Below are positions 1 through 64,000 of a stretch of 64,000 nt of DNA, piece by piece. The notes beneath the pieces were generated by a model. That model ran no database searches and was not told where the DNA came from. It was given only the letters and a program-made list of their open reading frames with translations. A program made the translations under genes and the position numbers. Within the stretch, counting starts at the first letter, position 1, and each line of letters starts with the position of its first letter. The DNA is taken from positions 11,242 to 75,241 of the IMG/VR virus record IMGVR_UViG_3300020414_001694; one strand, 5' to 3'. The stretch is from a virus. Its lineage: Duplodnaviria; Caudoviricetes.

Positions 1-157
1 CAAAGAACTCGGCATTGCTCCAAGTTTGCTCAAGGAAAGGATTTTCCGAGCAGTGGAGTCGTAACTCTTCATAACCTCGCTCGTTGCGAGTCTCCAAGAC
101 TACAAAGAGTCTGCTGAAATCAAAACCTATTGCTCTTACCAAATTACCTTTTTTCAT
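1..157 (-). CDS. Small 'MKxGxLV' SH3-like paralog (truncated by window edge)
   Basis: Not in the ORF track. Manual translation MKKGNLVRAIGFDFSRLFVVLETRN...; GGAG SD and a sigma70-like promoter upstream. Confidence 0.7.
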   Translation of the reverse strand, partial: MKKGNLVRAIGFDFSRLFVVLETRNERGYEELRLHCSENPFLEQTWSNAEFF

Positions 158-182
158 AACCATCTCCTTTGCCTTACTCTTG

Positions 183-212
183 TTTATAACATTATTCGGA
201 TGGATATGTCAA
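183..212 (-). promoter_or_regulatory. sigma70-like promoter
   Basis: TTGACA-N18-TATAAA with extended TGn on minus strand. Confidence 0.6.
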
Positions 213-221
213 GGACTTTAT

Positions 222-389
222 TCATTTATTTTCACTAACTAATTCTAGGTTCTCTTTTAATGCTGATATTATACAACCAGTATCCAACTCAAGTATCTTT
301 ACTCCACTGTTGAATCGCTCAAGAACAATAGCGAAGGTGCCTCCCTTACGACAATACTCTTTTATCCGCACCAAGTCACCTGCCTTCAC
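222..389 (-). CDS. Small SH3-like paralog (VKAGDLVRIK...)
   Basis: GTG start at 389 after GGAGG; GDLV motif, C-terminal LELVSE. Confidence 0.75.
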   Translation of the reverse strand: MKAGDLVRIKEYCRKGGTFAIVLERFNSGVKILELDTGCIISALKENLELVSENK

Positions 390-570
390 TGATAACCTCC
401 AAGTGCTGTGGCTCGATTGGTCTAACCCACTTCTTGTGAAACCAATAAACATTCTTGTAAGTAGAACCATCTTCTGCGGTTGACTCAGTATAGTCTGAAA
501 CGATAATGCCCATCGTATCAGAACTTACTTCCCCTTTCCACTTCCACATTACCAAGTCACCTGCCTTCAT
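376..570 (-). CDS. Small SH3-like paralog (MKAGDLVMW...)
   Basis: GDLV...MGIIV...VYW...LEVISE pattern; GGAGG SD. Confidence 0.8.
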   Translation of the reverse strand: MKAGDLVMWKWKGEVSSDTMGIIVSDYTESTAEDGSTYKNVYWFHKKWVRPIEPQHLEVISEGR

Positions 571-648
571 TTATCCTCCGTACACAACGTAGCCAATTAG
601 ATAGCAAGTTCCATAGAACACTGCAACAGTTAACAAAGTTTCTAGCAC
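571..648 (-). CDS. 25-aa hydrophobic micropeptide
   Basis: GTG start, VLETLLTVAVFYGTCYLIGYVVYGG*; fills the gap exactly, stop abuts next ATG. Confidence 0.5.
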   Translation of the reverse strand: MLETLLTVAVFYGTCYLIGYVVYGG

Positions 649-839
649 CTCACAACCTCGGATGAATGCTCTATCTGTCTACCAAATTCAATTACATCAC
701 CGTTAGAAGCAAGAGCATTCCAAGCATACAACCAAGGATGGTCAGGTGTCAACACTTTTTCTATTAAGATAACTTCTCTATTGATGCCCCAACAATTTGC
801 TGTTGGTTGCGGAAGTCTCACCAAGTCACCGACTTTCAC
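642..839 (-). CDS. Small SH3-like paralog (MKVGDLVRL...)
   Basis: GDLV motif; GTGA overlap with upstream gene. Confidence 0.8.
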   Translation of the reverse strand: MKVGDLVRLPQPTANCWGINREVILIEKVLTPDHPWLYAWNALASNGDVIEFGRQIEHSSEVVRC

Positions 840-1054
840 GCTACTACCTCAATCATCGGAGAAGTGAAAGTTCTCACACGTTGCTCACCATTCCAAGCGA
901 TTTTACAAATAGCGTTTCTCTTGGCATTTTCCGTAACTTCAACAACGACGCCGAGGTTGAGTTCTTTCGCAAGTCTTCTTGACTCACGAGCCATTGAACT
1001 TTCGATGCTTTTCTTGCCTCTCTGAGACAACCTGACTATGCTACCGACTTTCAT
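836..1054 (-). CDS. Small SH3-like paralog (MKVGSIVRL...)
   Basis: LGVVVEV...IAW...IEVVA; ATGA overlap. Confidence 0.8.
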   Translation of the reverse strand: MKVGSIVRLSQRGKKSIESSMARESRRLAKELNLGVVVEVTENAKRNAICKIAWNGEQRVRTFTSPMIEVVA

Positions 1055-1242
1055 GCTACCACCTCAAAGTGTTGTGTTACTCCCATTTTACTATGGGCAA
1101 GTTCTTCGCCATTGCTCCAACGAACATGGACTGAGTAAGGAGTGACCTCAAGAACAACTCCGACACCTCTACCTGCGAAGTCTTCCCAGAACTTTCTCTT
1201 TGACTGCCACTCTGGGACTTTTACTAGATTACCGACCTTCAC
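1051..1242 (-). CDS. Small SH3-like paralog (MKVGNLVKV...)
   Basis: GVGVVLEV...VHVRW...FEVVA. Confidence 0.8.
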   Translation of the reverse strand: MKVGNLVKVPEWQSKRKFWEDFAGRGVGVVLEVTPYSVHVRWSNGEELAHSKMGVTQHFEVVA

Positions 1243-1387
1243 TAACTACCTCCCAATCGCTTGGAGAATGGAACCCAGTGTGCCCCAAGAACTGAAATGC
1301 CAATGGACTAGCAAAAGTTACAAGGTGAACACCCTCGTGTTCAGCAAACTTAGGATTCTTGTGCTTTACCAAGTCACCGACTTTCAT
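1229..1387 (-). CDS. Small SH3-like paralog (MKVGDLVKH...)
   Basis: ATG at 1387 after AGGAG; ends WEVVSEGR. Confidence 0.75.
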   Translation of the reverse strand: MKVGDLVKHKNPKFAEHEGVHLVTFASPLAFQFLGHTGFHSPSDWEVVSEGR

Positions 1388-1499
1388 TATTTCTCCTCTC
1401 CAATGCAGCAGCGAGCAATGCCTCGCAACCTTCTTGCCCGTGCTCTTTCCAAACCTGAAGTAACAAACGAAGTGCTTCACATACTTCTTGATTAGTCAT
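1374..1499 (-). CDS. Hypothetical protein (MTNQEVC...)
   Basis: Starts inside the 33-bp repeated leader; own promoter. Confidence 0.6.
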   Translation of the reverse strand: MTNQEVCEALRLLLQVWKEHGQEGCEALLAAALERRNNESR

Positions 1500-1530
1500 T
1501 TCTTTTCCTTTCTCTCCTAACCACTCTTTG

Positions 1531-1559
1531 ATAGTAGTGAAGAGCGAACACAAAGTCAA
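1531..1559 (-). promoter_or_regulatory. sigma70-like promoter
   Basis: TTGACT-N17-TACTAT. Confidence 0.75.
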
Positions 1560-1562
1560 GAG

Positions 1563-1730
1563 TTATTTCACCCAAGCATGGTAAAAAGTGTTACCTTGAT
1601 TTCTGATGAAACACTCAAGAGAGTTTAAGTTCTTGCGAGTGTAAACTATGTTGCCACATTTAGCAGTGTAGTAACTATTAGTAGGACCGCAGTTACGGAA
1701 GACGATTCTGAAGTTTTTTTTGTTAGTCAT
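1563..1730 (-). CDS. Hypothetical protein (MTNKKNF...)
   Basis: Starts in the second repeat copy. Confidence 0.6.
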   Translation of the reverse strand: MTNKKNFRIVFRNCGPTNSYYTAKCGNIVYTRKNLNSLECFIRNQGNTFYHAWVK

Positions 1731-1761
1731 TTCTTTTCCTTTCTCTCCTAACCACATAATA

Positions 1762-1790
1762 AAGATAACAAAGAGAAAGGCAGAAGTCAA
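1762..1790 (-). promoter_or_regulatory. sigma70-like promoter
   Basis: TTGACT-N17-TATCTT. Confidence 0.6.
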
Positions 1791-1896
1791 ACAAAAAGCG
1801 ACAAGATATGTAAAATAGTTATAAACATGACGCCAGCAGAGAATATCCCAACACCTAACTCTGCTTTCCTTATTGCTTCTTTAAATTCTTTATTCT

Positions 1897-2457
1897 TCAT
1901 TGCTTCCCCATTACTGAGTGTTTATAACAAACTGGTTGATAAGACTCTGCTCCACCAACCAAGACTTTCTTTTCTTCTTTCGCCAACCTTTCCGTATAGA
2001 AAGCATCGGCACCACATTTGTAACATACTGCTGGGCAGATGTCAATACTTGTTGCCCAAGGCATTATCTTTGTCATCTCTTGAAATGGTTCGTATCCTTT
2101 TGGTAGGAACTCCGAGGTAGAAGAAAGTTGCAGCGAAGACACTAGAACTGTTTTACCTTGTTGAAATAATTTTATTAAAGCATCTGCTGAATTCTCAATC
2201 ATAAAGAGTTCATCAACACCAACAACGTCAAAATCTCTGGACAGATTGTAGATTTCGAAACCTTTCTCAACCAAAGCACACTTGTGCTCTTGTCCCTTGT
2301 GAGTTACGACTGTCTCTTCTGAGTATCTCTTATCCATTCTTGGTTTGAATAAAATAGTCTTCTTGTTTTGATACTGGTACCTCTCCAACGCTGCGAGCAT
2401 TCTTGTTGTCTTGCCTCCGAACATTGGTCCAGTAAAAACTTTGAGTTGTGGATTCAC
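1897..2457 (-). CDS. tdk: Thymidine kinase
   Basis: GPMFGGKTT P-loop, DE Walker B, C-terminal Zn Cys motifs (CYKC, PVCYKH). Confidence 0.95.
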   Translation of the reverse strand: MNPQLKVFTGPMFGGKTTRMLAALERYQYQNKKTILFKPRMDKRYSEETVVTHKGQEHKCALVEKGFEIYNLSRDFDVVGVDELFMIENSADALIKLFQQGKTVLVSSLQLSSTSEFLPKGYEPFQEMTKIMPWATSIDICPAVCYKCGADAFYTERLAKEEKKVLVGGAESYQPVCYKHSVMGKQ

Positions 2458-2687
2458 CCCTCCTCCCTTTCTTGTAATGCGATAAGTCTGTCGATGTAGA
2501 ACCTTGCCTTCTTTAAATCTTCCAATGGTTTGCCTTTGAGTTTATGTCTCGTAACGTACTTTACCACGTTACCTTCGTTAAAGTCAAGACTCCAAGACTC
2601 AATAAAATCAATTACTTCCACTCCCTTGTTGTAGTGCTCGGGATGGAACACCATCTCTTTTTTCTTTGGCATGTTTCCTCTATTCAA
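2454..2687 (-). CDS. DUF3310-like phage protein
   Basis: HPEHYNKG-EVID...GNVVKYVTR...EDLKKARFY. Confidence 0.85.
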   Translation of the reverse strand: MNRGNMPKKKEMVFHPEHYNKGVEVIDFIESWSLDFNEGNVVKYVTRHKLKGKPLEDLKKARFYIDRLIALQEREEG

Positions 2688-4515
2688 CTGTTACTGATTT
2701 AGCAAGATTCCTCGGTTTATCAACATCCTTATTTCTAATCCTCGCTATCTTATGTGAGAATATTTGAAGAGGGATTGTTGTCAACAACGGGGTTAACTCT
2801 GGTTTTGTCTTAGGTACTATAATAACAGCATCTGCTGCTTCTGTTAAGTTTTTATCTTCTTTATCTGTAATTGCAATGACTTTGCCTGACCTTGCCTTTA
2901 TCTCTTGTAAGTTTGAAATGGTCTTTTCATAAGAGTCGTCGTGTGGCATTACAAAGACAGAAGGGCAAGACTCATCAATAAGAGCGATGGGTCCATGCTT
3001 CATTTCACCAGCAGGATAACCTTCTGCGTGAACATAACTTATTTCTTTTAATTTAAGAGCACCTTCGAGAGCAACTGGGAAACTTACTCCTCTTCCAAGA
3101 AAAAGAAAATCGTCATAGTTCGAATAGATACTTGCTACTGATTCAATTACTCCTGAGTCGTCTAGTATTTCCTGAACTTGGTCTGGTATTATTGCTAGTG
3201 CGTCTTTAAGGTCCATCAGTTTCTCGTCGTCAATATGCCCGAGGCGATGGGACAACTTTATAGCAAGCATGGTAATTGCTGCAACCTGTCCAGTGAATGC
3301 CTTTGTGGATGCTACGCCAATCTCTGTGCCAGAGTGTGTATAAATTCCTGCATCTGATAGTCTGGCAATTGAAGAACCTACAACATTGACGATGCCGATG
3401 ATGAGTGCTCCCTTTCGTTTTGCTAGTTCCAGTGCTGCTTTCGTGTCTGCTGTTTCCCCTGACTGAGTTATACCTATAACTACATCGTCATTGGCAATGA
3501 TAGGTTTCCTGTATCTATACTCTGATGCATAGTCAACCTCGACTGGTATTCTGGTGAGAGATTCTATAAGATACTTGCCAATAAGAGCAGAGTGCCAAGA
3601 TGTTCCGCAAGATACAATGGTAATTTTCTTTGCTCTAAGGAGTCTCGGCATAACATCTTCAATGCCACCAAGAGCAATCTCTGGTCCTGCTGCTGCCAAT
3701 CTACCTCGCAAGCAGTCTGCAATAGTCTCTGGTTGCTCGTTAATCTCCTTCATCATGAAAGATTCAAAACCTTTTTTCTCAACTGCCTGCAAGTCAAGGA
3801 GAAGTTTCTCTGGAAAGAATCCAGTCTCCCTGTTATCTATATCTTTTACTTGGAGTTTATCACGAGTAACGATAGCAATCTGGTCGTCTTCTAAGTAAAT
3901 AACCTCTTTTGCTCTACCAATAATTGGAGTTGCGTCAGAACCAATAATGAAACTACCGTCACCAATTCCAACTGCGAGTGGCGAAGACTTCTTCGCACAG
4001 ACTATCATCTCTGCATTAGGTTCAACGACACAAATCGCATAGGCACCGTGAACATATTTAAGTGCCTCGTGGACTGCATCTTCTAAACTCGAATTGTTTT
4101 TTAGTTTTGTGTACTCTATCCAGTTCGCAAGAACTTCAGTATCCGTTTCTGAACGAAAGAAATATCCATCGTCCATTAAAAGTTCCTTCAAGTGCTTGTA
4201 GTTCTCGATGATTCCATTGTGAACTATGGCAAGTTCACCTTTGAGTGACATGTGTGGGTGGGCATTCTCTTCCGAAGGTTTACCATGAGTTGCCCATCGT
4301 GTGTGTCCGATTGCCAAATCTTGTGGCGCAATGTTAGAAGACTTCTTATCAAGTCCCGAGACTGCACCTTTTGCTCGGACAACTTTTATTTCTTTGTCTT
4401 CGATGTAAGCAAGTCCCGCTGAGTCGTAACCTCTGTACTCTAACCTGTAAAGTCCCTCGATGACAACCTTTTCTGCTTTCTTTTCCTTACCAATATATCC
4501 AACTATACCACACAT
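2680..4515 (-). CDS. glmS: Glutamine--fructose-6-phosphate aminotransferase
   Basis: MCGIVG, GHTRWATHG, SQSGETADT-like, KHGP, PRNLAKSVTVE. Confidence 0.98.
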   Translation of the reverse strand: MCGIVGYIGKEKKAEKVVIEGLYRLEYRGYDSAGLAYIEDKEIKVVRAKGAVSGLDKKSSNIAPQDLAIGHTRWATHGKPSEENAHPHMSLKGELAIVHNGIIENYKHLKELLMDDGYFFRSETDTEVLANWIEYTKLKNNSSLEDAVHEALKYVHGAYAICVVEPNAEMIVCAKKSSPLAVGIGDGSFIIGSDATPIIGRAKEVIYLEDDQIAIVTRDKLQVKDIDNRETGFFPEKLLLDLQAVEKKGFESFMMKEINEQPETIADCLRGRLAAAGPEIALGGIEDVMPRLLRAKKITIVSCGTSWHSALIGKYLIESLTRIPVEVDYASEYRYRKPIIANDDVVIGITQSGETADTKAALELAKRKGALIIGIVNVVGSSIARLSDAGIYTHSGTEIGVASTKAFTGQVAAITMLAIKLSHRLGHIDDEKLMDLKDALAIIPDQVQEILDDSGVIESVASIYSNYDDFLFLGRGVSFPVALEGALKLKEISYVHAEGYPAGEMKHGPIALIDESCPSVFVMPHDDSYEKTISNLQEIKARSGKVIAITDKEDKNLTEAADAVIIVPKTKPELTPLLTTIPLQIFSHKIARIRNKDVDKPRNLAKSVTVE

Positions 4516-4548
4516 ATAAAACCCTCCGTATGATGTAATTAGATAAGT

Positions 4549-4671
4549 TTACTTGTATTTTCCAAGTTCTTTCGCTATTTCGCTGGCAAGAATCCAGCGT
4601 GCCGCTTCGGAAGATAAATTAAGTTGAGCGTCTTTGTGTTTCTCTAAAATTGCTTGAATAATCTCAGTCAT
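4549..4671 (-). CDS. Hypothetical 40-aa protein
   Basis: Manual ORF MTEIIQAILEKHK...GKYK*. Confidence 0.5.
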   Translation of the reverse strand: MTEIIQAILEKHKDAQLNLSSEAARWILASEIAKELGKYK

Positions 4672-4861
4672 CTTTCTCCATCTTTCTCATCATCTCTTCT
4701 AATCTTGCTTCGATTGTTTTTTCCTGACTGCCTTTGTTTTTGTGCATCTTTTCTTCAACTTCTCTCAGTTCATTATATGCTATGCCAAGCATGACAACGC
4801 ACAAAGCAAGAAGCGAAAAGAGAACCAAACCCAGTCTATTTAAAAAGTCAATCGCTTTCAT
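4664..4861 (-). CDS. Small membrane protein with coiled coil
   Basis: One TM segment followed by a charged helix. Confidence 0.6.
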   Translation of the reverse strand: MKAIDFLNRLGLVLFSLLALCVVMLGIAYNELREVEEKMHKNKGSQEKTIEARLEEMMRKMEKDD

Positions 4862-5150
4862 ACTCTTTTCTCAAAACTTTCTCATAGTTTTCACTAAGAA
4901 GTGCAGAAGATAAAGTCATGACATCTTGATATCTTTTCAACTCTTCGATAGGGTTGAGCATCAGCAGGTCATCGTGTCTTACCCATTCCGTCCTGTCTGA
5001 AACTGGCAAAGGGTTTTCGCCTGAATTAATCCACTGAACTTCAAGATACTTCCATCCGTTACTTCTCAACTCGGTGTCGGTCACTGCGCCGATTTCATAA
5101 CGTGCGTGTCCACAAGAATTCTTTCTTGCCACAACCTGTCCTCGTTTCAT
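4848..5150 (-). CDS. SH3-like hypothetical protein (MKRGQVV...)
   Basis: IGAV...LEVQW...DDLLML pattern. Confidence 0.6.
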   Translation of the reverse strand: MKRGQVVARKNSCGHARYEIGAVTDTELRSNGWKYLEVQWINSGENPLPVSDRTEWVRHDDLLMLNPIEELKRYQDVMTLSSALLSENYEKVLRKEYESD

Positions 5151-5365
5151 TACGATTCCTTTTCTGTTAATTTAACTAAATCTGATTCTTTTAGGAAGGC
5201 GGTCCAAGTGCCAAATCTTACAACATACTTTCTTTCTCTCACCTCTACAACAATTCCGTGCCCTTTGAGGCAATGGTCTTCTTCTTTCTCTTCCAAGTGT
5301 TTCCACTCTTCCGTCTCGTTGTTGATTCGAACTAAGTCGCCTTTTTCTAATTTGCTATCGCTCAT
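5150..5365 (-). CDS. Small SH3-like paralog (KGDLVRI...)
   Basis: GDLV, HGIVVEV, SDLVKL. Confidence 0.75.
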   Translation of the reverse strand: MSDSKLEKGDLVRINNETEEWKHLEEKEEDHCLKGHGIVVEVRERKYVVRFGTWTAFLKESDLVKLTEKES

Positions 5366-5367
5366 GA

Positions 5368-5535
5368 TTATAAATAGTTTTTTCTTAATTTGAGGATTAC
5401 TTTATCTCGCTTTTTGGCAAGTTTATATATCTCCTCATCTATGGTCGCCTTCTCCCTAGTAAGATTCACTATCTTCAAATTCAACCTTGATATCTTCATA
5501 GAAAGTTTTTCTTTTTCTTCTTCTTTTTCTTGTGC
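5368..5535 (-). CDS. Short coiled-coil protein
   Basis: MAQEKEEE...; heptad-like; start approximate. Confidence 0.45.
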   Translation of the reverse strand, partial: AQEKEEEKEKLSMKISRLNLKIVNLTREKATIDEEIYKLAKKRDKVILKLRKNYL

Positions 5536-5755
5536 CATAATGCACCTCCAATAAACCGCTGTCGATACTTTCATACACCTTCTGCTTTGATGCCCTGTCT
5601 TCTGTTATTTGAAAAACTGGATTATCTCCCATAGTGGAGGACATTAGATAGAAGTGAAAGTAATGCCTTGTTGACTTCACTATCAAACCAAGTGCCGTGT
5701 TCTTCGAATTATGTAGCAAGTCTCCAACTCGGAGGTGATACTTTCCTTCCGTCAT
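5456..5755 (-). CDS. SH3-like hypothetical protein (LRVGDLL...)
   Basis: GDLL...LGLIV motif. Confidence 0.6.
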   Translation of the reverse strand: MTEGKYHLRVGDLLHNSKNTALGLIVKSTRHYFHFYLMSSTMGDNPVFQITEDRASKQKVYESIDSGLLEVHYGTRKRRRKRKTFYEDIKVEFEDSESY

Positions 5756-5758
5756 CCA

Positions 5759-6244
5759 TCAAAACTCCAAACTCTTTATGTGATAGTCCTCAACACTCAT
5801 AAGTGTAAGAGAGTCTGGGTGATAGACAACTGCTTCAAGAAACAAGACCTCCGTGACAATACCCATCAGTCTGGCAAGTTCTTGCTTCTCATGATTAATG
5901 TCTCTTATCTGAAACTCTGCTTTCTTTAGGACAACCTTCTCCCCTCCAATAAGGGTTGCTCTGATGTTCCCCATTGCTGCAATGCGTGAGTTGAAAGCAA
6001 GTTTTTGTCTTATCATTGCTTCCTTTGTTGTCCCTTTCCAGTGACTAAAAGGTTTTTGAAAATCTGAATAGTCCATCCAGTTTATGACTGTGTGCTTGTG
6101 CTCCTTCACCATCTCTCCTATAACGCCCATCGTCTGAACTATATCGAACTCGATAGTCTCCATAGCAGTGAAAACATCTAGTGGTTCAGAATATACTGTG
6201 CGAACCACCTGTGGTAACTCAAATTTTAAAATATTAGAAGACAT
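5759..6244 (-). CDS. Hypothetical protein
   Basis: 161-aa ORF in operon tiling. Confidence 0.7.
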   Translation of the reverse strand: MSSNILKFELPQVVRTVYSEPLDVFTAMETIEFDIVQTMGVIGEMVKEHKHTVINWMDYSDFQKPFSHWKGTTKEAMIRQKLAFNSRIAAMGNIRATLIGGEKVVLKKAEFQIRDINHEKQELARLMGIVTEVLFLEAVVYHPDSLTLMSVEDYHIKSLEF

Positions 6245-6841
6245 TTAATCCTCGTACTCATCGTCGGTTGGATAGTATCCACTATCACAGTTTTCATAAA
6301 GTCCATCGTTCGGGTCGTCATCGTCAGCACCGAACCACTCATCGAGAACCTGAGAGAAAGGGTCGGAACTCGAAGTTGCTGACCGAATTGGTGGCGAGTT
6401 CGATACCTTTACACTTTTGTTTGTCGATGTCCTTACTGGTGGTGGTGGAATGATAGGTGCCATTGGTTGAGTAACCCTTTCATCCCTATCTTTATTGTTT
6501 TTCTTTAGTTTCTCTTTTACTGAATCTGTTGCACTCTTGTTTCTCTTCCTTCTCCACTTTTCATCAAAGTTGTCGATAACCAGACTAGGATAAACGATTG
6601 GAATATGAGAGTTTCCAGCGTGATATACTCTCACTTTTTTACCATCATCGAGAGTAAGTGTCGGGTCGCAATCTCTATAGTCAGAGTGGGCAACGAGACC
6701 TGCTGCTGTCAGTTCCAGACTCTTTGTAGTAGGATATCCAGATGAAGTTAGACCAGGAACTCTTATGCTGAACAAACCAGTGGGACCAGGAGTGATAATC
6801 ATTCTTTTTCCATCCTTGTAAAAAGAAATGTGTTTAATCAC
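6245..6841 (-). CDS. Hypothetical protein with Pro/Ser-rich linker and acidic tail
   Basis: 198-aa ORF in operon tiling. Confidence 0.7.
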   Translation of the reverse strand: MIKHISFYKDGKRMIITPGPTGLFSIRVPGLTSSGYPTTKSLELTAAGLVAHSDYRDCDPTLTLDDGKKVRVYHAGNSHIPIVYPSLVIDNFDEKWRRKRNKSATDSVKEKLKKNNKDRDERVTQPMAPIIPPPPVRTSTNKSVKVSNSPPIRSATSSSDPFSQVLDEWFGADDDDPNDGLYENCDSGYYPTDDEYED

Positions 6842-7076
6842 GATTCTCGTACCTCTCTCTTGCTAACTCCTTTGCGAGACAATAAGCAGCAAAGGGCATC
6901 ATCATTGCTGAACCGATGACGAGAGGAACCGCAATAATAAACGTATCCAAACAAATGAGTGTTCTTTTCATAAACTCTTTCTTTCTCCTCTCTTTCTAAT
7001 AAATAGATAATATCAAAAAGAGAGGAAGAAAGCAAGAGAAAGGAGCAGGGAAAATGAAAAAAACCCTACAAAAAAT

Positions 7077-7169
7077 TGGCAGTGGGAGAGGGATTCGAAC
7101 CCCCGTGACGCTACAAACGCCAAACGGTTTTCAAGACCGTCGCAATCAGCCAGACTCTGCCATCCCACT
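7077..7169 (-). tRNA. tRNA-Ser(UGA)
   Basis: AGTGGGA/TCCCACT acceptor stem, acggt-CT-TGA-AA-accgt anticodon arm, long variable arm, GGTTCGAATCC, encoded CCA. Confidence 0.95.
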
Positions 7170-7226
7170 ACAAAAACAACTCTCGGTTGCTGTTAATAAT
7201 TAGTTCTTTACCTGTTTCTTTTTGAA

Positions 7227-7550
7227 TTAGATTCCAAAACTTTCGCCACATCCGCAGGTTCTTTTCGCTGTCGGATTTTCAAATTTAAAACCTGATTGTC
7301 CCAATTCATTTCTGTAATCTATCTGAGTTCCCATAAGGTAGAGAAGTGATTTTCTGTCTATCACTATCTTTACACCGTGACTCTCCAACTCCCTATCCTC
7401 ATCTTTCACTTCATAGGCGTATTTAAGTTGATAAGTAAACCCCGAGCATCCACCGCCCTGGACACCAACACGTACACCAATTGGTCTAGGGTCCATGTTC
7501 GAAAAGAAGTTTTTCAAAGCATCTGCTGCTGCTTCAGTCAAGGTTATCAT
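7227..7550 (-). CDS. iscA: A-type Fe-S carrier (IscA/HesB family)
   Basis: GGGCSGFTY and CGCGESF motifs. Confidence 0.95.
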   Translation of the reverse strand: MITLTEAAADALKNFFSNMDPRPIGVRVGVQGGGCSGFTYQLKYAYEVKDEDRELESHGVKIVIDRKSLLYLMGTQIDYRNELGQSGFKFENPTAKRTCGCGESFGI

Positions 7551-8055
7551 CGTCAGTCACCTTGTTGTAAAACCTGAAATCATCGAAGAATTTATCTTGT
7601 GCTGTTAGTTTTATTTCTTCTGCCAGTCTAAGAATAGACTTAGAATACCTTCTTTTGACTGCCCTGGATGTTCTAGAATTCGGTTTGTTGATACAAACAT
7701 TACCAGCATTGTATCCGCACAGTGCTCTCTCCATGTCGCCTTTCGCCCTCGCCAACCAGTATTGCAAGGCAACCGTGCCCGCCTTAATGGATGTCTTGGG
7801 TCTCTTTAGTTGTTCGCAAGTGTAGTCGGAATACTGAGGTAACACTTGGGTAAGACCACAAGCACCTGCACGACTGACTGCACGAGGGCGAAAGGCACTT
7901 TCGTGAAAGATAAGAGATGAAAATACAACAGGGTCTATCCCCCTCTTTTCGGACTCTTCAACTATGTTGGGCATGACTTCGCAGACTGTTCTACTCTGAA
8001 CACTGGGCATCCCAAGGGTTGCTACAACCGCTATGCATAATTGTGTTGCAAACAT
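7534..8055 (-). CDS. Lytic transglycosylase (SLT) with N-terminal hydrophobic segment
   Basis: LIFHES, GLTQV, YNAG motifs. Confidence 0.85.
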   Translation of the reverse strand: MFATQLCIAVVATLGMPSVQSRTVCEVMPNIVEESEKRGIDPVVFSSLIFHESAFRPRAVSRAGACGLTQVLPQYSDYTCEQLKRPKTSIKAGTVALQYWLARAKGDMERALCGYNAGNVCINKPNSRTSRAVKRRYSKSILRLAEEIKLTAQDKFFDDFRFYNKVTDDDNLD

Positions 8056-8068
8056 CTCTTTCTCTCAC

Positions 8069-8671
8069 TTACTCTACTTCAATATCCACTGATATGTTCA
8101 CATACATAGTTGGAAGTCTCAAATGGTTTGCCATATTATGCTTCTTACATTCTTCTGCTTCCAAGAACCAGTCTGCGTGCTTCTTCTTATCCACAATCTT
8201 CAAGAAGTGGTCGTCCTTCTTCCCACAATTGCGTGCCATCATTGTATAAATCTTTTGGTTTAATCTATCTGCCTCTGCTGCGCCTGCTTTGAGTTCCTCG
8301 ACCTTGCCCCAGTCCATTGAACTTACGTCGTGAATCATTACAGTTGCGTCTTTGTCCATAAAACGAAGACCGTCTTCGCCAAAAGAAAAAAGAACAGCAC
8401 CACAAGACATTGCTTTGCCTTCAACAATTGTTGCGACTGGTAGTTCGGAATCCCGAATGGCAGCAATCATTGACATCAAAGAGTATACCTGACCGCCATA
8501 AGAATCAATAACAACAGGAATAATCTTCTGCCCCGTATTGTGTGCCTGTGCCATGTCCAGTGCAAAGTTCTTGGCAGACTCTTCATCAAACTTGTTTACA
8601 CGAATGATGACTGGTGCCTTCCTGAGTTCTACAGTTTTGATTAGTGGCGAAATCTCTACTTTATGCTTCAT
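8069..8671 (-). CDS. clpP: ClpP-family serine protease (copy 1)
   Basis: IDSYGG, AMSCG (Ser), MIHD (His), HADWFL (Asp). Confidence 0.9.
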   Translation of the reverse strand: MKHKVEISPLIKTVELRKAPVIIRVNKFDEESAKNFALDMAQAHNTGQKIIPVVIDSYGGQVYSLMSMIAAIRDSELPVATIVEGKAMSCGAVLFSFGEDGLRFMDKDATVMIHDVSSMDWGKVEELKAGAAEADRLNQKIYTMMARNCGKKDDHFLKIVDKKKHADWFLEAEECKKHNMANHLRLPTMYVNISVDIEVE

Positions 8672-8900
8672 CTTCTTCTTCCTTTTCACAAATAACTTCT
8701 GACTCTGTTTCTATCCAGACTTTTGCTCCACAAGATAGAGGTTTGTCTGGAGAATAAATAATTCTACAAGGACCGTTCACATAAACCTCACTGCAATAAG
8801 TGTTGTCTTTATAAGTTTTCACTGTAATAACTGGTTCTCTGTCTCCAGTCTTTGAGTTAGAACGAATTTTGTGCTGGTTTACATGGATACGCTTCTTCAT
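8661..8900 (-). CDS. Conserved phage hypothetical protein
   Basis: IHVNQH...PVITVK...PLSCGAKVWIET. Confidence 0.7.
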   Translation of the reverse strand: MKKRIHVNQHKIRSNSKTGDREPVITVKTYKDNTYCSEVYVNGPCRIIYSPDKPLSCGAKVWIETESEVICEKEEEDEA

Positions 8901-8981
8901 AGTCTTCTATGCCTGTACCAATCATATGCTACTGAACCAACGAAGATAGCAGCAGCGAGAGTAAGAATGTCTATCAAAAAA

Positions 8982-9185
8982 TCAAACATTGTCATTTTCC
9001 TCTGTTGCCTTCATTGTCTCCAAATACTCTTTTATAAACTCTTTATTTTTCAAGAGTTCTTGAAATTTTTTTTGTGCTTCAATTTCTTGCTTTATCCTCC
9101 TAACTTTCAAGTCAAAATAGATTGCTCCTGACCAGAAGAAAAGTAATGAGAGGGTATAAGCAGAACCTTGTAGGATTTCTAACAT
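8982..9185 (-). CDS. Small membrane protein
   Basis: One TM segment plus charged tail. Confidence 0.55.
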   Translation of the reverse strand: MLEILQGSAYTLSLLFFWSGAIYFDLKVRRIKQEIEAQKKFQELLKNKEFIKEYLETMKATEENDNV

Positions 9186-9208
9186 TTACTAACCTTTTTA
9201 ATTGATGT

Positions 9209-9427
9209 TTAACCAGTAAAGAAAGATAGGAACTTTTCAAACAAACTCTTGTCATTCTGTTGATTATCAATGTTCCATCTTGTCTGGTCTATTGCTTCAC
9301 GCTGCTCGAACTCGTCCCACTGAAGTGTTCTCGCTTTAATTATTGCTTCTTGCTCGTCCGATGCCTCGATAGACACCCAGGCATTCTTTTCAATAAGATG
9401 TGATTGTCTTACTCTGAATGTCTTCAT
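9209..9427 (-). CDS. Hypothetical protein
   Basis: 72-aa ORF downstream of the tRNAs. Confidence 0.6.
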   Translation of the reverse strand: MKTFRVRQSHLIEKNAWVSIEASDEQEAIIKARTLQWDEFEQREAIDQTRWNIDNQQNDKSLFEKFLSFFTG

Positions 9428-9448
9428 GCATTCCCTTTCAAAGAAAAG

Positions 9449-9524
9449 TGGTGCTGGCGGTAGGAATCGAACCTACGACCTGATGATTACAAATCAACTG
9501 CTCTGCCAACTGAGCTACGCCAGC
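9449..9524 (-). tRNA. tRNA-Thr(UGU)
   Basis: GCTGGCG acceptor stem, anticodon loop TT-TGT-AA, encoded CCA. Confidence 0.95.
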
Positions 9525-9529
9525 GTAAG

Positions 9530-9603
9530 CACCCCAGGCAGGATTCGAACCTGCGACCCACGGATTAGAAGTCCGTTGCTCTATCCAACTGAGCTACTGA
9601 GGT
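9530..9603 (-). tRNA. tRNA-Arg(UCU)
   Basis: acgga-CT-TCT-AA-tccgt; CCA not encoded. Confidence 0.93.
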
Positions 9604-9606
9604 ACA

Positions 9607-9682
9607 TGGTGGAGGTGAGGAGATTCGAACTCCTGACCTTCTGCGTGCAAGGCAGACGTTCTCCCAACTGAACTACACCCCC
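9607..9682 (-). tRNA. tRNA-Ala(UGC)
   Basis: GGGGGTG/CACCTCC stem with G3:U70, anticodon TGC, encoded CCA. Confidence 0.95.
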
Positions 9683-9705
9683 ATGTCTTTTTAAATAGTT
9701 ACCAA

Positions 9706-9915
9706 CTAAAAACCCATCCAAGGACCAGACATCTCATCCATCCTAATTAATCTCAACTCATCAATAAAATGCTTGGCAACAATACCGTCAGACCATCTTA
9801 CTAATGCTAACTTATCTTCGAAAACCTGAACTACTCTGCCTGTTACTTTCGGTTCAGTTCTTACAAGTTTTACAAAATCATCTTGCTTTATTTTCTTATT
9901 ATAATCTTTATTCAT
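9706..9915 (-). CDS. SH3-like small protein
   Basis: DFVKLV...TGRVVQV...LVRW...ELRLI; likely start at MNKDY. Confidence 0.6.
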   Translation of the reverse strand: MNKDYNKKIKQDDFVKLVRTEPKVTGRVVQVFEDKLALVRWSDGIVAKHFIDELRLIRMDEMSGPWMGF

Positions 9916-9932
9916 TCTCTTGTTAACTCCTT

Positions 9933-10274
9933 TTAAAAAAAGATTTGAATCAAAACAACTGTAAGTGCAAGTGTAAAGCAAATCATTGTTTTTGTTGTAA
10001 ACATAGATTCACCAAGCAAGACGTAAGTTAGGATAGGAAATATAACTATCCCTACACTCGAACCTATAAACCTCGCCGACCAAACTGAACCTGCTGCATC
10101 CGCTGCTGTGGTCCAAGCATAGTAAAACATCATAGAGCATGGAATGCCCCAGACTAAAGCAGAGATAAATGCCTTGCCCCTCCACCATTCCCAGATGTAC
10201 TGCGAGTTCAACTGGAACCATGCGAATAGTTGTGCCATTGTGAACAGGGCAACTGCTTTTAAGACTGCCGTCAT
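9933..10274 (-). CDS. Four-TM membrane protein (DMT/SMR-like)
   Basis: Four hydrophobic segments, LLGE near TM4. Confidence 0.55.
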   Translation of the reverse strand: MTAVLKAVALFTMAQLFAWFQLNSQYIWEWWRGKAFISALVWGIPCSMMFYYAWTTAADAAGSVWSARFIGSSVGIVIFPILTYVLLGESMFTTKTMICFTLALTVVLIQIFF

Positions 10275-10738
10275 TAATCCTCCAACTTTCCAATGAGTGT
10301 AAAGTTTTCTTTTACTACGCCTAGTTTAAACAAATAATTCAAACTATTAGAACCAGGGTCACCACCGTTTACTGTTCTGAAATAAAGTTTATTCTCAATC
10401 ATCTTCTTTAAATCAGATGTCCTAATCACATACATACTCTTGTCACCACTGGGTTCGTGAGTCTTGTAAAGATAAAAGTCTGCCTTAGAGACAGAAATTC
10501 CAGAAGGTTTTCCCCTGCAATGATACTCAAGACCGATGTTTCCAGTCTTCTGACAAGTGAAATCTTCTTTTATCTCGATAGTTACGACCTCGCCTGAAGG
10601 CGTCTTCATTCGAATGTCGTAGTCTGCATTGTCACATTCGTCAATAAACTCGTAACCTTTCGACACGAGATAGTCTGAGATTTGTCTCTCAGTCTTTCTT
10701 GCTATCGGATGGTCTTTTCTAAAGTTATAGTGAGGCAT
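10274..10738 (-). CDS. PD-(D/E)xK nuclease-like protein
   Basis: E...DYD...IEIKED pattern. Confidence 0.65.
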   Translation of the reverse strand: MPHYNFRKDHPIARKTERQISDYLVSKGYEFIDECDNADYDIRMKTPSGEVVTIEIKEDFTCQKTGNIGLEYHCRGKPSGISVSKADFYLYKTHEPSGDKSMYVIRTSDLKKMIENKLYFRTVNGGDPGSNSLNYLFKLGVVKENFTLIGKLED

Positions 10739-10740
10739 CT

Positions 10741-11715
10741 TTACTCCTCCAAAAATCTCTCTGCTAAATCCTGAACTGTTTCTCGGAGAGCAGAGACGTT
10801 TGCTACTTCTGTTTGTTGCTCCTCAATAGTAACATAGAAAGTCGTTGGAACATACTCGCCCTCAAACAGAGTATTCTCATGTCGCTCAAAGAACTCGTAA
10901 GTCGTAACACCAGGGTCTGCTGTGTCTGATAGTGCAGTGGATAACTCTCCTAGCAAGTCCTTGTGGAAATAGAAAGTGTCCCAGTCTTCTGCTTGTTCCA
11001 AGTACATTTGAGCAGCAAGTGCTCGTGCTGTCTCAAAACTTGTTGCTGTTTTTGTTTCTGAACTTGAGTGAACTCTCTTATAATCGTCAGTTGTTGATGT
11101 TCCTGTTACAACATAAATTGATTCACCATTGATTACATTACTCATTTTTGCTTCTTCCTCCTCTGCTTCTCGCTGATATCTAGCAACTATTTCTTCCATT
11201 GATTCTTGATGGGTAGTGTGCTTCTTTACAACACACCCAAATAATGATGCTTCAAACCCAATGTGACGCTTCTTTCCCTTGAACATTGCCTTGAACTCGT
11301 CCTCTGTGAGAACTGGTGTCGTAACCCAACTGGTTGACCAGTTTTGGTCGCTTGCCTGAACAACCTCGTAGCAATGGTTTGTAGTAACCATTCGCTCGTC
11401 GTCATCGTCAAGGATAATGTGCTCCCTAGTAGGAGTTTCATTAGCGAATGCTTTCTTGCCTGGTCCTGAATAACAACTAAACATGTCAAGGTTTCCGATG
11501 CCTTTCACAGGAACTTCTGAAGAAGTGTTCATAAAGTTCTTTGTTCTATTGTAAGTTCGTACAACAGCACCTGGGACAATGCCCTTTTCTGTTAGACTCT
11601 CTACATAACCTTGCCTAACCAGAGTACTTACATTTAAGTAAGTCTGAAAGTCGTTACTAATTTCTTCACACTGCTTTCGAGTGTGCTTTGGATTACCACA
11701 ATATGTACACGGCAT
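10741..11715 (-). CDS. Hypothetical protein with N-terminal CCHC zinc knuckle
   Basis: CTYCGNPKHTRKQC. Confidence 0.7.
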   Translation of the reverse strand: MPCTYCGNPKHTRKQCEEISNDFQTYLNVSTLVRQGYVESLTEKGIVPGAVVRTYNRTKNFMNTSSEVPVKGIGNLDMFSCYSGPGKKAFANETPTREHIILDDDDERMVTTNHCYEVVQASDQNWSTSWVTTPVLTEDEFKAMFKGKKRHIGFEASLFGCVVKKHTTHQESMEEIVARYQREAEEEEAKMSNVINGESIYVVTGTSTTDDYKRVHSSSETKTATSFETARALAAQMYLEQAEDWDTFYFHKDLLGELSTALSDTADPGVTTYEFFERHENTLFEGEYVPTTFYVTIEEQQTEVANVSALRETVQDLAERFLEE

Positions 11716-11927
11716 TATCTTAACCCCTGTCGTCGTTGTCGTTTTTTAGGTTCTTTATAATCTTTCCACTCTTTGTAGTATTCTTTTGTCTCTTCGATAA
11801 TCTCGTCATACTCTTGCTGGGTAATGTATCCCTTCTTGAGTCTCGTTTTCAGAAGAGTTTTTTCAGTCTTGAGTGCTTGCCCCTTCCTTCGAAGCATGCT
11901 ATCAATTAGAGTTTCTTTTGTCCACAT
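11715..11927 (-). CDS. Basic hypothetical protein
   Basis: 70-aa ORF, start/stop coupled to neighbours. Confidence 0.6.
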   Translation of the reverse strand: MWTKETLIDSMLRRKGQALKTEKTLLKTRLKKGYITQQEYDEIIEETKEYYKEWKDYKEPKKRQRRQGLR

Positions 11928-12172
11928 TATCTCTTCCCTTTCTTTAATCGCTTTCTCAAATAAGCGCCGACTTCAGAGTCTTCTGGCAACTCAATCTCCT
12001 CTAAACCTTCTTCCTCTTCGGGTTCAATAATATCCCATTGAACGTTCTCCATATTATCACGTCCGTAAATGGATGTCAAGTGTTTTTTTAAGGTTGCTTC
12101 TGTTCTAAATGGAAAGGTGGTAGTTCTACTCTTGATACCATCTTCTTCAAGCAAATAAATCGTTACTTCCAT
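11927..12172 (-). CDS. Hypothetical protein (MEVTIY...)
   Basis: GAGG SD before ATG 12172. Confidence 0.55.
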   Translation of the reverse strand: MEVTIYLLEEDGIKSRTTTFPFRTEATLKKHLTSIYGRDNMENVQWDIIEPEEEEGLEEIELPEDSEVGAYLRKRLKKGKR

Positions 12173-12173
12173 T

Positions 12174-12695
12174 TTATAAAGACCTCTGAATTGCCTCAAA
12201 GATGACTTTTTCCATATCCACCTGACGTGACGTATCAGAGGGAACTTTGTCGGCAACGACATTTACAATGCTTTGGTCATCGACCCTGCACATGACGTTT
12301 GAGTCATTCTCCTTCATGGTCAATTGTTCAAAGTCAACGACGCCTACCTTCCTCTTACCCGTGTCAATAAAAATCATCTTATCGAATGTCTTTGATGGGA
12401 CGCCAAGGTTGCGACCTCTGTGGTTTTTAAGAATGACTGATGAAGTGTGTGGCACTCTCGGTTGAAAGATTGTCCCCTGCATCTTGCACTCGTAACGGAG
12501 TCCATCTGAACCCTCGAAGTCCATACCGTCAGCAGAGTCACCGACGTACTTTAACTTGCCATTGCTGTATTTGTCGATTGCTAACTCAACAATCTCTGTC
12601 CGCAATGGTCTAGTCTGGTTACGTTTAAGAGTTCCAGTAGAATCTATGACTCTAAATACTTTAGTCCAGTTCACTTCTTTTCTCAAATCAAGCAT
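12174..12695 (-). CDS. Restriction-endonuclease-like PD-(D/E)xK protein
   Basis: E...DGMDF...RYECKM; start overlaps the MTase stop. Confidence 0.5.
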   Translation of the reverse strand: MLDLRKEVNWTKVFRVIDSTGTLKRNQTRPLRTEIVELAIDKYSNGKLKYVGDSADGMDFEGSDGLRYECKMQGTIFQPRVPHTSSVILKNHRGRNLGVPSKTFDKMIFIDTGKRKVGVVDFEQLTMKENDSNVMCRVDDQSIVNVVADKVPSDTSRQVDMEKVIFEAIQRSL

Positions 12696-13590
12696 TGCTA
12701 TTCTTCCTTTCATAATTTGTTATTAGCAATTCTTTTCTGTCTCTTTGTGCTTCTGTATACACTTTACTAGAACGCATCGTATATGTCAAGTCCCAATCGT
12801 TAAAAAAGTAATCAGAAAAGCGCTTTTTTAAGACCTCATTTGAGTTATAAGTAATCATCCAGTTATGAGGACACTGAACCACGTCTTCATAGAACCTCAT
12901 GTGATTGAACCCAGAGTGCATGTTTCCGTTCTTTCCATACAAATCGTCCTTTATATCATATGGAGGGTCTAGGAAAACAAAGCAATCCTTTCCTGGAGAG
13001 TTCATCACATCTGCATAATCATGATTTGTAATCTTCCACTTCTTTATCAATTTAGAATATTCTGGTAACTTGTTGATACCAGTCATGTTAAAGTTCTGTT
13101 CAGATGCCTGCTCTGAAAATGAACTGCTCTCGCCAAGACCTGAAAAACTGCACTTGTTCAGGATATAGAACTGCACTGCTCTTGTCAAGTCACAAGTTTC
13201 AGAAGATATGTTTGACTTAGCGTTATTGAACAATTCTCGATGCTTGTCTATCATCAGGTGTATCTTGGGTTCCCACTCTGATTTTGGCACCTTCTTCTTC
13301 CTCAGAGGTTTTGAAGCATAGATGATAGGTTGCTTTATCTTAACCAACTCTTGATGTAGTTTGCCCCCATTATCTCTAAGTTGAACCCAAAAGTTATATA
13401 AATTGTAGTAAGCATCATTGACCCAAACAGATGCGTTCGGTCTAGTCTGTGTTATATGAAGTGCCATTGAACCACCGCCCAAGAATGGTTCCCTGAAGTC
13501 GCTGAAACTTTCAAGCAAACTTGGACTCAACTTCTTTATCGCTCGGGACTTGCCACCAGGATACCTCAATGGTGTCTTTAAACTTGTCAT
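12688..13590 (-). CDS. dam: Dam-family (D12 class) N6-adenine DNA methyltransferase
   Basis: LRYPGGKS, EPFLGGGS, FLDPPY. Confidence 0.92.
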   Translation of the reverse strand: MTSLKTPLRYPGGKSRAIKKLSPSLLESFSDFREPFLGGGSMALHITQTRPNASVWVNDAYYNLYNFWVQLRDNGGKLHQELVKIKQPIIYASKPLRKKKVPKSEWEPKIHLMIDKHRELFNNAKSNISSETCDLTRAVQFYILNKCSFSGLGESSSFSEQASEQNFNMTGINKLPEYSKLIKKWKITNHDYADVMNSPGKDCFVFLDPPYDIKDDLYGKNGNMHSGFNHMRFYEDVVQCPHNWMITYNSNEVLKKRFSDYFFNDWDLTYTMRSSKVYTEAQRDRKELLITNYERKNSNA

Positions 13591-13823
13591 ATCTCTTTCT
13601 CCGTTACTATCCAACAACCTGGGTTCCTCCACCACTGAGGGTGTGTCTTCAACTCTAGTTTCTCAGCAAGAGTTCTGACAAGTTCCTGATAATATTGGGA
13701 ATGTCCCGTGATTATCGCAATGGGCAACTCGTCTATCATCTCCAACATAAAATCTTCTATTAAGTGTTCTGCCTTTTCGTGCCTCACACCATGCAAATCT
13801 AATGTTGGAAATTTTTCCCTCAT
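13587..13823 (-). CDS. Stand-alone Smr domain protein
   Basis: LDLHG...IITGHS. Confidence 0.8.
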   Translation of the reverse strand: MREKFPTLDLHGVRHEKAEHLIEDFMLEMIDELPIAIITGHSQYYQELVRTLAEKLELKTHPQWWRNPGCWIVTEKEI

Positions 13824-13836
13824 TGTCTATATTAAC

Positions 13837-13874
13837 ACCTTATCACATCAGTCTACGAAAGTCAAGACTATTTA
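13837..13874. promoter_or_regulatory. Divergent promoter region
   Basis: Minus: TTGACT-N17-TAAGGT (13837-13865). Plus: ACTATTTA (13867-13874), 7 nt before ATG 13882. Confidence 0.6.
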
Positions 13875-13881
13875 ATCTGTT

Positions 13882-14544
13882 ATGGTAAAAAAAATTCGTC
13901 GTAAAGTCAAAAAGATTACAATGAAAGCATCTCTCGTTAGCATGGAACTCGAAGATTTGACTGAGGAGAATAAGGAGCAAAAGAACAAACTCTCCAAAGA
14001 TTTCGAAGACGAGTTTGCCTTCATCGAATGGAAGCGGCAACAAGAAATGAAACAAAAGGAACAAGAAAGTCCTGAAGAGAAACCAGAAGTTCCCCCTGAT
14101 GTTCCCCTAGACGAAGACGGACGTGTTGAAAGTAGTACTCCACCTGATACTCCTGATGAATTAAAAAAACTTTATCGCTCTATCGCTCAGAAAACTCATC
14201 CTGATAAAGTACAAGACGAAGAACTGAACGAAATATTCAAACTTGCTGCCGAAGCAGTTGACGAAGAAAACTGGATGCTCCTCGTCGAACTTGCTGGTGA
14301 ATTAAGACTAGACATTGACTTTCTCTCTGATGAAACTCTCGAACTGATAGAGCAAAGTATCGAACGCAATCAAAAACAAATCTCTGGAATCAAAAACTCT
14401 TTCTCTTACATTTGGTGTAGTCAAAAAGATGACAAAGGAAAGGAAATCTTCAAAGCACTCTTCTACAAACAGTTCAAAATAAATAAAGAAGAGTTTGCAG
14501 AGTGGTTAAAAAATAAACCTACTCCTTCTTGTCAAAAGTCATAG
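13882..14544 (+). CDS. J-domain (DnaJ-like) protein
   Basis: LKKLYRSIAQKTHPDK; only credible plus-strand gene. Confidence 0.85.
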   Translation: MVKKIRRKVKKITMKASLVSMELEDLTEENKEQKNKLSKDFEDEFAFIEWKRQQEMKQKEQESPEEKPEVPPDVPLDEDGRVESSTPPDTPDELKKLYRSIAQKTHPDKVQDEELNEIFKLAAEAVDEENWMLLVELAGELRLDIDFLSDETLELIEQSIERNQKQISGIKNSFSYIWCSQKDDKGKEIFKALFYKQFKINKEEFAEWLKNKPTPSCQKS

Positions 14545-14755
14545 TTCTTAAAACTCTATTCAGATTGGCATTCTCTTTTTCTAACATCACTGCATAGTCA
14601 AACAACAGAGGACAACCTTTCTGAACTTCTCCTATTGCCTCTTCCAGTGCCAGCATTACGTCTGGAACAATGTATTGAGGTTTAGTCCTTGCGACGAATA
14701 CTGCCGATGCAAACCCAAGATTGAATAGCAAAGAATATAATAAAAACTTTCTCAT
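14519..14755 (-). CDS. Membrane-anchored small protein
   Basis: N-terminal hydrophobic segment. Confidence 0.55.
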   Translation of the reverse strand: MRKFLLYSLLFNLGFASAVFVARTKPQYIVPDVMLALEEAIGEVQKGCPLLFDYAVMLEKENANLNRVLRTMTFDKKE

Positions 14756-14909
14756 AACATTTCCTCTACAGCAAAAATTCTAAACCCCTTGTACAAAGAA
14801 TTCTTTTTAAAGTAAGCGAATGATGCTGCCTCTGCAAACGTAACGAAATCTCCAAAAATGCTTGGGAAATTTTCTTCGCCATTCGTAAATGTAATCTTCC
14901 ATCTTCTCA

Positions 14910-15917
14910 TTAGATTCTGTCCTTATGTCCCGAAAAGATAATCTCAAAGTTATCTCTCTTTAAATGCTCTGTGATGTAGTACTGCATGTCGTCCATTGAA
15001 TCAAACTCAAACTTATTATCTCCATGATAAAGCATAAAGCGTCGAACCTGCTCTAAGACATCAACCTTGTTGATTACAAGTGTGGTAAGTCCGTTAATGT
15101 CAACTGCCTTAGACACCGCATCTAAGTCAAACCAGTCAACCTTTCTCGGTCTTCCTGTCGTTGCTCCGTACTCTTCCCCAACATCTCGAATTGCCTTAGC
15201 AACAATACCTTCTTCCATGCCAAAGTCTTTTGCCCCGACATAAGTTTCATAAATCTTTGCAGCACCATAAACATTACGCACTGACTGTGCTGGGATTCCG
15301 TTCAAGACTGCTCCACCGACAGTGCAATGAGATGAAGTTACGTAAGGATAGTCTCCCCAGTCCACGTCAAGTCCAAAACCCTGAGCGCCTTCAAAAAGAA
15401 TCTTTACAGTAGACTCATTGTTGTGGTGAAATTCTTGATAGATATCAATAAGATACTCTTGCAGTTCTGGTACCTGCTCTGCCCTCACACCTTTCCTACC
15501 GTATTTATCACGATAAGCAGGTCCGTTGCCTCTCTTGGTAGTTCCAATTGCTTTATCTTTATTGTCTTCTGCTAAGTGCCAATCTGTAATGACATGAGCG
15601 TTTTTAGCAATTGACAAAAGATTATCTATATCAATACCAGCATCTCGCAACTCTTTCATCTCTGAAAGCAGTCTGTCTGGATTCACCACACACCCTGGAC
15701 CGATGATGGATTCTATTCCAAAGAACACACCGCAAGGGATGACGTGGGTTACAAACTTCTTGCCCTCGTGATAGATAGTGTGCCCAGCGTTGTGCCCGCC
15801 ATTGTAGCGAACAACGTGTGTGTAATCACCTGTTCTTGCAAGATGATGTGTTATCTTACCTTTACCGCAATCTCCGTGCTGCACATCAACAACTACGTCG
15901 GCAATGATGTTAGACAT
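14910..15917 (-). CDS. purA: Adenylosuccinate synthetase (short form)
   Basis: QHGDCGKG, GGHNAGHT, EGAQG, YPYVTSS, TTGRPR, NKVD. Confidence 0.95.
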   Translation of the reverse strand: MSNIIADVVVDVQHGDCGKGKITHHLARTGDYTHVVRYNGGHNAGHTIYHEGKKFVTHVIPCGVFFGIESIIGPGCVVNPDRLLSEMKELRDAGIDIDNLLSIAKNAHVITDWHLAEDNKDKAIGTTKRGNGPAYRDKYGRKGVRAEQVPELQEYLIDIYQEFHHNNESTVKILFEGAQGFGLDVDWGDYPYVTSSHCTVGGAVLNGIPAQSVRNVYGAAKIYETYVGAKDFGMEEGIVAKAIRDVGEEYGATTGRPRKVDWFDLDAVSKAVDINGLTTLVINKVDVLEQVRRFMLYHGDNKFEFDSMDDMQYYITEHLKRDNFEIIFSGHKDRI

Positions 15918-15967
15918 TTCAGTCCCTTTCTGTTGTTTTATTTATTATAACATCTTATCTTTATCTG

Positions 15968-16909
15968 TTAAGCAGCGAGTGAAACTTTTTCTTCAAGCAA
16001 CTGACGCATCTTGAACAGACCCTGCTCTTTGTGTTTGCACTCCAACATAACATCAATGTTGTGTCCGTAAGTTTCAATAGCAGTCCAGTAAGAGTCCGAG
16101 TGTGCCTGTGGACGAATCTTAGGGTCATTGTGTTCTACGCTTCTATCCTGCGAGTAGTGTACGACAGGTGTAACACCGTGCCAAGTAGACATAGCAAGTT
16201 CTAGTGCTTCTTGCTCAGTCTGCCCACCAGTACAGAACTTGTGGTGGTGATAGTCAAACACGATAGGAATGTGAATAACCTTGTGAATATAGTCATAAAG
16301 ATGACGAGTGCTCCACATAGATGCTTTGTCGTCGTTCTCCACAGTCAAACGATTCTGACAGTTGACAGATAGTTTAAAGAAGTTACGGCACCAGCGTTCT
16401 GCTGTACCAGCAAAGTCACCACCGTAAGTACCACCAACGTGAATATTAATCTTGGCATAGGGACTATCGGGCAATCCCATCATATCAAATATCTCAGAGT
16501 GAGTATTCAACTCTTTGATAGTCTTGGTCACTACGTCCTCCTTGGGAGAACCAAGTACGTTGAATGGTCCTGGGTGAGTAGTAATGCGATGACCATTGTC
16601 GTGAACAAAGTCACCTGCTTCTTGTAGAGCAAGGCAGATGTCATCGTAGTCTGGTAAGTCTGAGATGTTGTACTCTGACGACCAAGGAAATAAATCTGAT
16701 GATAAACGGAAGAAGTGTATACCGTTGGCGTGATTCCACTTGAGAACTGTTAGCAAGTCCTTGCAGTTCTGAAGAGCAAGTTCTGACGCATAAGGCAAAC
16801 CTCGCTCCTTGAATGTTCGCTTGACCATAGAGCGATTAGTTGTGACTCGCCTAGACTTAGGCAAAGTATTGAGCACTGTATTAATACAGGCATATCCTAG
16901 ATTAGACAT
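15968..16909 (-). CDS. uvsE: UV DNA damage endonuclease
   Basis: LGYACIN, FRLSSD, HPG, ENDD, DYHHH, ECKHKE. Confidence 0.95.
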   Translation of the reverse strand: MSNLGYACINTVLNTLPKSRRVTTNRSMVKRTFKERGLPYASELALQNCKDLLTVLKWNHANGIHFFRLSSDLFPWSSEYNISDLPDYDDICLALQEAGDFVHDNGHRITTHPGPFNVLGSPKEDVVTKTIKELNTHSEIFDMMGLPDSPYAKINIHVGGTYGGDFAGTAERWCRNFFKLSVNCQNRLTVENDDKASMWSTRHLYDYIHKVIHIPIVFDYHHHKFCTGGQTEQEALELAMSTWHGVTPVVHYSQDRSVEHNDPKIRPQAHSDSYWTAIETYGHNIDVMLECKHKEQGLFKMRQLLEEKVSLAA

Positions 16910-16936
16910 TTAGTTCCTCCTCGTAGTTACAAGAAG

Positions 16937-16965
16937 ACTATATTATAATGTGATGGGAATGTCAA
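16937..16965 (-). promoter_or_regulatory. sigma70-like promoter of uvsE
   Basis: TTGACA-N17-TATAGT. Confidence 0.8.
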
Positions 16966-16968
16966 GGA

Positions 16969-17874
16969 TTAAAACCAACTTTTTTTCCAAATACAATTCT
17001 TTGATTCTTCCCAAGGTTTGAAGGTTGATTTAACTTCTGCAAGGGAATATAATTTTAATAGTTCTCCACCAAATGTTGACACACCTGGGGTGAGTGCTTT
17101 TTCATACTGGAAGTGCCACCACTCTGCGCCGAGGTAACTGCCACCCTTCTTGAACGAACGTCTAGCAGAGATGCCTTTGAAACCGTGCTTCTCAGCAAGT
17201 TCAGTAAAAGAAAAGAATCTATCTTCCACAACAACCTTAGTGTTCTGATAAGTGTATGCCTGTATCTTCCTAACTGGAACATTCTCGTTCTCAGTTCTGC
17301 ACCAGACATTCCACTTTCTACCTTCACCTTCTTCTATGACAATCATTTCTTTTTTGGGATTGTTCATACCAGAGTCAAGTGCCATATCGAACGCCAAACC
17401 TGTGTAGTGTAGAGATTTTAGAGAACGACTTGCCATCGGTTTACTGTCCGTTAGAGGGCGCTTTGCTCCTGCTGACGTGATTACGCCTCCGAGGGCGAGA
17501 ACGTCTTCTCTGAGAGCGTTATACGCCTCTGCTGCGTCTTTACGAAGACGAAAATAAGAATAACCGCCTGAACCTTTTACTTTGTCTGCTTCTACCTTAG
17601 TCCAAGGTAATTTTATAAAAGTTTCATCTGGGTCTGGTTCGCCGTCGATTTGAAATTTTAAATTATCAGGTAATTGAGGATTCATAGCAGAAAGAGTTCC
17701 TGAACCAACGATGCCATCTGGGTACAAATCATTGTCCTCCTGAAATTTCTCTACCTGCACTCTTGTGCCCATTCCGAAAATCCCGTCTGCAATTCCGCAA
17801 TTATACCCTAGTTCCTTCAATGCTCTTTGAAGTTCTTTTACATCTGTTCCTTTGGAACCTTCCTTTATAACCAT
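16969..17874 (-). CDS. Endolysin: PG-binding domain plus M15-like Zn peptidase
   Basis: DGIFG/DGIVG PG-binding repeats; SLHYTGLAFD and EWWHFQY. Confidence 0.85.
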   Translation of the reverse strand: MVIKEGSKGTDVKELQRALKELGYNCGIADGIFGMGTRVQVEKFQEDNDLYPDGIVGSGTLSAMNPQLPDNLKFQIDGEPDPDETFIKLPWTKVEADKVKGSGGYSYFRLRKDAAEAYNALREDVLALGGVITSAGAKRPLTDSKPMASRSLKSLHYTGLAFDMALDSGMNNPKKEMIVIEEGEGRKWNVWCRTENENVPVRKIQAYTYQNTKVVVEDRFFSFTELAEKHGFKGISARRSFKKGGSYLGAEWWHFQYEKALTPGVSTFGGELLKLYSLAEVKSTFKPWEESKNCIWKKSWF

Positions 17875-18078
17875 TTATCCCTTTCTCCTAAAATGTTTTA
17901 ATTCTTTTCTATCATATATCGGTTGAAGTTCTCCTCCAATCCAATAAATATCATAAATCTCGTGTATTGAAGATGGATTCATAACCTCTGCTATGATGCC
18001 AACTTTATTTACAAGCGACACGTTTCTCTTCAACTTCTTTGCGTAACTCGATAGTTCCACTAAATCTCCAACCTTCAT
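17875..18078 (-). CDS. Small SH3-like paralog (MKVGDLVEL...)
   Basis: GDLV, VGIIAEV, IYW, KELK. Confidence 0.8.
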   Translation of the reverse strand: MKVGDLVELSSYAKKLKRNVSLVNKVGIIAEVMNPSSIHEIYDIYWIGGELQPIYDRKELKHFRRKG

Positions 18079-18431
18079 TCTTCTTCCTTTTCCTCATCAT
18101 ACTCAGTGAAGTCTATGTCTTCCTCGTATTCTGGGTCTGGTTCATCTGGATTGACCCTTGACAAAAGAATCAATTCATCTTCATAAAAATACTTATCATC
18201 CCAATAGTTTCCAGCAGGTGCGTTCAACCACTTTACCTTGTAGACATAATAAGGTATGTCAAAAAAGGCATCTGGAAATCTCTTGTGAACAGACATCACA
18301 ATACCTATGGTCTGCTTTGCTTCACCCTCCGAGGGGTCAGACTCCTCATTAATGAAAATAAAAGACTTATGGTAAAACTTCCAATAAAGAGAATGGTCCT
18401 CTGCTACCAGGTCGCCAACACGAAAAGGCAT
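18075..18431 (-). CDS. SH3-like paralog with acidic tail (FRVGDLV...)
   Basis: GDLV, IGIVM, VKW, EDELIL. Confidence 0.75.
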   Translation of the reverse strand: MPFRVGDLVAEDHSLYWKFYHKSFIFINEESDPSEGEAKQTIGIVMSVHKRFPDAFFDIPYYVYKVKWLNAPAGNYWDDKYFYEDELILLSRVNPDEPDPEYEEDIDFTEYDEEKEEE

Positions 18432-18435
18432 TCAA

Positions 18436-18627
18436 TCAGTCCTCCGATGATTCGTTCAAATCTTCTCTTCTTGCGAATCCACACAGACCCAAGAGAGAAT
18501 AAATTCTTGCATCAAGAGAACTCAAAAGCGCCTTCTTCAATTCTTCGTTTTGTTCTCTGAGTTTCTCAACTTCTTGTCGAAGTGCCTCTATTTCTTCGAA
18601 GTTTTTCTCTAAGTTAGGCGATTCTAT
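18436..18627 (-). CDS. Coiled-coil protein with probable ATA start
   Basis: 63-codon open frame without ATG/GTG/TTG near its 5' end; GGAGG 8 nt before ATA. Confidence 0.4.
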   Translation of the reverse strand: MESPNLEKNFEEIEALRQEVEKLREQNEELKKALLSSLDARIYSLLGLCGFARREDLNESSED

Positions 18628-18669
18628 CTTCTTACCCTCCAGTTACTTGTTGTAAATAGGATGGTAAAA

Positions 18670-18888
18670 TCAGTTTTCCTCGTTTTCGAATTGACTAAAG
18701 TCTAGTTTCGCCCTAACATCTTCAATAAATTCGTCTCTGTTTCGCTCTAGAGTCTTTAAAAGAGCATGATGAAGTTTTTTATTTTCTAATAAAAGTTTTT
18801 CAACGATAGCAGCAGCGAATAGAAGAGGTTTTTCGTGAGACCACATCTCTTTCTGAAACTGATTAAACTCTTTTTCTACATCAATCAC
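18670..18888 (-). CDS. Hypothetical protein
   Basis: 72-aa ORF, ATGA overlap. Confidence 0.6.
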   Translation of the reverse strand: MIDVEKEFNQFQKEMWSHEKPLLFAAAIVEKLLLENKKLHHALLKTLERNRDEFIEDVRAKLDFSQFENEEN

Positions 18889-19172
18889 TGGTTTTCCGTA
18901 ACAGGTTCACCAGTGCTTGCCTCTACAGCGTTGCCAAGAAGAATTGAGTGAACCTCTGGGATGCCCGCTGAAATAAGTCCCTTGAACCATTCGTTGAATC
19001 GCTTCTCTGACCACTTCTTTAGTCCTTGAGATTCCTTGAACCAATCTTCAAACTCCTCTGTCATTTCAACTTTAAACTCGAAGTTTCCATCTGAATGAAC
19101 TGTCTCGATGTTGAGCATCTTCAATGCTTCTACTGATTCTTTATTGTCTGCCATTTCTTTCTCCTCTTTCAT
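18885..19172 (-). CDS. Hypothetical protein
   Basis: 95-aa ORF. Confidence 0.6.
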   Translation of the reverse strand: MKEEKEMADNKESVEALKMLNIETVHSDGNFEFKVEMTEEFEDWFKESQGLKKWSEKRFNEWFKGLISAGIPEVHSILLGNAVEASTGEPVTENQ

Positions 19173-19197
19173 AAAGAATTGCCCTCCGAAGAGGGCA
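19172..19197 (-). terminator. Terminator-like hairpin
   Basis: TGCCCTC-TTCG-GAGGGCA followed by attcttt. Confidence 0.55.
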
Positions 19198-19202
19198 TTG
19201 TA

Positions 19203-19659
19203 TTAAATAGTTTTTGGTAACTTCTTTTTTACTACAAAAGCACAGTGTCCTTGCTGTAATAATTTTATCATTTGTCTCTCCGCTGATACTGCGGAAGGAA
19301 ACACTGCTTTAAGTAAAGGTTTGTCCTTATGTAGTCCTAACTCTCCTTTAACCCATAACTCGTAAAGCATTTACTCCTTTTCTATCTTGCGGATAGTATG
19401 CTCATGGTGCGAAGCAATATCCGCTGGTGTTAGATGACGAAACTCATTACGGTTTCGCTTGTTCTCAACTAAAATAGGTTTACTCTGCTTGGGCATTACG
19501 ACCCCTTTCAATCCTTCTCTTTACGAGTTCTGCTACAATAGCATTCTTGAACTCTGGTTCTAAATTAGACAAGACTTCTTGTATCTTGTCTTCACTTCTA
19601 TCTATAAGTTTAAATGCCAAGCGTCGTGCCGAGGCATTTGTGAAATTTGGGTGTTGCAT
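19203..19659 (-). CDS. Three tandem small ORFs missed by the track (MQHPNF..., MPKQSK..., MLYELW...)
   Basis: Manual translation; SDs present; driven by TTGACA-N17-TATAAA at 19686-19714. Confidence 0.55.
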
Positions 19660-19722
19660 GAGAACTCCTCGTTGATTACTCTCTATTTATAGCAAATGAA
19701 TTATGGTTTGTCAATAACTTTT

Positions 19723-20073
19723 TTACATTAATGGAACAACTTGTTCGCCAGTATCTTCATAATACATTCTGCAAAACTCTTCTGCAAGTTCTGGTGTGAT
19801 TTCACGTTTCTCTTTCCACCAAGGGTGCCAAACCTTAATGTTCTGCTCCAAAGCAATACTAATGTTTATGGATGCAAAAGCAGAGAGAATTCTCTCCTGC
19901 TTTGTATAGGCATGTTTTTGAGATACTGGTAGTCCGTAAAGTGCCGCAATCTCCATATAAAAACAACGGAACCAAGGGTCGTTGTCGAACACTTCAGAGA
20001 TTCCATTATATGGTCCGAGATAAAAACCCCTAGATTTTACAACTTGTTTTAACGTCTCTGCTTCTTCAGACAT
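19723..20073 (-). CDS. Hypothetical protein
   Basis: GGAGG SD; own promoter TTGACT-N17-TATAGT at 20097-20125. Confidence 0.7.
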   Translation of the reverse strand: MSEEAETLKQVVKSRGFYLGPYNGISEVFDNDPWFRCFYMEIAALYGLPVSQKHAYTKQERILSAFASINISIALEQNIKVWHPWWKEKREITPELAEEFCRMYYEDTGEQVVPLM

Positions 20074-20130
20074 TCTTCCTCCTTCTTCATGGTATTACTA
20101 TAGAGGAAGTTAATGTGAAAGTCAAGTGTT

Positions 20131-20385
20131 TTATTGGTTATTTTCTGGTTCTTCGACTTGAATTAAGATGGGACGGATATATTTCTCCTTCACCTCTGTT
20201 TTAACAAAAACGATTTTACCGTCTTCGTCTCTCGCAACTGTGTAGTCCTCACCGTAGACCGAGGCAGTTGTCTTTACCGCAGGAACAATCTTCAATTCAC
20301 TCTCTGGTGCTGGGGGCATGATGGTTTCTTGAGCGAATGCCCAAGGTGCTGTCAAAAGTACTGCCATAGCGATAATTGTTTTCAT
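20131..20385 (-). CDS. Small secreted protein
   Basis: Signal peptide MKTIIAMAVLLTAPWAFA/Q. Confidence 0.7.
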   Translation of the reverse strand: MKTIIAMAVLLTAPWAFAQETIMPPAPESELKIVPAVKTTASVYGEDYTVARDEDGKIVFVKTEVKEKYIRPILIQVEEPENNQ

Positions 20386-20741
20386 TTTGTTTCTCCCTTA
20401 TTTTCGTCCTTTGAAGAACTAACTTTGCTAAGTAGTTCTATTTCGTTATAAAACATCCAAATATTTCTAAAAACATTTTTTGTTGTTGAACCTCCTTGCC
20501 AGTGAACCAAATATACTGAAGTATTTAATAGATATTTGTCTGCTGCCTGGAGAGCGTCCGACACATCGTTATCCTTTTCTGGGTCTATCCCAAGTTGTTT
20601 TACAAAATCTTTTATAATGTCTGCCGAATCGTCTCGCCTATCTAGAATAAGTCCGATTCCATGAGATAAGAAGTCATCCCCTTTTAGTCGAACTAAGTCT
20701 CCAATTGAGAATTCTTGTTCACAACTATGCTTTGTCGTCAT
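20382..20741 (-). CDS. SH3-like paralog with insertion (FSIGDLVRL...)
   Basis: GDLV, GIGLIL, LVHW, EIELL. Confidence 0.7.
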   Translation of the reverse strand: MTTKHSCEQEFSIGDLVRLKGDDFLSHGIGLILDRRDDSADIIKDFVKQLGIDPEKDNDVSDALQAADKYLLNTSVYLVHWQGGSTTKNVFRNIWMFYNEIELLSKVSSSKDENKGETK

Positions 20742-20775
20742 TCAACATAAAACCTCGCTATTACAAGTAAATAGT

Positions 20776-21297
20776 TCAGTCTTCTTGTTGTGGTTTGTAA
20801 AGAGTTTTTATCTCTCCCTCTTCTGTTGGAAAAGAAGAGATTTCAACATTCGCAAACCCACTTTCTTTCAACTGTTCTAGGTTAGGTGTTCCTGAGAAAA
20901 TTACATTTCTAACTGCGTCAAAAGGAATGTTTGTTCCGAGAGTATCGACCATGTTATCGACACCAGAACCTGACATTGCTGCTGAATCCTTCATTCTCAC
21001 CCTGCACCCTTTTGAGTTTGGATAAGATTCATATTGCATCGAACCCTCAAGGAATGCCCCATCAATCTCTAGAACGACGTTACCAAACGATTTTGCATCT
21101 TGAGGGTCAGAGCAAGTCGGAACGCCCATCTTGTCCTGCTCAATATCTAAATCTGTTGGCAAGTTTACGATTCCGTTGTCTCTGATGTTTGGTAAATTCT
21201 GAATGTCTGTTCCGTAATAAACCTTCATTGGAAAACCTTTGTCCGTCATCGCTGTTTCTTGGAGGTATTTTCTCCACTCTGTTAAAATCTTTTTCAT
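20776..21297 (-). CDS. ART/Tpt1-like fold protein with 'EWRKYL' N-terminus
   Basis: VYYGT...I..NG, TCSD..DA..FG.VVLEID, IPFDAV. Confidence 0.45.
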   Translation of the reverse strand: MKKILTEWRKYLQETAMTDKGFPMKVYYGTDIQNLPNIRDNGIVNLPTDLDIEQDKMGVPTCSDPQDAKSFGNVVLEIDGAFLEGSMQYESYPNSKGCRVRMKDSAAMSGSGVDNMVDTLGTNIPFDAVRNVIFSGTPNLEQLKESGFANVEISSFPTEEGEIKTLYKPQQED

Positions 21298-21299
21298 AA

Positions 21300-21512
21300 T
21301 TAATCCGACCCGTCTGCTATGATTCCCGAGAACTCTTCTCTGAATTCTTCGTTATCCATCTTTTTTATTCTTTCTGCTTCCTTTTCATCGAGCAGTTTTT
21401 CAATTTCTTCTACGTGTTCCTCGTCAAGAACTTCTTTCATTTCGGCAAGGTTTCTTCTTGCTTCACTGATAGTTAAGCGACTCATTTCAAATTCAACGCA
21501 TATAATACACAT
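21300..21512 (-). CDS. Small CxxC protein
   Basis: MCIIC...EARRNL. Confidence 0.65.
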   Translation of the reverse strand: MCIICVEFEMSRLTISEARRNLAEMKEVLDEEHVEEIEKLLDEKEAERIKKMDNEEFREEFSGIIADGSD

Positions 21513-21548
21513 GCTAGTCTCCTAATTTTATCTAACTATAAGTAGTCT

Positions 21549-23633
21549 TTAGAAGCACATTCGTAGCGTGAAATCAAGACGAATTTTAGAACTAACAGGC
21601 ATGAAATAGTTTTCCTCGGCAGGAAGTGATGCAGACTCATCTGGCAGACAAATCTCATCAAGTATGGACATTAAATCTTCATACATCTGGTCTGCACTAG
21701 AAGATAATTCAAATCTTTCACCACCAGTCTCGTTAACGTAATCATCCCAAGTTCTCCCCTGAAAACCTCCGTTGGTAAAGGCATACAACTTAGTGTTCGG
21801 AGAGGAACCGAGTGCTTCAATCACCTCTGGTTTCCGAATCTTTGGCGACATATAAGATTGGTCTTCTTCATCAGTAAATAATATTACAATTCTATCTGCA
21901 TCAGTTCTCCAGTTTACTCTAAAAAACTTTAATTCTGGAATAGAGTGAATATCCCGACCCATAGACTGACCCCATACTGCTCCTTGTAAGTCGTAAGGCA
22001 GAGTCGTTGCGATAGAGCGAACAGATAAATACAATGCGTCTCTGAGCATCTCCGAAGAAGAACCTGATTCAAATGCACCTGCCGAAGAAAATGCGCTCAT
22101 AAAAGTGGAAAAATCTGTGATGTCAGAATCTAGTCTCAAATATTCTGGAAGGTTAACGTTTCTTGTCCCAGGTGTTGGGAAAACTCTCGGTCCTGTAATC
22201 AATCCCCACTTTAACTTTCCTTCCGCAGAGAACTGAGTAGCGAACCTAGTCATTGCCATTCTTACGGCATTGATGTTATATTCCATAGAACCAGACCAAT
22301 CCAAAATAAAAAGAATATCTGTGTCTGGTATGACTTGACCAAAATCTGTCGTACCATCGCAGTCGTTGTCTGCTCCGTCACATATCTCTCTGCTTGGTAC
22401 AACCTCGCCTGCACAAAAGTCAAGGACGTAATTGCCGCTACTGGTCTCCCCATACCACTGACCGTTTTGACATATCTGATTTCCTGGAGTGCAAACGCCG
22501 ACACCTCCTGTTCCTTCTGGTCCAGAGTAGCAAGATTTCTCTAAACTCTCGTCAATTAACTCATCACAATCTTCATCAAAGTTGTTACACATCTCAGGTT
22601 CTACTGGCATGCCCAGAGTCTCGTCGCAAGTATCCTCTGAGTCTTCTGGGACTATCTCTGGTGGCAACCAAGCGCAGAGTGCAAGACAGTCTGACATTTT
22701 TGTTATAGTACAATCTTCGTTGTCGCATTCGCAAGTCTTAAACCCCATGCCGCAAGAGAGAGGAGGTTCACCGCAAGGTAAGAGAGCGCCCACCATTTCG
22801 GGAGGGCACTGACAGTTCAACCCCTCGTCAACTCTACCGTCGCAGTCAGAGTCGAAACCATCGCACGCCTCTTCATATGGTTGTTGTGCAGTGCAACCAA
22901 TCCAGTTTCCTTGCTCGCAAACTTCGATACCTCTTTCGCAATCAGTGACACACTCTTTAACTAAGTTTTCATCAATCTGCCCATCACAGTCGTTATCAAT
23001 ATTGTCGCAAGTATCTGGTGGTAACTGCCCACACTCTCCACATTCATTTAGTTGGTTTTCATCTATCAAGTCATCGCAATCATTATCCTGACCATCACAC
23101 ACTTCGTCAGTGCTATAGCAAGACACACACTCGCCATATGAAAGTCTACCCTTATCACAGACGACCTCCTGAGTTCCTGGTCTACCTTCAATCTCACAAT
23201 CGTAATACATTGTAAAGTCTTCATTTATCCCTGGTGGGCAATCAAAAGCATGAGTACATCCCGTTTCAAAAATAATCTCTGCTGGTGGACAAGTATCGTT
23301 TATGCTTCTATCACAGGGAACATAGTCGTCGCCACAGATATCTAGGATTGCTTCTTTGGCAAGTATCTCCGTACCTCTCGGAGGACAATACCAGGTCTGC
23401 CTTTGGCAGCAACGAGGGTGACATTGGCAGTAGTTATCATCTGTGTTCTGAACTCCCTCGCAAGGGTCAACGTAGGCATCCACTGTAATGTCTGGAAGTA
23501 GTTGAACAATTTGAACATCAGGAGACATAATATCCCCAGTTACTGCTCGCTGCTGACTATCTGTCTCGCTGAACTGTGTCACTTCGTCTTGACAAGCAAA
23601 GAGCAAGACTAATGGAATCAATAGTTTAAGCAT
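21549..23633 (-). CDS. Cys-rich lipoprotein with MopE-like repeats and C-terminal VWA domain
   Basis: Lipobox LFAC; five CDGxDNDCDxxxDE-type repeats; MIDAS DWSGS and FTDEED. Confidence 0.85.
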   Translation of the reverse strand: MLKLLIPLVLLFACQDEVTQFSETDSQQRAVTGDIMSPDVQIVQLLPDITVDAYVDPCEGVQNTDDNYCQCHPRCCQRQTWYCPPRGTEILAKEAILDICGDDYVPCDRSINDTCPPAEIIFETGCTHAFDCPPGINEDFTMYYDCEIEGRPGTQEVVCDKGRLSYGECVSCYSTDEVCDGQDNDCDDLIDENQLNECGECGQLPPDTCDNIDNDCDGQIDENLVKECVTDCERGIEVCEQGNWIGCTAQQPYEEACDGFDSDCDGRVDEGLNCQCPPEMVGALLPCGEPPLSCGMGFKTCECDNEDCTITKMSDCLALCAWLPPEIVPEDSEDTCDETLGMPVEPEMCNNFDEDCDELIDESLEKSCYSGPEGTGGVGVCTPGNQICQNGQWYGETSSGNYVLDFCAGEVVPSREICDGADNDCDGTTDFGQVIPDTDILFILDWSGSMEYNINAVRMAMTRFATQFSAEGKLKWGLITGPRVFPTPGTRNVNLPEYLRLDSDITDFSTFMSAFSSAGAFESGSSSEMLRDALYLSVRSIATTLPYDLQGAVWGQSMGRDIHSIPELKFFRVNWRTDADRIVILFTDEEDQSYMSPKIRKPEVIEALGSSPNTKLYAFTNGGFQGRTWDDYVNETGGERFELSSSADQMYEDLMSILDEICLPDESASLPAEENYFMPVSSKIRLDFTLRMCF

Positions 23634-23634
23634 T

Positions 23635-23883
23635 TTATTTCATCTTTCTTGGATATATAAGTGCCTGGACAGTTGCTTTTTGTCCTTTATGAATTATGTC
23701 CATGTCGCCTTGAATGATTCTGGGTTTCTCTGTTTTGTGAGTGTGTCCCTTATCTTCCTTGGTTTCTTGAATCTTTTTTATGATTCTTCCTATTCTCTCA
23801 AATCTTTCTTTGTAGGTTACGATGGTGTACCATTGCATTCCGATGATGGATGCCAGCACCATTATTGTGACTGCTTCAAACAT
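23635..23883 (-). CDS. Small membrane protein
   Basis: N-terminal TM segment. Confidence 0.55.
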   Translation of the reverse strand: MFEAVTIMVLASIIGMQWYTIVTYKERFERIGRIIKKIQETKEDKGHTHKTEKPRIIQGDMDIIHKGQKATVQALIYPRKMK

Positions 23884-23940
23884 AATTTGCCTTTACTAAA
23901 ATAGTAACATAAACTTAATGTCTTGTAAAGTAATTAGTTT

Positions 23941-24318
23941 TTAGATGTATTTTTTCCAGTGGTAGAACGGACGGTTTTCAAGATACAAAGGGTCGTTCTC
24001 ATGCGTATATGCTTCTTCCTCGAATGCATTAGAATAGTACGCTTCTCTGCCTGACTTCTTTGCCATGACACCTCGCAACCAGTACCACCCGTATAATATC
24101 CATTGCCCGATGAATAGGCACTCGACCTGCTGGGCAAAATGGATTCGCTCGTGCCTTATGGTTACTGGAGACATGATGCCTCGACACCAGACAAATGGAC
24201 CAAAAGATATAGCCCAAATGTCTATTGGTGCGAAGTGTGATAAAAAGACTGGAACTTTGGAATTCTCAATCATTATCGGTTTTAAATTTCTTATTTTATT
24301 TAATAGTCTTTTTAACAC
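23941..24318 (-). CDS. Minimal zincin-like metalloprotease
   Basis: HERIH and FEEEAY. Confidence 0.75.
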   Translation of the reverse strand: MLKRLLNKIRNLKPIMIENSKVPVFLSHFAPIDIWAISFGPFVWCRGIMSPVTIRHERIHFAQQVECLFIGQWILYGWYWLRGVMAKKSGREAYYSNAFEEEAYTHENDPLYLENRPFYHWKKYI

Positions 24319-24333
24319 CCTTTTCTTTCTCCC

Positions 24334-24429
24334 TTAGCAGCAACCTTTCTCGCAGTTGCAGCAACCGCAACAACAGCAGCAATGCTTCGGGTCAAATAGA
24401 GTGACTAATTTGTGTAAAAACTTTTTCAT
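24334..24429 (-). CDS. 31-aa metallothionein-like peptide (10 Cys)
   Basis: MKKFLHKLVTLFDPKHCCCCCGCCNCEKGCC*; AGGAGG SD; below ORF-track cutoff. Confidence 0.8.
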   Translation of the reverse strand: MKKFLHKLVTLFDPKHCCCCCGCCNCEKGCC

Positions 24430-24468
24430 GATAATATCCTCCTGACAGTGTTTACAAATTAAATAGTA

Positions 24469-24849
24469 TCAGGAATTTTGTTTTTCTCTGTAATCTTCGA
24501 TGGCAGATTTGATTGCGTCCTCTGCAAGCACTGAGCAGTGGATTTTTACTGGAGGAAGCGAGAGGTGCTCTGCGATATCCTTGTTTTTTACCTCTTTTGC
24601 TTCGTCCAAGGTCATGCCCTTCAACCACTCTGTTGCGAGCGATGACGCTGCGATTGCAGAACCGCAACCATAAGTTTTAAAGCGTGCCTCTTTAATAACG
24701 CCGTCTTCAACTTTTATTTGCAGGCGCATCACATCTCCACAAGCAGGAGCACCGACCAAACCAGTACCAACGTCAAGCGCATTCTTGTCCAGGGTGCCTA
24801 CGTTTCTTGGATTCTCGTAGTGGTCTAGAACTTCTTTTGAGTAAGTCAT
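24469..24849 (-). CDS. iscU: Fe-S scaffold protein
   Basis: HYENPRNVG, APACGD, GCGSAIA, LPPVKIHC. Confidence 0.97.
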   Translation of the reverse strand: MTYSKEVLDHYENPRNVGTLDKNALDVGTGLVGAPACGDVMRLQIKVEDGVIKEARFKTYGCGSAIAASSLATEWLKGMTLDEAKEVKNKDIAEHLSLPPVKIHCSVLAEDAIKSAIEDYREKQNS

Positions 24850-25298
24850 AGATTGCTCTTGTCTTGCCATTCGTGAGAAATTTGGTCATCAACGATAGGA
24901 CCGCCCTTTGCCCAAGTGTAGCAAGACCTAGCAGAGTGGCACTTGAAGTGGTGCATCCAGCAGTAACCCAACTCTCCGTCCTTGTCGGTAGTTACACCTG
25001 GCATACATTCTTTCATTCTAGGAGAAATGTCGAAGGCGACACAATTAGAGCAGTTAGATTTCTTTGCTGCCTTCTCTGTAGTGTCCCAATATTTTGCGAT
25101 GTCTTTCCAGTAGTCGCCAGGTTCATCAACATTCAATGGACCGTATTTTATGTGGTCTGCGTGGATGGCAGCATCTCTATTCTTCGTGTTGAGTTTCAAG
25201 TCTTGAGTTGCTGGTGGGCAAACGTAATCCTTTACCTTTCCCACAGTGACTTTCACCTCGCTCATAAACTTGCGCCAATTTTCCATTAATTGTTTCAT
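24846..25298 (-). CDS. HiPIP-like Cys protein with 'ENWRKF' N-terminus
   Basis: CSNC...GYC-x12-CYTW; ATGA overlap with iscU. Confidence 0.55.
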   Translation of the reverse strand: MKQLMENWRKFMSEVKVTVGKVKDYVCPPATQDLKLNTKNRDAAIHADHIKYGPLNVDEPGDYWKDIAKYWDTTEKAAKKSNCSNCVAFDISPRMKECMPGVTTDKDGELGYCWMHHFKCHSARSCYTWAKGGPIVDDQISHEWQDKSNL

Positions 25299-25301
25299 AA
25301 T

Positions 25302-27296
25302 CTATCTCTTTGTGTAACTCTTGGTTACTTTGCCCTTTTTTGTAGCAGCAACGTTTTGCTTGCCCTTCTTTGTGCCTGCTCGCTTCTTTGCGTTGTCTGC
25401 TGCCTTTTCACCCTTAGACATCTTCGCCCACTTTGCCTTTGGTTTGCAACGCTCAACTGAACCGTCTTCACGACCATCGCCACAAGGTGTTCCATCAGAG
25501 TGAACCCACTTTTCGTCTGCCCACTTTTGTAAGTCACCCTCTTCGATGCTCTCGTCTTTCTTGCCTCGACCGTAGTTATCATCTTTACAGTATTTAGAAG
25601 CAATCTGTGCTGCACGAGCAGACCAGTTCTTGAGAACACCGTCTTCACACTTAACATCTTTAATCCCTGGCGAGTCAGAGTTTACAACAAACTTTAGACC
25701 TGCTGTGCAAATCTCTTTGTCAGAGTAGCAACCGCCTTCTTCTTCAAGTCGTTGGACAATAGTTTCCCTGACTCTTGTGCGAAGTGCTTCGTCTGCTTTG
25801 ATGCAGTTACGATATTGTTTGCCGAACATTTCTTTTGTCTTTCTGGTAGGATGTGTCTTGTAACCCTTTTGGCACTTGCCCGCTTCTTCGAGTTTGCCAA
25901 TGACATCCTCAATCACCATACGAATTTCTTCAGTGGTATACTCTTCTTTCATAGACTTTTTACCACGGCATTTCCACTTCTTTCTGGAAAGGTTGTTAGG
26001 AGTGTTGGGGTCATTCTGCTTTTCTTTGGACAACCCTTTCTTGATTCCGTAAGAGCGAGCGCAATAACTATCTCCCTTAGAAGTACCTGGAGCAATCCTG
26101 TATCCCTTTGCTCCATAACTAACTTTTTTCTTTCTACCAGTCTTGGGATTAGTCACAGTCTTTGAATATTTCTTGCCCTTTGCTGGTTCTTCATCGAGCA
26201 TATTCAAAACCTCTTCCTTAATCTTTTGTATCAAATCTTCATTCTTGACCTGTGCAGGGAGACCCTTGTGCTTGGTTCCAGCAAAATCATCAACCTGCTT
26301 TGTAGTCATTTTATCTGCTTTGCTCTTCATTTCTGCGTCGGGGCAATCGCCGTCCTCTTTGCACTTTTTTAACATACCGAAGTATCTTTGTTGCGCCTTA
26401 GAGACTGCTTTTTCATCAAGTTCTCCTTCTTCCTTCATCTTGATAGGTTTTACGATACTCCTTTGATACTCGCCGTCGTCCTTATCTAAAATCTTTTCTG
26501 CTACATGCCCAACAACATCTGCAACGGTCGCCTGCTCGTTTGTCTTTCTCAATTGAGAAAGAATTTTTGAGACATCGCCTGAGTCCATTGCCTGAAAAAC
26601 TTTTATTACGAGTTCGTAAAGTCCTTCCTTTGTGTAACCAAACTCGTCAACCTTATCGTTGAGAGCGTCCATGTCATCCATCGAAAGAACTGCTTCGTCA
26701 ACCTTTTCAGAAGATAAAGACATCAAGGTATTCCAGTGTTCATCTGATATACCCCTCGGAGGTTTGCCATCAGTCTTCTGAGCAATAGCATCCAGTGCCG
26801 ACCTGTACTTCTTTTTTGATTTTGGCGTTGGATTATCAGAAAGGTTATGTACCATGTCTGCCAATTTTACACGAAGAGTGGGAACGTCACCCATCAAACC
26901 GACAACATAAGACTGGTAATCCCCACCTTTTTCGTGGGTTAGGGCACGAACAACCCTGATAACTTCATCTGCTGATGCTGGGTCTTGAATCGAACCCTTA
27001 ATGTAATCTTCCATCTCCTCGACCGTCGATACAGTAGAACCAGGAGCATCTTCAAGGGCATCATGTAAAAGTGCTGCCATCTGAATAACATTGTCTTTTG
27101 GATAAAACTTTCTCGCAATATTCCTGACCTCTGATGGATGAGAGAAATAGTCCGAACCATCTCTTCTCTTTTGACCAACGTGTGCCATCTGTGCTGTCTG
27201 ATAGACATCTTTAAAGTCTTCTGGTGAAAACTTCTCTTCTACTTTTTTATTTTCTCGCAAGTACTTTTGCCAATTGTCTGTAATCTTGTTGCTCAT
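25302..27296 (-). CDS. Multidomain protein: RelA/SpoT-type HD hydrolase plus basic Cys-containing modules
   Basis: AHVGQKRRDG..YFSHP, LLHDALED, VKLADMVHN. Confidence 0.85.
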   Translation of the reverse strand: MSNKITDNWQKYLRENKKVEEKFSPEDFKDVYQTAQMAHVGQKRRDGSDYFSHPSEVRNIARKFYPKDNVIQMAALLHDALEDAPGSTVSTVEEMEDYIKGSIQDPASADEVIRVVRALTHEKGGDYQSYVVGLMGDVPTLRVKLADMVHNLSDNPTPKSKKKYRSALDAIAQKTDGKPPRGISDEHWNTLMSLSSEKVDEAVLSMDDMDALNDKVDEFGYTKEGLYELVIKVFQAMDSGDVSKILSQLRKTNEQATVADVVGHVAEKILDKDDGEYQRSIVKPIKMKEEGELDEKAVSKAQQRYFGMLKKCKEDGDCPDAEMKSKADKMTTKQVDDFAGTKHKGLPAQVKNEDLIQKIKEEVLNMLDEEPAKGKKYSKTVTNPKTGRKKKVSYGAKGYRIAPGTSKGDSYCARSYGIKKGLSKEKQNDPNTPNNLSRKKWKCRGKKSMKEEYTTEEIRMVIEDVIGKLEEAGKCQKGYKTHPTRKTKEMFGKQYRNCIKADEALRTRVRETIVQRLEEEGGCYSDKEICTAGLKFVVNSDSPGIKDVKCEDGVLKNWSARAAQIASKYCKDDNYGRGKKDESIEEGDLQKWADEKWVHSDGTPCGDGREDGSVERCKPKAKWAKMSKGEKAADNAKKRAGTKKGKQNVAATKKGKVTKSYTKR

Positions 27297-27305
27297 TTTT
27301 ATTCC

Positions 27306-27551
27306 TTATCTCAGAGAAGGGTCTCTGTGTGTGTTTTTTAATTTTGGTATAAAATCTTTTTTCAATTTCAGGAGTCGCTCAAACTTTACTTTAGACTGCG
27401 TATCCAAGTACATTACCTGGGGTTTTTTATATTCACCATTGATAAGTAAGTCATCAAAATCATAAAACTTTGTCTTTGGCGAATCTTCTTGTGCCTCTAC
27501 ATTAGCACAAAGTAAGAGAATTGTTAATGCTGCCAATAGTGTTTTCTTCAT
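27306..27551 (-). CDS. CglF/GltF-like small secreted protein
   Basis: Signal peptide; KTKFYDFDDLLINGEYKKP...F.RLLKLKKDF pattern. Confidence 0.6.
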   Translation of the reverse strand: MKKTLLAALTILLLCANVEAQEDSPKTKFYDFDDLLINGEYKKPQVMYLDTQSKVKFERLLKLKKDFIPKLKNTHRDPSLR

Positions 27552-27589
27552 TTGTTTGCGCTCCAAGTCATAATAAATAGTTCGAAAAC

Positions 27590-27616
27590 AAAGAAAAAGG
27601 CACCCGAAGGTGCCTT
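27590..27616 (-). terminator. Intrinsic terminator after hsp20
   Basis: AAGGCACC-TTCG-GGTGCCTT followed by U-tract. Confidence 0.85.
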
Positions 27617-27643
27617 ATAAAGAGTGGTGTTGCTGATTTTGTT

Positions 27644-28081
27644 TTACTCGATATCAATCTTTTGAGGTTGCGCCTCTAGGACTGGTGGAACCTTTACTAC
27701 TAATAACCCATTCTCAAACTTAGCGGTAATCCTCTCTAAGTCAAGTTTGTTGCCGTAGTCGTAAAACGTTTTTGAGAAAGAACGTCTGGCAATTCTACGT
27801 GAAGTAGACTCGCCTTCTGTACTTCCTGCATCAGCGTGGATAGTGATACCCCTATCCTTTACTTCAATGTTTAATTGTTCTTTTGTAAAACCAGCAAGAG
27901 CAAGTTCAATAGTTGAATTGCCTGACTCGTCTACATAAATGTCAGTCACTGGATAACCAGAAGTTGCCTTCTGAATCATTGGTGCTGGGTTAGCAAAAAA
28001 CCCGTCCCAAATGTCATCAATAACTGAACGTGTTAGTAAATTCGGAATTCGATATAATGTTGGTAATGTGTTATTTGTCAT
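27644..28081 (-). CDS. Small heat shock protein (Hsp20)
   Basis: YPVTDI, ELALAGF, F.NGLL.V. Confidence 0.92.
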   Translation of the reverse strand: MTNNTLPTLYRIPNLLTRSVIDDIWDGFFANPAPMIQKATSGYPVTDIYVDESGNSTIELALAGFTKEQLNIEVKDRGITIHADAGSTEGESTSRRIARRSFSKTFYDYGNKLDLERITAKFENGLLVVKVPPVLEAQPQKIDIE

Positions 28082-28172
28082 AATTTTATTCTCCTTAATA
28101 TAAGCAAGTTACCATTTTTTGTGTTCCTTTCGGCAACACGGTTTGTTTAGAGAGCAACACCTGCCTCTCTTG
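28082..28172 (-). promoter_or_regulatory. Structured hsp20 5' UTR, ROSE-like RNA thermometer candidate
   Basis: Two upstream hairpins, then CUUGCUUA/UAAGGAG covering the SD with a bulged G. Confidence 0.55.
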
Positions 28173-28213
28173 TATATAAATATAATAACGGATTGATTTT
28201 TGTCAAGTGATTT

Positions 28214-28354
28214 TTATCTTTTTACTGAAATTACCATTGGTGTCTCAATGGTAATAAACTCTTGTGCTTGAGCGGTAGGTAACTTTGGTGCAGACGCCAA
28301 AGAAACAATAGAAGCACCAAGAACAAAGGTGCCCGCAATCTTTAAAAACTTCAT
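28214..28354 (-). CDS. 46-aa secreted peptide precursor
   Basis: MKFLKIAGTFVLGASIVSLASA-PKLPTAQAQEFITIETPMVISVKR; AAGGAG SD; TTTACT-N16-TATACT promoter. Confidence 0.7.
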   Translation of the reverse strand: MKFLKIAGTFVLGASIVSLASAPKLPTAQAQEFITIETPMVISVKR

Positions 28355-28426
28355 TTCATTTCTCCTTTTTTATTGGTGTGTAAGTATACCACAAATTTAT
28401 AAAAAGTAAAGTTTTTTTGCTATTTT

Positions 28427-28774
28427 TTAATGTTTTTTTAGAGATACATTCTGGGAGAGAAGTGTGCCTTCTAAATTAAGAATCCCTATAAGAAGTTCAG
28501 TAATGGTGAGGTAATCTAAGTCCTCAACAACAATAGAGTTTTCTGGAACCTTAGCACCTCGGGCGTTCACCTCTTTCTGCATTGTCTTCATTATTATTTC
28601 TTTGATTCTCGTGCATCCTGCATAGAATTCACACAAGTCCTCAACCAAGGGTGTCCCTTCTTCCTTGCTTGCCTCTTCTTTGAGAAAATAATAGCAGACT
28701 TTTCTGTATTCTTCAAGCATCTCTATTGCGTCTAAGAACTCTTGTTGAGGTACAGCAATAATTTTATCTTCCAT
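28427..28774 (-). CDS. Hypothetical protein
   Basis: 115-aa ORF. Confidence 0.65.
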   Translation of the reverse strand: MEDKIIAVPQQEFLDAIEMLEEYRKVCYYFLKEEASKEEGTPLVEDLCEFYAGCTRIKEIIMKTMQKEVNARGAKVPENSIVVEDLDYLTITELLIGILNLEGTLLSQNVSLKKH

Positions 28775-29087
28775 GCTCTTTATCTTTCACTGCGCTGTAA
28801 TAGTCTTGCGCTTGCTCCAATGTTTGCAAGTCTAGAACTTTAAATTTTCTTTTTCTTAATGCTTCTGCTGCGAGTCTTGCTCTTTTGCCTGTGGCACAAT
28901 AGACAACTATTGTTTTATCCTTTGGGATTTTACCTTCCCAAAATCCAAGAGAAGTTGGCGTGGCAATTGCTCTGACTTTTCTACTCGGCAAGTTATAAGA
29001 ACCTTCAATGTTTTTTTCTTCAAACTCCGACTCTTCTCTTACGTCCAAGAAAAAGTATTCTTCTAACTCCTCTTTGGATAATTTCAC
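28764..29087 (-). CDS. Single-domain rhodanese (sulfurtransferase)
   Basis: LDVRE.SEF...I.GS, VVYCATGKRA. Confidence 0.9.
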   Translation of the reverse strand: MKLSKEELEEYFFLDVREESEFEEKNIEGSYNLPSRKVRAIATPTSLGFWEGKIPKDKTIVVYCATGKRARLAAEALRKRKFKVLDLQTLEQAQDYYSAVKDKEHGR

Positions 29088-29093
29088 TAAATC

Positions 29094-29756
29094 TCACTCC
29101 ACTAAACGATGGTACCAGAGTGGAAGGTGAGTATAACCGTCAGAGGTTGCAACTGCTGCTTCAAATGCAGACTTGCTGTAACGGACACCTCTCCCACTAC
29201 CTGTTCCTAAATAGCCTCCCATAAACCTTTCTGACCATGTTCCTGCTGGGTCATTGGTCGTATATGAGTTTCCATCGAATCCCGTAGCAACAAGAACGTG
29301 CCCATATCCTGTGAAATATCCGTGAATTATCGTTGGTTTTCCTTCTCGTAGTAATCGCTGTAACTCTTCAAGAGTCCCATAGAGAACGGGTTCAATGCGT
29401 GCCCCAATTCCCTCTCTTTGTGCGATTGTGTTGAAGACGTTAGCCAACCCTTGAGGCGACTGAGCATAATCTTTACCCCATTCCCTAGTAATGTCATCTG
29501 GAACTCCCTGCCAACCATACTTTGCCAACAACATCGCAATGGAAGTGTTCTGACAGGTTGAACCTGGACTTACATAGTTATCATACTGATAAAAGTAAGG
29601 AAGTTCTGAGTTATTAGTTTCTTCCTCGTGTGCCTCACATTGTGAGACATCGTTGTCCTTTTGTGAGACCTGCTTGTCTCCATAGTTTTCTGGAAATTCC
29701 TCAATAGTTCCGCAGGCAACCAAGAATAGTGCTAATAGTGTTATATTTTTCATCAT
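29094..29756 (-). CDS. Lipoprotein with C39-like cysteine peptidase domain
   Basis: Lipobox LVAC; CQNTS (Cys), GHVLV (His), NDP (Asp). Confidence 0.8.
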   Translation of the reverse strand: MMKNITLLALFLVACGTIEEFPENYGDKQVSQKDNDVSQCEAHEEETNNSELPYFYQYDNYVSPGSTCQNTSIAMLLAKYGWQGVPDDITREWGKDYAQSPQGLANVFNTIAQREGIGARIEPVLYGTLEELQRLLREGKPTIIHGYFTGYGHVLVATGFDGNSYTTNDPAGTWSERFMGGYLGTGSGRGVRYSKSAFEAAVATSDGYTHLPLWYHRLVE

Positions 29757-29757
29757 T

Positions 29758-29919
29758 TTATCTCCTTATGATGTCTATGTCCTCAATGTGGACGTATTTT
29801 GATATTATATCATCCATCCAGAATACTTTCACGATAGATGCACTATTAGGTGTTTCAAGAATTATGCCAAGCATGAGATGATTCCAAGATTTAAGGTGGA
29901 CAAGGCTGCCTACCCTCAC
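29758..29919 (-). CDS. Small SH3-like paralog (VRVGSLVHL...)
   Basis: GTGA overlap; LGIIL, VKVFW, EDIDII. Confidence 0.7.
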   Translation of the reverse strand: MRVGSLVHLKSWNHLMLGIILETPNSASIVKVFWMDDIISKYVHIEDIDIIRR

Positions 29920-30413
29920 AACAAGGCACGCCTCTTCATCTTGACTGGTACGCTTTGACCCTCGCCCCATACGAAGCGAGACTTACGCTTGTTCGTAACC
30001 ATAAGAACTTCAAGAACGAGTTGCCCGTCCTTCTCTCTTGGAGTTAGTTTCGCAGGTTCTGGTTGTAAAATTCCAAACAAAGGTTTGGTAATTCTTTTCT
30101 GAAACTTTCTCCTGACAGGTGGTTTGTTTAGAAACTTTATACATCCTCTGTAAATGTCCTCGATGGAGTGTCCTTCTGATAGAAGTTGTTTCCAGTCAAT
30201 CACGATGTATCCACCGATGACCCAACGATTAACACCGAAACCTTTTATACTCCAAAAATTAGAACCGTGATAGCGAGCAAGACGAGTTTCGTCGCCACTT
30301 TCTTCCGAATTAATTCGAAGAGTCTGAAATTCGTTTAGTTCCAAAAGTTTACACTCGAATTCTGGACCGTCTATAACTGGAACCTCTTCTACTGTTCGTT
30401 TTCTTCTTGGCAT
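29916..30413 (-). CDS. Hypothetical protein
   Basis: 165-aa ORF. Confidence 0.7.
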   Translation of the reverse strand: MPRRKRTVEEVPVIDGPEFECKLLELNEFQTLRINSEESGDETRLARYHGSNFWSIKGFGVNRWVIGGYIVIDWKQLLSEGHSIEDIYRGCIKFLNKPPVRRKFQKRITKPLFGILQPEPAKLTPREKDGQLVLEVLMVTNKRKSRFVWGEGQSVPVKMKRRALL

Positions 30414-30682
30414 TCTGCCTCTCTTTCAAGATGTTTTACAAGTTCGGTGTACCCTCCGATAAACTCTTCATGAATCTCATCATTGTCAGTAACAACAAAC
30501 TTTGAAATAATCGGGACAGTGCTGTGATTGTATCTCTTCTTTGCCTCGTTTAGTGCCACGTCTTCCCAGTCATAGTATCTTGCATAGTACTCACGAGGTT
30601 CAGAGGAAATCAACTGCATTGCAGACTCGCAATATGGACACCCATCTGCAAGGTATAAAGTGTAATAAACTCTGCTGTCCAT
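30389..30682 (-). CDS. Glutaredoxin/NrdH-like protein
   Basis: CPYC, STVP, FIGGY.EL. Confidence 0.9.
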   Translation of the reverse strand: MDSRVYYTLYLADGCPYCESAMQLISSEPREYYARYYDWEDVALNEAKKRYNHSTVPIISKFVVTDNDEIHEEFIGGYTELVKHLEREAECQEENEQ

Positions 30683-30683
30683 C

Positions 30684-30992
30684 TTAACCTCTCAACAACT
30701 CTCTCGTTGAGAGTCTCAACTTTTCTGTCACTTGATTCGGGTCTCCGACAACCGTAAGTTCCAGTCCTGCCTGCCCCCTGTCAAGAATAACTCTCGTGAA
30801 GCGTTGGCGAGTGTCCATGCCTTCTGGCATCCTACCTTCGTTCAAGTGACTGGTCATTGAAGCATCCTCACGTAAACAAATTACGTGTGCTGGATTAACA
30901 GTGACTTCACGCAAAGTATAGGTTTTGCTTGCCACCGAAGAACCATAATGGTTTGCGTTGCTGGAAACAACCTCAGTTAGTGTAACTAACAT
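30684..30992 (-). CDS. Hypothetical protein (weak FlbD-like beta pattern)
   Basis: LVTLTEV...VNPAHV...VVGDP. Confidence 0.55.
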   Translation of the reverse strand: MLVTLTEVVSSNANHYGSSVASKTYTLREVTVNPAHVICLREDASMTSHLNEGRMPEGMDTRQRFTRVILDRGQAGLELTVVGDPNQVTEKLRLSTRELLRG

Positions 30993-31215
30993 TCTCTTTT
31001 CCTTTCACTGCGTAGTTTCGCAGCATATCATTAGGTGCAGTCCAAATAGAACCACGATAAAACAAATCCGAATGAGTTTGATACCTTCTCAAAAGCAAAG
31101 CAATATAAGGTTCCTTTAACTCACAATATTCACTTATACTACCATCATCGTTTACTTTTGTCAACATAAAATGTGCTGGAAGATACACTAAATCGCCTGT
31201 GCTAAGAATTTTCAC
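30973..31215 (-). CDS. SH3-like paralog (STGDLVYL...)
   Basis: GTG start at 31215; GDLV motif. Confidence 0.55.
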   Translation of the reverse strand: MKILSTGDLVYLPAHFMLTKVNDDGSISEYCELKEPYIALLLRRYQTHSDLFYRGSIWTAPNDMLRNYAVKGKENVSYTN

Positions 31216-31543
31216 CCTCAATTCCTTCCACCCGAGTTCCTTCACCATCTTCGGGTTCCTCCAACTGAGGTTCCATAGTCGCCATTGCCTGATAAGCATA
31301 AGCAGCATAAAGGCGATAGGCGTCCATGAGGTTTTGAGATAATAAATCAATCTCATATAGTTCTCTCCTGAAAGCATCCATCTTTACATAGGAGTCGTAA
31401 ATCTTTTCAGGATGAACATTGTCCAACTTACTTTCTAGTTTTTTTGACCTTTGTGAAATCTCTTGAATTGTTTTAGATATATCTTTAGGCAACTGAGATA
31501 TTGATGTTTGATTTTCTATTTTCATTTCTTTGCTGCTCTCCAA
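31202..31543 (-). CDS. Coiled-coil hypothetical protein
   Basis: 113-aa ORF. Confidence 0.6.
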   Translation of the reverse strand: MESSKEMKIENQTSISQLPKDISKTIQEISQRSKKLESKLDNVHPEKIYDSYVKMDAFRRELYEIDLLSQNLMDAYRLYAAYAYQAMATMEPQLEEPEDGEGTRVEGIEGENS

Positions 31544-32325
31544 GTTTTAATGTGTCGCTCTTCTACAACAATCGGGGTTGTTTCGCCAATAGGCAATACC
31601 TGATATACCTTATTGCCAGCACAAGCAGAGGTGGGAGAAGTGTAGTTGGTTTTGATAACCATTACTTTCTTAAATGCTCGTTGAGGCGCTGTTGCTCGTA
31701 ATTGAGCAAGAGAACCAGCAGGGAACTTTGGTTCGGCAAAATGACCAGCAAGAATCTTCTTGGCATATTTGTTTTCTACAATCTTATTGTATTGAGAAAG
31801 ACTAGGAACATAGTTCTCGTCTGCGACGACCATTCTACAGATGTCTCGAAAGTAAGGAGTTGTAAGATAGTAATTGGCAACAACTAATGCTTTTGCACGG
31901 AGACCAGTAGACTCGTCTTTGTACTTGGCAGCAAATTCTTGGCGCTCTACTTGAACTGAGTAACTGTTCTCTTTCTCTAACTTGGCAATAATTTCCAGTT
32001 GACGTGGAGACAGGGTAGCGCCCGATTGAACCTGCCCAAGAACAGACTCTGCGAAACCTTGACCCCAAGAACGCTCGTCTTCAATGCTGGCGATGAGATT
32101 CTGAATGCGAGTAATAAGTTCGGTGTTTAGAGACGGCGCTCTAGCGGCAACTGCTTCTTCAGAATATTTCTCTTCCAATCTGTCAAGCCAGGGGCGGCGA
32201 CCAGGAGTCAGGCGACCCTGGCGTTGGTATGCTTCTTGAAGTGAAACAGCAAAATTATAATCTCGCTTGTTTGCCTTGAGGTGGGGATTAGAAACCAACT
32301 CTTCTAATCGCTTTGATATGCTCAT
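31522..32325 (-). CDS. Hypothetical protein with internally duplicated helical domain
   Basis: Two F..S...Q...G..L(S/T)P motifs; own promoter. Confidence 0.75.
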   Translation of the reverse strand: MSISKRLEELVSNPHLKANKRDYNFAVSLQEAYQRQGRLTPGRRPWLDRLEEKYSEEAVAARAPSLNTELITRIQNLIASIEDERSWGQGFAESVLGQVQSGATLSPRQLEIIAKLEKENSYSVQVERQEFAAKYKDESTGLRAKALVVANYYLTTPYFRDICRMVVADENYVPSLSQYNKIVENKYAKKILAGHFAEPKFPAGSLAQLRATAPQRAFKKVMVIKTNYTSPTSACAGNKVYQVLPIGETTPIVVEERHIKTWRAAKK

Positions 32326-32360
32326 AAATCAACCTTCTTTCTCATTCTCAATACATAATA

Positions 32361-32389
32361 ACTATAATGGATAGGAAGTTATTTGTCAA
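32361..32389 (-). promoter_or_regulatory. sigma70-like promoter
   Basis: TTGACA-N17-TATAGT. Confidence 0.8.
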
Positions 32390-32408
32390 CCCTTTTGTGA
32401 GATTATTT

Positions 32409-32867
32409 TTACTTTATCATAGAAAATACTGCTTTTGCCATCAGACCAATAGTGCCTGAACCAACTATCCACAATATTTTGTTAACATTAGACACTCTCT
32501 CTTTCAAGAGAATAATTTCGTCTCGTTGCTTTTTATCCTCTTCAACGACTTCTTTGAAGTTTTCCAAGTCGAAAAGAATTCTTTGCTGCTTTTCCATTGC
32601 TGGTTCAACAGTCTTTTCCATGAACCTCTCTCTATCGTCAAAGTTTTTTTCTAAACCTGCAACACGAGTAACAATGCCCATGTTCTGACCATCGCCCATA
32701 AGCATGAACTGTAACTCGCCCATTGATGATTTGATAGAGGACACGTCTTCCACAAGTCTCTCTATTTTTATTGATAAGTCTGTTGAGTGCTTTAACTGCT
32801 TTTCAACTGTATCTATTTTCTCGTTGAGTGAAGCAAGTAGTTGGACAAGTTCTAGTTCTTTTTGCAA
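32409..32867 (-). CDS. Coiled-coil protein with C-terminal TM (XhlA/holin-like architecture)
   Basis: Heptads followed by ILWIVGSGTIGLMAKAVF. Confidence 0.55.
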   Translation of the reverse strand: MQKELELVQLLASLNEKIDTVEKQLKHSTDLSIKIERLVEDVSSIKSSMGELQFMLMGDGQNMGIVTRVAGLEKNFDDRERFMEKTVEPAMEKQQRILFDLENFKEVVEEDKKQRDEIILLKERVSNVNKILWIVGSGTIGLMAKAVFSMIK

Positions 32868-32933
32868 AACATATTTCCTCTATAAAACAAAGACAGAGTT
32901 TATCCCCTGTCCTTGTAAATAGATTCTAGATTC

Positions 32934-34523
32934 TTATTCCGTCTCAACAATTCCGTGAGAAGTGGTAATAAGTGTGCCTGCTGCGGATACAGCGTTTAGG
33001 AGGGCAGTTTTTGTTACCTTTAATGGGTCGATAACTCCAGTCTCGTAAAGGTTGCTAACTTCACCTGTTGCAAAGTTGTAACCTGAACCTGTTTCTGCTT
33101 CTCTCACAGTCTTCTCAGTCAAGTCAACTGAAAGTCCAGCATTCGATGCCATCTTGCGAAGTGGTGCTGAAACTGCTGACAAAACAATTCTCGCTCCAAG
33201 TGCCTGGTCGTTGTTCTCAGTCCCAAGGGTGTCGAACGGAACCTCGCTAAGTCGTTGAGATGCCTGAACTAATGCTGTTCCACCACCTGCTACGGTTCCG
33301 TCTTCTTGCGCTGAACGAACTGCCTGTAGAGCATCCTCTGCTCGGTGAAGTGCTTCCATCATTTCTATCTCGGTGCTTCCACCAATCTTTAAAATAGCAA
33401 CACCAGAAGCAAGACGATTAACACGAGTCTGAATTCTCTCACATTCTTTAAGAGAGTCTGTTTGCTGAATCTCTGCCTTTAACTGCTCGATTCTCTCTTC
33501 GAGAACGCTTGGGTCACCTGCTCCACCGACAAATGTTGCCCAGTTTTTCTTCGCCTCGCAGACCTTAACTGTGCCCAAATGTGAGACATCTACCTTGGAC
33601 AGAGATTGCTTACCAGCAGGACCAAGGACAGTTGCTCCAACCGAACTTGCTAAATCTTCAAGACAAGCACGTCGGTCTTCTCCATATCCTGGTGCTCGAA
33701 TTGCTGCAACCTTCATTGTACCTCGAACAGTGTTCATAATAAGAGCAGCGAGTGCTTGGTCTTGAACATCCTCTGCAACAATAATAAGTGCTCGTCCTTC
33801 TCTTGAAGCAATTTGTAAAGCAGGAAAGATTTGTTCTACTGCTGAAATAGTTGTATCTGAAACAAGAACAAGTGCGTTCTCGTGTCTCATAGTCCATCTG
33901 CGCTTGTCAGTTACAAACTGAGGTGAAAGATAACCAGAGTCAAACTGAAAACCTTCAATAAGTTCTAAAGAAGTTGTTGAAGAGTTTGCTGGTTCAATAG
34001 TGATAGCACCATCTTTGCCTGCCTTGTCTACTGCCTCGGAAATAAGGTTTCCAAGGTGCTTATCTCCATTGGCAGAGATGGTTGCAATGTGTCGAATATC
34101 GTCGAGCGTTTCAATAGGTCGTGAGACCGTCTCTAACTCTGTTGTAAGAGCAGTTACTGCCTTATCCATTCCTCTCTTAATTTCCACTGGTGAAATACCC
34201 GCAGAGAGGTGTGCTGTCGCTTGACGAAAGATTTCGTGAGACAAGATAGTAGAAGTGGTTGTTCCGTCTCCTGCTTCGTCTGCTGTGACTTGTGCTGCCT
34301 GCTTAATAACCTGTGCTCCCAAGTTTGCAACAGGGTCAGAAAGTGAAACGAAAGAAGCAACCGTTACACCATCTTTGGTGATAACTGGGTTTTCACCCTT
34401 CTTTTGTAGAATAACATTTCTACCTTTAGGTCCGAGAGTAGCGCCAACATTTTCTGCTAATGTTGTTACACCCTCCAATAGTTTAGTTGATAGTTCTTGA
34501 TTATTAGAATAGACTTTGCTCAA
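32934..34523 (-). CDS. groEL: Group I chaperonin
   Basis: TLGPKGRNV, ITKDG, GDGTTTS, VAGGG, GVIDP; no GGM tail. Confidence 0.96.
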   Translation of the reverse strand: MSKVYSNNQELSTKLLEGVTTLAENVGATLGPKGRNVILQKKGENPVITKDGVTVASFVSLSDPVANLGAQVIKQAAQVTADEAGDGTTTSTILSHEIFRQATAHLSAGISPVEIKRGMDKAVTALTTELETVSRPIETLDDIRHIATISANGDKHLGNLISEAVDKAGKDGAITIEPANSSTTSLELIEGFQFDSGYLSPQFVTDKRRWTMRHENALVLVSDTTISAVEQIFPALQIASREGRALIIVAEDVQDQALAALIMNTVRGTMKVAAIRAPGYGEDRRACLEDLASSVGATVLGPAGKQSLSKVDVSHLGTVKVCEAKKNWATFVGGAGDPSVLEERIEQLKAEIQQTDSLKECERIQTRVNRLASGVAILKIGGSTEIEMMEALHRAEDALQAVRSAQEDGTVAGGGTALVQASQRLSEVPFDTLGTENNDQALGARIVLSAVSAPLRKMASNAGLSVDLTEKTVREAETGSGYNFATGEVSNLYETGVIDPLKVTKTALLNAVSAAGTLITTSHGIVETE

Positions 34524-34551
34524 AGCAACCTCCAGTTTGTTGTCTTTTCTT

Positions 34552-34580
34552 ATTATATGGTATGTTTTTGAATTTGTAAA
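34552..34580 (-). promoter_or_regulatory. sigma70-like promoter of groEL
   Basis: TTTACA-N17-TATAAT. Confidence 0.75.
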
Positions 34581-34583
34581 GGA

Positions 34584-36209
34584 TTAATTTTCTTCTTTCT
34601 CAAGTCTCTCAGCAATGTCGAGTAGTTTCCCGAGGTACTTGGTTTTCTCAACGTAGTGACGAACATTCTTTATTGTTTCGCCCTTGCCTTCAACTCTCAT
34701 TCTTATTTCGATTAGAGTCTCATTGTTCCCATCATCTCTGATAAGAATTTTAGGAAAACCGCTTGAAGACTGAGTATACTTAACCCCTAGTTTAAAGTTC
34801 TCTCTTCTCCTAAACACGTCTTCCAGTTTATCATCAAAGTTTAGTACTTTGTAATCGCCACCGTCGAAGTCAACTAAGAAAACACCCTTCTCGCCTCCAG
34901 TTGCTGCCTTTCGGACACCATACATGATGCTCTGGATAACATCAACTTGCTCTTCTGGTTTGTCTCTTCGAAGTGCTGGTTCCCTGGCAAGTTCATCAAC
35001 AATATCTTTGTAAACTGCTTGCCCTGCTGCGATAACCGCTGCTTTTTCTCTATTTGAAACTGCGGTTTTCCAAGGTTCCTCAAGTGCTGAGTCGGGTTTT
35101 ATTCCAAACATGTCAGAAAGCAAACCTGAAAGTTTATTCCAGTCGCCGCTACCAACTTGACCCATCGTCTTAGAACCTGCTTTTAGTGAAATGCTTCCGA
35201 GTTTGGTAAACTTGCCATCAACTTTAACTTGAACATCTACTTTGGTGCCTGTTTGGTCCGAGACACCATCTGAAATAACTTCTATCACGTTAGGGTTCTT
35301 GTCCATTTCCTGCTGCATTGCTTCATCAACAATCGCTTCGCCGTTGACGTATGCTACTGCTGACTTATAGTGATTAGACAACTCTGAGTGCCATTTTGGG
35401 TCCACCAGTCCTTCATAGTTTCCAGTAGATAAAGCAACCCTAAACGAAATTTCGTCTACTCCATTTTTGCCTTTGAGAGTCTTGTCTACCTTTTTGGGGT
35501 TATCCTTCTCGGCATCGGGTCTAACACTTATCATCTCCAGTACTTTCTTGACTGCTGAATCTGTAACCTTGAGTTCAGGGTTCATAAACTTTGCATAAAG
35601 GGCAGCACCAAGGATGCCTTCCGCAATGTCGCCCTTGTTTATGTTTTTGCCAAAAGGTTTGTAAACATATTTTGCAAGATTTCTCTTTCCGCTCTTAACC
35701 ACATATCCAATTGGAGTGCTCTTGTCGGTTGCCAGGAGAGTGTTGATAGCGGTAGCGTCTGGAAAACTGGTCTGAAGAACAGATTTCAAAGCATCCATCA
35801 ATCCCGCTTCTTGTCTAAGAAAGGTGGGTACTCCTATCTTTCTTAACTTTGGGTCGCCATAAACCGTAATATCTTCCAAGTTTACGTCTGGACTGTTTGC
35901 CTTGACAAATTCTTTTGTAGCAGCGAGTACTTTTGCGTCTAGTTCTGCGTCAACCTGTTCCTCCAAAACACCAAAACCAGCAGGTGCTGACTTTGAGCGT
36001 TCTTTTGGTGGGTCTTCGTCAAATGGTTCACCACCTGTTTTCTTGGTGCCCTTAGTAGACAACCTCATTGAAGAGTGTTTCTTGATAATATCTGAGTCTT
36101 GATAACCCTCTTCCAAGAGAACCTGCTCAACAAGTTCATAAATGGTTTCAGCGTCAATCTTGCTCTTTTTCTCGTAATGCTCTTCAATGAGTTTTTCCCA
36201 ATTTGCCAT
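34584..36209 (-). CDS. PD-(D/E)xK-like protein with putative head-targeting N-terminus
   Basis: GDIAEG, TKVDVQV, ISLK; starts MANWEKLIEE. Confidence 0.55.
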   Translation of the reverse strand: MANWEKLIEEHYEKKSKIDAETIYELVEQVLLEEGYQDSDIIKKHSSMRLSTKGTKKTGGEPFDEDPPKERSKSAPAGFGVLEEQVDAELDAKVLAATKEFVKANSPDVNLEDITVYGDPKLRKIGVPTFLRQEAGLMDALKSVLQTSFPDATAINTLLATDKSTPIGYVVKSGKRNLAKYVYKPFGKNINKGDIAEGILGAALYAKFMNPELKVTDSAVKKVLEMISVRPDAEKDNPKKVDKTLKGKNGVDEISFRVALSTGNYEGLVDPKWHSELSNHYKSAVAYVNGEAIVDEAMQQEMDKNPNVIEVISDGVSDQTGTKVDVQVKVDGKFTKLGSISLKAGSKTMGQVGSGDWNKLSGLLSDMFGIKPDSALEEPWKTAVSNREKAAVIAAGQAVYKDIVDELAREPALRRDKPEEQVDVIQSIMYGVRKAATGGEKGVFLVDFDGGDYKVLNFDDKLEDVFRRRENFKLGVKYTQSSSGFPKILIRDDGNNETLIEIRMRVEGKGETIKNVRHYVEKTKYLGKLLDIAERLEKEEN

Positions 36210-36222
36210 CTTCTTTATTCCT

Positions 36223-36963
36223 TTAGATAATAATATCAGCAATGCCGAAATCAACTGCTTGCTGTGCGTCAAGGTAAATGTTGACTTTCTTGTCAAGAAG
36301 TTTCTTTACCATTCTTCTTGTCATGTCCGTCTCACGTACAAGAACGTCGATATATCGTTCCTGAACCCATTTAATTTCCTCAACCTCATTTTCAATGTTG
36401 TGAATAGGACCGTGAGCACCAGCAATAACAGAGTGAATCATAACACGAGTGTTGCGACCGATTCTGCGACTACCCTTAGTGCCAGAGGCAAGAATTAAAA
36501 CACCTGCTGACATAACCTTGCCGATGCCCGTTGTGATAATCGGACACTCTTCCTGAACGACACGCATCATATCACAAATGCCGAACATGTCAAGTGCTGA
36601 ACCGCCGAAAGTTGATACAATCATCTCGATAGGGAGAGATTTCTCAATGATTTCAGAATTCATGTCAGTTGGGTCTGCAAGAACCTTTTTCTTTCCTGTC
36701 TCACGAAGTGTCAAAAGTCCTGCGACCACTTCGAGTGCCATTCTTTCCGATACGTCGCCAATAACTGGTACGACTCTCGGTTTCTTTTCGGCGGTACTAC
36801 CGCCTGTCATTGGTGGAAGGAGAATGATTGACTTTCCGTCTCCACCGCCTGCGAGTTGTTCAAGCAACTCTTCATCTGTGAGTTCTTCCTCTAACTCTTC
36901 AACTTGTTCTTCCTGAACTTGCTCCTCCTGGATTTTTTCTTCTTTCTTTTTCTTTTTAGGCAT
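36223..36963 (-). CDS. clpP: ClpP-family protein (copy 2) with acidic N-terminal extension
   Basis: TFGGS, MSAG, MIHS, A..FGIAD; Asn at the catalytic Asp position. Confidence 0.85.
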   Translation of the reverse strand: MPKKKKKEEKIQEEQVQEEQVEELEEELTDEELLEQLAGGGDGKSIILLPPMTGGSTAEKKPRVVPVIGDVSERMALEVVAGLLTLRETGKKKVLADPTDMNSEIIEKSLPIEMIVSTFGGSALDMFGICDMMRVVQEECPIITTGIGKVMSAGVLILASGTKGSRRIGRNTRVMIHSVIAGAHGPIHNIENEVEEIKWVQERYIDVLVRETDMTRRMVKKLLDKKVNIYLDAQQAVDFGIADIII

Positions 36964-36991
36964 GGTTTCTCTTTCCTTTTTAGTTTGAACC

Positions 36992-37243
36992 TTATTTCAA
37001 CTTCCTAACATAAAGCGTTCCATTTTCCCAGAACATCTCTATATCTCCCTTTAGGTAAGCAGAAATAGCATTTAAATAATTCTTGACTTGCTCTTCATCG
37101 AACTCTCCTGCCTTTGCTTCCGCAACGACCCATTTCACAACAGAATAAACGATGAAGCACTTCTCTCCATAAAAAACATTGTCTTTATAAAAGAAATGTT
37201 TTCCCTCTTTGATGAGGTTCATTATGAAGTTCTTTGCTTCCAT
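36992..37243 (-). CDS. Hypothetical protein
   Basis: 83-aa ORF. Confidence 0.6.
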   Translation of the reverse strand: MEAKNFIMNLIKEGKHFFYKDNVFYGEKCFIVYSVVKWVVAEAKAGEFDEEQVKNYLNAISAYLKGDIEMFWENGTLYVRKLK

Positions 37244-37279
37244 TGTATATCATTTCTGTCCTACGAAGTCAAGTAAAAA

Positions 37280-38614
37280 TTACTCTTCTTTAGTAAGTAG
37301 AATCTCACGAATGATTTCCTTCACTTGGTCGTGAAGTTTTGCTTCTTCAGCGGTGAGTTTTGGACCATCGGTATAGCGGTCACCCTTTTTCATATTGGCA
37401 AGTTTTTCAATTCTTTTCTTTTTCTCGTCGTCGGACAAATCATCTCTACCCTTGATATCGTTGGCAACCATCTTGCGCCAGACCTCAAAAGGAATCTTGC
37501 TTCGCTTGGTATCAAGTTCGCCTGCTGTTGGGTCACGAAGTTTTCCGTCTTCTCCCGACCTTGCCTGTCCCTGCTTGTAACCAGCAACTTTTTGAGAACG
37601 CTGCGCCTTAGCAAACATTTCTCTTGCACCACCAAGTTCAGCAATCTTTTCGCCTGCTGCTACAATTGCTGGGTCTTGCAAAAGTTCAGGGTCGTGAGCG
37701 GCAACGATAAAGTCAGTAAGACGATTACCTAATTTATCACCTGATTTATCTAAAAGCGCCATCATCCCCCTATACAGAATCTTGCCATTCTTGTTTTTAG
37801 GTTCACGAGTCGAACCATCAAGAAAGTCTGTAAGGTCTTTGGTCGCTTTGGCAAGAACTTGCTTGGCATACTCTGGTGTATAAGGTTTTCCGTCCTTAGT
37901 TTTCATTTCGTCTGCCAATTCTTTTGGAACAAGAAGTGAATCATCACGCAAGTCATAAATGTTAGCATAGATGTCGCCACCAAGAATCTTGATATTGCGA
38001 TATCCGTCAAAAAGTTGAAAGTATCCTCTGTCGTCCTGAACCTCGTCCTGATATTGTTTTGAGATAGTTGCGGTTGGAGCACCAACTGTTCTTGCTCTGT
38101 CCTTATCTCTCTGAATAGAAACTTCTGGTGGAACATTAATTTGAAAAACAGCAACATCGTAACCCGCTTCGTTTAGTTCCTCTGCTCGGACACCCATCTT
38201 CATTACGTCTTCGCCAGTTGTGTCGAAAATAACAGGTGTAGCAGTGTTTAACCAGTTTGCTGTTTTTGCTTGTGAAGCATTTTGAAGTTTTTCACGAAAT
38301 GCTTGTTGTTGCTTCCAGTTGTCCAAGTCTGTTTTATCTGCAAACTTCAAACCAACGCCAAAGTTACCAAATTGTGCTTCAATGTCTTCGTCTGGGTTGG
38401 AAGTTACGAACTCTTCTGGAATACCCAACTTACCTGAGATAAAAGATTTACCAGCGCCAGCAGGTCCAAAGATGAAAATTGCCTTAAACGGATTTGGGTT
38501 ATTCCGAAGTGCAATTTCTTCAAGCGGTTGCGGTTCCTCAAGGAGCATTGTTTTCTTATGCTCTTCGACTGCCTCTTTGATGAGACTTTTTAGGTTTTTC
38601 AAATCTAGTTTCAT
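37280..38614 (-). CDS. Zeta-toxin/AAA_33-like P-loop kinase
   Basis: GPAGAGKS, NPD, IFDTT, GY.V, R...R lid. Confidence 0.75.
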   Translation of the reverse strand: MKLDLKNLKSLIKEAVEEHKKTMLLEEPQPLEEIALRNNPNPFKAIFIFGPAGAGKSFISGKLGIPEEFVTSNPDEDIEAQFGNFGVGLKFADKTDLDNWKQQQAFREKLQNASQAKTANWLNTATPVIFDTTGEDVMKMGVRAEELNEAGYDVAVFQINVPPEVSIQRDKDRARTVGAPTATISKQYQDEVQDDRGYFQLFDGYRNIKILGGDIYANIYDLRDDSLLVPKELADEMKTKDGKPYTPEYAKQVLAKATKDLTDFLDGSTREPKNKNGKILYRGMMALLDKSGDKLGNRLTDFIVAAHDPELLQDPAIVAAGEKIAELGGAREMFAKAQRSQKVAGYKQGQARSGEDGKLRDPTAGELDTKRSKIPFEVWRKMVANDIKGRDDLSDDEKKKRIEKLANMKKGDRYTDGPKLTAEEAKLHDQVKEIIREILLTKEE

Positions 38615-38640
38615 TTATTTACTCCGTTAATAATGACAAT

Positions 38641-38671
38641 AAAAAAGCAGGACATTTTCGTGCCCTGCTTT
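38641..38671 (-). terminator. Intrinsic terminator
   Basis: AAAGCAGGGCAC...GTCCTGCTTT followed by T-run. Confidence 0.7.
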
Positions 38672-38705
38672 ATTCTCTCACACCAAACCAAAAGGTTTAT
38701 TTAAA

Positions 38706-39395
38706 TTATTTAAGAGAACGAAGTCGAGCAACGACTGCTTTGGTGATTTCTTCGAGTTGTTCCTCGCTTGCCTCTTCCATCTTCTCTTCGTCGTCTTCTT
38801 TGCCGTAACCTTCTTCGATTTCTTCTTCGTTGGTTGTGCAATTACCTTCTTCGATTTCTTCTTCGTTGGTTGTGCAGTTTGACTCTTCAAGGGCAGCGTC
38901 TTCGTCAAGAATAGACTGAACTGCTGCTGCGATTCTTTCAGCAAGTGAAGGAGTTGTCTCCTCCATCATCTCTTCTTCTTCTGCTGGTTCCTCTTCACCC
39001 ATGTCCATCTCTGGTTCTGCATCCATCTCTGGTGCATCGTCAGCAGGTGCTTCTTCGTCATCAACTCGCTCTGCGGGAACGCCAGTCTCAGACTCAATAG
39101 CAGCAAGAACTGCGTCTACAAGTGACTCGATTTTCTCTTGTGGAACTTCTTCTTCAGCAGGTGCTTCAGCGTCCATCTCCATCTCTTCTTCTTCGGCAAC
39201 AATCTCTTCGTTTGTTGTCTCAGTCTCCTCAGTGGTAGTCTCCTCAGTTGCCTCGTTGGTCGTCTCTTCAGTTGTAGTCTCTTCAGTATCTTCTGACTGA
39301 ATTTCAACCTTTTCTGAGATACGGTTGAGGGCAGGAATACCAGCAATAGTTGCCATTCTTCTAATCTGTGCTTCTGTAAGCAAGTTCTTCTTCAT
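38706..39395 (-). CDS. Highly acidic scaffold/core-like protein
   Basis: Glu-rich; MKKNLLTEAQIRRM N-terminus. Confidence 0.7.
   Translation of the reverse strand: MKKNLLTEAQIRRMATIAGIPALNRISEKVEIQSEDTEETTTEETTNEATEETTTEETETTNEEIVAEEEEMEMDAEAPAEEEVPQEKIESLVDAVLAAIESETGVPAERVDDEEAPADDAPEMDAEPEMDMGEEEPAEEEEMMEETTPSLAERIAAAVQSILDEDAALEESNCTTNEEEIEEGNCTTNEEEIEEGYGKEDDEEKMEEASEEQLEEITKAVVARLRSLK
38808..38876. repeat. 36-bp-period tandem duplication (NCTTNEEEIEEG x2)
   Basis: 33 identical bp at 38808 and 38844. Confidence 0.9.
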
Positions 39396-39466
39396 TTTCT
39401 TTCTCCTTCTTTGGGAATGATAAAAATTTGGGCGTAAATAGCCAATCACTTTATAAATAGTTAGTT

Positions 39467-39724
39467 TTATGGAAACAGGTCGTCGTTTTTAAGTTTTTTA
39501 CGAACCTTTTCTGTTGCTTTTTTCGCTATTTGGTCAATTCTGACGTGACTTAGGTTCAATCTCAACCCAATATCACGCAAAGTCATCGGTCTTCCATCGT
39601 TGTTGTCGATAGCAATAAGAGCACAGTTTAAATCTCCTTCATAGTCCATCCAAAAACGGCAGTCTTTGTTTTCTTCTGGACAAGACACGTTTAGTTTCTT
39701 GCAAATGTCGCTACATTCTCTCAT
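39467..39724 (-). CDS. Small Cys-rich protein with sigma70 region 4-like HTH
   Basis: MTLRDIGLRLNLSHVRIDQI. Confidence 0.7.
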   Translation of the reverse strand: MRECSDICKKLNVSCPEENKDCRFWMDYEGDLNCALIAIDNNDGRPMTLRDIGLRLNLSHVRIDQIAKKATEKVRKKLKNDDLFP

Positions 39725-40065
39725 AAATCTGGGTGCTCCCTTGCTATTAAGTCGAAGATATCATCTATCTCTTCGTTGTCTAAGTTAAATTGCTTTTCTA
39801 TTTCTTCTTGCTTTTGTTGCGCTTTTTCTTCTATCTCTTGTACTCGTTTAGAACGTTTTCTCGACTTTTTATTGGAGTTATCGTCTATCATACGAATAAT
39901 GTCTTTTGATATTTGATTCTCCTCCAACATACAAGTTACAAGATAGCGAAAAAGTTTAGATTGCGTTAATCCGTACCTATCGAGCATAATTTTTAGTTCT
40001 TTATGACGCTCGTCGGTATCAAAAAATACTATCTTCTTTTTATTTTCTCCGTACTTACCCTCCAT
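39721..40065 (-). CDS. Putative ribbon-helix-helix DNA-binding protein
   Basis: IVFF...HKELK..L..YGLTQSKLFR. Confidence 0.5.
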   Translation of the reverse strand: MEGKYGENKKKIVFFDTDERHKELKIMLDRYGLTQSKLFRYLVTCMLEENQISKDIIRMIDDNSNKKSRKRSKRVQEIEEKAQQKQEEIEKQFNLDNEEIDDIFDLIAREHPDL

Positions 40066-41111
40066 TAAGAGTATCTCCCAAATATGTGAGCATTTGACTC
40101 TTTTTGCGAAGAAGCAGACTGTACAATAAACTTTGCCTTTAGTCTTAACTCCTCTAGAGAGGTTACTCCCGAGTAAGAACACCCTGAACGAATGCCTTGT
40201 TCGAGTTCATAGACGATTTCCGCTACTGGACCTCTGCAAGGAACTGATGTAGCCACACCTTCGAGTGAAGAAAACTTGCCTCTCCAATCTTTTTGCGCTT
40301 CTTTGGATGCCATACCCCGAAAATTTTTACGCAAGTTTCCGTCTGCGTCCTCAAAGGTACTTCCTGGCGTCTCGTCCGTCCCCGAAAGCAACGAACCCAA
40401 CATAACCAAGTCTGCACCTGCTGCAAGTGCCTTGACCGCATCACCTGAGTTGCGAATACCGCCGTCTGCGATAATCATGACTGTTCCTGCATACTGAGAT
40501 TCCGCACAATCAAGAATAGTCTGAAGTCCTGGTACCCCGTGTCCTGTCTGAATACGAGTGGTGCAAATGGAACCTCCTCCAACATTGCAGCGCACAGAAT
40601 CAGCACCCCAGTTAGCAAGTGCTTCATACCCTTCCTTGGTTGCGACATTACCTGCCATGACGTGAAGATAATCAGGTGCCCAAGATTTAATATTGTCTAT
40701 TGCTTCTTGCATCATCTTGTGATGCCCATGAGCAACATCTATACAAATAACTGATGCACCTTTGGCAACAAGTTCCTGAGTTCTCTCCAGATAATCGCCT
40801 GTAACTCCAACGGCAGCGCCGAGTAGAAAACCACCCTTCTTCATAGCAGACTCAACAAGTTGCGCTTGCTTCTCAATAGTGTTGTAGCGATGGATAATCC
40901 CCAAACCGCCCATACGAAACATCATTGCTGCCATGTTAGCACCAGTAATAGTATCCATTGGACTAGAAATAATCGGAATAGCAAGATTAAACCCTGGTTC
41001 AAACGGTACGGACAAGTCTACCTGCGTTCTTGTTTGAATAGAACTATACTGAGGGACAAGCAGAACATCATCATATGTCAATGCTGGTTCTTTGCTTATA
41101 AACTTACTCAT
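40065..41111 (-). CDS. guaC: IMPDH/GMP reductase family, CBS-less; probably GMP reductase
   Basis: TYDDVLLVP, SPMDT, D.AHGH, GSICTTR, ADGG; flap lacks Arg-Tyr dyad. Confidence 0.75.
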   Translation of the reverse strand: MSKFISKEPALTYDDVLLVPQYSSIQTRTQVDLSVPFEPGFNLAIPIISSPMDTITGANMAAMMFRMGGLGIIHRYNTIEKQAQLVESAMKKGGFLLGAAVGVTGDYLERTQELVAKGASVICIDVAHGHHKMMQEAIDNIKSWAPDYLHVMAGNVATKEGYEALANWGADSVRCNVGGGSICTTRIQTGHGVPGLQTILDCAESQYAGTVMIIADGGIRNSGDAVKALAAGADLVMLGSLLSGTDETPGSTFEDADGNLRKNFRGMASKEAQKDWRGKFSSLEGVATSVPCRGPVAEIVYELEQGIRSGCSYSGVTSLEELRLKAKFIVQSASSQKESNAHIFGRYS

Positions 41112-41517
41112 CTTTAGTTTCTCCTTCTTTGGGGACTTTAACCTTCGGCGTACCTTTTTTAATATAATCCTCAACCTCTGGATAGTCTTGCGAATCTGGT
41201 ACAACCTTGTTCCTCCTCTTTTTCGGGTCTTCCTTTTTTATCAGATGCCTATCTAGTGCTGTCTGCTTCTTATAAACGTGTTCTTTTGCTGCCGCCAACC
41301 CATTGTCCCAACAGTCTGGGCAAAAGAGACTTACCCTTTTCTGCTCTCTTCTCTCGACAACAATCCAAGTGTTATGATGCTCCTTGCTCGTTTTGTCAAA
41401 GTCCTTGTAACACATAACACAGCAATCAGGCATTCTATCAAAAGACATTACTTTATCTTTTAGTTCTTTCTCTGCCTTTTTCTTTTTTGCTTTCTGTATC
41501 TTTCTTTTAAGACTCAT
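41104..41517 (-). CDS. CxxC...CxxC zinc-finger protein
   Basis: CCVMC and FCPDC. Confidence 0.65.
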   Translation of the reverse strand: MSLKRKIQKAKKKKAEKELKDKVMSFDRMPDCCVMCYKDFDKTSKEHHNTWIVVERREQKRVSLFCPDCWDNGLAAAKEHVYKKQTALDRHLIKKEDPKKRRNKVVPDSQDYPEVEDYIKKGTPKVKVPKEGETKDE

Positions 41518-41971
41518 CAGTCGAACCTAGAGCGCCGTCGCCTCGGTTAGAAATCGTAATTGGATGCCAATTGTACAAATCTCCCGTACCAGTCTCAAGT
41601 GCTCGAAAATGAACAACTGGGACCATCACTGCCTGAGCAATCTTATCGTGACGTGTAACAATCTGTTCTTCGCTCCCAACATTGTGCAAGTTTACGAAAA
41701 TCTCTCCGTCATACCCAGAATCAACGACACAAGCACCTACAAGCAAACTTCTCTTTGCTGCGACGGAAGAGCGATTCTTAATCTCAAGCATGTACCCATG
41801 AGGAACTCCGACACGGATGCCTGTTTGAAAAAGTTTGCTTTCCCCTGGTTTAATTCGAACTCCCGCTTCAATACTCTCTGGATTAAAAAACAAATCCAAT
41901 CCAGCATCAGAAGGGTTTGCCCTCGTGGGCGGTTTCGCATCTGGGCGAACTCGTGAATACTCAATAATCAT
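41507..41971 (-). CDS. dut: Trimeric dUTPase
   Basis: DAGLDL, RSS, VDSGY.GEI, RG.GA.GST. Confidence 0.95.
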   Translation of the reverse strand: MIIEYSRVRPDAKPPTRANPSDAGLDLFFNPESIEAGVRIKPGESKLFQTGIRVGVPHGYMLEIKNRSSVAAKRSLLVGACVVDSGYDGEIFVNLHNVGSEEQIVTRHDKIAQAVMVPVVHFRALETGTGDLYNWHPITISNRGDGALGSTDES

Positions 41972-41998
41972 AATATCTCCTTTATTTTAACTTTTATC

Positions 41999-42027
41999 AC
42001 TATAACACAGTGTTTTTCTGTTTTCAA
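41999..42027 (-). promoter_or_regulatory. sigma70-like promoter of dut
   Basis: TTGAAA-N17-TATAGT. Confidence 0.7.
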
Positions 42028-42032
42028 GTATT

Positions 42033-45000
42033 TTATGCTAATAATTTAAAATTATGTCTGATGGAACGAGTTGAGAAACCCCACTGTTCACTATAGTCTA
42101 GTCTTGCCATGTAAGGTTTATTAATCTCGACCACATCTGTGTCCCTGACACCCCAACACTTAATTGTGCTAATAGTAGAAGTTGAATCAATAACCTTGAC
42201 CATCCAATACTTCTTGTTATTCTTCGTCTTTCTTTCAATAACTTCACGAGGAATAAACCAAGCAACTGGAACCTCTGGGTAGAAATCACCAAGTGGTGGA
42301 ATGTCACTGTTCTCTAACTGTTCTCGGACTGATGCTGACATAACCAAGTGAATAGGAAACATGCCAGTCAAGTTAGTCTGGTGCTCAATCATCTCTTCCT
42401 TAGAGAAGTCACCCTCTGGTTCATAGAGTTCAATGTTCTCGTGAAACTTCTTCTTTGTCTTTGCCCTGTCTACTGCCACGGCAGACCAGAAATGTCTTGT
42501 ACCCTTGAACCTCTCATCCATAAGAGGCATAAGTGCTTCTGAGCGAACAAGAACGTCCAGTGCCTTCTTATTTAATTTAGAGTAAACAACCCTATCGTGA
42601 AACAAGAATTCCTCAATCGTATTAAACGGACGGAAATTAAGAATCTGGTCTATTGCTGCATCACCCAAACCTTTGATAGAAGAGAATGGTTGAATTAGCG
42701 CACCGTCGTCACCAATCTCCCAGTTACGAGTTGACAGGTTGATATCAAGAGGACGTATCTCAAAACCCATCTTCTTAGCAGTGTTGATTGCTCGCTCTTT
42801 TCTAGACTCTGGTTCTTTATCCAAGAATGCCGCCATCCACTCAACTGGGTAGTAGTTAAGCAACCAAGCGCACTGATAAGATAGAATAGAATAGGAAACT
42901 GCGTGAGACTTATTAAAACCATACCCTGAGAAGAACTCAAAGGTTTCCCAGAGTTTGGTTGCCTTATGCTCTGGAATACCTTTCTCAACGCACCCCGTAA
43001 CAAACTTTTGATAAATCTTATTCTTCTCCTCGGCACCCTTGCCAGTGCCCTTCTTGGTAAGCAACTTACGAAGTAAGTTACCTTCATCAAGAGAAACATC
43101 TTTACCTAGTTTGTGAGCGAGAAGTGCAATTTGTTCCTGAAAGATAAGGAACCCATAAGTCTCCTCTGTCACTTCTTTGATAGTCGGATGAATATATTCT
43201 ACTCCATCTGGATTTTCTTTTGCTCGGACATAACTTCTGTCAACCTTGGCAGAAAGTGGTCCTGGGCGAAAGATAGAAGTAATAGCAGAGATATCAACAA
43301 TACTTCTAGGTTTAGCGTTTACACAGAAGTTCTGCGCTCCTGTCTCCGTAAACTGGAATACTCCTGCCCACTTGCCCTTATGAAAGATATTTTCATAAAC
43401 CTCTTGGTCATCAAAATTGATAACATCGGGATGCAAGTTCTCCTGATAGTATTTCTTGATGTCGGCAAATGTAGGTTTCCTGACACCCTTATGACGAACA
43501 AGAATAGAGCGAATTGCATCTTCCATCATTCGGAGAGAAGCAAGTCCAAGAATATCAAACTTAATGAAACCCATTGGTTCCAGATGACGAACATTCTGAC
43601 CCTCGGACCAAGGTGTTTGACGAACACCGCCAGAAGTAATAAGAGGCATTTGCTTGTGTAAGTCGTCTGCGATTACCACACCACCAGCGTGACGTGAAGA
43701 AGAACGCACTTGTCCGTATAGTGCTTCAACGTGCGTCTTGACGTGGGGATACTGTTGTAGAAATCTTTGCAAAGTGTCTGAAAACTCCATTACTTCTTCA
43801 AACGTAGGAGTGTAAACACCAGCAGAAATGTTGTGCTTCGCCTTTGCTTTTGGCGTTGCCTCTGCCATCATCCTACCAGTCACATTATTCACCTCATTGA
43901 AAGGTATCTTGTAAAACTTAGAGATATCTTTAATAAGAGAACGCAACTGCAAGGTGTTCCAGTTTGTAATCGGAACAACAGTGTTTTCGCCCCACTCTTC
44001 AACTAACTTTTCTTTAAGTTCCATTGGCGAACTTACATCGTAGTCAATATCTGGATAGTCTTTTGCGTCGGAACGTAAGAACCGAGAAAAGAGAAGTCCA
44101 TATTTAATTGGGTCTACCTGGGTAATACCCAAGACGTATGCCACAAGTGAACCTGCTGCTGAACCTCGCCCTGGACCTGTAAGTTGCTCCTGCGTTGCTC
44201 TATCCGCAATTGCTTTCATTGTCAAGAAATACTTTGAGAAACCTCTATCGGCAATGACGTTTAGTTCTAATTTAAGTCTTTCAACGTAGTCTTTCTTCTT
44301 AGATAACTTAAAGTTTCTCAACCCCTCAATAGAAGCGGCGACGAGTGCCTCATCTGCTGTCTTGCCTGGGGGTACTACAAAGTCAGGCAAACGAACTTCG
44401 TTACTTGGGTAAAAAGATTCAATCATCTCGTGAGCAATCTTATGTGTTACAACAATACTTTCTCTAATAACATCATCGTCATACTCAACGCCTGCTTCTG
44501 CTGAATACTTCTTGTAACTTTCCCACATCTGGTCGCCATTCTTTGGGTAAAGTTCGTAACCTACTTCTTCTACGTCAATAGGAAGTTCGGTGTCCATTTC
44601 CTTGCCCTTACCTAACCACCCCAACTTCTTGTAAAGAATCCTGTCTTTCCAAGATTCAGAAGTAGGATAGTGACTATCCGCAGTTGAGACAAGGGTTAAA
44701 TCAAACTCTTTTGCGACCTGAATCACAAACTTATTTAAATCATGCTGCTCTTCAATATTGTTCCACTGCAACTCACACAGAAACCTATCTTTCCCAAGAA
44801 TAGAAGTCATACGCTTGGCAGTTTCTCGCATGGCATTCAGAACTGCCTCATCACCATCTTCTCTATTTCTCCACATATCACCAGCGAACAAACCACCGAG
44901 ACAAGCGGTTGATACAATGATGCCCTCAGAGTGCTGCTCTAACATATCGTAGTCAATTCTTGGGAAACGATAAAAGTTATCACCCTGAAAAGACTTAGAA

Positions 45001-45452
45001 ATAAGTTGGAATATGTTTTCTAAACCTTTTTGGTTCTGGGCAAGAATAACAAGGTGATGACGCCTGTTCACAATAGATTTATATGTTCTTACCTCAGTCT
45101 CAACGACAGCACCAGAAGTATTTGTATCCTTTAGGGCAGCAGCATTCTTTTTATTCTGTTTTGCCACCTCCATATCTTCTTTCCACTGCTTAATGGAGGG
45201 ATGGAAATACGCCTCTACGCCAAAGATTGGTTTGAAGTCTTTACCAGACTTCTGCATCTTCTTAGCGTGTAGAACCATTTCTGCGAGTGCATTCTGGTTG
45301 CCGTGGTCTGTAATGGCGAAAGCATCAAGACCATTTTCATAAGCAGAGTCCATATGCTCTGATACGTATCCCAATGCATCAAAAGGAGAACCACCCACAG
45401 AGTGAGCGTGAAGTCCTACGAACGGTAAATTAGACTGAAGTCTATCTGTCAT
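42033..45452 (-). CDS. dnaE: Family C DNA polymerase III alpha
   Basis: PHP LHAHS/ITDHG, GRGSAAGS, PDIDYD, KFDILGL, YGFNKSH. Confidence 0.97.
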   Translation of the reverse strand: MTDRLQSNLPFVGLHAHSVGGSPFDALGYVSEHMDSAYENGLDAFAITDHGNQNALAEMVLHAKKMQKSGKDFKPIFGVEAYFHPSIKQWKEDMEVAKQNKKNAAALKDTNTSGAVVETEVRTYKSIVNRRHHLVILAQNQKGLENIFQLISKSFQGDNFYRFPRIDYDMLEQHSEGIIVSTACLGGLFAGDMWRNREDGDEAVLNAMRETAKRMTSILGKDRFLCELQWNNIEEQHDLNKFVIQVAKEFDLTLVSTADSHYPTSESWKDRILYKKLGWLGKGKEMDTELPIDVEEVGYELYPKNGDQMWESYKKYSAEAGVEYDDDVIRESIVVTHKIAHEMIESFYPSNEVRLPDFVVPPGKTADEALVAASIEGLRNFKLSKKKDYVERLKLELNVIADRGFSKYFLTMKAIADRATQEQLTGPGRGSAAGSLVAYVLGITQVDPIKYGLLFSRFLRSDAKDYPDIDYDVSSPMELKEKLVEEWGENTVVPITNWNTLQLRSLIKDISKFYKIPFNEVNNVTGRMMAEATPKAKAKHNISAGVYTPTFEEVMEFSDTLQRFLQQYPHVKTHVEALYGQVRSSSRHAGGVVIADDLHKQMPLITSGGVRQTPWSEGQNVRHLEPMGFIKFDILGLASLRMMEDAIRSILVRHKGVRKPTFADIKKYYQENLHPDVINFDDQEVYENIFHKGKWAGVFQFTETGAQNFCVNAKPRSIVDISAITSIFRPGPLSAKVDRSYVRAKENPDGVEYIHPTIKEVTEETYGFLIFQEQIALLAHKLGKDVSLDEGNLLRKLLTKKGTGKGAEEKNKIYQKFVTGCVEKGIPEHKATKLWETFEFFSGYGFNKSHAVSYSILSYQCAWLLNYYPVEWMAAFLDKEPESRKERAINTAKKMGFEIRPLDINLSTRNWEIGDDGALIQPFSSIKGLGDAAIDQILNFRPFNTIEEFLFHDRVVYSKLNKKALDVLVRSEALMPLMDERFKGTRHFWSAVAVDRAKTKKKFHENIELYEPEGDFSKEEMIEHQTNLTGMFPIHLVMSASVREQLENSDIPPLGDFYPEVPVAWFIPREVIERKTKNNKKYWMVKVIDSTSTISTIKCWGVRDTDVVEINKPYMARLDYSEQWGFSTRSIRHNFKLLA

Positions 45453-45694
45453 TTCTTATCCTCTAGAATTTGGTTGCAAACAGTTGACATCTCTTCTGCC
45501 AGTTGTCTGATACTTTCCTTTTCTTCTTCAAAAGTCTCATACATAATATTACTCATTGACTCTTGAAATTCAAGAAAAAAACGAATCTGGTCGTTAGTAA
45601 GACTTGATGATACAAGCGGAAAACCAACCCTTTCCTTGATATGATACGGTATATTGTCATACACTGATTCGTAACTTAAAACATTTTTCGCCAT
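45449..45694 (-). CDS. Hypothetical protein
   Basis: 81-aa ORF, ATGA overlap. Confidence 0.55.
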   Translation of the reverse strand: MAKNVLSYESVYDNIPYHIKERVGFPLVSSSLTNDQIRFFLEFQESMSNIMYETFEEEKESIRQLAEEMSTVCNQILEDKK

Positions 45695-46563
45695 TCTCTT
45701 TTCCTCCTCTTAAATCTTGTTATTGCTTCTGGTTTTTCTAGATTAATATTGCTTCCCATAAGTTCCCGATATCCTTGAAACTTATCTATCTGATGATACT
45801 CATCGACCTCTATCTTGTGGAAATTGTCTCCATCATAGACGTTCTCAAACACTTTGTCAAGAGAAAAGAACCTGCCCGTGAAAGATTCAGACACTGAACG
45901 CTTTCTTCTCTTACCCTCTTCATCGACAAATTGATGTCCGACTTCCATCTTTTTAAAGTTTTTAGTTCTCTCTTCAACCTGCTCCTTTGTCAAAGAAAAT
46001 CCAAGTTGAGTTCCATTTATAACAGAGTTGCCCTGGTGAGTCAAGACAATATTTTTATTTTGTAAAAAATTATGCTTTTCGCCTTCTCTGAAGAATCTTA
46101 AATTATCTGGTTCATAAACGCCGTGTGGAAATGCCACCCAGAACTTGTCCGTCTGTATTCTATACGAGATTCTCCTAGCAAACATATTTGCAACATTTGC
46201 TCCGTAAAGAATACTCCAAGCAAGGCAATCTCTTCGCTCTCTGTCCTTTGGGTGAATAGGCAGATAGTAGATTGGAATCCTTCTGTGCTCAAATGACTCT
46301 TTTTGGCGATTCTTCTTGTTCATTTGCAGCGGGTCCAGCAACCAACTTCCGACTATCTCTTTTACAAGTGGTTGAAACTCTAAATCAGAGACAATCCAGA
46401 CTGCATCGCAACCAACAACGGCACACTCATAAACTGCTCTCTCGATAGCATAGTAATCTTTGTTTAAAGGCATTAAACAGTCGTGCCAAGGAAAAACATA
46501 GTCTGCTCTACGCTGCCCTGCAATTGGGACTATTCCTGCTATGTGTTTTTCCTTACTCGGCAT
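45676..46563 (-). CDS. Divergent sugar-phosphate nucleotidyltransferase-like protein
   Basis: IAGIVPIAG...D.LMPL. Confidence 0.55.
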   Translation of the reverse strand: MPSKEKHIAGIVPIAGQRRADYVFPWHDCLMPLNKDYYAIERAVYECAVVGCDAVWIVSDLEFQPLVKEIVGSWLLDPLQMNKKNRQKESFEHRRIPIYYLPIHPKDRERRDCLAWSILYGANVANMFARRISYRIQTDKFWVAFPHGVYEPDNLRFFREGEKHNFLQNKNIVLTHQGNSVINGTQLGFSLTKEQVEERTKNFKKMEVGHQFVDEEGKRRKRSVSESFTGRFFSLDKVFENVYDGDNFHKIEVDEYHQIDKFQGYRELMGSNINLEKPEAITRFKRRKREWRKMF

Positions 46564-47287
46564 ACATATAATCCATTATTTTAGTCAAATAAGCGTTATC
46601 ACTAATATATTCTATTTCTTGCTTCTCGTCAAGGAAAATAATATCTTTTATTGGTTCATAAACGTTTCTTCCTAACTCGATTATCTCTCTTTTTTGTGAT
46701 TTTAGGGACATTTCTGTGCCAAAGTGTTTTGAAAGCAATTCTTCTGATTTGAAACGAGCAAATAATTCTGAAAATTCGTCTTTTGTTGTATCTTTTCTCG
46801 TTAAAGTGCTTTTTGCAACCAAATCTTTATAAGTTGTATTTCTCGCTCTTGGTTTTGTATAAAAATAAAACTTTTCTATGAATCCCTCGGTGAATTCTTT
46901 GGTTCCACTCTCCATTGAAGGACATTTTATAATCTGAAACCAGTCATACACCTCAACCAAGTCAGAAGTTGTGCCAATAGGTTCTGGAAGTCCAGTCATT
47001 CCTTTGTCATCAAATAAAAATAACTTGTCGTAAGAAATTTGAAAAGTTTTCTTTTCAGTGAGAAGTTCTAGTTTGTTGTTATCCAACAACTTTGCTCTTC
47101 TTATATTATTTGCAAATGGAATAAACCCTGCGAGGGATAAAAAGAAGTAACATTGTTTCCAGTTGTTTACTTTTTCGTCGTGAGCGAAAGGTTTGGAGGG
47201 GATAGAATAGACGAGGGGGTAACCATTCTTCAATGCAAAGAATAGTGAATCTAGTGTTGCACCATAAACAAGTTTCTCATAGTGCAT
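46553..47287 (-). CDS. Degenerate Rossmann/FAD-binding-like protein
   Basis: LVYGATLDSLFFALKNGYP. Confidence 0.4.
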   Translation of the reverse strand: MHYEKLVYGATLDSLFFALKNGYPLVYSIPSKPFAHDEKVNNWKQCYFFLSLAGFIPFANNIRRAKLLDNNKLELLTEKKTFQISYDKLFLFDDKGMTGLPEPIGTTSDLVEVYDWFQIIKCPSMESGTKEFTEGFIEKFYFYTKPRARNTTYKDLVAKSTLTRKDTTKDEFSELFARFKSEELLSKHFGTEMSLKSQKREIIELGRNVYEPIKDIIFLDEKQEIEYISDNAYLTKIMDYMYAE

Positions 47288-48012
47288 TAATGCCCCTGTC
47301 TATTCTCTCGGTATGCAGAGACTGTGTGAGGAAAGTGCTCCTGAGCAAAAGTCAAACAAGCATTAGCAACTTGCTGAATCTCCCATTGTGCCCCTTCGTG
47401 AGTTCTCAAATCAATAAATTTAAGAAGATTCGAAAGATTACAACTTCCAATATACTGAGTGTAAAGGTTCTGAGGCAAAACACCTCTCGCTTGCTCTCTA
47501 CAAACACCATTATTAAGAAGAGATTCGAACAAGTCCAAACAACGTCGGTGATGCATCATAATAGCATCACTGGCATAGTTTGGAGAAACTGGAAGCAACG
47601 TATCCTTGAAGTTGCTGATATTTGGGTTTATCTCATCCAAGTTACTTGCTTGCCTGTTTGTCTCGTGCTGAGTTCTAAAAGTTTTTGGTTCATAGAACTG
47701 TAAATCTACAGAAGTATATCGACGTGAAATCTCGTTGTAACTCCAAGTCCTATGTCTGTGATGCTGTGAGCGCACATAGAGAGGAACAACGAACTTGAAC
47801 GTCATAAAGCAGTGCTCAAGGGTTGAAGTGTGTCGGTGTTTTACAAGGTAATTAATAAGTTTTTTATCTTTCTCATCAATCTCTTCTTTTTCAACACCGA
47901 AACTTACTCTTGCTGCATTCACGACAGACAAGTCGTTCCCAATAGTTTGGATTAGTTCTACCTTGCCGATATCGTCGCCGTAAAGGTGAATTGTGTTCCC
48001 TTCTCTTTGCAT
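47287..48012 (-). CDS. thyX: FAD-dependent thymidylate synthase
   Basis: AARVS, HTSTLEH, RHRTWSYNEISRRY. Confidence 0.96.
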   Translation of the reverse strand: MQREGNTIHLYGDDIGKVELIQTIGNDLSVVNAARVSFGVEKEEIDEKDKKLINYLVKHRHTSTLEHCFMTFKFVVPLYVRSQHHRHRTWSYNEISRRYTSVDLQFYEPKTFRTQHETNRQASNLDEINPNISNFKDTLLPVSPNYASDAIMMHHRRCLDLFESLLNNGVCREQARGVLPQNLYTQYIGSCNLSNLLKFIDLRTHEGAQWEIQQVANACLTFAQEHFPHTVSAYRENRQGH

Positions 48013-48285
48013 TTAACCCTCAACATATCCTAAGACATAATTCTCTGAAACAAGATTTACTTTACTTCCGTTGATGTCAACCTGTTGCAACATATTAGAA
48101 GGGAAGACAATGAAACTGCCTTGCTTCCAAGTGGTGTTACAATCAGACGCAACAGCAACAACTTTCGCAACCTCAAACTCTGCTTTTGGTTGAAAACCCT
48201 CGGGCAAGAGAACACTGGTTTGCTCTTCTTGCTCCGAAGTCTTCAGTTCCAATAAAAGATTTCTATTGGTAGGCGTGAACATCAA
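48013..48285 (-). CDS. groES: GroES-like co-chaperonin
   Basis: P.NRNLL, VLLP, KVVAV, G..IVF, LV.E..VLG. Confidence 0.75.
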   Translation of the reverse strand: MMFTPTNRNLLLELKTSEQEEQTSVLLPEGFQPKAEFEVAKVVAVASDCNTTWKQGSFIVFPSNMLQQVDINGSKVNLVSENYVLGYVEG

Positions 48286-48539
48286 TTAACTCGCTTCACA
48301 GTTTCGTAGAAATCCATGAGTTGCTCTGGGTCTACTCCGTTCTTAATCATACGGAATGCCTTCACTGCCATAGAAATCTCATCCTTGTCTAACCAACCGT
48401 TCTCAACGTAATTGGTCTTCAATGCTCGCTTTTGCTCCTTGAAAGGTTCCATTGCTTCCTCAAGCGCAGCGAGTGATTGAACGTAGTTCAAGATATGCTC
48501 TTCCTTGCGCTCTTCGAGCGTCTTAAATGTATCAGTCAT
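48282..48539 (-). CDS. T4 DsbA/GapR-like dsDNA-binding protein
   Basis: Helical Y...L...EE...KE...LK pattern; promoter TTGACA-N18-TATAGT at 48569-48598. Confidence 0.5.
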   Translation of the reverse strand: MTDTFKTLEERKEEHILNYVQSLAALEEAMEPFKEQKRALKTNYVENGWLDKDEISMAVKAFRMIKNGVDPEQLMDFYETVKRVN

Positions 48540-48612
48540 ATTTTCTCCTTTGTCTGACTGTGTGTCTTACTATAACACAAGTTGTTTTTGTTTGTCAAGA
48601 GTTTTTTTAACT

Positions 48613-51027
48613 TTATCCACACTTGGCGTAACCACAAGACGTGCAAGTAGCGCAACCATCTTGGTAAATCATTCCTTCATTACCACACTCTGGGCAGGTC
48701 TTGTCTGAGGAAACCTCTGAACCGTCTTGAATGTAGTTCTTCAAGATACGAGCAACACATCGAGAAAAGGAGAACATTTCACTTTCCTTATCCTTTTGTA
48801 GTTGTTCTACCATAAACCTAACCTCTGCACCGTGACGAAGACCTAATGAAATCATTCTGGTGAAAGCAGAGTTGTTAGGATTATCAAATACCTTAACTAC
48901 ATCTTTAATAACACCATCATCACCGAAAGTCAAGTCATATCTGTTATCTTTTGTCTTAAAAGAATTTTTTCTTAAAGTGCCTGAAATGTGCTTCTTTGGA
49001 ATCTCAATTAAACTAGATTCTCCACCGAGAACCTCGTAAGGTTTGCCGTCTAACTTACCAATAAGAATAGTCCAAGGTTTGCCCTGAATAGTTGTGTGGT
49101 GAATATCACACTCCAAGTCCTCTGGTCGTTTTGGCGCTGAACGCTGTGGAAAATCTTCTGTTTGAGTTTCCGTGTTCGTGACCAAAACACCTGAACGTGA
49201 ACCATCAACATAAACCGTGATGCCCTTTAATCCTCGTTTCCAACCTTCTCGATAAAGTCTTTCAACAACTGCTGGTTCCGTGCCTGCTGGGAGATTGATA
49301 GTTGAAGAAATAGCATGGTCGATGTTATTCTGAATTGCTTCCTGAATTTCAACTCTCTTCATCCAGTCAATCTGGTCTGATTCAACAAAGAAGGCAGGAA
49401 GGGTTTGTCCTGGGTTTTGCGACAACCACTCCTGTGCGTTATGGTGAAATACTTCAAAGTTCTTCCAACCATCGCCCAATTCGTCCACGAAATCTGGAGT
49501 GACATTTACCTCATCATGAGATAACTTACGTCGTCGAATGTAAGAATTTCTAAATACTGGTTCCAGTCCTGAACTTGTCTGAGACATAATAGAGACTGAA
49601 CCCGTTGGGGCATTCGTCAATATAGAAATGTTTCTTCTACCGTGAGTTGCCATCTGGTCTTGCATCTCCACTGGCAGTCTTTGAATAAAAGCGTTTCCAC
49701 TTTCCTTACCCCAATTGAACACTGGGAAAGACCCTCTTTCTGTGGCAAGGTTGAGTGATTCACCGTAAGCAGTGTTACGAAGTGTCTCGTAAATGACAGA
49801 AATGACCTTTAACCCGTCTTCCGAATCGTAAGCAAGATTTAAGCAAGCAAGAGCATCAGCGAGACCATGAGTCCCAAGACCAGTACGCCTTCCATTTGCC
49901 GCCGCTTGATGAAGTTTCTTCCAAAGAGTTACTTCGTCTGATGTATCCGCTACATCAATAATCTTCTCTAACTTTTCTAACTCCAACTCAACCAAGTCGT
50001 CTGACAGACGCATTGCTGCTGAAACGGTTTCAGTAAACTTCTGGAAGTTGAATGTCGCCTGCTCTGTGAAAGCATTTTCAACAAAGTTCTTCAAGTTTAC
50101 AGAGATAAGACGACAGGAGTCATAAGCAGAGAGTGGAATCTCCGCACAAGGGTTTGTGCAGATAGTAGCGTAACCCTCCTCCTTGTATTCGTTTGCTGGC
50201 AGGTTGTCACAGATGTTGTCCCACATGAGAATACCTGGTTCGGCGGTCTCTGTTGCTGACTTTACAATCTGATTCCAGATGTCTCTCGCCTTAACTTCAC
50301 GAGTAGTGTCAGGATTGTCCGAACCTACTGGAAATTGAAGTTCATAAGTCTCGTCTGCTTCAACTGCTTGCATAAAGTCATTAGTAATCTTTACTGAAAC
50401 ATTAGCACCTGTGACTTTCGTCAAGTCGTGTTTCATAGTGACAAATTGCTCGATATCTGGATGGCGAACATCCATAGAAATCATTAGAGCACCTCGTCTA
50501 CCATTCTGTCCAATCATACGACAAACGTAAGAGTAGAAGTCAGCAAATGACCAAGCACCAGTCGTAGTGCCTGCTGAATTGTTTACAATTGCCCCATCTG
50601 GACGCAACTCGGATAAATCCAAACCTACGCCACATCTTCGCTTGAACAGGTTTGCCAAGTCTCTACCAGAATTAATAATAGAAGATACATTATCCTCTGG
50701 TGACGCAACTACTACGCAATTTGATAAGGAAACATTAACAAAATCATTGCCAATGCCCATCATTGGCGAACCTTGTGGAACTATATGTTTAAAATTATCT
50801 AAATAATCATAAATCCTTGCCTCGGTTAAGGCACGAGGACCGCCGAACTTACTTTCAATTCTCGCAAATTCTGATGCGAGTCTCTTATGCATGTCCCTTG
50901 GCGTAAGTTCCTGAAAGTTACCCTCCCTATCTTTCAGGCAATATTTCGTCATAAAGACGTTGGTGGCGAGTTCATCGCCTTGGAAGTAATCTAAGGTTGC
51001 CTTCCTAACCTGCTCTTCTGTATACAT
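48613..51027 (-). CDS. nrdJ: Class II (B12-dependent) ribonucleotide reductase
   Basis: LSNC, G.G.D.S.LRP, TNPCAE, APTGS, G.T.Y..GSR; C-terminal Zn ribbon. Confidence 0.92.
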   Translation of the reverse strand: MYTEEQVRKATLDYFQGDELATNVFMTKYCLKDREGNFQELTPRDMHKRLASEFARIESKFGGPRALTEARIYDYLDNFKHIVPQGSPMMGIGNDFVNVSLSNCVVVASPEDNVSSIINSGRDLANLFKRRCGVGLDLSELRPDGAIVNNSAGTTTGAWSFADFYSYVCRMIGQNGRRGALMISMDVRHPDIEQFVTMKHDLTKVTGANVSVKITNDFMQAVEADETYELQFPVGSDNPDTTREVKARDIWNQIVKSATETAEPGILMWDNICDNLPANEYKEEGYATICTNPCAEIPLSAYDSCRLISVNLKNFVENAFTEQATFNFQKFTETVSAAMRLSDDLVELELEKLEKIIDVADTSDEVTLWKKLHQAAANGRRTGLGTHGLADALACLNLAYDSEDGLKVISVIYETLRNTAYGESLNLATERGSFPVFNWGKESGNAFIQRLPVEMQDQMATHGRRNISILTNAPTGSVSIMSQTSSGLEPVFRNSYIRRRKLSHDEVNVTPDFVDELGDGWKNFEVFHHNAQEWLSQNPGQTLPAFFVESDQIDWMKRVEIQEAIQNNIDHAISSTINLPAGTEPAVVERLYREGWKRGLKGITVYVDGSRSGVLVTNTETQTEDFPQRSAPKRPEDLECDIHHTTIQGKPWTILIGKLDGKPYEVLGGESSLIEIPKKHISGTLRKNSFKTKDNRYDLTFGDDGVIKDVVKVFDNPNNSAFTRMISLGLRHGAEVRFMVEQLQKDKESEMFSFSRCVARILKNYIQDGSEVSSDKTCPECGNEGMIYQDGCATCTSCGYAKCG

Positions 51028-52439
51028 TACGTGTTATTCTCCTTCTTCTTGTTCATGATACTTGTCCTGTGTTTTTTATATTTCTCTCTCAACGATTCCG
51101 CTTGTTGTTTAACAACATCGGAAGACTTCTGGGGTACCACACCCTGAAGATTTTGTGTGTTAGAAACTCTTATCCTAACGTTTTTTGTAGTCATGTGTAT
51201 TGGAAAGGTTAATCCATCTGCCCCGTTCCGATTTTTTGCTATAAAAATCCTTCCAGAGTCTGTAACCTTGTCCTCATTATTTCTTGACAACGAAAATATG
51301 AAGTCAGCCACAAAGCATTTGTTGAATGCTTCGGAAATATGTTCTGTCGTGACGAGTTCTGCATTTTTACCTGACCTATTCGTTTGAGATGCTGTCCAGA
51401 GTGGACAACCGTAAATCTGTGCGATGCCTCGCATCTCTTCATAAATAGACTCTAGTTCGTTTCTCTTCTCTTTTTGTATGGAAACTGGACGCAATAAATC
51501 GCCATAGTCAACAATAACCATGCCAATCTCTTCTCCTCTGCGGACCAACTTTTCCAAGTGAGTCTTCAATGTATTTGTGGAAGCAGATTTCGTTGGATAT
51601 TCCTTGACAATTAACTTACCTTCAATATCTTTTATCTTTCCAAGAATATAATCTTTGTTGTAAACAACCTTACCCAACTCAATTCCAGTCAAACAACTAT
51701 CATACCTTCTCGCAACAACAGTATCAGCAAGTTCTAGGGTATAATGAACAACTGTCTTACCTTGCTTTAATGCTTCTGCACCGAGGTGGACGAGTGCCAT
51801 AGATTTACCAGCACCAGTCGGAGCGATGCAGACACCAAGTTCGCCAGAACCCAGTCCTCCACCTGTAATATTGTCAACTGGAACCCATCCCGTTCCAACT
51901 GGATTTCTCATGGTTATTTCAAATCTTTTCTCAAAGTCCTTCATATAGTCGTATCCGACATCATTACTAGAACCGAGTGTAATAGATTCTGTCATAATCT
52001 TTGCTATCTCATCAAATGAAGATGTCTTTACCAAGTCAACGCACTTCAACATTGCCTTCTTTACATTTTGCTTTCTACAAAACTCTAAGGAGGTATCTCT
52101 AATGTATGGAGCAGAAGTAAACTCAACTGGTGCTGCGGATAGTCGTGAGAAATAGTCTCTTATCTGCTTCTTTGACAAATCAGTCTCATTGTCCAGTTCT
52201 GCTCTCACGATGGTAAGCATTGTTTCCCTGCTCGGATGAGTACCATACTTTTCACGGTAATTAAAGACGAGTTTCACGAAAGAACGGAGATATCCTAATT
52301 CTAGAAAGTCGTAATCAAACACTTCCATTATCTGGTCTGCGAAAACCCTGTCGTCTAAAATAATTTGAACAAGTCCTTCTTGAAACTTTGTACCATAATG
52401 TGAAAAGTCTGTCTTTTCTTTCATTGCAGATGCCGCCAT
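51027..52439 (-). CDS. dnaB: DnaB/gp41-like replicative helicase
   Basis: APTGAGKS, VDYGDLL, TASQ.NR, KNRNG. Confidence 0.9.
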   Translation of the reverse strand: MAASAMKEKTDFSHYGTKFQEGLVQIILDDRVFADQIMEVFDYDFLELGYLRSFVKLVFNYREKYGTHPSRETMLTIVRAELDNETDLSKKQIRDYFSRLSAAPVEFTSAPYIRDTSLEFCRKQNVKKAMLKCVDLVKTSSFDEIAKIMTESITLGSSNDVGYDYMKDFEKRFEITMRNPVGTGWVPVDNITGGGLGSGELGVCIAPTGAGKSMALVHLGAEALKQGKTVVHYTLELADTVVARRYDSCLTGIELGKVVYNKDYILGKIKDIEGKLIVKEYPTKSASTNTLKTHLEKLVRRGEEIGMVIVDYGDLLRPVSIQKEKRNELESIYEEMRGIAQIYGCPLWTASQTNRSGKNAELVTTEHISEAFNKCFVADFIFSLSRNNEDKVTDSGRIFIAKNRNGADGLTFPIHMTTKNVRIRVSNTQNLQGVVPQKSSDVVKQQAESLREKYKKHRTSIMNKKKENNT

Positions 52440-52473
52440 TTGATTTCCTATTGATTGTTGTAAGATGATAACA

Positions 52474-53442
52474 TTATTTATTAGAATTGTCAACACATAT
52501 TCTTCTAAAGATAGCGTAGAGGTCAGTAAAGTTAACCGTACCAAATCCATCGTAAACCATCATTTTATCAACCTCAGTTTTATTAAACTGAAACTCAAAA
52601 TTGTTGAGTGCGTATTTTATTTTTTGTTTTCCCTGAATTGAAATAAGCGGAGAATAAAGTTGCATCATTTTGTAATTCTGCTCAATGACATCCTGATTAT
52701 CCATAATTCCTTGATGAACCTTTAGTGGTTTTTCTACTTCCTCGCAAATATCCACAAGTTCTTGTAATGTATAATCTTTATCTTCTGATAGACAAGGAAA
52801 CCTCTTTGCAAGAGTACCTAGACCTACTCCTGGGACGCCTGGAAGGTTATCTGACTTATCTCCAGCGATGGCACGAGCAAGCGCAAAGTTCCTTGGGTGA
52901 ATACCAAACCGTTCTATGACTCTCGGTTTATTCAATGTCTCTTTTTGAATAGGTCTGTGAATGATAGTCTCATCATCACACAACTGAAAAAAGTCTTTGT
53001 CTGAAGAAACGATGACCTTGAACCATCCATCATAACGTGAGTCTTGTGCTACAAGAGAGACAATATCGTCTGCCTCAACTGAATCTAGCACAAATTGCAT
53101 CACGGGCAGTTCATTGAGATATTCCATCAATCTGACCTGTTGCCAAATCTTATTATCTTTTTCTTGATTCTCTGTGAGAATTCTATCTGTCCTGTTTAGT
53201 CTAAGAGGTTTGCGCCCATCCTTGTAGGTCTTTACAATGGTTCTTCGCTTCCTTGACCCATCTGCGCCGTCCCAGCAAATAACAATTTGGTCTGGTTGTA
53301 TTTCTCTTGACAATTTTTGAAGTGTCTTGAAGAAACCCTTCACTCCACCGATTGGAGCGCCGTTGGTTGACATACTCGGGTCCACAATGTAAGAGCGATA
53401 AAAGTTATTCGTTCCGTCTACTATCATTACTTTCTTCTTCAT
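52474..53442 (-). CDS. 5'-3' exonuclease (PolA N-terminal / FEN family)
   Basis: IVDG.N, WDG, EADD, SSDKD, GDKSDNLPGV. Confidence 0.92.
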   Translation of the reverse strand: MKKKVMIVDGTNNFYRSYIVDPSMSTNGAPIGGVKGFFKTLQKLSREIQPDQIVICWDGADGSRKRRTIVKTYKDGRKPLRLNRTDRILTENQEKDNKIWQQVRLMEYLNELPVMQFVLDSVEADDIVSLVAQDSRYDGWFKVIVSSDKDFFQLCDDETIIHRPIQKETLNKPRVIERFGIHPRNFALARAIAGDKSDNLPGVPGVGLGTLAKRFPCLSEDKDYTLQELVDICEEVEKPLKVHQGIMDNQDVIEQNYKMMQLYSPLISIQGKQKIKYALNNFEFQFNKTEVDKMMVYDGFGTVNFTDLYAIFRRICVDNSNK

Positions 53443-53451
53443 AATTTCTCC

Positions 53452-53504
53452 ATAAAAAAACCTCTAGTTGACACCATATTATCAAACTAGAGGTTTAATG
53501 TCAA
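53452..53504 (-). promoter_or_regulatory. Overlapping terminator hairpin and sigma70 promoter
   Basis: 12-bp perfect IR (53458-53469 / 53485-53496) with T-run; TTGACA-N17-TAATAT. Confidence 0.7.
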
Positions 53505-53522
53505 GTAAAAAAGTACTTTATT

Positions 53523-54656
53523 TTACTCTTCTGCTGCTACTTGTTCTACTGCTTCTTCATCATCATAGAAGTCCGAAGCATTTCCCTCACGATTCTTAAA
53601 CTTCATGATGACGTGCTCATCCATAATAGAAAAGACTGCTTGACGAAAATTCTCTTCTTGCAGTCTATCTAACCACTGCTTTCTCTGAAACTTTAGTTCA
53701 GTTCCATCGTCAGTTACAAGTGTATACCAAGCACCTGCCGTCTTCAGTCTCTCCGAACCCTTGATGGCATCCAACCAACTTTCCTCGTCCTGAACTCCAT
53801 AAAGTCCAGCGCCCCAGAGAATCTGAAATTCACAGCGCCGCCCAGTTGTTCCAAAGCGAGACTTCTCTAACTTAACCCTTGCTGTTGAACCAATTCTGAA
53901 ATCATTCTCGTCAGTAATAAAAGTTGCCTTGCCCTTTGGTTTAGTCAACCAAATGCGAAGAGAATAAGCATACTGTGCTGCCTTACCACCTGGGGTAGTA
54001 TAAGGTGTTGTCATTGCCTCGGCAACATTGCTTGTGATGTTGGTTTTCAACTGATTCAAAATCAAAAGAGTTGCATTAGCGTTAGCGATAGGTACTGTCA
54101 ACTTTGATAACCCTTTTGCAAGAATTCTGGGTTTAACTGCCATAGAAGACTGTGGGTTGAAATCGCCCTCAATGTCTGAAATAGAAGGAGTGAACGCAAG
54201 TGAGTCCCAAATGAATAACCACTGATTGTCAATACTAAGTAAGTCCTCGATTGTCTCTAGAACAAACTCCACCGACTCTGCCTGCACATACATTAAACTC
54301 TCTAAATCACAACCTGCCCTCTCTAAAAACTGAGAGTCGATTGCGGATTCCGAATCAAAATAGACAACGCTTATTCCCAACTTCTGTGCATTCGCTGCGA
54401 CGCCTGCTGCAAGGTAAGATTTGCCAGAACCTTCCAGTCCTGCAATCTCCGTGTATTTACCAACAGGGATGCCCGCCAACTTGCCCGTTGCAATAATAGA
54501 ATCCAACCAGCGGGAACCAGTTGGAATCCACTGCTTTACGTCAGTTGGATTTTCCTCTTGCAGATTATGAGCAACATCTCTACCTGCTTTTTTATTAATC
54601 AACTTTCGAATGTCTGTCATAGACATCTTTCCAGTCATTTGCTTACTTTTTGCCAT
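53523..54656 (-). CDS. recA: RecA/UvsX recombinase
   Basis: IPTGS, GLEGSGKS, DSE, WDS, LNQ, TPGG. Confidence 0.93.
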   Translation of the reverse strand: MAKSKQMTGKMSMTDIRKLINKKAGRDVAHNLQEENPTDVKQWIPTGSRWLDSIIATGKLAGIPVGKYTEIAGLEGSGKSYLAAGVAANAQKLGISVVYFDSESAIDSQFLERAGCDLESLMYVQAESVEFVLETIEDLLSIDNQWLFIWDSLAFTPSISDIEGDFNPQSSMAVKPRILAKGLSKLTVPIANANATLLILNQLKTNITSNVAEAMTTPYTTPGGKAAQYAYSLRIWLTKPKGKATFITDENDFRIGSTARVKLEKSRFGTTGRRCEFQILWGAGLYGVQDEESWLDAIKGSERLKTAGAWYTLVTDDGTELKFQRKQWLDRLQEENFRQAVFSIMDEHVIMKFKNREGNASDFYDDEEAVEQVAAEE

Positions 54657-54680
54657 TTATAGTTTCTTCTCCTTTATGAT

Positions 54681-54707
54681 AAAGAAAAGGGGGCAGACGC
54701 CCCCTTT
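54681..54707 (-). terminator. Intrinsic terminator after SSB
   Basis: AAAGGGGGC-GTCT-GCCCCCTTT followed by T-run. Confidence 0.8.
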
Positions 54708-54723
54708 ACGATTTTAAGTTCTT

Positions 54724-55506
54724 CTAGGAACCAAGAAGTTCCTTGAAGGCATCATCGACGCTGGTTCCACCGCTTGCGTTTGTTGCGGTTGTAGTATTTG
54801 AACCCCCATAGCGTGTGGTCTCGGAAGAAAGTTCCTCTGCGGAACCATCATCTGCGAGATACTCATCTAACATCTGTTGAACGTCCTCTGGTGTCTTACG
54901 CTCGAAAAGAGTGTTAAAGTCTGGAATAGTATCCAGTAACTGAGTACAAGCATCTCCTTCCAAATCCTTACACATCTGAGACGTTCGACGACTTGGCATC
55001 AACTTAGTCTGCGGATAAGATGCTCCTGCTGGTTTACCATAACTCAAAAGAAGGTCAGTTCCCTCCTGTGGGTCGGTGATGTCTCCGTACTCTGGATTGA
55101 GAACAAGGTTTAGCAACTGCTCATAAACTTGCTTGCCGTATCCCCAAATCTTGATACCCTCTTCCTCTTGCCCTCGGACAATAACTGGTGAGAAGAATCG
55201 CTGGCGTGCCATGAGAGACTTTGCCATCTTAGTGCTCTCCTCGGTACCTTCATTGAAGAGTTGTCGGATAAATGCATCCAACGGGTCATCCTCGCCAAAG
55301 TTCTTCTTTGGTGACAAGAATCCTGCGTTCTTGCCCAAGTTGTAGTGGAAGAAGAACTCCTTGAAAGGGTCTCCGTCTGCTGTCGGAACAATACGAATCG
55401 TCTGCTCGCCGTCCTCTGGTCGCCAGAACTGAGACTTCTTTGTACCGCCGCCTCGGTTCTGTACTGCGTTCAACTTTGCACGCATCTTGCTTAAATCAAT
55501 ACCCAT
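54724..55506 (-). CDS. T4 gp32-like ssDNA-binding protein
   Basis: FW.P..G...IRIVP, YGDITD...G.D, acidic tail. Confidence 0.85.
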   Translation of the reverse strand: MGIDLSKMRAKLNAVQNRGGGTKKSQFWRPEDGEQTIRIVPTADGDPFKEFFFHYNLGKNAGFLSPKKNFGEDDPLDAFIRQLFNEGTEESTKMAKSLMARQRFFSPVIVRGQEEEGIKIWGYGKQVYEQLLNLVLNPEYGDITDPQEGTDLLLSYGKPAGASYPQTKLMPSRRTSQMCKDLEGDACTQLLDTIPDFNTLFERKTPEDVQQMLDEYLADDGSAEELSSETTRYGGSNTTTATNASGGTSVDDAFKELLGS

Positions 55507-55573
55507 ATTTATTTCTCCTTTATCTTATGGTTATTTGTGGGTGAATTACCCTTGAGTATGCTTGACTAATCTT

Positions 55574-55822
55574 TCAAGCATCTAGTGTTACATTGTTTGT
55601 TACTGCCTCGCCTACAATCGTTTTCCAATTGAAGACACGAAATCCGCTATTATCTAAATCCCAGACAACCTCCTGCCCCTCGTTGAGAGTTCGTTGTGCT
55701 CCATTGCCTTTAATCTTACCAGATAAAAATGTTTCTGGTAAGTCATTTAAACGAACAAAGTTCATTTGTCTATTATCACCATTTGATTTTACAAATGTTG
55801 CTGTATAAGAAGTTACTGTCAT
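55574..55822 (-). CDS. SH3/WYL-like beta-barrel protein
   Basis: F.K.NG..R.M...VWDLD..GFRVF. Confidence 0.65.
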   Translation of the reverse strand: MTVTSYTATFVKSNGDNRQMNFVRLNDLPETFLSGKIKGNGAQRTLNEGQEVVWDLDNSGFRVFNWKTIVGEAVTNNVTLDA

Positions 55823-55823
55823 T

Positions 55824-56117
55824 TTATCTCCTATCTCCTACTACTGAACCGAAACCTGTAAAGTTTCTCTCAATTGTAAATTCCAACTTTGAAAGTCTCC
55901 CTGCAAAGTCCTTATTATCTTCTGGCACAACGCCTGGATTCACTCTGTCAAAATCAATAATCTCGCCATACTCTTCTACTTCTGGAAAGTAAATCAACGC
56001 TCTTCCTGTTTCTTTGTTTGTATCGCAATAGATACCTTCTTTTCCGTTGACGTTTACTCCATAAAGATTATAGTCTTGACGAGCGATTACAGATTCTCCC
56101 TTTACCATTTCTTCCAT
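55824..56117 (-). CDS. SH3-like hypothetical protein
   Basis: KGESV...GKEGI...ALIYF. Confidence 0.5.
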   Translation of the reverse strand: MEEMVKGESVIARQDYNLYGVNVNGKEGIYCDTNKETGRALIYFPEVEEYGEIIDFDRVNPGVVPEDNKDFAGRLSKLEFTIERNFTGFGSVVGDRR

Positions 56118-56118
56118 T

Positions 56119-56970
56119 TTATTCCTCTGGATATGTTTGAATGTTAGAAGTCCAAACCTCTACAAAAGCAAAGTTAGTTTCATACTTCGTTGAGTGAATC
56201 TGGTACGAAGCACCCTGCAAATCTTTCATCTTCTCTTTTACTTGCTTGTTTACATTTTTTAAAACCTTGTAGTCCTCCTCCAAAACATTTTCGTTTACAG
56301 CATAATAGTAGCACCTATTGGTTTCGTTGTCAATAGGAAAAAAATTATTTTCTTCGCCTGATTCGAAATCCACCATTCCAATAGTATAAATTCTTGTCTC
56401 TGGTGTGTTCTCAATCTTGTTGTCCAAGACTGGTTTCGTCCTATTGAAAACATTTACCATGTGATACGTGTATCCAATTAACTCGTTTATCTTCTCATAA
56501 TAATTTGCTGCTGTCAAGTTGTTTTCTAAAATTTCTTCAACCTGGGTATTGCCAATAATGCACATAGAACGAAGGACACCTGACCGAGCATACTCTTGAA
56601 GTACGTTATAACATATTCTATCTTGCAAATAAGCGGTTCTACCCAAAAGTTCATGGTCTGGTTTGATGTAAAGAACATCTACTTGGAACTTTCGCTTCAA
56701 AAACTTTAAAACCTGCAAAGATGCGCCTGTAATGTTTCCAGAACCTGCCATGATGAACAAACATTCGCCTGTGTCTGGCATTTGGTCTACAAAACGTGTC
56801 ATTCTTATCTGCTTCTTGTCATACTCCTCATGAGTTGCTCTTTTTGTGATGCCAAGTGACTTAGAAGTCTTTTTCAATCCCTCATCAATGGTAAAAACAT
56901 TGTATTGAGGATATCGCTCGAAGTATTTTGCGATTTTGCAACCTGCATTGCCTAAACCTACTACATTCAT
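56119..56970 (-). CDS. Tubulin/FtsZ-family GTPase (TubZ/PhuZ-like, divergent)
   Basis: VVGLGNAGCKIA; T4 loop variant AGSGNITGA. Confidence 0.75.
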   Translation of the reverse strand: MNVVGLGNAGCKIAKYFERYPQYNVFTIDEGLKKTSKSLGITKRATHEEYDKKQIRMTRFVDQMPDTGECLFIMAGSGNITGASLQVLKFLKRKFQVDVLYIKPDHELLGRTAYLQDRICYNVLQEYARSGVLRSMCIIGNTQVEEILENNLTAANYYEKINELIGYTYHMVNVFNRTKPVLDNKIENTPETRIYTIGMVDFESGEENNFFPIDNETNRCYYYAVNENVLEEDYKVLKNVNKQVKEKMKDLQGASYQIHSTKYETNFAFVEVWTSNIQTYPEE

Positions 56971-58151
56971 TTCATTTTCCTCATTTCTCCGTAACTTTTG
57001 CCGATAGAAACCCCAACTTTATACTTTCCAAGTGGTGTTTTGGAGAATTTATCAATCATTTCAGGCAAAAGTGCTTTATCTTCGTCTGATAGGTCCAATA
57101 GAACGCTGTCGTGTACAAGAAAACGTATTTCTGACTTCTTGTTCTCCAACATTTCCCATATACTGTAAGCACTGTTGAGAAAAATATCACTAGAAGTGGA
57201 CTGAATAAGGTAGTTCAGTGCTTTTCTATCTGGTGATTGGATAGTTCTTCCCATTGGTGTGCTTATCTTGCCTTCTGAATAATACTTTTCAACTAGTTTA
57301 TCTCTATTATAGTAACTTTCTGCTTTCTTGTCAAGAGCACTTGGGTTATACAACCAAGAGAATATCTTTTCTTTTGCCTCTTCTCTTGTTGTGTCCTCGT
57401 CATAAATATTTTCAACATTCCAGAGGTGTAAGTCCTCTTCTGGTTGAGGTGTTCCAGACAGTCCAAGTAGGGTTCTTAGTTCTGCTGCGTTAAAATCTAA
57501 CTCCACCAACCAATCGTTTTTTGGTTTCACTACATTGCGGAACTTCTTATCCAAAGTTAAGATAGGAAAACTCGCTTTTGAGGCAGTTAAACGCCCCGTC
57601 ACGGTCCCGAAAGCATTGTAACTCACACGTTGTAGGTTGTTCCCTAAACGTTGCCTAAAATGGCGAACTCGCTCCTCCGCAGCATAGCGGTTTAGGGCGC
57701 TTTTGTCAACAGAAAAATGTTGCTGGGCGATACTTTTTACCATCCTTGTTACCTTAACAAGAAAGTCGTGATTAGAAGGTTTTTCATAGTTCTGAAAAAC
57801 CCAATCAGATACCTCATTCTTAACAGAGCAGTATTCAAGAAGGTGTCTCTGTGGTACCAAATCGAAAAAGCAATGTTCGTGGAGAGAAACACCCGATAAA
57901 ACAAATGACTTGTAAAACGCATTCATTTTTCTATGAACTCTCTGAAAGTCTTCTTGTAGATGTTCAGGGCAAACTTCTGATAACTGCTTTCCGTTCGCAT
58001 AAATCTTTGCAAACTGAATACCTCCCCTGTCGATAGAAGAAGAGAAGTCCCAAGTGTGCGTTAAGTCTTGCGGGAGTTCGTCAAAGTGAAGTTCGCCTTC
58101 TGCGAAGACGCCTACACACTCCTTCTTGTCGTCGAGTGCCTGAAATAGCAT
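56967..58151 (-). CDS. Minimal family A DNA polymerase domain
   Basis: TVTGRL, motif A LDFNAAELR, R..AK..IF..LY, QSTSSD, motif C HDS. Confidence 0.85.
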   Translation of the reverse strand: MLFQALDDKKECVGVFAEGELHFDELPQDLTHTWDFSSSIDRGGIQFAKIYANGKQLSEVCPEHLQEDFQRVHRKMNAFYKSFVLSGVSLHEHCFFDLVPQRHLLEYCSVKNEVSDWVFQNYEKPSNHDFLVKVTRMVKSIAQQHFSVDKSALNRYAAEERVRHFRQRLGNNLQRVSYNAFGTVTGRLTASKASFPILTLDKKFRNVVKPKNDWLVELDFNAAELRTLLGLSGTPQPEEDLHLWNVENIYDEDTTREEAKEKIFSWLYNPSALDKKAESYYNRDKLVEKYYSEGKISTPMGRTIQSPDRKALNYLIQSTSSDIFLNSAYSIWEMLENKKSEIRFLVHDSVLLDLSDEDKALLPEMIDKFSKTPLGKYKVGVSIGKSYGEMRKMK

Positions 58152-58159
58152 TGTTTGCC

Positions 58160-59389
58160 TTAGAATCTAAAATATGATATCATTGTATCAAAGGAATTTT
58201 GCTTTGTCAAGTCTCTTCTGTGAAAAAGTTCACCTGTCTTGTCGATGAAATAGGGTTCGAGTTGAAGAACCATTTGATTCAATCCTCGATATTTGTTTGC
58301 GGAAATTGACTCTCTAACAATTTTATCGAACTTTGCCTGATTCCAGTTCACGCCTGTCTCGACTGCTCGAAAGTAAACATAGGCACGAATCCAGTGATTT
58401 TCGCTATATTTATTGTTTAACTTTTGCAGACTCATTGTCTCACGAGTCTTTGTGGTGACTATTGTTCCACCACTCTTGTTACAATATCTTGAAATAGTAT
58501 AATAAGGGTCAGTGTCATAGTACTTCTTGTAAGCAGTGTTCATAACGGAATCAACACCTTCTATTTCTAAGTTCGCTATTCTATCATAATACTTTTGAAA
58601 AAATTGTTCAAGACTGCCAACGCCATATTTCGCAAGTTTTCTTCTAGAATGCGGATGCATGACATCGAAATAAATTCTCCAAGGAATATGCTTATCAATT
58701 CTAAATCCATATCGGTTTATAACTTTTCTAAATACCTGAAAGTTAGGGTCTTGAATGTATCCTTCATATTTTAATTTATCTTCGGAATAATCTTCGACTG
58801 CCAAGTCTATCACCAAACCTGTTTGTCTAGAATCTGCCAACTTAGAGGTAGAATACCCAGACATCGTAAAAGGTTCATTCATAGATGTAGCATATTCCAT
58901 AAACGATTTTTCAAAGGTTTTGTAGTCAACAATCTCTGGCGAGTCCGTATCTTTTAAAGAAATAAATTTATCCATTATTGCAGACTGGTGAGAGGCATAC
59001 GAAATCATGGGATTTTTCCAAGACTTTTTTGGAACAAGTTCTTTTAAGGTCTTGGAGTCGAGACTTAATTTACCTCGTAAGTCCAGTTGCTTATAATAAT
59101 CTGCCATCTCTTCGAATGACTCTCTTACAACAAGAAGTGCTTCATGTGTCTCTTCTGTCGTAGTATTTATCTCTGATATATATTCCATTTTTGGCACTAC
59201 TGCGAAACCATATGTGTCCACCTTGCCGTACAATCCTCGAATATTTGCCCTCAGTACAATCGGTTTCGCCTCATTGAACCTCTGAGGGAATTTTACATCA
59301 TAGTATCCAGATTGTTCATAAGACTCTAATGGTCCTGCATCGTTAGTTCCTGATGGTGAGTCTCCCTTCTGTTCAAATAAATATCTCAT
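58160..59389 (-). CDS. Hypothetical, probably virion-associated protein
   Basis: 409-aa ORF contiguous with the tail module. Confidence 0.6.
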   Translation of the reverse strand: MRYLFEQKGDSPSGTNDAGPLESYEQSGYYDVKFPQRFNEAKPIVLRANIRGLYGKVDTYGFAVVPKMEYISEINTTTEETHEALLVVRESFEEMADYYKQLDLRGKLSLDSKTLKELVPKKSWKNPMISYASHQSAIMDKFISLKDTDSPEIVDYKTFEKSFMEYATSMNEPFTMSGYSTSKLADSRQTGLVIDLAVEDYSEDKLKYEGYIQDPNFQVFRKVINRYGFRIDKHIPWRIYFDVMHPHSRRKLAKYGVGSLEQFFQKYYDRIANLEIEGVDSVMNTAYKKYYDTDPYYTISRYCNKSGGTIVTTKTRETMSLQKLNNKYSENHWIRAYVYFRAVETGVNWNQAKFDKIVRESISANKYRGLNQMVLQLEPYFIDKTGELFHRRDLTKQNSFDTMISYFRF

Positions 59390-59392
59390 CGC

Positions 59393-61501
59393 TTACGTCC
59401 TCTGTTTGGAAGGTTTTGTCCAAATCGTTTCTAACTCTGTTTTGAACCTTCCACCTTCAATAGTATTTCTAACTTTTATGACCATGAAATAACCTGCAAG
59501 TCCGAGGTCTTCTGCCTCATCTTGATTAAAGGCATTCGAAGTGATAAACACTACCATGCCTGGTTTGAAGATGGCGTTTCCAACCATGTCTACATTTGCC
59601 TTATATAGAGACCACAAAATTCTTTTCTTTTCACTAAACCCGCCCGATGTCATTCTTGCTTCTGTTAAGAACTTTGTGTCATTCTTGGTATACTTAATCT
59701 TTTTGGTCACTCCATGTTCAGATGCGGCGACCAACCAATAAATTCCGTTATCTGCGTCAGTATTTTGATTTGAAGAATACCCTTCTTCTGCCAAAAGGTT
59801 GACACCATAGAAAAAATAGTTCTCAGTCAGTCCTCTTGTTTCAAGTCCGTTCTTTAATTGAGAAGCACCAACCGTTGTCCATACGTTCGCTACCTCACCT
59901 TTTGGAATAGCAGATGACGTATTAAATGATTGGGCACGAAGTCCTGGCGATGAAGGTGCCTGACCTTGCGTATTTGCTCTTGCTTCTAGTGAAAAAGATA
60001 CCATCGCCAACTTGACCATATCTGTCAAGAAATCCAAAAGACTATATGCAATTCTTTCTCCCTTTTCAAGCACATTTTCTTTAAACCAATCAGCGAATGC
60101 TGCCTGAGATATGGGGATTCCACTAATCGGTACTTCCTTTGCACCCTGTGATGTTGTTCTACCCGAACCATCAGCGGCAAGACTGCCGTACAAAAAAGAA
60201 CCAAAACTAAACTCGAAACCATTAATCATTCCAGGGTCTTGCTTTGCAATCCCTATCACGTTATCGAGCAAATCTCCAAGGTAAAAAAATTGTATAAGAG
60301 ATTTTTCCGCTTCATCATCTGGTTTCTTTTGCTTGTACCACTTAGCAATGTTTGGCGACTGCACAAAGCACTGGTCCAGTGTTTTCGGAAAACCTCTCCC
60401 ACTACCTGCTCCAAACCAAGGATATAATATAGGCATACTTCCTGTGCCCGCTGCTTGATGACTTACAACATACATTTTCTGATTTTTCATCACAGAGTTC
60501 ATAAAAGATTGATAACCTTTTTTTCTGAGTTCGGACGCTTTCTTATCTTCTTTTTCCACCAGTTTTGTATCTTTCTCTCCCAATGGACCTTTACTTCCCT
60601 TCTTTATTTTCTTTACTTTATCCCTCGCAGCAATAAGAGATTTTCTATCTGAGTCTGAAAGTCCTAAGTCAAATACGTCAATCTTCATTGCTCTTCGTTC
60701 TGTGTATCCATGATATTCCAAAGAAACATTTATAGAACCATTCTCATTATAATCCAAACTATGCTTATATAAGTTCAGTGTTAGAACTCTCTTTGCCTCT
60801 CTTATTGCTGTTTTCTCTGATTCAGTCCAAGATAGGGTAGAGTCAGAAGGTGGATAATATCCGTACTCTAATCTTAACAACCTAATTTTTGCTGCATCTG
60901 GAAGTTCTGCGTCATCTGGTCCCTTCGGTAATTTAAACATATCGACATATTGATACTCACCGCTGCCTGTTAAGGTAGGTCTTCTTCTGAACAATTCTTC
61001 CAGCGAAGAAAAGTAAAGGTCTAATTTAACCTTGTACATTCTGTCGGAAGTCGCAATGTTATCACCTTCCATGTCGATTGAAACACTTTTGAGACCAGCG
61101 CCCGAACCTCTCATTCCTCTGCTTGAAGTGATTTGTTCTGGGTTTCTTTGAAAATCGTCAAATACAATTTCTGCCTCTGCTTCGATTTTTCCAGATGCAC
61201 TTCTCCTCTCTTGAAGTAACCTTACCCTGGGAATAAGAGAGGATAACTTTGCAGCATTCATGTTCATGAATTTCTCCATACCCTGCATTCCAAAGAGATG
61301 TGACCTAGTTTTTTGAACATTTTTGCCAACTATGCTGGTGTAGTTTTTTGGTGGATATGTGCCCTTGTGGGTAGAATTGTAATAGTCTATGTACATATCC
61401 ATAGATTGTGCAATCACGTACTGCTCGTTGGAGTTTATTTCTTTTGCACGCTGGTCTTTCTTTTCTTGACGCTCTTTTGCCTTTTCTTTATCATCAGACA
61501 T
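59393..61501 (-). CDS. Putative baseplate hub / tail protein
   Basis: C-terminal GNAIFKPG...GYFMVIKV...FKTELE; context. Confidence 0.6.
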   Translation of the reverse strand: MSDDKEKAKERQEKKDQRAKEINSNEQYVIAQSMDMYIDYYNSTHKGTYPPKNYTSIVGKNVQKTRSHLFGMQGMEKFMNMNAAKLSSLIPRVRLLQERRSASGKIEAEAEIVFDDFQRNPEQITSSRGMRGSGAGLKSVSIDMEGDNIATSDRMYKVKLDLYFSSLEELFRRRPTLTGSGEYQYVDMFKLPKGPDDAELPDAAKIRLLRLEYGYYPPSDSTLSWTESEKTAIREAKRVLTLNLYKHSLDYNENGSINVSLEYHGYTERRAMKIDVFDLGLSDSDRKSLIAARDKVKKIKKGSKGPLGEKDTKLVEKEDKKASELRKKGYQSFMNSVMKNQKMYVVSHQAAGTGSMPILYPWFGAGSGRGFPKTLDQCFVQSPNIAKWYKQKKPDDEAEKSLIQFFYLGDLLDNVIGIAKQDPGMINGFEFSFGSFLYGSLAADGSGRTTSQGAKEVPISGIPISQAAFADWFKENVLEKGERIAYSLLDFLTDMVKLAMVSFSLEARANTQGQAPSSPGLRAQSFNTSSAIPKGEVANVWTTVGASQLKNGLETRGLTENYFFYGVNLLAEEGYSSNQNTDADNGIYWLVAASEHGVTKKIKYTKNDTKFLTEARMTSGGFSEKKRILWSLYKANVDMVGNAIFKPGMVVFITSNAFNQDEAEDLGLAGYFMVIKVRNTIEGGRFKTELETIWTKPSKQRT

Positions 61502-61502
61502 T

Positions 61503-61844
61503 TTACTGTTCCTCCAATAAAGCAATCGCCTTGTTTAGAGGCAATGGGATATTTATCTTATCTCCTATATTTACGTGAGATTCTGTTGGTTTGCCGTTGT
61601 ACTTAGCAATTAACCACCAATACTTTGTAGTGCCATAATGCTTGTAAGAAAGTTTATAGAATCTATCACCAACGGACCAAGTATGGGTCACTGTTGCTAA
61701 CTGAGCGTTCTCCTCTCTTGTCAATGATTTAAAGTGTGGTGAAGCGAGATGATTAATTTTCTTTACTCCTCTCTTTTCACGCAACTCTTCATAAACGTCT
61801 TCTGTGTTTTCGTAAACTTCTCTGTTTTTATATCTACTACTCAT
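61503..61844 (-). CDS. LysM/tail-X-like baseplate protein
   Basis: GDRFYKLS.K.YG...WW.IA.YN. Confidence 0.8.
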   Translation of the reverse strand: MSSRYKNREVYENTEDVYEELREKRGVKKINHLASPHFKSLTREENAQLATVTHTWSVGDRFYKLSYKHYGTTKYWWLIAKYNGKPTESHVNIGDKINIPLPLNKAIALLEEQ

Positions 61845-62595
61845 AACCTACTGTTCCGTCTGGAAGAGACATTATTGCATCTTCACTTGATTGGATTATT
61901 TGCTCCTCTGCAACGCTCTGATTTGGAGCGTTAGAATCTGCTGCTCTTGCAGTTGTTGGTGCAGGTGTCTCTGGTTGCGACTGCCCTCTTCCATAAGGAA
62001 AACCCTTAGTTCTTTGAGAACTTCCTGACCATCCAAGAGCAGATTCATGAATCACCGAGAAGGTGCAAGATAACTTTACAACCTTTGGATATAAATTACC
62101 ATCATTATCTCCAAACATAGCGTCATCCATTGCAGGTTCAAAAGAGAACCCAGCAGATGAACCTAGTAGTCCACCTTCTCTGGCAGTTGCTTTTGCTTCT
62201 GCGCCTGGTCTTGTCACAAAATTTAAATATTTCATTCTCAGAAGTGGAGCATGACTCATCGCAGTCGTCCCACTGGCACCTGAGTCGTAAGCAGGATATA
62301 ACATTCCAAATAAAGTTGTAAGATTTTCTAAATTCTCTTTTGCCTCTTCCAATGAACCCGCTACGACATCCCAAGAAATATTTATAGTTCTCTGAGTTGA
62401 CTTAAAAGTCTGAATAGGGTCCATTCGACCGTAAATTTCTTCCTTATCCCAATTACTTTGATATTGGTCGGAAAACGCCGAGACAAACCCCTTAAAACTT
62501 AATTCTTTCTTAGAAGCAAGATGATAAAATCTAAGAACGTATCCAGCGTTTGCCTGAGCGCCCGAGTCATCTGCACTGTTTTTGAAATTTGCCAT
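61837..62595 (-). CDS. Putative tail-tube initiator / baseplate protein
   Basis: YGRMDPIQTF..T.R.I.ISW; position after tape measure. Confidence 0.55.
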   Translation of the reverse strand: MANFKNSADDSGAQANAGYVLRFYHLASKKELSFKGFVSAFSDQYQSNWDKEEIYGRMDPIQTFKSTQRTINISWDVVAGSLEEAKENLENLTTLFGMLYPAYDSGASGTTAMSHAPLLRMKYLNFVTRPGAEAKATAREGGLLGSSAGFSFEPAMDDAMFGDNDGNLYPKVVKLSCTFSVIHESALGWSGSSQRTKGFPYGRGQSQPETPAPTTARAADSNAPNQSVAEEQIIQSSEDAIMSLPDGTVGYE

Positions 62596-62629
62596 GTTAT
62601 CTCCAAATTGCTACAAAATAAATAGTCTA

Positions 62630-64000
62630 CTATGCCAAACTTAACTTCATATCATCATCAAGCGCTTCGACGACTGCTCTTCCGAACTCCCTGTCATTAA
62701 TTTGAAGTATAACATCTCTGGTTCTTGGTTGTCCACCTGCTGTCTCTGGGGCAACAACAGATATTAATTTATCTATCGCATTTGAAACTGAGTTTGCTGT
62801 CTCCATCGCTGCAATTTTCGCTTGAACCATCACCATTCTATCCGCTTCGTCAATTAATTCTTCTAAATTGCCTATGTTCGCATCATCAATGCTATTGACT
62901 ACACTTATAAACTCTGTTATACCTCCCTGTTCTTTCACCGACTTCATAGAGTCTGCAAATGTCTTTGCTGAGTCTGCGAGTGCTCCGAAAGAAAGAGCAA
63001 GTAACCCGATTGACGCCGCTGCGAGAGCAGTTGGAACAATAGCGGCGAGAGCGCCGAGGGCGAGTACACCGAATGCGCCTGCGGTGAAATACATGCCGTT
63101 GGCGAGCGCAAAGAAACCCGTACCCATTTGAACAAGTCCCATAGTCAACTCTGGAATTTTCTCCAAGTTGTCGATTATGAGTGACATGAGTTTTGTAAAT
63201 GAGTTGACTAACATTGCAGCAGTGTAAGCGATGGCGGCGATGGATAGCGCTACTAAGGCAAAAATACCTACTGCCTTTGGTGGAATTGAACCAATTGCCC
63301 TCACCATTGCGGCGATGCCAGACCCTACTGCTGTCAACATAGGCACAATTGAGGAAGTTATCGCAGAGAACACGGACCTGATGCCAGATGCAAGTCCTCG
63401 AAACATCGAGCGCATGGCACCGCCGACACCTTCGCCAACTTTTCTAATACCTGTACCTACTTGCCTAAAAGTATTTAAAAGACCGTTTCCTTGTGTTTCT
63501 GCTCCTCTGAAAAACATTCTTAGTCCTATTCCTGCTAGTTTAAGTGCTCCGTACAACCCACCGAGCACCCCTACGGTAATAATAAGACCATTAACGAATG
63601 GTCCACCCTCTTTAAATGTATCATTAACGGCATCAAACATCTTCCTAAGACCAGTAGTAACAAATTTCAACACTGACACAATTGGTCCAACAAGTACTGC
63701 CATTTGTTGCATAATAATTCCAAAGTCCTGAGATACGGAAGTTGCTTGTTGTTGAATTTCATTCAACTCTTTCTGAGAAATTGCCATCATACCTGTTGAT
63801 TTTGCTTGTGCTCTTGCTTTTTCACTGAAAAGTGCTGATGCCTTTGCCATATCGCTGATGCCTGCCGCATTCGCAACTGCCATCTTTTCAAATTTAGACA
63901 TAGAATCAAAAGATTTACCAGACATCTGAATAGAATTTTGAAGCATCGCAATTCTTTGTGCTTCCGACTCTGCTGTCAAAAGTTCCATTGAATCTAAAAA
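62630..64000 (-). CDS. Tape measure protein, C-terminal part (extends beyond window)
   Basis: Long Ala/Gly-rich helical protein with hydrophobic segments; ends INDREFGRAVVE. Confidence 0.75.
   Translation of the reverse strand, partial: FLDSMELLTAESEAQRIAMLQNSIQMSGKSFDSMSKFEKMAVANAAGISDMAKASALFSEKARAQAKSTGMMAISQKELNEIQQQATSVSQDFGIIMQQMAVLVGPIVSVLKFVTTGLRKMFDAVNDTFKEGGPFVNGLIITVGVLGGLYGALKLAGIGLRMFFRGAETQGNGLLNTFRQVGTGIRKVGEGVGGAMRSMFRGLASGIRSVFSAITSSIVPMLTAVGSGIAAMVRAIGSIPPKAVGIFALVALSIAAIAYTAAMLVNSFTKLMSLIIDNLEKIPELTMGLVQMGTGFFALANGMYFTAGAFGVLALGALAAIVPTALAAASIGLLALSFGALADSAKTFADSMKSVKEQGGITEFISVVNSIDDANIGNLEELIDEADRMVMVQAKIAAMETANSVSNAIDKLISVVAPETAGGQPRTRDVILQINDREFGRAVVEALDDDMKLSLA

Follow-up and report, generated by a model that had tools for sequence, protein, structure and literature searches.

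The question raised by this locus is whether three small genes lying side by side in an uncultured marine phage constitute a dedicated iron-sulfur (Fe-S) system, or are independent elements that share a crowded stretch of the genome. The window, by which is meant the whole 64-kb stretch of DNA that was analysed, is the right-hand part of an IMG/VR virus record of 75 kb with an estimated completeness of 41%; it has a G+C content of 41% and nearly every gene lies on the minus strand. The three adjacent minus-strand genes are a 150-aa ORF (24846-25298), iscU (24469-24849) and a 31-aa ORF with 10 Cys (24334-24429). In the initial annotation they were taken for a phage Fe-S loading locus, in which a virion protein resembling high potential iron-sulfur proteins (HiPIPs) is co-translated with its cluster scaffold and followed by a metal-binding peptide. 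The translational coupling on which this idea was built is real: the 150-aa ORF ends and iscU begins within a shared ATGA on the minus strand at 24846-24849, where the plus strand reads TCAT and the iscU ATG begins at 24849. Upstream, and ending 3 nt before the 150-aa ORF, lies the gene for a leader-tagged multi-module protein of 664 aa (25302-27296, minus strand) with a SpoT-type HD domain at its head (HD_4/HD), DUF3008 and several PHROG modules. No terminator-like sites were found between the 664-aa gene, the 150-aa ORF, iscU and the Cys peptide, the nearest good one being at 27597-27616. The four further genes said to lie elsewhere in the window were all located, namely an IscA-type Fe-S carrier (7227-7550, minus strand; PF01521, E 5.9e-23), here regarded as a context auxiliary gene, and, as context genes, a glutaredoxin (30389-30682), a rhodanese (28764-29087) and a J-domain protein (13882-14544, plus strand). 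A megablast search with 20 kb against cultured phages gave no match, and the DnaE polymerase of the window is at most 30% identical to that of any cultured phage.

The 150-aa protein was characterized from its ORF, its homologue families, an AlphaFold2 model and fold matches, and consists of an N-terminal leader and a phage-specific, Cys-containing domain with a predicted HiPIP-like fold. Alignment of homologues places the core domain at residues 27-135 (24894-25220, minus strand), with seven conserved Cys residues (C27, C83, C86, C98, C113, C120 and C126). All seven are retained in 232 of 236 homologues, and the Cys motif is therefore not a chance pattern. The spacing CxxC...GxC-x12-CxxW singled out at the outset can be read as C83-x2-C86 ... 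G111-Y-C113-x12-C126-x2-W129. Five aromatic residues (Y52, W64, Y112, F118 and W129) are invariant in the alignment, while H116 is substituted in ∼5% and H117 in ∼15% of homologues. Whether C27 and C98 covary, as partners in a disulfide might, was also considered, but this line was dropped because the signal came from a single sequence. The family is large, with homologues of similar length forming 2126 clusters at 90% identity; at 50% identity it comprises 758 representatives, and there are 822 longer fused forms. The 150-aa protein matched no Pfam or NCBIfam family, and a PDB sequence search by phmmer and by profile returned no match. Only seven weak matches were present in 50,697 phage records. 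Seven homologues in GenBank phage records were independently given the automated name 'high potential iron-sulfur protein'; this automated name on a few records is the sole public label of a family that Pfam does not model and that has so far gone unstudied.

The AlphaFold2 model of the 150-aa protein, obtained with 33 homologues, has a pLDDT of 86.8 and a pTM of 0.76. When 48,161 representative PDB chains were scanned without bias by VIA-align, no more than 10 reached Z >= 2, and all 10 were either HiPIPs or small [4Fe-4S] subunits of glycyl-radical enzymes that resemble HiPIPs. The top match was Chromatium HiPIP (Z 5.2, 81 of 85 residues aligned), the best Z values being modest at 4.7-5.2, and residues 32-133 of the phage protein mapped onto HiPIP chains 1-84. 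Foldseek against the PDB likewise ranked HiPIPs first, but with poor E-values of 0.4-3 and no match at E <= 0.001, and was less informative than the VIA-align scan. The predicted fold is HiPIP-like in that every chain with Z >= 2 is of HiPIP type, though the match is weak, at a Z of 4-5. Ligand spacing was compared with that of four real HiPIPs from Bacteroidota genomes, each above the Pfam cut-off. These proteins read C-x-N-C ... G-G-C-x12-C-T-x-W and the phage domain C83-S-N-C86 ... G-Y-C113-x12-C126-Y-T-W129, such that C83, C86, C113, C126 and W129 follow the pattern C-x2-C ... C-x12/13-C-x2-[W/F/Y]; a spacing originally described as close to that of HiPIPs is in fact equal to that in the four real ones.

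Sequence profiles gave no corresponding signal. The HiPIP model PF01355 matched neither the 150-aa protein and its 33 homologues nor a six-frame translation of a single genome at E <= 10, and it did not match five genomes holding the domain; hhalign against the four real HiPIPs aligned 12 columns, covering the C-x-N-C stretch only, with a probability of 1.2%. No Tat or Sec signal was found on the 150-aa protein, the N-terminus of which is instead the helical leader MKQLMENWRKFMSE, whereas the four real HiPIPs carry Tat-type RRDF leaders. The lack of sequence membership and of an export signal, together with three extra Cys residues, makes the domain a HiPIP-fold variant and not a HiPIP. HiPIPs are electron carriers, and it is their aromatic cage that accounts for the oxygen tolerance of their clusters. 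The invariant aromatic residues of the phage domain would fit a cage of this type, and the domain most probably encloses a [4Fe-4S] cluster in its interior, in which case the three extra conserved Cys residues may represent a second site or a disulfide.

The HiPIP-fold domain family is found essentially only in phages. Its nearest Atlas clusters are 100% viral, and among 185,579 prokaryote species genomes, each species represented by one genome, the domain occurs at only 9 loci. All 9 are MAG contigs from unrelated phyla, one archaeon among them, which is the pattern expected for mis-binned phage DNA. The domain is highly mobile. In a size survey of the 149 best representatives of the family, 66 were at least 300 aa long and the position of the domain within them was variable. 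Its fusion partners include a Mu-type portal (Portal_Mu, P0191), an XkdF-type prohead protease, guanylate kinase, DUF5824, DUF5754, YbjQ, cytidylyltransferase-like domains and glutaredoxin, and the names given to BFVD models that contain the domain are portal protein, XkdF, prohead protease and Dps. Phage DSL-LC01 has the gene between that for a ∼3300-aa protein and the genes for the capsid protease and the major capsid protein. The repeated fusions to portal and prohead protease make a capsid location of the domain plausible, such ties to head-assembly proteins being the chief, if indirect, argument for it, and from the company it keeps a role as capsid cargo is likewise plausible for the 150-aa protein.

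The first 14 residues of the 150-aa protein (25257-25298, minus strand) form a leader that was recognized by recurrence of its motif and is a candidate tag for capsid targeting or a candidate propeptide. The motif M..(L)xxW[RQ]K[FY][LM]xE opens three ORFs of the record, at 21297, 25298 and 27296. Besides the 150-aa protein these encode the 664-aa HD-headed protein, with the leader MSNKITDNWQKYLRE, and a protein of 173 aa (20776-21297, minus strand), with the leader MKKILTEWRKYLQE, for which the leader motif is the identifying feature and no family match was found. Across 80 related IMG/VR loci the motif starts 127 of 1196 ORFs, and it occurs inside ORFs only 9 times in 232,157 residues. The 127 tagged ORFs comprise 43 HiPIP-fold genes and 84 other, unrelated proteins. 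What had been put forward as a leader on one protein is therefore a genuine conserved N-terminal tag common to many. It is encoded by 68 distinct nucleotide versions, in which position 9 uses all six Arg codons and position 4 six Leu codons, and this wide synonymous variety indicates that the constraint is on the peptide rather than on the DNA; a DNA-level signal, such as a recombination or promoter cassette, was ruled out on the same grounds. By analogy with phage T4 we infer that the leader may act as a capsid-targeting sequence. A ClpP-type head maturation protease is encoded at 36223-36963 (minus strand; PF00574, E 6.2e-29; phrog_94, head maturation protease) and would be the candidate enzyme for processing of the leaders. 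The leader of the 150-aa protein ends M-S-E and those of most paralogues end L-x-E; since the head protease of the window is of the ClpP type and not of the T4 gp21 type, the (L/I)xE cleavage rule is not simply transferable to them.

The second gene of the locus encodes a complete scaffold protein and is an auxiliary metabolic gene. The window IscU scores 219.5 bits against TIGR01999 (cut-off 192.4), making it a full equivalog, and also matches PF01592 (E 1.7e-51) and phrog_8429. The scaffold residues are present, with Cys in ACGD, GCGS and HC, the Asp, and the LPPVK motif; with the three Cys, Asp and LPPVK intact and the score above cut-off, its identification as iscU stands.

The third gene (24334-24429, minus strand) encodes the 31-aa microprotein MKKFLHKLVTLFDPKH-CCCCCGCCNCEKGCC, in which 10 Cys fall within 15 residues, and its start codon is preceded by an AGGAGG at a distance of 7 nt. 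A scan of IMG/VR with the exact pattern found 29 further copies, and the copies in related phages, including those of the window and of a second locus (L055), amount to 26 distinct nucleotide sequences. These versions mix TGT and TGC, vary in their Leu and His codons, keep the stop and have a Shine-Dalgarno sequence of the GGAGG type; the consensus is MKxxLHKL[VA][NT]LF[ND]xxH-CCCCCGCC[SA]C-x2-5-C... The peptide is thus a genuine microprotein under conservation. It has no match in Pfam, NCBIfam or PHROG and no neighbour in the ESM Atlas, and the hint of a metallothionein-like nature lies in its Cys density. The most economical reading of its sequence is an amphipathic helix followed by a thiolate-rich, metal-binding tail. 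Its genomic surroundings vary, with no conserved neighbour gene and the commonest neighbour present in 7 of 31 loci. The possibility of a RiPP precursor was also considered and set aside, neither a maturase nor any other gene being a conserved neighbour.

Had the three genes evolved as a dedicated loading module, IscU would be coupled to a packaged HiPIP-like client and the Cys peptide would act as a metal or sulfur buffer. Several observations are in keeping with such a module. The ATGA coupling of the window is probably shared by locus L178, where the HiPIP-fold gene is again followed by iscU and a 4-nt junction like that of the window is indicated by the coordinates, and in L055 an IscA-IscU pair lies directly upstream of a HiPIP-domain fusion. 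The HiPIP-fold gene and iscU are 3.8 kb apart in genome G015 and 12.6 kb apart in G013. Over the six iscU-bearing cases seen, iscU directly adjoins the HiPIP-like gene in three, in two different orders, and lies within 0-13 kb of it in five. Adjacency in three of six cases exceeds what we would expect from random placement, and genomes with iscU are spread over separate branches of the domain tree, although this tree is short and poorly resolved, so that independent recruitment is at most a possibility. In the subfamily of Cys peptides ending GCC, iscU is nearby in 4 of ∼8 loci, and the window itself holds IscA, glutaredoxin, rhodanese and the J-protein. The wider survey points the other way. 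IscU as an IMG/VR query returned mostly unrelated lineages and was a poor test of linkage because the protein is so conserved; linkage was instead scored in 80 loci whose HiPIP-fold gene is 66-83% identical. In only 2 of the 80 was iscU found within 6 kb or less, leaving 78 without it at that distance. It was present anywhere in 3 of 20 large relatives (97-193 kb) carrying the domain, the other 17 having the HiPIP-like gene but no iscU, and in 1 of the 7 relatives that are at least 95% complete, the other 6 again keeping the HiPIP-like gene without iscU. Conversely, locus L190 has an IscU-IscA-CysK-like set with no HiPIP-fold gene in the stretch examined. Linkage to iscU is thus not conserved, an outcome that the initial annotation had itself named as counting against its proposal; the order of the genes is variable and the Cys peptide has no fixed neighbour, so that neither a conserved three-gene order nor a dedicated system of client, scaffold and peptide is borne out. 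The adjacency is more simply explained by synteny that is shared and by auxiliary genes being concentrated in a mosaic region. We consider preferential recruitment of iscU beside the HiPIP-fold gene unlikely, and a dedicated loading module quite unlikely.

Two other readings concern the 150-aa protein itself. It could be a Cys knot stabilized by Zn or by disulfides, HiPIP-like in topology only, that serves as a stable cargo or inhibitor with no Fe-S chemistry. Such a knot would suit a domain with seven conserved Cys rather than four and a mostly conserved His116, with no match to the HiPIP sequence profile and a fold Z of just 4-5, and virions are exposed to oxic sea water; in addition, the neighbouring modules of the polyproteins are Cys-paired, Zn-ribbon-like units. 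Yet each structural neighbour at Z >= 2 is a [4Fe-4S] protein, real HiPIPs have the same ligand spacing and match in the flanking G-Y-C and C-x-x-W, the invariant Y52, W64, Y112, F118 and W129 would fit a HiPIP aromatic cage, and the domain is known in fusion with glutaredoxin and with a protein named Dps. A knot of this kind is possible, if on the unlikely side. Alternatively, the protein could be a soluble electron carrier, an auxiliary gene product comparable to phage ferredoxin or plastocyanin, that acts in the infected cell only and is never packaged, with the leader as an assembly or regulatory helix. Electron transfer is after all what HiPIPs do, the window is rich in auxiliary genes, and in some small phages the gene lies among genes of early type. 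Against this, the protein has no signal peptide of the sort found on real HiPIPs, its family is restricted to phages and not derived from hosts, and polyproteins that include portal and protease parts have the domain built into them, all of which leaves the carrier very improbable.

We therefore regard the locus as three independent elements, namely a putative HiPIP-fold cargo protein, an ordinary iscU and a Cys microprotein, with no dedicated system, and judge this reading to be probable, though only slightly so. On this view the seeming 'system' of three genes would result from close packing within a mosaic region, and it is the leader tag, not iscU linkage, that organises the locus. According to this explanation the three genes would be packed in a hyperplastic region of cargo and auxiliary genes, in an uncultured marine phage lineage with genomes of ∼150-190 kb. 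The 150-aa protein would comprise its 14-residue leader, a linker helix and the phage-restricted domain of ∼110 residues. The leader would direct the protein into the procapsid in the manner of a T4 capsid-targeting sequence, and the head protease would then remove it, leaving a compact, metal-stabilised domain that might be carried in the head and perhaps pass into the host along with the DNA. The same leader would serve many unrelated small proteins encoded nearby, while the same domain is found spliced into long multi-module proteins. IscU, the product of an ordinary intact scaffold gene, would where present aid the loading of Fe-S proteins of both phage and host; the HiPIP-like protein is possibly one of its clients, most relatives managing without a phage iscU. 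The Cys peptide, with its predicted helix and thiolate-rich tail, is a probable metal binder with no fixed genomic partner. A more far-reaching proposal, that abundant marine phages package an oxygen-tolerant, leader-addressed HiPIP-fold [4Fe-4S] cargo and that some have repeatedly recruited iscU, together with iscA, beside it, seems to us doubtful.

Should the domain indeed hold an Fe-S cluster and travel in the capsid, Fe-S chemistry would join the repertoire of proteins that phages inject, and no Fe-S redox module would have been seen before to be delivered together with phage DNA. A concrete viral client would then be at hand for the Fe-S auxiliary genes of marine phages, so far unexplained, and there would be consequences for how much iron marine virus particles hold, the particles forming an unrecognised iron pool.

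Comparison with known systems separates what is familiar in the locus from what is new. The sole structural neighbours of the phage domain in the PDB are HiPIP (PF01355), the beta and gamma subunits of BSS and the gamma subunit of 4-HPAD. The phage domain and HiPIP share the C-x2-C ... G-x-C-x12-C-x2-W spacing and a core rich in aromatic residues; the phage domain differs in its length (∼110 residues, against ∼60-85 in the solved chains matched), in a loop longer by 12 residues, in its three extra conserved Cys, in being undetected by the Pfam model, in having no Tat or Sec signal and in often being a module of a polyprotein. The leader recalls the internal proteins IPI-III of phage T4, in which the capsid-targeting sequence is the only conserved part of otherwise diverse proteins: in both cases a short N-terminal leader ending in Glu is found on diverse, unrelated small proteins from variable loci. 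Here, however, the leader sequence differs and the head protease is of the ClpP type and not gp21/U9, the analogy being one of presumed function. Polyvalent proteins are multi-domain mosaics, linked to portal and head proteins, for which packaging and injection have been proposed (Iyer et al. 2017, PMC5512222). Architectures of this sort do include the HiPIP-fold domain, whereas in the window it stands alone behind its leader, and the survey of Iyer et al. 2017 (PMC5512222) makes no mention of an iron-sulfur or Cys-rich domain of such kind.

Sets of IscU, A-type carrier (ATC) and Grx genes are known to be patchily distributed among the genomes of large marine viruses (Nishimura et al. 2017, PMC5332604), where they have been proposed to serve virally encoded Fe-S proteins. 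The viral clients considered in that study (PMC5332604) are radical SAM enzymes, Cas4 and PaaD, a HiPIP-fold protein not being among them. The window conforms to this picture, being derived from a large marine phage with IscU, IscA and Grx whose close relatives have these genes only patchily. A precedent for Fe-S in the phage virion is the lambda tail-tip protein gpL, which holds a [4Fe-4S] cluster; gpL, in contrast to the domain described here, is a structural protein of the tail tip with an unrelated fold, rather than a mobile module or a piece of head cargo. Fe-S auxiliary genes in marine phages, leader-addressed head cargo, packaged mosaic polyproteins and Fe-S in virions all have precedents. 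What is new is a very large, unstudied, phage-only family of HiPIP-fold domains that appears to behave as a cargo module.

Fusion partners of the HiPIP-fold domain, the phage-restricted seven-Cys domain encoded beside iscU, give some indication of its chemistry. In the 290-aa BFVD model A0A6J7WQS6 it is joined to a protein named Dps (ferritin-like), and in the 454-aa homologue P0308 a glutaredoxin domain is joined to it; together these two fusions hint at iron or redox chemistry. Where the domain sits within a long polyprotein, the junction ...[FY][EQ]AEM-x-CPPATQD very often comes before it, as in the multi-domain homologues P0155, P0160, P0163, P0173, P0185, P0217 and P0221. Such a repeatedly used junction could serve for processing. 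The domain is also present, at 56-78% identity, in nine MAG contigs (L204-L212) assigned to unrelated phyla, including Opitutia, Saprospirales, WOR-3, Nitrosopelagicus and Microbacteriaceae, and these are probably contigs of phage origin that were binned into MAGs.

Directly downstream of the Cys peptide, a 31-aa microprotein with 10 Cys, the window encodes a protein of 125 aa (23941-24318, minus strand) that contains an HExxH motif, HERIH, and matches phrog_15610, 'protease'; in the related phage loci L051 and L057 its homologues are encoded at a distance of 1.5-6 kb from the HiPIP-fold gene. A second conserved N-terminal leader, MPKFYRQNKKRIDPRYFLNET, is carried in related phages by at least three different proteins encoded immediately after the Cys peptide (L178:1166-1940; L201:3047-3490), and a regex search of the window for this leader returned no match. 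In another related phage, L190, an IscU - IscA - CysK-like cluster (L190:5212-6797) has the Cys peptide and a pair of leader-tagged genes ahead of it; the CysK-like member has the N-terminus of a PLP cysteine synthase type. The set of sulfur and Fe-S auxiliary genes in L190 exceeds that of the window.

Elsewhere in the window, a ClpP-type head maturation protease with a very acidic N-terminal extension (36223-36963, minus strand) is followed by a 570-aa phrog_3560 protein that starts with MANWEKLIEEHYEKK (34584-36296, minus strand), and these probably make up the head module, which lies some 10 kb away from the leader-tagged genes. For replication the phage encodes a polymerase of the DnaE type, Pol III alpha (42033-45452, minus strand). 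Since it shares at most 30% identity with that of any phage in a collection of 50,697 phage records, the window represents a phage lineage without a cultured relative.

Follow-up and report, generated by a model that had tools for sequence, protein, structure and literature searches.

A marine T4-like phage carries a gltF-like gene of the F2 class, a paralogous class found in Glt-like gene clusters of Myxococcota

Why does a phage carry a gene for a small exported protein that resembles a component of a myxobacterial gliding machine, and is this protein the gliding component itself or something else? In Myxococcus xanthus, GltF is an exported protein that localises to focal adhesions; gliding depends on it, as does the clustering of GltD (PMC3169522). 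The searched literature, including a 2026 survey of myxophages, contained no account of a Glt component carried by a phage. The window, i.e., the whole stretch of 64,000 nucleotides that was analysed, is part of a virus record of IMG/VR that has a length of 75 kb and an estimated completeness of 41%. The window has a G+C content of 41%, it contains four tRNA genes, and nearly all of its large open reading frames are located on the minus strand. The T4-type replication genes that are present encode a family B DNA polymerase, a UvsX-like recombinase, a DnaB-like helicase, and a ribonucleotide reductase, and the source is a marine T4-like phage.

The gltF-like gene (27306..27551, minus strand) has 81 codons plus the stop codon, and it was defined from the list of open reading frames, the sequence, the match to the family NF033764, and the identity to the F2 genes (see below). 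Its start codon is the ATG at 27551, and the product has 81 amino acids. The listed start, a TTG at 27566, is an unlikely candidate because it overlaps the Shine-Dalgarno sequence GGAG (27561..27564, minus strand), which is located 9 nt before the ATG. The signal peptide and the motif that the sequence-only reading had quoted are present in this frame exactly as quoted. Residues 1-20 (MKKTLLAALTILLLCANVEA; 27492..27551, minus strand) were assigned to the signal peptide based on a reading of the sequence, the alignment, and an AF2 model, and cleavage by signal peptidase I likely occurs after VEA and before QED. In the alignment, the phage and the cellular copies have variable hydrophobic leaders that end with A-x-A before Q/D/E. 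Past the signal peptide the translation reads QEDSPKTKFYDFDDLLINGEYKKPQVMY...KVKFERLLKLKKDFIPKLK, and, according to the alignment and the AF2 model, the mature protein (27309..27491, minus strand) has a conserved strand-like segment near the N-terminus (KTKFYDFDDLLINGEYKKP) and a helix near the C-terminus (KFERLLKLKKDFIPKLK). The codon make-up of the gene is AT-rich, with a GC3 value of 0.35.

A phage motif had been noticed ahead of the gene, and the octamer ACTATTTA was indeed found at 27574..27581 (minus strand), 22 nt upstream of the ATG. The window contains nine copies of this octamer versus an expectation of 2.6, and eight of the nine are on the coding strand (minus-strand copies at 5371, 9692, 19204, 20768, 24460, 27574, 39454, and 62619). 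The copies precede genes, one directly precedes the tRNA-Ala/Arg/Thr cluster, and the sequence after the motif is AT-rich; judged from this distribution, the motif is probably a phage promoter element. Further upstream, a terminator scan revealed a strong intrinsic terminator at 27597..27616 (minus strand), which consists of a hairpin with an 8-pair stem, including five GC pairs, and a T run. It sits after the hsp20 gene and separates it from the gltF-like unit. The promoter-like motif of its own and the upstream terminator indicate that the gltF-like gene can be expressed independently.

An NCBIfam search with the 81-aa protein yielded NF033764 (gliding_CglF) as the sole match, with an E-value of 1.5e-9 and 37.7 bits, and residues 20-73 were aligned with positions 30-83 of the 88 profile positions. 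The match was recovered in a six-frame search of the whole 75-kb record, and the significant profile match to CglF/GltF by which the sequence-only reading was to stand or fall therefore exists, although its score falls below the equivalog cut-off of 90 bits. No match was found in Pfam and PHROGs; in a collection of phage GenBank entries there was no nucleotide match, and the protein search gave a chance-level match only. GltF of M. xanthus, which is identical to CglF (MXAN_4868, NF033764), and the phage protein are both small (80-90 aa) and exported, and they have the motif K-x-T/K-x-[YF]-x-F-x-D-x-x-[ILV]-x-G-x-x-x-x-P ... L-[IL]-x-[IL]-[KR]-x-x-F in common. The invariant columns of an alignment of the family (K26, F29, Y30, F32, D34, I37, G39, K43, P44, F57, L60, D77, and L80) are held by two conserved segments, KTKFYxFDDLLIxGxxKKP and KFERLLxLKKxF. 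The AF2 monomer model, which is of low confidence (pLDDT 69, pTM 0.28), is mostly unstructured and contains helices at residues 2-16 and 51-74, the latter being the one long helix of the mature protein. In this respect it is similar to GltF, which is mostly disordered in published AlphaFold models (PMC11761067). On these sequence features, the phage protein is a member of the GltF-like family in a broad sense, i.e., it is small and exported and has a conserved strand motif as well as a C-terminal amphipathic helix.

The genomic positions of the cellular relatives agree with this assignment. In two Myxococcota metagenome-assembled genomes (MAGs), relatives with 43-46% identity are encoded between GltE-like and GltJ/G-like genes, and in both cases GltC and a large TPR protein are encoded upstream. 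Of 401 evenly sampled Myxococcota genomes, 228 contained a match to the phage protein, about 120 of them at E <=1e-12, and the best matches reached 58-70% identity. For the 12 best cellular matches the surrounding 20 kb were fetched (loci L029-L040). All 12 have the gene order GltC, GltD-like, GltE, F, GltJ-like, and thus the relatives of the phage protein follow gltE as GltF does, in a C-D-E-F-G/J order between gltE-type and gltG/J-type genes. Two of these loci were annotated further, and in both an OMP_myx_plus beta-barrel protein is encoded at the upstream end of the cluster (region 565-2815 in L032, which is from genome G283, and region 891-3080 in L030). In L032 the product of the gene before the barrel has 456 aa and weakly matches VWA, and its counterpart in L030 (442 aa) had no match in NCBIfam. 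In the low-G+C genome G283, flgB and flgC, which are flagellar rod genes, follow the cluster at a distance of 4 kb (L032 16189-17042), and this is unusual for Myxococcota. In locus L040 (genome G113) the F gene is duplicated in tandem (9635-9892 and 9903-10202), and the upstream copy is far more divergent.

Is this F gene the gltF of the gliding machine? When the same 401 genomes were searched with the CglF model, a second locus, with scores of 69-91 bits, came to light in 11 of the 12 genomes with the best phage-like genes. This second type was named F1, and the phage-like type F2. In two genomes F1 and F2 are located on one contig, 90-100 kb apart, showing that the two-locus pattern is not a binning artefact. 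Five F1 loci were fetched, and they revealed another cluster whose genes are arranged in the same way (GltC-D-E-F1-GltG). The F1 genes in clusters of this type score 77-91 bits. The scores of the F1 cluster are much closer to the Myxococcus gliding equivalogs than those of the F2 cluster. In one annotated F1 cluster GltC had 382 bits (cut-off 450), GltE 119 (225), CglF 87.4 (90), and GltG, which has an FHA domain, 353 (650), versus 185 bits for GltC, 50-74 for GltE, 28-36 for CglF, and 75-121 for the GltJ-like protein of the F2 cluster, which has an N-terminal zinc ribbon. In the searches of the 401 genomes, only the F2 cluster was found in two low-G+C genomes, G283 and G358.

The phage protein was compared with both types from the same genomes in one alignment. 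Its 57 mature residues are 63-72% identical to cellular F2, and some phage copies reach about 84%, whereas the identity to F1 is only 26-28%. Together with the grouping in a tree (see below), these values place the phage gene as an orthologue of the paralogous F2 class. The comparison of sequences has thus shown that it is an F2-class member of the GltF family and not an orthologue of the gliding protein CglF/GltF, i.e., of the F gene in the gliding-type GltC-D-E-F-GltG(FHA) cluster. Of the earlier proposal of a CglF/GltF-like protein, the family relationship stood, and the equation with the gliding protein itself did not. The phage copy and cellular F2 of the 12 loci have the same length and the same type of signal peptide. 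They differ in that the phage copy has small changes typical of phages (ING for IDG and T-H/K-RD for TAKD), and in that it comes without the partners C2, D2, E2, and GltJ-like. A comparison of the whole virus record with the cellular F2 regions revealed no shared gene besides the gltF-like gene, which stands alone in the phage. It has been described that disruption of Glt-like clusters of M. xanthus, which have no assigned function, left motility intact (Luciano et al., PMC3169522), and the F2 genes are possibly comparable to two of these clusters, G4 and G5.

A search of 5.8 billion proteins yielded 862 relatives of the gltF-like protein. The closest ones are 61-96% identical and are encoded on contigs of 30-210 kb from marine metagenomes, and the nearest clusters in the ESM Atlas are all viral. 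Some of the contigs are syntenic with the window (GroEL, ClpP, rhodanese, Hsp20, IscU, and HD protein), and others are clearly viral and organised differently. In one of the latter the gltF-like gene and the end of a PG_binding_1 gene overlap, and genes for an M15 peptidase and a PG_binding_1/GDSL lipase adjoin the gltF-like gene, and in another one it lies between genes for proteins of 1276 aa and 1450 aa, so that copies occur in at least three phage genomic contexts. When phage copies were compared pairwise, synonymous sites were saturated (pS 0.7-1.0) and pN was 0.07-0.18, indicating long-standing, strong purifying selection. The comparisons of sequences have thus shown that a T4-like marine phage lineage captured the gene and kept it.

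In the window and its syntenic relatives the gltF-like gene is surrounded by chaperone, Fe-S, and HD-domain genes. A gene for a 664-aa protein (25302-27296, minus strand) starts 10 nt past the gltF-like stop codon; the protein has an N-terminal HD domain of the RelA/SpoT type followed by a long basic, Cys-containing tail, and its length varies from 482 to 705 aa across related phages. The iscU gene is located at 24469-24870 (minus strand), and its product scored 219.5 bits, above the equivalog cut-off. Two further exported proteins are predicted nearby. A 46-aa ORF (28214-28354, minus strand) encodes a signal peptide and a mature peptide of 15 residues (..ITIETPMVISVKR). It is nearly letter-for-letter identical in all syntenic phage loci that were fetched, where it directly precedes either the gltF-like gene or hsp20 followed by the gltF-like gene, and it had no cellular counterpart in the glt loci. 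The ORF at 29094-29756 (minus strand) encodes a predicted lipoprotein (lipobox LVAC) with a C39-like/C70 papain-type peptidase domain.

It had been suggested that the gene points to the host, and at the level of the phylum this was borne out, as the closest relatives in cellular genomes belong to Myxococcota and are gltF-type genes by their position. The phage host likely belongs to this phylum, because the family is restricted (gltF was found only in Myxococcales and Bdellovibrionales; PMC3169522), because the identity to F2 is high, and because the MopE-type Cys repeats of a neighbouring protein are common in Myxococcota. Further probes did not narrow the host. When a 20-kb DNA query was searched against the 401 Myxococcota genomes, only iscU, the MopE repeats, and the gltF-like gene gave matches, and no CRISPR-spacer-like perfect match was found. 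Phage IscU is 75-76% identical at the protein level and about 70% at the DNA level to IscU of two Myxococcota genomes, both of which also hold best F2 matches. IscU evolves slowly. Phage GroEL is only 43-44% identical to the Myxococcota copies. A maximum likelihood tree was built from the 57 mature residues, and one of its clades (support 99/95) unites seven of the eight phage copies with F2 of two low-G+C genomes. The pairwise dN values of the phage copies were lowest to mid-G+C genomes, and composition bias may therefore drive the grouping with the low-G+C genomes. The Asp-to-Asn change that phage and low-G+C F2 have in common could also be compositional. For these reasons the low-G+C lineage was rejected as a demonstrated host.

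The sequence-only reading had also drawn attention to a VWA lipoprotein about 4 kb downstream and had taken the two proteins together as possible look-alikes of the gliding apparatus. The lipoprotein was readily confirmed: an ORF of 694 aa (21549..23633, minus strand), which starts 3.7 kb beyond the gltF-like stop codon, encodes a protein with a lipobox (LFAC), about 50 Cys residues, Cys-rich MopE-type repeats (PF11617, E 4.7e-13), and a C-terminal VWA domain with the MIDAS motif DWSGS. In Pfam the VWA match is weak (19 bits), but AF2 predicted a confident alpha/beta domain at residues 438-662 with a VWA fold (pLDDT 80-94), and a Foldseek search against the PDB gave integrin beta I-like domains as best matches (E about 1e-7). 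Based on these predictions, the protein is a true lipoprotein, and its VWA domain is integrin-beta-like. With CglD and CglB of M. xanthus it has in common that they are Cys-rich lipoproteins with Asp-rich metal-binding repeats before a C-terminal VWA domain with MIDAS, and the fold matches are as reported for CglD (bioRxiv 10.1101/2023.10.19.562135).

However, no link in sequence to the Glt/Cgl adhesins was seen, and this part of the earlier reading was not upheld. A search with the VWA part alone revealed no sequence relative in five Myxococcota genomes, and in five more genomes the matches of a whole-protein profile were confined to the repeat region and stopped before the VWA domain. The CDGxDNDCD repeats themselves are widespread, with 58-221 matching places per genome in nine of ten Myxococcota genomes searched. 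The 694-aa protein had no match in NCBIfam, its VWA domain had none among PDB sequences, and no similarity was found to the VWA proteins of the Glt-like cluster or to the proteins encoded upstream of the F2-cluster barrel. Its 133 relatives are found in related phages and all have the same phage-type architecture. The likeness to the Cgl adhesins is thus a resemblance and not membership, and for the gltF-like gene the lipoprotein is context only.

What could an isolated F2 protein do for a phage? Published models of the Myxococcus protein offer a starting point. A strand of GltF is predicted to pair with the TonB-like C-terminal domain of the inner-membrane protein GltG, and its C-terminal helix to lie in a groove of GltC, a TPR protein associated with the outer membrane; no contact was predicted with GltJ (PMC11761067), and the neighbour of F2 is GltJ-like. 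These contacts are predictions for an F1-type protein and not for F2, and the two conserved segments of the phage protein correspond only roughly, by profile alignment, to the strand and helix regions, under the assumption that the annotated 89-aa GltF corresponds to the C-terminal portion of the 147-aa protein in PMC11761067. Both segments, which are better conserved than the rest of the phage protein, are invariant or nearly so in the phage copies, and their conservation is as tight as in the host copies. Judged from this conservation and the predicted contacts, the phage protein may well be, with about an even chance, a working substitute for host F2, a periplasmic linker in a Glt-like machine. 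It would be exported to the host periplasm, would replace host F2 as the small linker, and would keep the machine coupled, or more strongly coupled, at a time when the expression of host genes falls. Phage copies of labile host subunits follow the same logic. The retention of both segments favours such a substitute over a jammer, but a linker with two sides, when present in excess, can separate its partners just as readily as it can join them.

Interference by the phage protein is the main alternative, and it is regarded as possible but rather unlikely. An excess of F2, or F2 made at the wrong time, would titrate the TonB-type domain of the GltJ-like protein and GltC2 apart and uncouple the machine; surface movement or adhesion would stop. 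If the outer-membrane module were the phage receptor, superinfection would be excluded and progeny would be spared from sticking to debris. In the published model GltF bridges two partners (PMC11761067), and a bridge is sensitive to dose; the possibility of independent expression would suit such a role, as would the lack of the other Glt parts that the phage would need to build more machines. Disabling receptors is an established theme for small exported phage proteins, e.g., T5 Llp and Cor. An inhibitor, however, would need only one of the two interface segments, and both are conserved. It is highly unlikely that the protein acts on the Agl-Glt gliding motor as a true CglF/GltF orthologue. 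This reading could refer to gliding_CglF as the only named family match and to a motif that is common to both classes, but it was largely refuted by the low score, the separate F1 gene in the GltC-D-E-F-GltG cluster of the same genomes, and the much higher identity to F2. A role in lysis or egress, in which a periplasm-spanning linker couples or disrupts the inner and the outer membrane late in infection, is very unlikely as well: the gene adjoins peptidoglycan-binding, peptidase, and lipase genes in another phage lineage, but its neighbours in the window and the syntenic relatives are not lysis genes, and its conservation tracks host F2 and not a lysis protein. The cellular origin of the gene is all that would speak for a functionless passenger recently acquired from the host, and this is hardly credible, as it is contradicted by the conserved protein at saturated synonymous sites, the 862 relatives, and the retention in different contexts across diverse phages.

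A bolder version of mimicry can be envisaged, although it is improbable. The F2 copy might mimic a motor linker and thereby allow the phage to rewire an envelope motor of the TonB-like, Glt type, so that the outer-membrane module would be uncoupled or re-aimed; the integrin-like VWA lipoprotein encoded by the phage would possibly take over as surface adhesin. If this were true, infected cells would change what they stick to, or would close to further infection, and this would amount to a novel way in which phages control how bacteria behave at surfaces.

Irrespective of the mechanism, the gene provides a host marker, pointing to Myxococcota, for a large and abundant group of uncultured marine T4-like phages. 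The window also gives a clean demonstration of the split between F1 and F2, with evidence from gene clusters. Finally, the gene draws attention to the small linker as a point at which a second Glt-like machine may be controlled; many Myxococcota have this machine, and some have it as their only one.
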